Below are positions 1 through 32,000 of a stretch of 32,000 nt of DNA, piece after piece. This stretch comes from Zygophlyctis sp. KS116 (lineage: Eukaryota > Fungi > Chytridiomycota). Position 1 is the first letter of the stretch. Every line of letters begins with the position of its first letter. The notes under the pieces were generated by a model, which was not told the DNA's origin, made no database searches, and was given only the letters and a program-made list of their open reading frames with translations. Position numbers and translations under genes: made by a program. Where the stretch lies: the NCBI GenBank assembly GCA_054661495.1, contig BAAFSQ010000072.1:10643-42642 (forward strand), given 5' to 3'.

Positions 1-460
1 TGATATCCAATTTCATTCTTGTATAAACCATAATCATGATTGGGCGATTTACTATCCATTGAAATTGGAGCATAATTTTTAAGATTATTATTAAGAACTA
101 TCAAACCGGCCACACTTTTATAATTAGCAATTTCATTTAATAAAAACGTCCAATCATTAGTCTGCTGTTCCCAATCTAAAACCAATACATATGACTCTAA
201 AGACTCGTGTCTATCAACAAACCCATTAAACGACTCTTGTGAATCTACTTTCCATAGAATCCCTTTACTATTCCTGTACTTTCCTTATCATTACCAACTC
301 TCTCCTCACCTTGGCACCCAACGCTCCCGTCTCTGTCATTTAAAAGCCTCACGCAATAAGAATTGAGCGGCACTCCTTGCAATGCCTGTTTCTGAAACTG
401 TAAACTCTGTGCATTTATTAATAAAGTTGCTGCATTAATCAAAATCACGAATATGATCAT
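1..460 (-). CDS. NCSTN: Nicastrin-like gamma-secretase subunit, 5' part (runs off window start)
   Basis: ATG at 460 begins a signal-peptide-like MIIFVILINAATLLINAQ, followed by the nicastrin motif CVRLLN..GSVGCQ. Removing a 26-nt intron (284..309, GTGAGG...ATAAG) opens the frame to the window edge: GILWKVDS...VAGLIVL...SMDSKSPNHDYGLY, resembling nicastrin FSP..CPN..FG.Y. Confidence 0.8.
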
Positions 461-993
461 CAAGACTTTTTAGGGAAAATAATTAATTCCATCTTTGCCA
501 AACTTTCTTGATCTACAGTATGCTTATATGCATTTAGATCCTGTAATATATTTTTAGATAATTCAGAGAGTGAAGGGATTGGTGGATTCTTTATCGGCCC
601 CTTCTTTTTTATTAAATCCAGCCGAACTTGATGTCCCTTTTCCAAGAATCCAAGGATTTTATTTATTTTTATAGCCTTATCATGATTATCAATGTTTGCA
701 GATATTCCCATTCTCTTGATCTTGAGTTGAGAAACAGTCTGTACTTTTTTCGGTTTTTTGGGAGAAACTATGGGGAATTCCTTGACAGTTGGAATTTCTT
801 TTCCCAACGGCGATGATGATGAAACTTGAATGAGTTCAAATCCCTCCTTTAAACTTTTTAATGAAGAATTCAAGTTTTTTAGTCCTAGATCATTGCCAGT
901 ATGTGAAATGAGAAAAACGTTTTTAGCTGAAATATCTGAATTTTTTAAACTGATTTTAGATCTATTCGACGTTGTCAGAAATCTCTTGAACAT
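460..993 (-). CDS. Mitochondrial translation initiation factor IF-3
   Basis: Intronless ORF with ATG at 993 and a basic, Ser/Thr-rich presequence-like MFKRFLTTSNRSK. The IF3 C-domain motif reads NIDNHDKAIKINKILGFLEKGHQVRL. Confidence 0.8.
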   Translation of the reverse strand: MFKRFLTTSNRSKISLKNSDISAKNVFLISHTGNDLGLKNLNSSLKSLKEGFELIQVSSSSPLGKEIPTVKEFPIVSPKKPKKVQTVSQLKIKRMGISANIDNHDKAIKINKILGFLEKGHQVRLDLIKKKGPIKNPPIPSLSELSKNILQDLNAYKHTVDQESLAKMELIIFPKKS

Positions 994-1122
994 TATGAGT
1001 ATCACCTTATCCCTTTGAATTCTATTACTCTTGGACCTATTAGTGCTGTAGACAAATTTGATATTCCTAGAATCCTAGTCTGTGGAGGTTGAGAATATTT
1101 TTATTTTTTTGGAAAAAGGCTC

Positions 1123-1159
1123 AGCGCGCTTGGCTCTTTCAGTCTCTTTCAGTCTCTTT
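1123..1159. promoter_or_regulatory. AGCGCGCT palindrome plus 10-bp tandem repeat (CTCTTTCAGT x2.6) in the divergent IF3/unknown-gene promoter
   Basis: AGCGCGCT at 1123..1130; CTCTTTCAGT at 1134 and 1144 with a partial copy at 1154, just upstream of ATG 1167. Regulatory function is inferred from position only. Confidence 0.35.
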
Positions 1160-1166
1160 GTAGTAA

Positions 1167-4100
1167 ATGCAAGACTCTATCCAAGAAATCAATCTTATTA
1201 AAAAAGTTACAGACTCTATTATTCAAGAATTATGGGAGGCGTCAAGAGATAACGATCCAACAGCTTCGTTTGCTCTACCTATAGAGAAACCATGGACAGA
1301 CCCAGTAGAAAAAGTCAAAAAAGGCAATTTAAGATTCACTCTCAAAGACAAGTCTATCACTCTTAAATCAGCAGATGCGCCGATTACTCCAAAACTAGTA
1401 TCAACAAGAAAAATAAAGAATATTCAGAAAACTCATACTGGGTTTAGAGACAGACTCAAGTCTTCAGAGGAAAATCATCAGGCTCTAAAATTGAAATCTA
1501 AAGATGATACATACATGGAGAATTTGGTAAAGGATGATGAATATTACAATGAATTACAGAATTTTAGAAAAATGTATTGGAATGATTTAGTAGTAGATGA
1601 CTTGCTTGTATTGTATGTTTTAATATTTAAAAAATTAGATCTAGAAAGGATGAACAACCTTTGATAAAGAGTTTCAAAAGGCAGTCTCAAGCTATAAAAT
1701 CTACATCTCCAAAATTAGATAAAGATTATGTAACAAGTGGATTTTATAGGATTGATGATCGTTTATATCCAATGAAAACAAATGAAAAGAATGCAATGAA
1801 TTTTGGAATGGGAGAGGCTGATATTCCGCCAGTTAAAGTTTCAATTCCCTTTTCAAAGTTATCTAAAACATGCCGAGATTATGTACCGCATACTCGGCTT
1901 TCATACGACCCTACAGACTCTGTAAATATCGCAGATTATCTATTCAAAGGTAATGTACCGCATATAGGTACAAGAAGGAAAAAGCAATTTAAAGCCTTGG
2001 CATCAATCAAGGATTCTAAACCTGTTAAAAAGTAAATCATTCGTGTTATTTTCGGACATTGAGCCAACTTGAAAACTTCCGAATTAATCTATAATCATTT
2101 AAATATGAATGCATCACTAGAATCAAATGTATCAAAAGGACACTTTCCACCACTGTCAAGAGAAAAATCGTCGTCATCGTATAAACCAAGAGCGACTGAT
2201 CTTGAAAATCAACAAAATACCAACAAGATTACTTTAAATAATCAAGGGCTCGAAGAGACTCTTACTGGATTAGAAAATATTAAAGAAGGTTTCTAAAGAT
2301 GTTTAATTATAGGCCGTAGAAAATCAATTGTTGATTTTAATCTTAAGCCAAAAACGGGAGTTGACGGCGATCAAAGATTAGAGCCTCTACCTCCAATCCC
2401 TCAATTTAAGCCTATTGATAACACATTAAAGATTCCCCTAAATACGGATTCATCTGTTGCTGAATTTCGGACTTATCAAAAAAACATTATTCATCCAATC
2501 ATAAAATTAACAGCCAATGATAATATTATCTTTCAAGAATTTGAAGTTCTCTGCCATGAAATACTAAGTACTATGGGGGATTTGGAAGCGTCGCTAGAAG
2601 ATATGACGACTTGGAAAGATGATTTTTTGACTCAGTCGGTCCCATCAAACGTCAAGCTTCAGCTAGCAATTCTTTTTGCGAGAATGTTACGATGTAAATC
2701 AGACCTTCATGAGCCGATATTTGAAATTATTACACAAGTTAAACTCTACTCAAAGCCTTGGATAGAAAAAAGAAATGTGATCATGGAATTGGAAAAGGAA
2801 TATCAAAGGTAAATATACCAGTGCATTGATAAAATAGACATACAGCTGTTCTTGATGTAGCGATACGTAAATTAGAATTGATGCAAATTCAGGTATAGTT
2901 GTGAAAATATTGAAACCTAGGCCGATAATATTAAGAGTCAGCACAGAGCAGCATTATGGGAAAGACTCACTGCTCGATTATTTGTATGGTTGATTCAATA
3001 GACTAAAAATAGGATTATCTTCCTACAAGCGAAAACAAACAGAACGACATAGAGTAAGAATTTAGACCTAATTTCAACAGAATAAATAAGATTGGAGTCA
3101 ACAACCTTTTGATGCTTCCGGATATGATAAAAAAAGAGGGAAATACTCAAGATGAAATGTATGGCTCAGAAGATTCCTTAGATAGCGAAAACACAGAGAC
3201 TTCATTCATGTCTATTCGAGAATTTGCAGAATTAAAAAGTATTATAAGAAAAATACTAACTTAAAGGATTAATTAGAAACTATTTGATCGTAGACTCGCC
3301 TAAAGTCGCAAAGCTGAAATCACTTGTTCGTCGATTTGATTTACTGTCAAGAACGTTACATCATAAATATCGAGAAAGAATGGTACCACTTCTAAAAAGG
3401 CCGTTTCCTATACCTTTGAAGCCAAACTATGTATCCTTTCATATCGGAACTATCATTAATCAGAGACACAAGAAATTCCCTGTACCTACCTCATTCTCGC
3501 TGCTTGATCTTCGCAGTTTTAGTGGAGATAAAGAATCTGATGATGATGATTCATCTGAAATGTCCTCAGATGCAGATACTAAGCCAATTTTTAGCGAAGA
3601 TCGGGGTGTTCCTATCCATAAGAGCAATAGCTTCTATGCATTGTATTGTTTGGGCCGTAAGGCAGAACTAAGGAAGCCACTATTCAATAACAAGCTCAAT
3701 ACAAAAGATTCACAACGCCAGAGACGTGTCCTCTCGAAAAGAGAAAAAAGCGGCTGGAATGCCCTCTACAGTTCATCTGATGAATCAGAAACTGACAGAG
3801 ACGATGATTTATTATCAGAAACTGATTCAAATGAATTCTTAACGATGGATGATGTAAAATTAAAAATTAATCTTATTTATAGGAGCTGGATAATCTCAAG
3901 CCGGAAGACCTTCAAGATGCCATCAAATCCTTTTTTGCAAATCATCCAGAAATTCAGCCTCCTCAATTGTAAGAACTCCATAATTAATTAAAAAGAGAGA
4001 AAGACAGCTTGAATAATCAAAACATTATCCATAAACTTGATTCTAAAAAAGATGCATTTTCTCTTCAAGAAGTAGTAGAATTAACTCTTTTGCATGCTCA

Positions 4101-5068
4101 ACAAGTTCACGTACTCCAAAAATTCTATGAGTACTTATTTTTTTGAATTAAAACAAAGGAATAGATTAGATGAAAACGAAAACGAAAAAATGGAGCTAGA
4201 GGCTAAACATGCCCGTGAAGTAAATCAGCTGCAAAATCAAATACAGAATTCAGTTAAAATGCAAAGAGAAGAAGATAGACCGGAGCCACTGAAAAAACGT
4301 CTTTCTTTTGCTGCAACTCGATCAAATTCCATCTCTGCTGCTCATCCTTTTGCACAACCGATACTTGCAAGAGATAATTCAAATTCCCGAGTCAAAAAAC
4401 TAGAGAATGCACCTGAATCTCCTGATTTTAAATTATTAAAGGATTCAATTGCTATTGAGGAAGATTCTGCCTCTGTGAAAGATGCCGTTGAAGAAGCAGT
4501 TACTAAGAAGGAAAAGGTCCATAAGCCAAAAAAGATAAAAATCAAGCATAAAGTAATATTCTGACTTTATCTTATATTTAGAAGCAGAATTCGACACATC
4601 CCCCAATGCTTGGCTTAGGAAAGAATGAAATTAAGGAAGGCGTATATTTATTTTTACAACTAACACATAGTTTTTAGAGAGATTGAGAGATTTTACCGAA
4701 AAGGCATTAAAAAGGCGACAATTGAAAATGCAGAGTCAAATAGAAATTGAAAAAGCCGCAAACGAAGAAAGATTAAAGCACACTCTACTTATCAAAGAAA
4801 ATGATGATTTCGACGATGGAGGAGTTCTAGAAGCAGAATTTATGCCGACCCCGGGATCTTTCAAATATAGAGAGAGCTGGATTGGTAAAGGTACTTGTCA
4901 ATATATTTAATAAAATAGGCTTAATGGTGCCTTGGGGAGGTAGATTTAAAGCCAAACACCCGACAGAAAATAAGGTAACGTTTTGAATATTATTAACTTA
5001 AGAAAATCAATATTTTAAATCTCTTTGATGTATCAATTGCAATTCAAAAACAAAGTTCAGATAAGTAA
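1167..5068 (+). CDS. Uncharacterised multi-exon coiled-coil protein (possibly two genes split near 2035-2105)
   Basis: 14 canonical 24-29 nt GT-AG introns join the ORF fragments. From 2105 they give one open frame ending ...INILNLFDVSIAIQKQSSDK* at 5068. Helical blocks include LFARMLRCKSDLHEPIFEIITQVKLYSKPW and FSLQEVVELTLLHAQQVH. The junction at 2032-2105 cannot be bridged by a canonical short intron. Confidence 0.7.
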
Positions 5069-5076
5069 TACAAGAT

Positions 5077-8053
5077 TTATTTTTTCTTTTTGTCTTTATC
5101 TTTTGTAGCCTCTTCGACTGGACCAGACAACAGAGATCCCCGCTTTTTATTAAGAGGTGTCTTTTCATAAAAGTCCTAAAATATCACCGAATAAGTAAAT
5201 CACCTTGAATAAAGCTTCTTCTTCACCATCAGGGGGAGGCAATGAGATAATTTGATTAATAAATTCGATTGTTTCAAGTTTTTTGTTGAATCTATTGAGC
5301 TAAGTCATTAATCTATGAAACTTAATACATTTTTTAGCCTTCTTTCACTCAGAATTCGATCGCAAATCAATTTAATGATGCCCGAGGCAAGTCCTTCGCT
5401 CAATCGAGTAAGTGCGGTGAAATCTAGTGTGGCAGCTTGCTCGTGTGAAACTTTCTGAGAAATGAACTCTTGCCATAGAAGACGCCTAGATGCGTAATCT
5501 GGCTTTGGAACAAAAATCAGCTTATCGAAAATTGGCACTAAAGCTTTAACATCTGCTTCCCATGGTTTATAGCTTGTTCCGATGAATATCACTCGATCAC
5601 TTGGTGATAGACCCTTGAGACTTTTCAGTAGATCTTTTTTGATCCGTTTGGGGTCAGTCGTATCATCCTTAGGAACTTTTTTTGCGAAAACCATTTCTAT
5701 GTTATCAATGTATATGATAGCTGGACAATGAGCTCGGCCTACTTTAAACGCCATATGAACCATTTTTGTAACATTTGACTTTCCAACGTACTGCTCTGCT
5801 GTGTTTCGTGGTGTTAAATTAAATATCTGGGCCCCAGTCATTGTAGCGATTGCATTTACCAACATTGTCTTTCCAGAGCCTAATGATTACGTTAAAAGTA
5901 CTACCTCTTGGTCCAAAAAACAAAAAGGAGGTTGGTAATTTCATACTTTCTAAATTTTCAGGACTGAGCCCGAATGGTAATATGCATAATTCAGTGATTA
6001 ACTAAAATATTAAAAAACACCTGAAGAATATACCCTTTGAACTTCTCCGAGTGACGGATTGATGACAGGGAGTTTTTGTGTTGAAGTTCCCATAAAATCA
6101 AAATTACCCTTAAATTCGTCAATATTAATGCTTGAATGCTAGATATTATAGATGAAAACATACTTTTTGGAAAATCCCGGCCTTTATAAGTTCCTCTACC
6201 AATGATTCCATTGTTCTATTTGCAGTGATATCCTTCTCCTTTTTTCCCTTTTTTCCCTTTTCCTAAAAGATAAGAAGCGTAAATAGTTACTTTTTTTCCT
6301 TTTTTGCCTTTTCCTCCCTTTTTGCCTCCTAATAATTAAAAAAACTATCAGCTTACCTTTTCCTCCTTTTCCTTTTCCCTTATCTTTTTCTAAAGAAAGC
6401 TTTAAATTTTTAAGCTCATCCTTCAAGATTTCAAATACTTCATTTTTAATCTTTTGACTGTTATTGAAAAGCTAAATACCTCTGCTTCAACTTCTGCTCT
6501 TTTTGCAGTCTTGATTATTTCTTGGTCATGTGTCTGAGCAAAGTTGTCAGAGTCATCTTTAACTAGCCATTCATCATGATACGCCTTATTTCTACGATTA
6601 AATATTTATGATTTACTCTGTAGCTATCTTTTCCAAATATTTAGAATCATCATATTTGAACTGATTTTCACCTGAATCTCCCTATAATTAAGGAATTCTA
6701 TGCCAAACCTCATCTTTGCCTTTCTTTTCTTTACCCTTTTCTTTCACAGCTTCTATTGATCAATTCATCTCAAAATATACCTTTAGGTTCTGTTTTAGGA
6801 GCTACAGTCTCAACTACTTGTGCACCTTCCACTGGTGGAATAAATTGAAATCCTTGCTTTTGCCAAATTTCATCTTCTGGAAATTCTGGAAATTTCCCAT
6901 TTATTCTTTTATGCTCCATATACCATTGTCTAAACGAATCTTGTATTGCTTCTTTCATGTCTGGCCCCTCTATTTTCAAAATCCTTTTTGATTAATAAGT
7001 ATTGCATACTTTTCTTTTATATTGATCAATGCTTGTTGATAATCCTGTTCATATTGCTGCTGTAATACTTTCCTTCTGGCTCTGTTATTTTCCGCCCTTT
7101 TAATGGGATCATTTTTAAGTTCTTTGACGGGAAATTCCATATCTAGGATTAATTTTTATATACATACTTAAGAATAGATTCTCTTCATATCGCATTTTTT
7201 GAACCTTTTTCCTGTCTACATGCCCACGATAACTATTCCAATTTAATTGTAAGATAAATTACACTCTTTGAATATTTTTTGCAGCTTCTGTAACCTCTTT
7301 TTCATCAGCAGCAGTATCCATTTCTCTTTCTCTTTTAGCTTGAAGCCTAACGATTAATACAATGTAATAATATTACCGTATATCCGCCATATATTTTGCT
7401 CTCATCTTTCCTTGCCTTCCTCTTTCATTTAATTGAATTATTTTTATAGCTTCTTCCTGACTCATTATTGGAAAAATATCTAGATTTTCTCCAAATAGAA
7501 AATCTCTGGCACCCAACTCCTCCAATAACTTTTCTCTCTCTCCTATTGTTTTTTCTGCATCTTCTAATATAAATCTAGGGGCTGGAATTCGAATATCATC
7601 AGGAATTAATTTCATGTCCGAAAGTATATCATTATAAATATGCGCATCAGTGAATTCCAAATCAACAATACTCTAAAATCATTAGCATCTTTAGCCTCAT
7701 CATCTTGATCGGCTTGTAATCATTTAATAGATCATCATGATCATATGAAAATACTTACAGCTTTCACTTCAATCAGTCTCGCCATCACAGCTTCAAGTAC
7801 TCTCTTCAACAGTCTTCTCTTCTGGGGATGAATCGTTTGATCGTAACATTCTTCCAGCTTTCTAAAAATCCCAATATAGCGAATATATAGCACAGCCAAA
7901 TGTTGAAAAGCAGAATCTTTATCCTTTGGAACCAGTGGATCTTTGACACTTTCATACTGACATTGATCGGCTAATGCATGATAAGCAGAAGTCCAAGATT
8001 TGTTGAATGTTCTAAAATTATTATAATTAGCATAGCACTTACAGGTTCGACAT
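5077..8053 (-). CDS. IQCA1: IQ and AAA domain-containing protein (dynein regulatory complex subunit DRC11)
   Basis: N-terminus MSNL|TFNKSW; LYIRYIGIFRKLEECYDQTIHPQKR; IQ motif IQRVYRGH; Lys-rich linker; Walker A GPRGSGKT rebuilt across a 25-nt intron; AAA domain in ORF 5308..5865. 17 introns. Confidence 0.92.
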
Positions 8054-8079
8054 TTAATTCCGTAGTGACGTAATAACAG
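8054..8079. promoter_or_regulatory. 26-nt spacer between divergent start codons with a CRE/ATF-like TGACGTAA
   Basis: IQCA1 ATG at 8053 (-) and GPI18 ATG at 8080 (+); TGACGTAA at 8066..8073. Confidence 0.45.
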
Positions 8080-9271
8080 ATGAAACAGGTTTGGCAATTG
8101 GCAATTATTTCTAGACTTTTGGTATTGTTTTTAGCAATTGTATTTGGAAAATTTGGATCTGCTTATGATAACTCATCATCTTCACCATTCATATCATGGG
8201 ATGCTGTATATTTCAAAAAGCTGGCGCTCACAGGCTCTTGGGACTATGAGCATGAATTCGCATTCTTTCCTGGATATCCTCTGCTAGTAAGAGGTTTAGC
8301 TGGAGCTGTTTATATGATTTTAGGCCCAACTCTACCTTGTTCTTGGGATAGTCTGATTCTGTACTGCGGACTAGCAATTTCAAATATTTCATTCATTTTG
8401 GCTACGATAATGCTATATAAACTCTCAAAACAACTCAAAATGTCTGAAAAGTTTTGTCAGTTAACTTGTTTGGCTTATATTCTAAATCCAAGCGCTATAT
8501 TTCTGAGTTCAATGTAAGTATTGCATTATAAATGTTTCTAGGTACACAGAATCATTATTTTCACTTGTTTCATTTTCGGGAATGTACTGTTTTTCAAAAA
8601 AATCGTATTTTAAATCGTGTTTGCTCTTTATTTTATCTGGAGCAGTTAGAGCAAATGGATTACTGTATGCTGGATTCTTTATTTACACCATTATATCAAA
8701 TCGCAAGACTTCAATATATACTGGATTAAAAATGATGGTATATAGTACTTTAACCTTGGTTCCCTTTCTCTCTTTTCAATATCTGGGCAAAAAATACTAT
8801 TGTTTAGAAAATCCACGTCAATGGTGTAATTCACAATTCATTTATTCTTTTATTCAAAAACATTACTGGAATAACGGATGGATGGCTTACTACAAACTCG
8901 AACAGATTCCTAATTTTATAATTGCTTCACCATTTCTAATTTTATCAGTTTATGGAATTACATTGTATATCAAGTCTGATCCAAAACGGTTCATGACTCT
9001 CGGTTATAAATCTCTAAAACATAAAGAACCATACTTGGACTCTCATTTACTACCATACTTTTATCTATGGTCTTTAATGTTATTTATGGTCACAACTCTC
9101 ATGCATATACAAGTAATACTACGCTTTTTTACAAGTCTGCCTCCCCTATATTGGACAATGGCAATAATTTTACAAAAATCATCATTGCAAAGCAGATTAT
9201 TACTATCATATCTGTTGGTATGGTCGCTGGTTGGAATTGTTTTATTTAGTAATTTTTATCCACCAGCTTGA
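8080..9271 (+). CDS. GPI18: GPI mannosyltransferase 2 (PIG-V)
   Basis: Motifs WDAVYF, YEHEFAFFPGYP, NPSAIFLSSM|YTESLF (28-nt intron 8514..8541), YSFIQKHYWNNG, QIPNFIIASP, MHIQVILRF, C-terminal NFYPPA. Confidence 0.95.
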
Positions 9272-9326
9272 CTGCTGTATAAACTTGAATTTTTAGTTTT
9301 AGTGCAAGTGGGAGGATTAGAGTTTA

Positions 9327-10157
9327 ATGAGCAGTTTACAAGATCTGCAGTCAAGGCAAAGAGGAGAAATCAAAGAATTAACTGCAAAGATCACTGCTCT
9401 TCGGAAATCGATTGGAAAAGGAGCCGCCGATAAGAAAAAGAAACAGGAAATCAATGAGGAAATTGTTAAAATGCAATTAGAGTTGAAGACAAAACATGAA
9501 ATGGAACTTTCTGCTCATCAGGAATCAATCGCCACAAATCTAAATGTTTCAGAGTCTCAGGATCTCTCAGGCGATAATAGAAAGGGAAATCGCCAGCAGA
9601 AAAGAAGAGAAAAGAAGGCGATGCTGATGAAGCAGGCGTATGAAGAAGCCAAACAAGAAGCAAGTCAATGCATTAATTATAAAGAATTGGAAGAATCAGA
9701 AATTTTGAATCAGTTGAAAAGTTTGAATCTCAGAGTCAAAGAGGTAATCAGTTGTACTAATCGTTAGATTCAGCCTGATGGGCATTGTTTGTATTCTGCT
9801 ATAGCTCATCAGTTGGGTCAAGATTTTACTTTTAAAGAAATAAGGAGTTTGGCCGCAAATTATTTAAGAAATCATTCAAGTGATTTCATGCCATTTATTA
9901 TGGGGGATAGCGGCGAAATGCCATCAATGGAAGAGTTTATGGATTATTGTCAAAAGGTGGAATTTACTGCTGAATGGGGTGGACAAATTGAGCTTCAAGC
10001 AATCTCTAATAGTTTAAAGAGGGCTATTCATATTGTACAGATGGGATCCTCAATGTTAAAGATTGGTGAGGAATTTAATGATAAACCTCCAATTCTTTTA
10101 TCTTATCATAGGCATGCGTATGGACTTGGAGAACATTATAATTCATTAATAGAATAG
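9327..10157 (+). CDS. OTU2: OTU-domain deubiquitinase (OTU2/OTUD6B family)
   Basis: N-terminal coiled coil. A 24-nt intron (9744..9767) restores the catalytic IQPDGHCLY; also WGGQIELQA and YHRHAYGLGEHYNS. Confidence 0.93.
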
Positions 10158-10167
10158 AATAAAGATT

Positions 10168-13100
10168 TTATATTTTAGATGCTATTTGTAAGATTGTTCT
10201 AAAAGGGATATTGTGGATATCTTTTCTAATCTTTTTGGCTCTTTCCACAATATTAGATTCCAAATTATTCAAAAAAGTAGCACGTATATCAATAAAGGAT
10301 AATGGCCAATCATAATAATACATAAAAATCTTGGCTTGAGCAAGGATACAGCTATCGGTCGTCTCATCAAACTGATCATTCATAATGAGGTGTTTTAAGC
10401 ATTTCCCAAATCTAGAATCCTCTTCAAGTTCTTCAAAATATTCATAGATTTTAATATCTACATGTTCCAAAAAGTCTGGCTGAATTAGGCAAGGCTTGAA
10501 CTTGAAATTTTCCTGCCAGATTGAATCACCAAGATACAAGGCTCCAATAATCTTTAGATTCCATAAATCTTGATTATTTAACGATCCAATATCTTGAATT
10601 ATATGATGAATCCATAAATATACTCTCATGATTCTTGGTCGGTCATTTGCAAGGGAATCATAGAGTGTGTTCATACAAAATGTACCAAATTGATCAGAAT
10701 CTTTATCAGAAATCAAAGATGGATACGCAAAATGTTTTGCAAATGCTACAAATTGAGAGTTGGCAGAAAGACATCTAATAAAGGAATCTCTGACTCTAAC
10801 TGACCGTTCGTCATGACTTTTCCGGGGAAACGACATTGCAAAAATTCCTTTAATACCTTCAGGATCATCAATATAAGAAAGATGTCCAGCACGCTTCTTG
10901 ATTGGTATTATTTTACTATTGATCACCAAATTTTGATGAATAGTGTTTTCCATTTCCAATGAGAAAGGCCAATATCGAGGGCTGTTGAAATCAATATGGG
11001 AAATGTAACTACGATCTGGAAGTATACAAGGTGTTATTAAATCGAGTTTCGTGATTCCATGAGGATTAACATCGTCCTGGACAGTTACCGTTATTGGAAT
11101 TGGGCAAATCTCACCCGACTCTACATCTTGGGTAATAAGACATCGCTTGTCAATCGCCATAACCCAAAGGTGCCTGAACGCCTGAATATGGAATCTATTA
11201 TCATCTGAACTTGAGGGAAACTTTGGGTAAAATGCACAAATCATCGCTGCAATTGCACGATTTGAAGTCCCAATTGTAAATTCACCACCTCCTATGAATA
11301 ATAATCCCATAGACATATTAGTCACCAGATGATTTCCATAAGTACTAGTAGCATTAACGCTGTTGTACCGTGCTTCTAAAATAGAAAAAATTGTCAAATT
11401 GCCAGTACCGGCCATTACAATTGACATAGCAAGTACAAGACAGTCCATAAATGCCTTATGCTGAGCATTCATAAGTCGGCAAGCATATGTGACTCCTATT
11501 TTCAATGTTAAATAAATATACCGGTTACTTTAAGTTCATCAAAGATGTTATAATAGTAATGAATAGTTTCAAAGGCAGATTTATTGCAAGATCCAGCGAA
11601 GCGTAATGCTATTGAATAACAACATCCAGCGACAATAGCTTCGTATGCTTGCATACTAGCGATCATATCCTCTTTGAAGCTTCGCTCATCTTCCAAAAAT
11701 CGTAAGAAAGGAGGTAGAGCCATTGTCACCCATTGTTTTGAAGGACGAATGTCGTCCCACATTATCAAATTTCGTGATAATATTCGCAAGACTATTAAAT
11801 CTGGAGGTATTCGATCCAATTGATGAACTGTCTGTGGTACAAAAAGCTTTTCAGCCACAGCTTTTTGATGCGTTCTGAGATAAATCAATCCCAGGGCGAC
11901 CGTACAGCCATGCAGGGCAGTTGAAAAATCATTATTATGAACAACTTTAAGAAGTTTGGTGGTTATTTGCATATCAGAAAGTCCGGCCCCGCTTGACACC
12001 TTCCCAAGAATGATGAGACCCTAATTTTTAAGTATATTGGTTAATTACCAAAGTGATCCCGCAACTTAGAGTGTACATTTCATCTTTTCCAGCGATTAAC
12101 AGTTCTTTTAGAGAGCATTCTGCTAGAGTTCGGTTCATTGAGCCTTCAAAAACCCACCCAAGACTTAAAAGACTAACCGATTGAGTCATGATCGATATAT
12201 TTAAAGGTGCAGCATTTGGGGGAAGCAAACCTTGAATATGAATACTTAAAAGTTTCATTATTGAGGGGTCTTTAGATCCAATATAAGAGGTGGCCAATCC
12301 TAAAGTTAAGCCCACCGAAATGATGCTGTCTTTGCATATCAAATAGCTGTAAACATCCATGGCGTTTAGAGTTTTCAAATATCCATTCAAGCCAAGACCT
12401 AGAAGGAAACCAGCATGTTTACTACTCGATGAAATCACCGAATCATCAGTTGGTAATATTTGATTAAAACCTATCCAAGACGAATCAATAACAGGATTAT
12501 TTTCTCTTATACTCAGACCAGAAGCTACACCATTATGAAATTCCGGCCATTCCTTGAAGTTTGAATCAGAATTCGAAATGTCGAATTCCACTAAAGAATT
12601 CAATGGAGGTAGCTTGGCAGACAAAGAAATTGATGGTATAACAATTTTTTCCGTAGATTCGGCATTTTTAGTCTGAAACATGACCAATCCACGACCAAAA
12701 GACAAACTCAAAGTCCGATTTGAAAGAAATTTCAAATTCTGTTGCTGCAAAGACGTTATTTCATTATCACTTTCGATTAAAACAATAATAAACTACCTCA
12801 AGCCGGGTACAACCTCGAATTCATAGACTAGAGGCTTCGCGGCCGTTAAATATCCTAGAAGCCTTTGAAGGCGATCGTCGATGTTAAATCTAAGATTTGA
12901 AACAATGTGGTCCCTCAAATCGAGATCATCAACAGCTTTCGATACATTTTTACGACCCCTTTGCAAACTCGATTCATAAAGTGATCCGATATGAGATACC
13001 TGTAGTCAATTTAATGCAAAGAACATACCTCATCTTGCTCAATTGTATTATTTAGTCCTCTTATTTGATGACCAGTAAATAACTTTGCCAGATCCTCCCT

Positions 13101-14947
13101 TTCAATCAAAATATAGGCTTCGACTGGCCAATCCCCCGGTGGATCGACTTTACATGCATATAAAGATTCTTGAAGGAATAATGATACACCAGAAGGAAGC
13201 GCATCAAGATCGTTTAATGTAAAACTTCTTTTAGCCATCTCCAAAACAACCTTTTGAGGGCCGCTATGAAAAAAGGCCTTGAAAAAAGAAACGAGATTGT
13301 CAAGTTCGCGTATGCAAGTCTTGGAAATATTGAAATCATCAACCTTTAAAAGTTTTCCATCTTTCAATACAGAATATACCCATTTGAAAACACTAAAGGG
13401 CTGTATATTTAGTTGATTCTCCGTTCTAATTAAATCCACTAAGATTAATTATAATTTCTAGTAGTACCGTGAACCCCATCAAAACGATAGTATTCTAAAA
13501 ACTTATGTGCTCCAATAACCGATGCAATCCCATAAAGAAACTCTCCCATTTCAATTAAGTACTTATGCAACAGAATATTCAATTTTAAACTTTCGTATAC
13601 CAATTGGAACGAAACCAACAATATTTTCAAATCATCGACTTGCAAAATCAACCGACTCTGTAATTCCTTTTGTAAAGACTGAGAACTATTAAATAAATTT
13701 TGAAACCTCCCAAACTTTCTAGAAATTTTCAGAGCTGAAATCACAGATGCTGGAATCTTTCCTTGTATATCTGCAATTTTCTTTGAACCTTTCCCAATAT
13801 TCTGCAAATGGTTTTTTAAATCCACAAATGAAAAGAATGAAATCACAAAATTCCCAAATTCATCCTCCTCCTTTAAACTCTTGTATTGACTAGAAAAATG
13901 AAAGTTTTGAAATCTTTTAATAATTGCAGATTCTTTTGAAATTTCTAATTGACCTTGAATCCCATCCAACAACCTTTTTAAAAGAGTAGATTTACAAGAA
14001 AAATCTAATTTTGCTTTATAAGCAATGCCATCTGAAAATACAATCTTTACAGAATCTTGATAATCTTTCAGCTCTTGTAATTCCACAATTTTTGCCTTTT
14101 TCTCTAAACAAGATTCCTCTAAACTCCTCTTTCTAGGCAAACTAAAATAAAAATCTCTAGGAAGGAAAACTGAATTTATCCCATAATATTGACTCCACAG
14201 CATCAAATCCCCTCCATTTTTCAGTATTAATACATCATAATCTTGACTTGTAGTAGCCTTTATTAGAGCCGCATCTAGACAAGATTCAGAAATAAATAAT
14301 TCTTTAGAGTGAACCTTGTATCCCTTTAACTCTTGATTAGAAAGAACCCAAAAAATTGTCTGTTCCTTGAAAGAGCTCACAAAAACCTTTTTTACATTTT
14401 CCAACGTATTAATCTCTAATGACATTAATAATTCCATTCCCATTTTTGATCGTGTATCTCCTAGTGCATTTGAAATAGATTCCTTTAGTCCATACACTGG
14501 AGAAGATCTATGAATAGAGTAATTTCGATCCAAAACTCTTCCTGGTCCGATTAATTCCTTGTATTCCCATAGATGTAAAAAAGATTCATCTCTAGTAGAT
14601 ATAAATATTTTCCCAATATCTTGTACATTAAGAATAGAATCATTAAATTTCATAAATTCCTTGTTTGCCAACGATAGAGGAACCCATTTGATCTCTTGCA
14701 ACGCATGGTTCCATGAGAAAAGAAACGGAATTTGAGACGTACAGTCTTCATTTGCCTCTGGTTTCCTCCACAGTAGCAGAGTTGACGAAATAGTCCAGGC
14801 CTTTTCTAGTAGAAATGGAACATTTGCTTCAATTGTACTTCCGTCATTGTAATAAAATGTACAAGAATCAGTGTCAAAAACAACTCTAAATTCTGAATTT
14901 GTTCCACTGTCGTGCTCTTGCAGTGCGGCGAGTTGAGTGATTTCCAT
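10168..14947 (-). CDS. APC1: Anaphase-promoting complex subunit 1
   Basis: WPEFHNGVASGL, HAGFLLGLGLNG, LRFAGS, VMAGTGN, YGNHL, DNRFHIQAFRHLW motifs. Five introns of 26-29 nt; intronless first exon of about 1.5 kb. Confidence 0.95.
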
Positions 14948-15034
14948 TGCGTAAACTGGAAATTGAAATCGTTCTAAAAGCTTATAAGAATGCTGTAATA
15001 CACTCTTTTATAAAATTACGTCTCAAGATTGTAT

Positions 15035-18000
15035 TTAATCATACTTGATCTTAACAAGTAAAACTTCCTCTGAACGATCATGCTCGTCATTCAAAAATAT
15101 ATACACTTCTGTTCCAATACTCCAACAAGGGAGAAATACTAGTCCAATGTATTTTGAGGCTCCAGGCTCTAAATCTAAAAATGGTTCTTTGAATGTAACC
15201 AAGTCTTCTGAGTCAGTTTTAAGATATAAAATCTTTCTAGTTGCATAGGGATTTGTATAAGATACTCTCTATGCATTTAGTAAATTTCATTAATTATACC
15301 TTTGAATTTGTTTTTCCTTTTTTACATTTAATATCAAAAGACTTTGTGATTTTTGGTGCATGAGAACGGGATATAATCATCCAACTACTTAATAGACTTT
15401 TGGTTTGAACATCTACAATATTTAAAATAGACTGCTGGACGATTGCTGATTTGGGACGGAGTAAAAGTCCAATTTCATTCAAGGAATTTCCATTTAGTAT
15501 AAAAGGTCCAAGAGATGATATTGCCAATTCTAAAGGCTGATTGGAATAACATTGAACAGGTCGAGAAATAGGACCGCCTTTAACAATTAGAGTAGCTTCG
15601 TTGGTTTGTCCCATAATGCAAGAAACATCAAGCCTAGGGGTATTTACAAATCCAAAATGTACCTTTGAAGAGAGTGAATAAAAACTCGCCAGATTTGTGC
15701 CAAAACTGTACAGTTTGGATCATAATATAAAAGGAAATAGATAGCCTCTGTGTTTGGAGATGACATTGTCTTGTATTTGAACTTCAAATCTAGACTGTTG
15801 CTATTTTTCTATCATATTAAGGTTATAAAGGCATACAGTCGACTCTGAGAGAGAACAAATCACATCTGGATGACTACATCGAAGATATCTTTTAGAAGGT
15901 TTTGATGAATCATGAATAATTCCATTTTGGTTCGAATGAGTTATAGGAATTTTAATATTCTTTCGAATGTAATCGTTTTCAGAACAGAAAAAGCGAGTAG
16001 TTTTGTCAACAAAGTAGTATCTGGGGCTAATATTCAATTCTAAAACAGCCATAAGCTTATTGTTCACATTTACAAAAGAAACCTAAATTTAAGTAAAGCT
16101 TGATTTAAACCTCTATTTTCCTAGCAGAAATGCCATCTTCGTATACTTCCCCCAATTTGCGTCGAGCAGAAAGAATATTGTCCTGACTTCCAATCAATCC
16201 GCTACAAAAGCTTTGAAAAACAAAGGGAATACTCAGCGTTTCATTCGGAAGAAGGTAGACCTGAGGGATTCCATCTGCACGCTCCCCGATTAATCTGCTT
16301 TCCGTGCCTCCTTGTAACCCATGAATCCTTCTTAAGAAATTCCATTCTGACCAATCTTTTACAAGTCTACAATCAGAATAGAAAAAATACCTTAGTTCTT
16401 GATCTTTGAATAAAATCTCAAAATTATGCTCAACATTATATGGGTTCGTAAATCTGTACTCAAAATAAACGACTTGTCCAAATGATGCTATAATAACCTG
16501 CTTGGTAGTAATTTGCTGCTTCAGGAAATTTTCGACGACGCTTTTTTTCTTCCTCTCCCTGAAAATGTCCATGGTATGCAAATCTCGACTACGCTCATCA
16601 CGAGTAAGGTTGTAAAGTGAGCTTTTGCTATTTTCCTAATATCAGCATAAATTGAACTCACAGAAGAATGTGAAACTTGATTATTTTCTATACCAATAAT
16701 TCTTCTAGTCATCCCAAGCTTCTTCAATTTATCAGAGTGAAGGGTATTTTCCTGCGCTGCATGGCCCTTTTTTATCGCTCTCTCCTGATGGCTTTCGTCT
16801 AGTATATTCTTGAGTTCCATATCAATTTCCGGGACCTATAAATTAAGCATAACATATCTAATACTCTATGAGGATGCATTAATAAATTTTCATGATGCAA
16901 TATACTATAATGATAATCCGGAAGAACAACAGAATAGCTGGAACACAATTTTTGTGCATCTCTGGAATACGTCAAAGAAGAAGACAGTCGATCTTGACTT
17001 TTACCAATATTGGTCAATCTAACGTGAAGTTTTCCAAGATTCAAAGCTGTCGGGTTTCCCGACATCGCTCCAAGTGCAGGGCCACTAGCTATGCTCAACT
17101 GTGAAGATATTGACGAAGATTGCGTCATGGTGGGATTATGATCATCTGTAATCTAAAGTTAATCAGTCTAAATTACGCCATTCCATATAATGTCAATGTC
17201 CTCATCAATTGTTACACCTGCCCGCCCCTGCCGAAGAATGGCCCTTAGTGGTATAGCACAGGAGCCAATATGAAGTAAAGAGTCTCCATCCCACACATCT
17301 ACAAAAACTTCATTTTCAGACATATAATTAGCAATGGCCTCTGGCCCATAACGCATATTTCCTGTGGAAGAGGGGGCCTCATTTCTGGAATCAATTAAAT
17401 GGCTTAATTCGCATCCTGGAGCCTTGCCGTCTAAATAAAATGAGCAAATCAAAGATTACAATTCGGAGTTCCGTCTTCCTCATATGTGTATAAAATTCCA
17501 GGCCATATATGTTCATCCTTTAAGTTTTCTTCTGGCAAATAATTTCGCATAGATCTTTGAGAAACATGAGACCACGTTCTCGCATGCTGTTTACCTTTTG
17601 GCGGAACGGATGAACTGCGATGATGAGCTTCTTCCTTAGCTCTAGCAGAAGCAGGCAAACCTCCAGTATAGAGGTGAAGTCGTTCTGTTGTCGAATGAGG
17701 GAAATTAAAGAATTGCTGAGTAAAAAAAACGCTTGAAGGAGAAAGTCCTTTTGATAAATTAAAATCTTATCTTACCACCAAAATGTTCAAATAAATCGGA
17801 ATTAAAAGTAATTCCCATGTAAAGCATGTGAATATCATTAAATCGAAGGTCCTTTTTTTCTAAATCAAAGTCAATTCGGATACTATGAATATTTCTAAAT
17901 GTCGATCCAACTTGTATTGGGCGATGACCATCTTCGTCAAGAAGAACATCAAATCCTGCATTGAGAAGTCTGGCCTTTTCAACCCGTGATAAGGAGCTAC

Positions 18001-19851
18001 TAGATGTTTTTTTAGGAGCAGGAAAATGTGCAAATTCACCTGTATTCAGATTATTTTCATATATTTCTTGCTCCTCTGGCTCGTCATCTATTGAATCATG
18101 TTTCTGTTTTGGCAACGGTGGCGGGTTGAGTTCAGCGAAATCGGTCAGTGATAATTGCAGAGGAGATGTTGCGTCATCAACCATTTCTTTATGCTCAGCA
18201 ATTGATGAGAACATTATTGGAGAGCCTAAGATTAATATGAAAATATAAATTACCTCTTATACTCGATGCTGGAGGATATGTTTCATCATGAAAGTTAAAG
18301 AGCGTGGTTAAATATTGATCTTCCTTTGAATCTAAACTTTTTTCAGCACTGTCAGAAGACTGTTTATTACTTTTAGGAGCATAAATCAGCGATCCAAATG
18401 GATTATGAGTTGAAGTGGTTTCTACTGGGACTTCTAAATAGCGATCAATAAAGGAATCACAAATTCCCCATGAGCTCCATCCACAGCATACCAGTTTTTC
18501 AACAAACTGCTTCTCTGCTGGTTCTTTTGGGGCTTTTGTGAATGTTTCAACCAAGGCACTTAGACCTGTCTTTTTTTCTACTGCCCCTTTAATAGTCAAC
18601 TGAATTTTGTATTCAATCATAAAAACAAGCGCCATTCCCCACTCTTGTTTCACATACGAAGGGAGTTCTAACTGTCCATGATAAACCAAATCTGTTCCAA
18701 ATCCCTTCTCATCAACACTTGGGACTAAATTTGCCAGAGTCAGCTCATCAATAAAAGTTTTAGAATTATGAAAACCAACATGAATTCTTCGTTCCTGGAC
18801 AGTAGGAAGAACCAAATTCCCCTTCTCATCAGTCAACATTGACGACGGATTAGATTCAAAATATCCCAAAGCAACTTTTTCCAAAAGACGAGTTTCATAT
18901 TCTTCAATTGAAGGGGCAATTCTAATTCGAAGCTTTTAAATTATTTCAAAAAAAATACATTTGAAAGAGTAGCAATTTGAGTGGGTTTTGGAATAATTTC
19001 TCTTGAAGTCAGAGACTCAAATCCAGGAATACGATCTCCTGGTGCTATCCAAGAATTTTCATTCCATAAATGACAAGCACCTCTGACATCAGGCCGTGCA
19101 ATAAATCTAAAGCTTAAAGCAGCACCTGTAGAAATCGACAAACCAGGAAATCCTTCTACTGCACCCATTAAAAGCGGACCAACTAGAGAAACAGCTCTTG
19201 GAGTTCCATGAAAGACTGGAATTCTAAATTTAACTTTTCAAATATACGATTTAATCCCTTCATCAACTTCTTTTTCTTCATTTGTCCAAATTTCTGTATC
19301 TAATCCACCTTTTGCAACATTAAATGGATAAAAAAACGTCCAACCTATCGAGTATTCTCTGGATTCTTTTTTATAAATACAATAAATTTACCATTAACAA
19401 GAATAAATTCAAGAATAATCAATACCTTTTTAGCCGTTACACTTGTATGTAGATAAAACGTGAAATTTTTAAAAGTAATAGATACTTTTTCTTCTCTACT
19501 TCCATCCCCAAAACCAGAAGATTTTAAATTTTCAAATTCAACATTTGCAGATTTGCCCTGTCCTTGTTTTAAATTAATTCCTACCCGTGAATATCATTAA
19601 TTACCAGAACTAGTAAAAGTATTTCCAAAAAATGCCATTAAATCCAGATCAAACATTGATATTTTTATCTTTAGAAAAGAGTCTGAATGCTTATTAGACA
19701 TTTCTATTGCAGCCTTTGACATTACATTTAGACTTAGAGAGGATAATCCCAATTGATAAGGATATTTTTTACTTTTTCCTGATGTGACTATTGCATTTTC
19801 CTGTAATAAATTCCTTTTCCAGCTTTCGAGACAAGATTCTGTTGAGAGCAT
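15035..19851 (-). CDS. NPHP4: Nephrocystin-4 (ciliary transition-zone protein)
   Basis: FFGNTF, FHGTPRA, RRIHVGFHN, VDVWDGDSLLHIGS..PLRAILRQGR, FGQVVYFEYRFTNPY, VSYTNPY. 15 introns of 24-31 nt give one frame from ATG 19851 to TAA 15035. Confidence 0.92.
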
Positions 19852-19852
19852 A

Positions 19853-19909
19853 ACGCGAAAATTTTCTGTAAAATTTTTTCTGAAAAGAAAATTTTCGTTT
19901 CGAAATTTT
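19853..19909. promoter_or_regulatory. ACGCGAAA site and repeated AAAATTTT palindromes in the NPHP4/ERH divergent promoter
   Basis: ACGCGAAA at 19853..19860; AAAATTTT at 19858, 19870 and 19888; TTTCGAAATTTT at 19898..19909. Confidence 0.4.
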
Positions 19910-19952
19910 GTCAATCAGGAATCTGGCTAGGTCTGCGTTTAAAAAAGTACAC

Positions 19953-20334
19953 ATGATGAGTAGTCAGTCTTCCCAACACATAATTCTCCTATTACAACTT
20001 ATCCCTGGAGATGAAACCTCAAAAGTCTGGTCAGAATATACTTGTGTGTCTCTGGCCTGTGAAAGTAAGTTTCTAGTACTAAGAAAAGGCTTAATATCAA
20101 TGTATGAAAAAAGATTAAAACAGATAAATCCAGGAGTTAGAAATATTCAATATAATGTCAAAGACTTTAATAATTACTTGGATCATATGGGTGATGCTTG
20201 TGCGTTAGTGTAAATATTGCGTATCTAAGTAAATTAGTTTTGATTCCAGCAGTTTCTCATACCAGCCACACGATAGAGAATGGCTAAAGTCTAGAGTATT
20301 ACAATCTTTTATGAAGATGGCGTCTGGAAAATAA
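19953..20334 (+). CDS. ERH: Enhancer of rudimentary homolog
   Basis: HIILLLQ...ACESLISMYEKRLKQINP..RNIQY...CALVFD....YQPHDREWLK. Introns at 20065..20088 (24 nt) and 20210..20237 (28 nt). Confidence 0.93.
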
Positions 20335-20510
20335 GCTTTAAAGTCCAAGGGTTTCATTGAATTTATTAGGTTTGTTTTTAAAAATTTTGCGATTTTTGAA
20401 TTTTCTTTGAGATGTAAATTAATAAATTCTGAGTTTTTCTGAGAGATTTGAGATTTTTAAAAATTGTACAAGGTTTAGAGTACTCCATTTGAGAAATTTC
20501 TCAATAATTT

Positions 20511-22859
20511 ATGGATCTGCAAAACTTGCTCAAACAGTGGAAATCAACTCCAAAAGGGAAAAATTCAAAAGATTATCATGAATTTTTAGGGAAATCAAGA
20601 GAATTTATAGAATCAATGTTTATGGATTCTTTTAATAATAATCTCATGGTTGCAGAGTATAAATTACTCGCTTCCCATTTGTGTTTCATGAAGGAAGATG
20701 AAGAGTATTTAGTGAAATTCTTGGATTTTGTTGAAATATGTTTAAAATTCAATAATCAAAACGAAACTCTCAATTTTCTAAAGGATTCTCTAGGGACAAT
20801 TGGAAATAATTTCAATTTTTCTATTAAACTGTTGGAAAAAATATCTAAAATATCTAAAATTTCTCTAGAAAGAAATGATTTTCAGGCTTTAAATGTTTTA
20901 TGGAAAACTATAATCAAATTGATAACAAGAGATATAGCAGTAGACATAAAGTACTTTCTATTTAAAAATGCATTCATGGATCAATTAGAAATTTTGTTGA
21001 AAAACAAGGATTTGGATCCAAAGAAATATTATGGGCTTATTGCTTTTTATTTAGGACACTTGAACGCTTTTGTAAAGTTTTCTGCAAGCGTTTTAGTTGA
21101 GGAAGAAATTGTAATTGGATTTCTAATTTCAACTGGGTAAATTGTGTTTAGTTTGAATTTTTAGAGAAAGTGTGTTTAATTCTCTGGAATTAAAGATGGA
21201 GAATGGAAAGTTTGAAACGCTTCTAGTTGGATTGCAGTAATCGTTTCTTTTACTAATCTAAAGATGTATTGTTTCCTGTTTTATGCAGCAACCAGCTCTG
21301 CAAGACTCACAAAAGATTTTATTAGTTAATAAGATTCTTCAGGGGGGATGCGCAAATGCAAATATTCTGAAAAGCAAATTATATTTGGCATCTTTTGTTA
21401 TGAAAACATTTGAAAGGTTGGATGTTCATGCACAAGTGGAACTCATTAAACCCAAGAATATTCAATTAAGGGGAATTCTAGATTTTATTTTGAAAGGAAT
21501 TTCTGATTTGTCTTTGGAGGAATTAAAGAAGCCCGTCTGGTCAAAAAATTCACTTTACGATCAAATCTTAGTTTCTTTTGGTATAATGGTACATGGTTTA
21601 CATGGTGCCAGCCTGCAGTTTTTGATCAATAATTTGATTCAAAATCTTATGGCTAGAACAGACAAAAATGTGGAAATTTTTATTCTGGACATGCTTCAAG
21701 TTTTGTTTGAAATTGGTATGCATTTGTTCAAAGAACTAATTACAAGATACTAGCAAATCGATCTCGTCATCCCTTTTGAACGATTTGATGTTTTTGCTTG
21801 AAAGAATTTCTACCAAATCGAATGCTTTTCGCAAGCTATGTCAAGTAATCCATCGAATGGAAATTAATACTTTTGAAGCTTCTTGGATGATTTATCCGTC
21901 TTGGGATAACATCAATGATATTCAATTGAAGTCTAGTTTGCTCTTTTGGGCAACTCCATTATGTTCTCTTTCTACAACTGAAAATGTTTTGACACACTTA
22001 AAGACCACGCAAAAGGTCTGGCGATCAGTTTGCCAAGAAATGGATAAAGCAAAAGACCCAGGAACTGTCTCCAAATTTTTTCAAGTTTTGGGTCTTATAA
22101 TTGACTGCTATACTGCCATATTTAGATCACGGCATATATCTGAGAACAATGTCCGACTGGTGATGAATTCAATTACACGAGAAATTTCGTTACTGATTAC
22201 TCCCCTACTGAATGGCGGCTATAAATCTCTCGCTAATCATACCATCATGCCAAGGGAAGATTTAAAATTCGTAAGACATTCTTAAAATAATTTTAGACCG
22301 CTGAGGCATTAGCGTCAATTTTCCGTCTCGTCCCTTTTATAATCGACAGCCTTCAATCCGCAGCCTTATCTACATTTCTTGAAATATGCATCCGCTGGAT
22401 TGGAGCCTCAAATTTGAATTCTCTTTTCCCTCGGACGGAGTCGTTAGCTATTCTAGAAGCGTTAAAATTGCACGGTAGTCAAATTAATGCAGATCAACTG
22501 GCTTCTGTAATTTTAGAATTAAATTTACTCATTAGGCCTGTGACAAGATTTTCAATTTTTGCTTTGAAGAAAACGACGAAGAAAATCAATCTGTTTGCGA
22601 ATCACTCATCTACCCAAATTTATCAAATTTTAATCGCCAAAAAAATCGGAGAAGGCCTGATATGAATCTCGATAAACCAAATTCGGTATCTATGAGGGCT
22701 TTGATTATCGATTCGCATTTATCGTTTCCTGTTGACAGCTCAATTTTACAAGTCGTTTCTATATTGGATAGTCCTCAAAATGACAAGATCACTACAAAGA
22801 GAAAATACGAACTAAAATATTTACAGACAGCTATTCTCTCAAGCCAATTCAACAGCTAA
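20511..22859 (+). CDS. Alpha-helical repeat protein, candidate FIRRM/FLIP (C1orf112) homolog
   Basis: Five short introns give one open frame. Blocks LNVLWKTIIKLI, GLIAFYLGHL and SLYDQILVSFGIMVHGLH resemble, from memory and in order, C1orf112/FLIP motifs. The gene is well supported; the family call is tentative. Confidence 0.5.
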
Positions 22860-22864
22860 ACTCT

Positions 22865-24648
22865 TCATTCAAACAACTTCCAATCTTCTGGTTTTAAATC
22901 ATCACAATCTCCAATAGTTTCTTTCATTATGTAATAAATAGATACCTATCGCCTCTTTGATTATGGTTCCAGATTTAGTAGAAAGCAGTTGGTCTTGAGC
23001 CAAAGTAAAACTTCTAATAGCCTCACGCTTTTTACCGAGTTGTTGATAGACACGACCCATCAAGTAATGTACATTACATTCAGCTACATGCCTGCCACAG
23101 AGGTCTTCTAAATTCTCCAATGCTTCCTTAAAATTTATAAATACATAATAATACCTCATATCGCTCCAATAAAGCCAAAACATGCGCTTTTCTAAATTTA
23201 TAAATTGGATGATCTGACAACGCCTCCGAGTGCTCAAATCCTGCTAGTGCTTCTTCCAAACGCTCTGGATCTTTCTGAATAACCTATTTTCAACAAAAGG
23301 ATAGATACCAAAGCCAAATGTGAATGCAATAAAGAATTATTTGGAAAAATTTCAAGAGATTTTTTGAAATGATATTCTGCCAGTAAATGTTTTTCCTGCT
23401 TAGAGAATACACACGCCAGCCCATACCAAGCATTATAGCTTCGAGAGTTTATTCGAATAGCTTCTCTAAATGCAGTTGCTGCATTATCGACATCATCATT
23501 GAGTAAATGTTCATGTCCGGAAAGAGTATGTCCATATGAAAAATATGGATCTATCTGAACTGCTTTCTGAAAACATTTGATTGCTTGATCATGATCCAAA
23601 GACCGACTAAAGACTTATTCACTATTCTTACCTAAACAGGTTACCAATGACACACCTTTCAATCAGTTACAACAACTTACCAAGTCTCTGGAGCAGAAGG
23701 ATGTAGACTCTGCAATTCACTTCCCAAATGACTTAATTCAACATCTTTTTTCAAATGCCATAATACAACTCCATATATATCCATGTATTCAATCCTTAAA
23801 GGCTGTAGTAGTCTTGAATCAGAAATTAAAGACATACCTGGCCTTTTGAAAATACCGTTCCGACTAATGTTATTCCTATCATAAATTACATCTAAATATT
23901 CATTAATTTCATAGAAAGCCTTTCCGAGAAGAGAATAAACCCAATATTTTTCAGAAACTTCCAAATCTAAAGACTTTAAAACTTGAATCGCTTCTTTTAT
24001 TCTATAATTTTCCAAGAGCATATATCCATGTGCTATACTTTTAACAATATTTACTTCTTGTCCATCCTCAATTTTACAAACTTCATTTAATTCGGACATT
24101 CCTTCTTTAATTCTCTTTCTAGCATTTGGGAGAACCTTGTCTTAAACTTGTAAAATTCAAACCTGTTTCCTTTTAACAATAGCAGTATTCTTTTTTAAAT
24201 TTTTCAAGAGTGGCCATTCTCTTTCAACTCCCAATTGCACCAATTCCTTAAAACTAGTCCATAAATACGGTTCCAACTCTAGTGCTTTAGTAAAAGACTC
24301 TATAGCTTCCTTGAATCTATTTAGTCTCTTTTGAATATTCCCCAACAATTCCCAAATCTGCGCCGAATTTTCCTTTTCCAATTCTGAAGACTCTGCCAAG
24401 TACTTTTTACAAGTATATTCTGCTTCCATGTATTCATGTAAATTATAATGACATTTTGCAACCAATGCTAGACTTGGCAAATGATTTTCCATTTTTACCA
24501 AAAAACTCAAAGATATTTTAAAGGAATTCAAGTGAAAATATGCCAGTCCAGAGTAATAGTTTGAATATTCATCATGTAAAAATTCTGCTAATTTCAATAC
24601 ATTTTCATAATTATGATTTTCAAGACTATTTTTTATCGCCTTCAACAT
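22865..24648 (-). CDS. CDC27: APC/C TPR subunit Cdc27/APC3
   Basis: AIKNSLENHNYENVLKLAEFL, ALELEPYLWTSFKELVQLG, LWHLKKDVELSHL, APETWCVIGNLFS, YGHTLSGHEH, YNAWYGL. Eight introns of 25-28 nt. Confidence 0.93.
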
Positions 24649-24688
24649 TTCTAAATAAAAACGACCTCTGGAATTTCTTAAAAATACC

Positions 24689-24934
24689 CTAACCTAGTAA
24701 ATTTCTTATTAATACTAGACTCTGAATCTGATTAGCTAGAGTAATTTCAGAACCTATAGTAGATAGATTATTTTCAACATTTTTAACCTTTAGATTTTTG
24801 ATGAGAAAAGATTGCACTTTTATGAGTTTATTTTTGATTGATTCTAATTCTTGTTTAGAGTCTGAGGCATCTTTTTCTAAAGATATATTTTCCAAAATAT
24901 TATGTAAATTCTCTAGAATAGATGGAATCTCCAT
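24689..24934 (-). CDS. Small helical protein, candidate Mediator subunit MED9
   Basis: ATG at 24934, 81 codons. ILENLHNILENI..KDASDSKQELESIKNKL resembles the MED9 pattern FLPLVHNIIKCMDKDS..VHQDLNALKSK (from memory). The 3' end is uncertain. Confidence 0.45.
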   Translation of the reverse strand: MEIPSILENLHNILENISLEKDASDSKQELESIKNKLIKVQSFLIKNLKVKNVENNLSTIGSEITLANQIQSLVLIRNLLG

Positions 24935-24967
24935 TTGATAAAAAGTGCCAAGGGTAGGGGTGTTAAA

Positions 24968-25561
24968 ATGATCAAGGCCGGAATCATTGTCAAGAGAATT
25001 CCTCAAATCACTAAAAATCTAGACAAATTATCACATTCTTATTACTTGCTGAAAAATGCCCAACAGGAAGATGCATCGAGACCCTTTGAAACTGAATTTT
25101 ATTTTAAAAAAGGATCGCTTGGAGAGTCAAAATGGAATTTGGAAAATTCTGGGAAAGTGGGATCACAAGTTAAACAACCGCTAGAAGAGTTGAAACTTGT
25201 CACAGATAGATCAGATCTTGAAAAATCAGATCAGTCATTGGATAGAAAATTAGAAAAAGATTTATTTTTAGTGCAACAATTCGAAAATTCTTGTTGGGAA
25301 TTTCCTTCTCAACAACTTTTAAAGGAAGAATTCTTGCATGAAACTTCAGATAGACTAATTAATTTAACTCTCGGAGAGGTTGATGTTTGGAGAGTGGGAC
25401 AAGCACCAATAGGGCATATAGATCAAACTTTCTTTATAAAGTATCATATTCTTCCTGGTTCTAATCCAAAAAGTGGGGCTTATGCTTGGTTAGATAAGGA
25501 TGAATGTAAAAGTAGAATGACTACAGAATATTATAGGGAAATACAAGATTTGATTAGTTAA
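24968..25561 (+). CDS. MRPL46: Mitochondrial ribosomal protein mL46 (yeast MRPL17-like)
   Basis: IKAGIIVKRIP, FYFKKGS, SLDRKLEKDLFLV, WEFPS, WRVGQAPIGH, YAWLDKDE. Intronless; first in-frame ATG at 24968. Confidence 0.88.
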   Translation: MIKAGIIVKRIPQITKNLDKLSHSYYLLKNAQQEDASRPFETEFYFKKGSLGESKWNLENSGKVGSQVKQPLEELKLVTDRSDLEKSDQSLDRKLEKDLFLVQQFENSCWEFPSQQLLKEEFLHETSDRLINLTLGEVDVWRVGQAPIGHIDQTFFIKYHILPGSNPKSGAYAWLDKDECKSRMTTEYYREIQDLIS

Positions 25562-27076
25562 CTTGTTTATTAGCCATTAAACTTTCTAAAAGTCCTAGTA
25601 TTTTCATCATGGATGTTATAGATTTGATTTCAACTTGTATTTTTTGAGATATCTTTAGAATTAGATCACATACTAGAGGTGATTGATGAACTACTACTGA
25701 ATACATGTCTAAAATAATATTAAAGAGCTTAATAAGTGTTTTAGAGTAGGCAGGAGTATTCATTTGTTTAAAAATGAAATTTAGTACGCTTAAAAGAGAA
25801 TCTTCATCCCTTCCACCTAATGCAGTTAATAAACCTTCACGATGTGCTAATTCTTTGATCATGCTCATGATGATTACTGGTGAATGATTCTAAGATTAAT
25901 TCAAAAAAGAAAAATTACCTTTTCTAAAACAGCGTCTAGTGCAGCTCTATACTGAAATGATTTTAAATATTTATCAAAAGGTGCTAGTCTTTTTCTTTTA
26001 GTAGACTGTATAGTTAAATCTTCTTCATGTCCTTTATAGTCTGCTCCTCTCTTAAAATGTGCAGGTGTACCACCTCTAATCTTTATGATCTTTTCTGTTT
26101 TTTGTTTTAATGGCATATTTTTAATAGATAATGTTCCATTTGAAGTTCCAATAACTAAACTTGAATCATTTTTATTCATTGCTAAAGACATTATTGGAGA
26201 AGAGTATTTAGCAGAGTAAAGTACTTTATAATCCACCAATGAATGTACTTTAAATGAATGATCCAAAGATCCACTTAATAAATGTGTTTTAGATCCATTT
26301 AGCTTAATGCAAGTTACAGTTTTAGAATGATTAATTAAACTTGTAACCAAATAACCACTTTTACCTCCACAAATATCAAATATACGTATTGCAGAACCAG
26401 CGGCAGCAGCCAAGAGTCCATTACCTGGTAATAATTGTAAAGATTCAACTGGAGCACCTACATTCCAAGTATGAACACTTTTATTCATTCTAGGATCCCA
26501 AACCTTTATAGTTTGATCATAAGACCCTGAAAATAAGAGATTTGATGAAATAGCTGCTGTTTTAATATAATCATCATGTTCCTCAAATACATTTATAGAA
26601 CTTTGGGAAGGAATATCCCAGTATGTAACAGTTTTATCACTAGAGGCAGACACTAGATGAGTTTTATCCTCCTTGAACCCAACGTAATTTACTGTCCCTG
26701 CATGCCCATTCAGTTGTCTTAGAATGGCTCTAGAATTTGCATCAAATATTTGAATTGAACCATTTTTCTCTCCAGTTGCAAGCAATGCACCATCAGATCT
26801 ATAATCTGCACACATGACATCACTCTTATTCCTAGAAATAGACTTTATAAGGTTTGCATCGGTTGCATAGATGCTTAATTTGTTTGCTGCAGCAATAAAA
26901 ATATTATTTTTCAATGGATGAAATTTTAAATCTGAAATTCCAAAGAATTCCTTGACAATGATTGGATTCTATCTATTATATAATGCAAAATGTACAGATA
27001 AGTGATCATAGATTGTAATTTCCTTTTTGTCAGTGGATTTCCATCCATAGACTGTATTCAACTTTTGATAACTCAT
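25554..27076 (-). CDS. UTP15: U3 snoRNP-associated WD40 protein Utp15
   Basis: YRSDGALL, IFDANSRAILRQL, HDDYIK, NHSKTVT, and C-terminal ELAHREGLLTALGGRDE. ATG at 27076 (MSYQKL); introns at 26969..26995 and near 25890..25918. Confidence 0.95.
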
Positions 27077-27138
27077 TGAAAGTTTTTTTAAAGAAAAATT
27101 TGTTGGTCTGATTTAGACCTGGACCTGCGGGACCATCT

Positions 27139-27234
27139 GATGCCATATGTGGTTCAGTAGGTTGGACCATAGGTGATGCCATAGGTTGGACCATAGGTGG
27201 TTCAGTAGGTGATGCCATAGGTTGGACCACAAGG
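27139..27234. repeat. Tandem 12-bp minisatellite, 8 units of three variants
   Basis: Units A=GATGCCATAGGT, B=GGTTCAGTAGGT, C=TGGACCATAGGT in the order A' B C A C B A C'. Confidence 0.9.
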
Positions 27235-27281
27235 CTCTGAGGAATTCAAACGGAGCGACAGTTTTTCCAACAAATTTTTTC

Positions 27282-28614
27282 ATGAGTCGATTGGTGATTT
27301 GTGGTTCAACAGACTGGGATGTGATTGGACGGAAAAAGAGCGGCACAGACTATCCTACGCCAGTAGTATATGCGCAGTCTAGTGAAATTAATCTGAAATA
27401 TGCAATAAGTTCAAATTCTTCTGTTCATAGCGTGTTGATTGACGGTAATCAGATTCTACTCACAAAGTAGAGGATGGGTGTGCTTACACGTTTGGGAGAA
27501 ATGAAAAGGGACAGCTAGGACATTCTAATGCTTCAACTAGCGATTTGTATAAAGTTGAATTAGAGGAAAAGGTAGTCCATGCTGCAACTGGAAGAGGTCA
27601 TTCACTGTTAGTCACTGAATCAGGAGATGTTTACGCGGCTGGAGATAATAAATCTTATCAATGTGGATATTCAAAAGATGTGTCTGGGTTTTCAAAGGTT
27701 GATATTAGTGAACACATTATAAAAGTTGCTGCAGGAATTGATTTTTCTTTGGGTTTGACAAAGGATGGTAAAGTTTGGTCTTGGGGGAATCCTCAATATG
27801 GTCAGTTGGGTCATGGAAGTGATCAACAATATATTGGGAAAGGAAATAAGGTTGTTTTTGAGCCTCAATTGCCCAAATTGATTGCAAAATTGGATGATAA
27901 GAAGATAATGGATATTCAATGTGGCTCAAATCATAGTTTGGTTGTGGATAATACTGGTTCTATTTATATTTGGGGATGTGCAGGGTAAATTAGAATTGGT
28001 TTACATTAGTTATGGTCGGTTAGGATTAAATGAGACACCACCAAGAGATGTAATGGTTCCTACAGAAGTTCCTGGGTTTAAAAATCGTAATAATTATGTT
28101 AAAAAGATTGCTTGTGGTCCTACATGCTGTATGGTGACGGATTCAAGAGATGCTCTCTTTGTTTGGGGCAAATGGAAGAATTCTGGGGATGGAGGTCAAG
28201 GAACACCATGGTTATATCCACGATATTTTGATGGTTTATCTGGATGGAAAATAGATGATATTGCTTGTGGTGGTGTCTCTTTGTTTGTAATTTCTGAGAA
28301 ATCTACCATTAGTTGGGGTACTGTTTGAAATATTTGAAACAATAGGTCAAGGTGCTAGTAATGGAGAACTTGGTCATGGAGAGGGAAAACCTCGTTCTGC
28401 TACTAATGCTGTTAAAGTTGATGCTCTTGAAGGAGTGCATGCTAATTCAGTCTCTTGTGGATTGGGAACCACTTTAGTACTGATTGATGCTTCAGATCCT
28501 CTCTTATCTTCGCTAGGACAGTCTGAAGGCTCCCCAACAGTTATCACTTCTTCGCCCAAAAAGAGAAAGTCTGTAAAAGCTGATACAGAAAAAGCCAATA
28601 AAAAGAAAAAATAA
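27282..28614 (+). CDS. RCC2: RCC1-repeat protein, RCC2/TD-60-like
   Basis: N-terminal LVICGSTDWDVIGRK, WGNPQYGQLGHGSD, YGRLG, DGLSGWKI, GELGHG..KPRSA; C-terminal NLS-like PKKRK...KKKK. Three introns of 25-28 nt. Confidence 0.82.
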
Positions 28615-28615
28615 T

Positions 28616-29077
28616 CTATTGATCTGGATTTGATGGCTCGTAGCCTCTTCGAGCATTATATTCTTGAATCTTCTTCTTGATTGCTTTTCCACTTCCCCTT
28701 CCCATACCAGCCTGAGGAGGTAATTCCATTGCACCATCCTTGTTTGGACAAGGAGGATGAGGAAACACAAAATCCTGATCCATTGTGATGATGGCTTTCT
28801 TGAAATCTGGGCGTTTAAATGCTCGTCCTCCCATTTTCATTTTTATTTTCCCCAAGTAATTCATTGTGCGAACATTGGTTATAGTAATATTGTATAATTT
28901 TGAAAGATAGTCCTGAATATCCACCTTTGAAAGCTGAGGTGGCACCTTGAAAACCGCTTGATGAGGGGGGAACTGAGGAGATCGAACTAGTCTGAATATT
29001 ATATTCGGAAAGTAAAGTTTAGATCCAGCTTAATATCAATTTTATTATTAAAAAATACCAGGCAATGGAAATGGCAT
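28616..29077 (-). CDS. MRP20: Mitochondrial ribosomal protein uL23m
   Basis: MPFPLP|AGSKLYFPNIIFRLVR...AVFKVPPQLSKVDIQDYLSKLYNI...VRTMNYLGK...KKAII....DFVFP. 30-nt intron at 29029..29058. Confidence 0.9.
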
Positions 29078-32000
29078 TTAGCGAATAGATGAAACCTCGG
29101 ATTGGACGGTTCTATTTTTTTAAAAAAAAGGATAATTTTACCGATGGATGGCGCACAAAAAGTCTACATAAGACAAATTATCCACAGTCTTGTCTTCAAT
29201 TAAAAATGAGTTCATTTCCTTTTCTAAGAGGATATCCATTCCTTGGCGTATAATTTGCAGGTGAAGATATCGACGACGCTCAGATCGGACTTGGGAAATG
29301 AGAGACACAACTCTTTTAGAAGTATCAGAGTCTCTTTCAGCTATAATATGCTAACTTTAACTTAATTATCCCTACCTGATGTATATCGACTTCATCTAAA
29401 CTGTTTACTCCAAAAACGTCCTCTAAAAATGACGAACTTATTCCACGACTGATCCAGAGGATCATCTGCTGTCCATTTTCTAAAATGTATGCTCCAGACT
29501 GATCCAATCTTTCGCATGAGACTCTAACAAAAGGAGGGTATTGAATTTGATTGTATTCATTGAGATCTCCATACTAGAATTAATAGATATAACTTACAGG
29601 GGCTTCAAGATTATGAATTGGAAACATCCGCGGGTAGAAAAATGGTACTGTTTCAGCGACTCCCATGTTGTATAGAGATCTCATATGGAAAACTCTTTGG
29701 TCAGAGTTGATGTATGCGCCACCACGAAAAACTTTGGCTTTTAAAAGTGAAAGCGTATAAACTGGGTAAAGCTTAAAAGATTCAGGCAATACAAGCTACG
29801 ATTAATTAATTAAATCGATACCTGACCAGCTGCAGTAACAGAAGCACAGTTCAGACGGTAAGACGACAGAACCTTCACACAAGACGCCTCAAATTTTTCT
29901 CGAATCTGTTTTAAGGGGATAGAGGACATCATGGATATCGACATTTTTGATGTGTAATTAATTACAGTATCAAGATCTGCGCTTTTGAAAACTGAGCTAA
30001 GACTGTTAGTGTGTCCTATCGCCAAATTATGAATTCTAATGCGACGCTGCCCCTCTGATGTAGTATAGAGTAAAGCAGCTTGTATATATGAATCACCTCG
30101 CTCTTCCAGCTTCGAATCGTGTGCTAAACATACACCAAATGATTTGAGAGAGTCAATACCAGCCAGCTCAAGATCAGTAGAGTTTCGCATATAGAAGTTT
30201 CCAAAATGATCTTCTATTTTCAACCCTGTGTAATAAAAATTCAAAATAAATACCATTCGAAGCACGAAGACGTAGAAGTGCATCAAAGCCAAATGATCTT
30301 GATAGCAAGTACTTCAAATCGTTACCAAATTTCATTCCATCCCTAGTTGCATCAAAACTGGGATATAAGAAAATGTCACCGCCAGATAAAGCTGAAACGC
30401 ACCCTGAATATTACGATTTTTAATCAAATACCTATTGTGGCGACATCTACATATGTACTGGGAAATAGAAACATATCGACACATACACCACTAGATGCAC
30501 AATCCTGGCCTAACTTTCTCCAGTAAAACTCTTGAGGCTCATAAAGAGACTTTTCTTGGTCAGTGCCCAAGATTTTCATTTCTTCTCTATTTTTCAAGGC
30601 GCCCGGTCCATAAGAGGGCAAAACCGTCTGAAATACAATCAATTTACCTCCAAAAGATTTCTAAAACGTTTTAAACAATTAATTTAAATACCAGTGCTTC
30701 AAAGCCGGCAGTCAAAGCAGGACCTAAGGCAGGTTCAGTTAATCGATTTGAACCAAAAATTACTGGGATAGTGTCTAATAATGATATTATCACCTCCCTA
30801 CCGTCACTAATAGTATTCATACCTTGACTGTTCTGGGTCTACTAGAAATCCTGATTGTAATGGCATAAATGATTCGGATATATCGGAAAGAACCATCATT
30901 TGTGGTTGATCTAGCGCCGCCTTCAATATCAAGGATTAATTATCTTACGGAAAGATTATAAAAATGAATATCCTTATCAAAAGTCATGATTGCGACCTTG
31001 GCACCATCTGGCAATTTCTGATGACCAGAAAACAAAAAATCTTTTATGGTGTATAGTGCGGTCAAAAGAAGGCCGCTTTGAATTGAATGCCAGGATACAT
31101 CTATAGCGAATACATAAGAAACTGGCAATGCGGGGCGTGCCATAAATTCCTAAAAATTATTGAACGATCGAAAACCTTTGTAGCAATAAATTCTACAGAA
31201 CCTCTACATAATTCAGGTCTTTGCTGAGCATCTACACGTCTTCCATTCATGTCTAAATTTGCAAAATATTCAGTTGGCACCGTATTTTCAAAAGTGCAAA
31301 TATTACAAACAAACTTTCTTCCTCCATCAGTGAATAAAAAATATGGATTGATATACGCTTTACATCTATCACAGCGAATTGGCCCATTTTCACCAAAATC
31401 AACAACTTGAATAGGAGTTTCACGAGGATCCAATTCTGCTAAAGGCTGTAATATGAGTCCTAAAGGAAATCCAGCGGACTTCATCAAATCGTCCGTGATC
31501 GGTAAGCTATTTGTAGTCGCTCTCATAAATCGAGGATTACAATTGCCTACATCGTTATAAGCTGAAAATTTAGTTGTACCTTCATCATACGCAACAAATT
31601 GTGTAGATGCCATTGGCGGAGAAGTCCTTGAAGAAGTAATATAAGGAGTCGATAAGTATGTTTCTTGATCTGCCAGCTGGACAGCTAATGGGCTTGGAAT
31701 TTGATCCGGATGGATTTTATAACGGCCTTGCTGTTGCTGTGCCCCTGCAGGGACTCCAGGAGCCATTTTATCTACACCATTGAAACGCTGCTGGTTCATT
31801 CCAGGCTGTTCTTGTTGTGGGTATCCTTGCTGTCCTTGTTGTGGGTATCCTTGCTGTCCTTGTTGTGGGTATCCTTGCTGTCCTTGTTGTGGATATACCT
31901 GCTGCCCTTGCTGAGGATAACCTTGCTGTGCCTGCTGTGAATATGCCTGCTGAGGATAGCCTTGCTGTGCCTGTTGTGGATAGCCTTGCTGTGCCTGTTG
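29078..32000 (-). CDS. SEC24: COPII coat subunit Sec24 (SEC24C/D / Sfb3-like), 5' end outside window
   Basis: Zinc finger PIRCDRCKAYINP...CNIC, RPELCRGSVEF, FAIDVS, QAALLYTTSEGQRRIRIHNL, LPESFKLYP, LIEDK...SYVDFLCAIHR. 11 introns of 24-33 nt in the window. Confidence 0.95.
31810..32000 (-). repeat. Coding 24-bp tandem repeat encoding QQ(G/A)QQGYP
   Basis: TTGTTGTGGGTATCCTTGCTGTCC occurs three times near-identically on +, flanked by degenerate copies; in frame with SEC24. Confidence 0.9.

Follow-up and report, generated by a model that had tools for sequence, protein, structure and literature searches.

A zero-gap junction between SEC24 and uL23m, set between two 30-nt introns, in a compact chytrid-like genome: probably two separate genes with overlapping mRNAs

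In the 32,000-nt window of Zygophlyctis sp. KS116 analysed here, the stop codon of a SEC24 gene directly adjoins the start codon of a gene for the mitochondrial ribosomal protein uL23m, and this observation is confirmed as real. According to the reading that we favour, with a probability of about 0.6, SEC24 and uL23m are ordinary nuclear genes, separate from each other, with abutting coding regions and with mRNAs of their own that overlap, and not a bacterial-style operon; an operon-like coupling of SEC24 and uL23m is the less likely reading. Taken alone, the junction is one more gene abutment and no discovery. What it offers is a clean test case: a 53-nt island that two essential genes share, with a 30-nt intron on either side; the join is preserved in three or more uncultured lineages, and the ancestral, normally spaced state is known. 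If the promoter and the poly(A) signal of the neighbouring gene do sit in these tiny introns, this would explain how all intergenic DNA can be lost from an intron-rich eukaryote; if one mRNA yields both proteins, the locus would be one of the rare natural bicistrons of eukaryotes.

At the join, as read directly from the sequence, the TAA of SEC24 occupies positions 29080..29078 and the ATG of uL23m positions 29077..29075 (minus strand, as for all features of both genes below), with 0 nt between them; thus, the two coding regions share a frame. The penultimate exon of SEC24 (29142..29350; ...ERDSDTSKRVV...SYVDFLCAIH + CG) ends with TTG TGC GCC ATC CAT CG at 29142 and aligns to residues 697-758 of human Sec24C, and the intron on its 5' side (29375..29351) is missing from the RNA-type contig L003 of a sister species. 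It is followed by the terminal intron (29112..29141), which has 30 nt, lies in phase 2, runs from GTAAAA to ATAG (GTAAAATTATCCTTTTTTTTAAAAAAATAG) and includes a T8A7 tract at 29129..29115. The last exon (29078..29111) has 34 nt, encoding (R)TVQSEVSSIR and the TAA, and the spliced tail reads ...FLCAIHRTVQSEVSSIR-TAA. The initial annotation had also claimed that retention of this intron brings in a stop at the donor, which holds for the window, where the retained frame reads CAT CGG TAA, and likewise for the sister contig L008, in which the GTAA stop is in frame. The last exon of SEC24 and the first exon of uL23m make up a coding island of 53 nt between the two 30-nt introns, in which SEC24 ends and uL23m begins.

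On its domain matches, the upstream gene is classed as encoding a Sec24C/D-like COPII coat subunit and cargo adaptor. Its coding region, as far as seen, spans 29078..31799 in a rough exon chain with about 10-11 tiny introns, a count to be read with the fact that greedy exon chaining over-calls introns downstream of 29351; the introns trusted here are those confirmed by L003 or consistent with L008. At its 5' end the gene passes into Q/G/Y/P-coding repeats and the end of the contig, which is also the end of the window. The searches were run exon by exon, and the naturally spliced sister contig L003 served as the joined model. In this way, the window exons matched the zinc finger (PF04810), beta-sandwich (PF08033) and helical (PF04815) domains, and PF00626 (Gelsolin) was matched on an exon of the L008 orthologue; the Sec23/24 zinc finger, beta-sandwich, helical and C-terminal gelsolin-like domains follow one another in the order expected of SEC24. 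The initial annotation had called for an alignment of Sec24 C-termini, and in this alignment the spliced tail matches the last helix of human Sec24C (HKEIRQ). The sister's spliced sequence aligns through this C-terminal helix, after FLCxxH, as far as residue 763/766, and the penultimate exon of the window alone ends 8 residues short of human Sec24C unless the terminal intron is spliced.

The downstream gene begins with an exon of 19 nt (29059..29077; ATG CCA TTT CCA TTG CCT G, that is MPFPLP plus the first base of Ala), whose N-terminus matches the proteins P0001, P0009 and P0007 and in which changes fall at third positions only across four lineages. A first intron of 30 nt (29029..29058; GT...AAG) follows; it is gone in L003, and its position and phase are as in Quaeritorhiza, where the intron has 128 nt. 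Exon 2 (28616..29028, with the stop TAG at 28618..28616) carries a match to the Ribosomal_L23 domain (PF00276; E 1.1e-16, 61.4 bits vs a cut-off of 30.8). The predicted protein has 143 aa and begins MPFPLPAGSKLYFPN; that of the sister species (P0001) likewise has 143 aa and an identical N-terminus, and that of Quaeritorhiza begins MPFSLPAASKFFFPN. The best matches among solved structures are the mitochondrial uL23m of yeast (5mrc_P, 3j6b_P) and Neurospora (6ywe_P), aligned from residue 1, and the protein is nearer to mitoribosomal than to cytosolic or bacterial uL23, with the N-terminal xKxYFPNxxFxLxR extension included. By these similarities, the 143-aa product is assigned to the mitochondrial ribosomal protein uL23m, of the yeast Mrp20 type. 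A second L23 locus occurs elsewhere in the genome.

Evidence on splicing and on the age of the join comes from sister lineages. The contig L003, from the Logan collection, is taken to be RNA-derived because it is without all 7 window introns, on both strands, while DNA contigs at an equal distance, L008 and L007, retain these introns. In L003 the terminal intron is exactly absent, both introns at the join are removed and the join reads HRTVQSEVSSVR-TGA-ATG-MPFPLPAGSK as one continuous sequence; both 30-nt introns are thus spliced at the RNA level in this species. L008, from another sister species, has TAAATG with both introns in place, that of SEC24 being a 24-nt intron at the equivalent site. 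The terminal micro-intron, the abutment with its common frame and the gene models of SEC24 and uL23m, all proposed in the initial annotation, are accordingly upheld, the models also by the sister-species protein and the alignment to human Sec24C. The join of stop and ATG is conserved in the three lineages, even though the stop codon is TAA in the window and in L008 and TGA in L003. Differences in the last exon are synonymous or conservative (I/L/V), and substitutions across the join sit at synonymous sites in both reading frames. Conservation in the island is 0.93 and 0.85 vs about 0.78, a local peak that is not significant when about 45 bins are allowed for. The sequence P0006/L071, too short to span the join, was excluded from this comparison, and a search of metagenome contigs for related loci yielded only distant L23 genes of 31-53% identity and no further close-clade members.

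The genome, that of a chytrid-like lake fungus, is very compact, with 12.7 Mb and introns of about 24-30 nt, and spacers in the window are minimal regardless of orientation. Besides the tandem join with 0 nt, uL23m is convergent with an RCC1-like gene (27282..28614, plus strand) whose stop at 28612..28614 lies 1 nt from its own; in L003 this gene is a 416-aa open frame lacking the three introns of the window. The convergent genes mL46 and UTP15 overlap by 8 nt at their coding ends, the stop of mtIF3 and the next ATG form TGATG in tandem, and a paralogous SEC24 has a 34-nt spacer. The zero gap between SEC24 and uL23m is no statistical outlier, but lies at the narrow end of a continuum of very short spacers, and the two coding regions probably touch because the genome has lost almost all spacers. 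A T-run/A-run motif, considered as a possible "promoter", did not prove general in the window, where it occurs only 8 times in 32 kb and in no consistent relation to starts; a scan for bacterial promoters and terminators was set aside as irrelevant to the join.

The join is moreover a derived state. In L004 and Quaeritorhiza, which are more distant chytrids, the neighbour upstream of uL23m is not SEC24 but UTP15, the two genes being arranged head-to-head with about 160 nt of spacer between them, and this divergent arrangement indicates that uL23m ancestrally had its own promoter. The initial annotation had noted that mitochondrial translation genes are involved in such junctions; this link looks like coincidence or an old neighbourhood, because mL46, UTP15 and uL23m are neighbours in L004 as well.

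In the favoured reading, SEC24 and uL23m would each make an mRNA of their own, and these mRNAs would overlap. As there is no spacer, a separate SEC24 mRNA must enter uL23m before being cleaved, and it would run into this gene as far as a poly(A) site. A candidate for its signal is an AATAAA at 29046..29041, inside the first intron of uL23m and about 30 nt beyond the SEC24 stop. This intron is the best conserved of six in comparison with L008 (0.80 vs 0.46-0.73), and the AATAAA core is kept; after the stops of uL23m and of the RCC1-like gene AATAAA is absent. The uL23m mRNA, in turn, would start inside the 3' end of SEC24, possibly in the A/T-rich terminal intron or in the last SEC24 exons, within about 90 nt that are free of upstream ATG. 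Both putative assignments, of a promoter in one intron and of a poly(A) signal in the other, are based on short A/T-rich motifs, and the genome itself is A/T-rich.

The operon-like coupling and the intron-retention switch that the initial annotation suggested gained no support from the analyses made here. A bicistronic mRNA, on which the ribosome reinitiates at the adjoining AUG after the UAA (UGA in the sister) and so couples uL23m output to SEC24 translation, seems unlikely to us, and we are still more doubtful that a single spliced mRNA with reinitiation across a zero spacer forms a natural, conserved bicistron behind an upstream ORF exceeding 900 codons, possibly as one of many in the genome. 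It would fit coupling that the zero-gap join persists in three lineages although the stop codon changed, that the join is a local peak of conservation (not significant after multiple testing) and that L003 is spliced and continuous over both genes, as a bicistronic mRNA would give; however, this continuity was obtained at k=31, and k-mer assembly merges overlapping transcripts, so that one molecule is not implied. Reinitiation past a full-length ORF has been shown with a spacer of 9 bp, both in yeasts and in filamentous fungi, and Glarea has a natural bicistron, but in the yeast control with the stop directly joined to the next ORF no downstream protein was made (PMC10352335). Moreover, the upstream SEC24 ORF is well over 900 codons, and at more than 2.7 kb it makes leaky scanning to uL23m impossible. 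The last 90 nt of SEC24 hold no UGGGA-type or other 18S-complementary motif and no stable structure upstream of the join, RNA structure over the join being not significant (fold z-score -0.51), and position -3 of the uL23m AUG is T. Convergent junctions within 4 kb, where coupling is impossible, are equally tight, and the ancestral uL23m had a promoter of its own. Hallmarks of a trans-spliced operon are also lacking at the join, as there is no intercistronic region and the uL23m ATG precedes the one acceptor in its vicinity; moreover, no ATG occurs between the in-frame stop in the intron and the conserved N-terminus.

It is also rather improbable, if not to be neglected, that SEC24 transcription passes through all of uL23m to a common terminator, with uL23m protein coming solely from a shorter mRNA that is initiated on its own. 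Such an arrangement would be of the microsporidian type, for which multigene transcripts are a precedent (PMC2742732), as are the polycistronic transcripts of basidiomycetes (PMC4503453). The L003 sequence, which runs unbroken and in spliced form from the SEC24 3' end through uL23m into the antisense RCC1-like gene, would agree with it, but the conserved AATAAA shortly after the SEC24 stop favours early cleavage over readthrough. The proposal that retention of the terminal intron acts as a switch, in which the CGG-TAA stop makes Sec24 10 residues shorter and a 60-nt spacer alters uL23m expression, has very little probability. When tiny introns are alternatively spliced, retention is indeed the usual form, and the donor stop is shared with L008; nevertheless, an in-frame TAA upon retention is the automatic outcome of a phase-2 GTAA donor, the RNA form assembled in the sister species is spliced, and the last exon evolves like coding sequence. 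Finally, the abutment could be an annotation artefact, with the micro-intron unspliced or the uL23m start elsewhere, given that the first model was derived from sequence alone and that the uL23m intron ends in an unusual AAG. This reading is essentially refuted: L003 shows both splices exactly, the AAG acceptor is retained in L008 and L007, the uL23m N-terminus is conserved out to Quaeritorhiza, which also has an intron at this position, and the Sec24 tail can be aligned with human Sec24C.

Joins in which stop and start abut or overlap are well known from viral termination-reinitiation at UAAUG or AUGA, as in caliciviruses, influenza B segment 7 and victoriviruses, where the process depends on an upstream 18S-complementary motif or a pseudoknot. 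The SEC24-uL23m join differs from these in having neither such a motif nor a structure in the last 90 nt. It resembles the IGG1 bicistron of Glarea lozoyensis and the engineered 9-bp IGG6 bicistrons in that full-length, head-to-tail ORFs of a fungus are separated by very little sequence from stop to start; yet bicistrons of this type need a short spacer, protein being obtained in yeast with one of 9 bp (PMC10352335), whereas SEC24 and uL23m, at most a putative bicistron, have 0 nt. Nuclear, spliced and polyadenylated RNAs over at least two conserved ORFs, as described in Agaricomycetes (PMC4503453) and green algae (PMC7896298), would be a further likeness. However, translation of the basidiomycete transcripts is unknown (PMC4503453), and in the green algae, where the upstream ORFs of these loci are small, leaky scanning is the most likely mechanism (PMC7896298), one that the length of SEC24 precludes. 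The closest parallels to the favoured reading of two genes with overlapping mRNAs may be the microsporidia (Encephalitozoon, Antonospora) and nucleomorphs, in which spacers are nearly absent in all orientations, mRNAs include sequence of the neighbour and signals for start and end must sit inside neighbouring genes; microsporidian mRNAs commonly carry the sequence of more than one gene, only one of which appears to be translated (PMC2742732). Unlike the microsporidia, which have almost no introns, this genome is intron-rich, with about 10 tiny introns in SEC24 alone. Here the coding regions touch, non-coding DNA near the join is limited to the two 30-nt introns, and it is these introns that may carry the signals of the neighbouring gene.

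On the minus strand of the window, the SEC24 gene is read as ending with a penultimate exon (...SYVDFLCAIH plus CG, to 29142), a 30-nt terminal intron (29141..29112, GTAAAATTATCCTTTTTTTTAAAAAAATAG) and a 34-nt last exon (29111..29078) that encodes R-TVQSEVSSIR and the stop codon TAA (29080..29078). The ATG of uL23m (29077) follows with zero gap and in the same frame, as the initial annotation had it, and with the terminal intron retained the SEC24 frame does stop at once (CAT CGG TAA). The Sec23/24 zinc finger, beta-sandwich and helical domains were found on the SEC24 exons, which were searched one by one and not joined. Since the match of the penultimate exon to human Sec24C covers residues 697-758 of 766, the unspliced product would be 8 residues short. 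In the natural spliced SEC24 of a sister species, HRTVQS lies opposite HKEIRQ of the human protein and the alignment reaches residue 763, past the splice, so that the comparison of Sec24 C-termini proposed in the annotation bears out the micro-intron. At the SEC24 5' end, 24-nt tandem repeats (31805-32000; 5-6 copies, 87-89% matches) would give a Q/G/Y/P-rich N-terminal region on the minus strand, and the true start is outside view because the contig stops where the window does. The contig also carries a second SEC24 paralogue (stretch L072, 3950-4600; G000:C72, about 4950-5600), which ends in ...SYHQFISLLRDSVGKISV-TAA without a terminal intron, and a 34-nt A/T-rich spacer separates it from the next ATG.

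The uL23m gene, on the same strand, consists of a 19-nt first exon (29077..29059), a 30-nt intron with AAG at its 3' end (29058..29029) and a second exon (29028..28616) that completes a protein of 143 residues. This protein contains a Ribosomal_L23 domain (E 1.1e-16); among solved structures it best matches the mitoribosomal uL23m of yeast and Neurospora, and the alignments start at its first residues. In word searches, the N-termini of uL23m from relatives (P0001, MPFPLPAGSKLYFPN; P0009 of Quaeritorhiza haematococci, MPFSLPAASKFFFPN; P0007, MPIPPLSLGSKLYFPN) agreed with the spliced model. Quaeritorhiza also has an intron here (~128 nt), of identical phase and likewise preceded by 19 nt of exon; therefore the uL23m intron is old and was not made for the SEC24 junction. 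Its AAG acceptor is found in three lineages (window, 29029-29031; sister contigs L008, about 1307-1309, and L007, about 21-23). The same triplet ends other L008 introns and one predicted SEC24 intron of the window (30948..30921), and non-YAG acceptors seem, from these sequences, to be common in this clade.

Both micro-introns are missing, exactly as predicted, from L003, a contig of a sister lineage (Logan assembly of run ERR11260134; 2,263 nt, ~77% identical to the window), in which the stop abuts the start: ...YLCAIHRTVQSEVSSVR TGA ATG CCT TTC CCA TTA CCT GCT GGA TCT AAA. Of the window introns, this contig covers the sites of seven (three of SEC24, one of uL23m and, on the opposite strand, three of the convergent RCC1-like gene) and lacks them all, while the DNA contigs L008 and L007, from relatives equally distant, keep them. 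Pairwise identity among the four lineages is 73-78%, and the tree does not resolve their branching order. As seven intron losses in one of four sister lineages would be far less likely, we read L003 as a transcript assembly, its RNA origin being inferred from the intron pattern; the gene structure proposed in the initial annotation, including removal of 29112..29141, is thus supported. The continuity of L003 means RNA over every 31-mer across the join, but overlapping transcripts would assemble identically, so it is not proof that both genes lie on one molecule. The contig also extends on into the antisense RCC1-like gene.

The arrangement is conserved in L008, which keeps both introns, the AAG acceptor and TAAATG (CAT AG/GTAACTTGAACCCTTAAAAAATAG/A ACG GTC ... 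CGC TAA ATG CCT TTT CCA TTG CCC G/GTATGTTTGAATAATAAATTGACCATAAG/CT GGA); contig L006, 99% identical, belongs to the window's own species. The last SEC24 exon (34 nt) and the first uL23m exon (19 nt) differ among the lineages by third-position substitutions or I/L/V replacements, indicating selection on each stretch in its own reading frame. In two chytrids further away, L004 (53% amino acid identity) and Quaeritorhiza, uL23m is divergent from UTP15, ~160 nt apart, and its upstream neighbour is not SEC24. Thus, the join arose in the subclade to which the window belongs, and uL23m formerly had an ordinary promoter region. The genes mL46, UTP15, uL23m and RCC1-like are also neighbours in L004 (2942-6432), with a SEC24 gene ~3.5 kb off; the grouping is not new but dates from an older neighbourhood that was later rearranged. 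Three mitochondrial translation genes lie within the 32 kb (mtIF3, 463-1005; mL46, 24935-25561; uL23m, 28616-29077).

A zero gap is not special in this window, and two convergent gene pairs within the same 4 kb lie equally close. The uL23m stop (TAG, 28618..28616) is 1 nt from the convergent RCC1-like stop (28612..28614), and the 40-nt bin 28581-28620 is the most conserved of the region (0.85-0.94 against three relatives) though it holds the 3' ends of both genes. The convergent coding ends of mL46 (plus strand, PF11788) and UTP15 (minus strand, PF09384) overlap by 8 nt (25554..25561). At the other junction described in the initial annotation, the mtIF3 ORF does end in TCT TGA (455-470), and the A of its stop is the first base of the next ATG (TGATG), which opens a hydrophobic, signal-peptide-like ORF (MIIFVILINAATLL...). 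The sole sizeable spacer nearby (~205 nt, from the inferred UTP15 ATG near 27076 to the RCC1-like ATG at 27282) is filled by about three copies of a 24-nt tandem repeat (27143-27222). Because convergent tightness cannot serve translational coupling, the simplest explanation is that spacers have been lost in general.

We consider it probable (about 0.6) that SEC24 and uL23m are expressed from separate, overlapping mRNAs. As the two coding regions adjoin directly, the 3' UTR and cleavage site of SEC24 would lie inside uL23m, and the uL23m start site would lie inside SEC24 unless the RNA is bicistronic. The two introns are the only non-coding DNA near the join. Among six introns compared with their L008 counterparts, that of uL23m shows the highest conservation (0.80 versus 0.46-0.73; exons 0.78), and its conserved core, AATAAT(A)AAATTGA, includes an AATAAA (29046..29041; also in L007) ~30 nt past the SEC24 stop, which we propose as a candidate SEC24 poly(A) signal, although the conservation may partly reflect the branch site instead. 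A uL23m start site in the SEC24 terminal intron is plausible because the stretch upstream of the ATG is ATG-free for ~90 nt. A T8A7 tract occurs in this intron, 35-64 nt ahead of the uL23m ATG, but it is no general feature of the window and is not claimed as a promoter motif.

The operon-like or coupled expression suggested in the initial annotation is less likely than separate mRNAs. In its favour, reinitiation by fungal ribosomes downstream of a full-length ORF has been shown (PMC10352335), and conservation peaks locally at the join (0.93 and 0.85), albeit not significantly allowing for about 45 bins. However, in yeast a second ORF placed directly after the stop yielded no protein, whereas reinitiation occurred across a 9-bp spacer (PMC10352335). 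Moreover, the 18S-complementary UGGGA motif was not found in the last 90 nt of SEC24, the predicted fold of the sister's spliced RNA at the join is not unusual (z -0.51), and the upstream ORF exceeds 900 codons, a length that rules out leaky scanning, the probable mechanism for green-algal polycistrons (PMC7896298). A bicistronic RNA with truly coupled uL23m translation is therefore improbable in our view. That a read-through RNA exists but is not used for making uL23m, with which the continuity of L003 would also agree, appears rather unlikely.

Overlapping transcription of compacted genomes is the closest match to the SEC24-uL23m pair. In microsporidia it is common for an mRNA to span several genes, frequently in antisense, of which only one is apparently translated (PMC2742732), and in Agaricomycetes polycistronic transcripts are known whose translation is not established (PMC4503453). 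The genome of the window differs in being intron-rich, with touching coding regions and tiny introns as the sole room for signals. The SEC24-uL23m join is a well-documented further case of an already known phenomenon.
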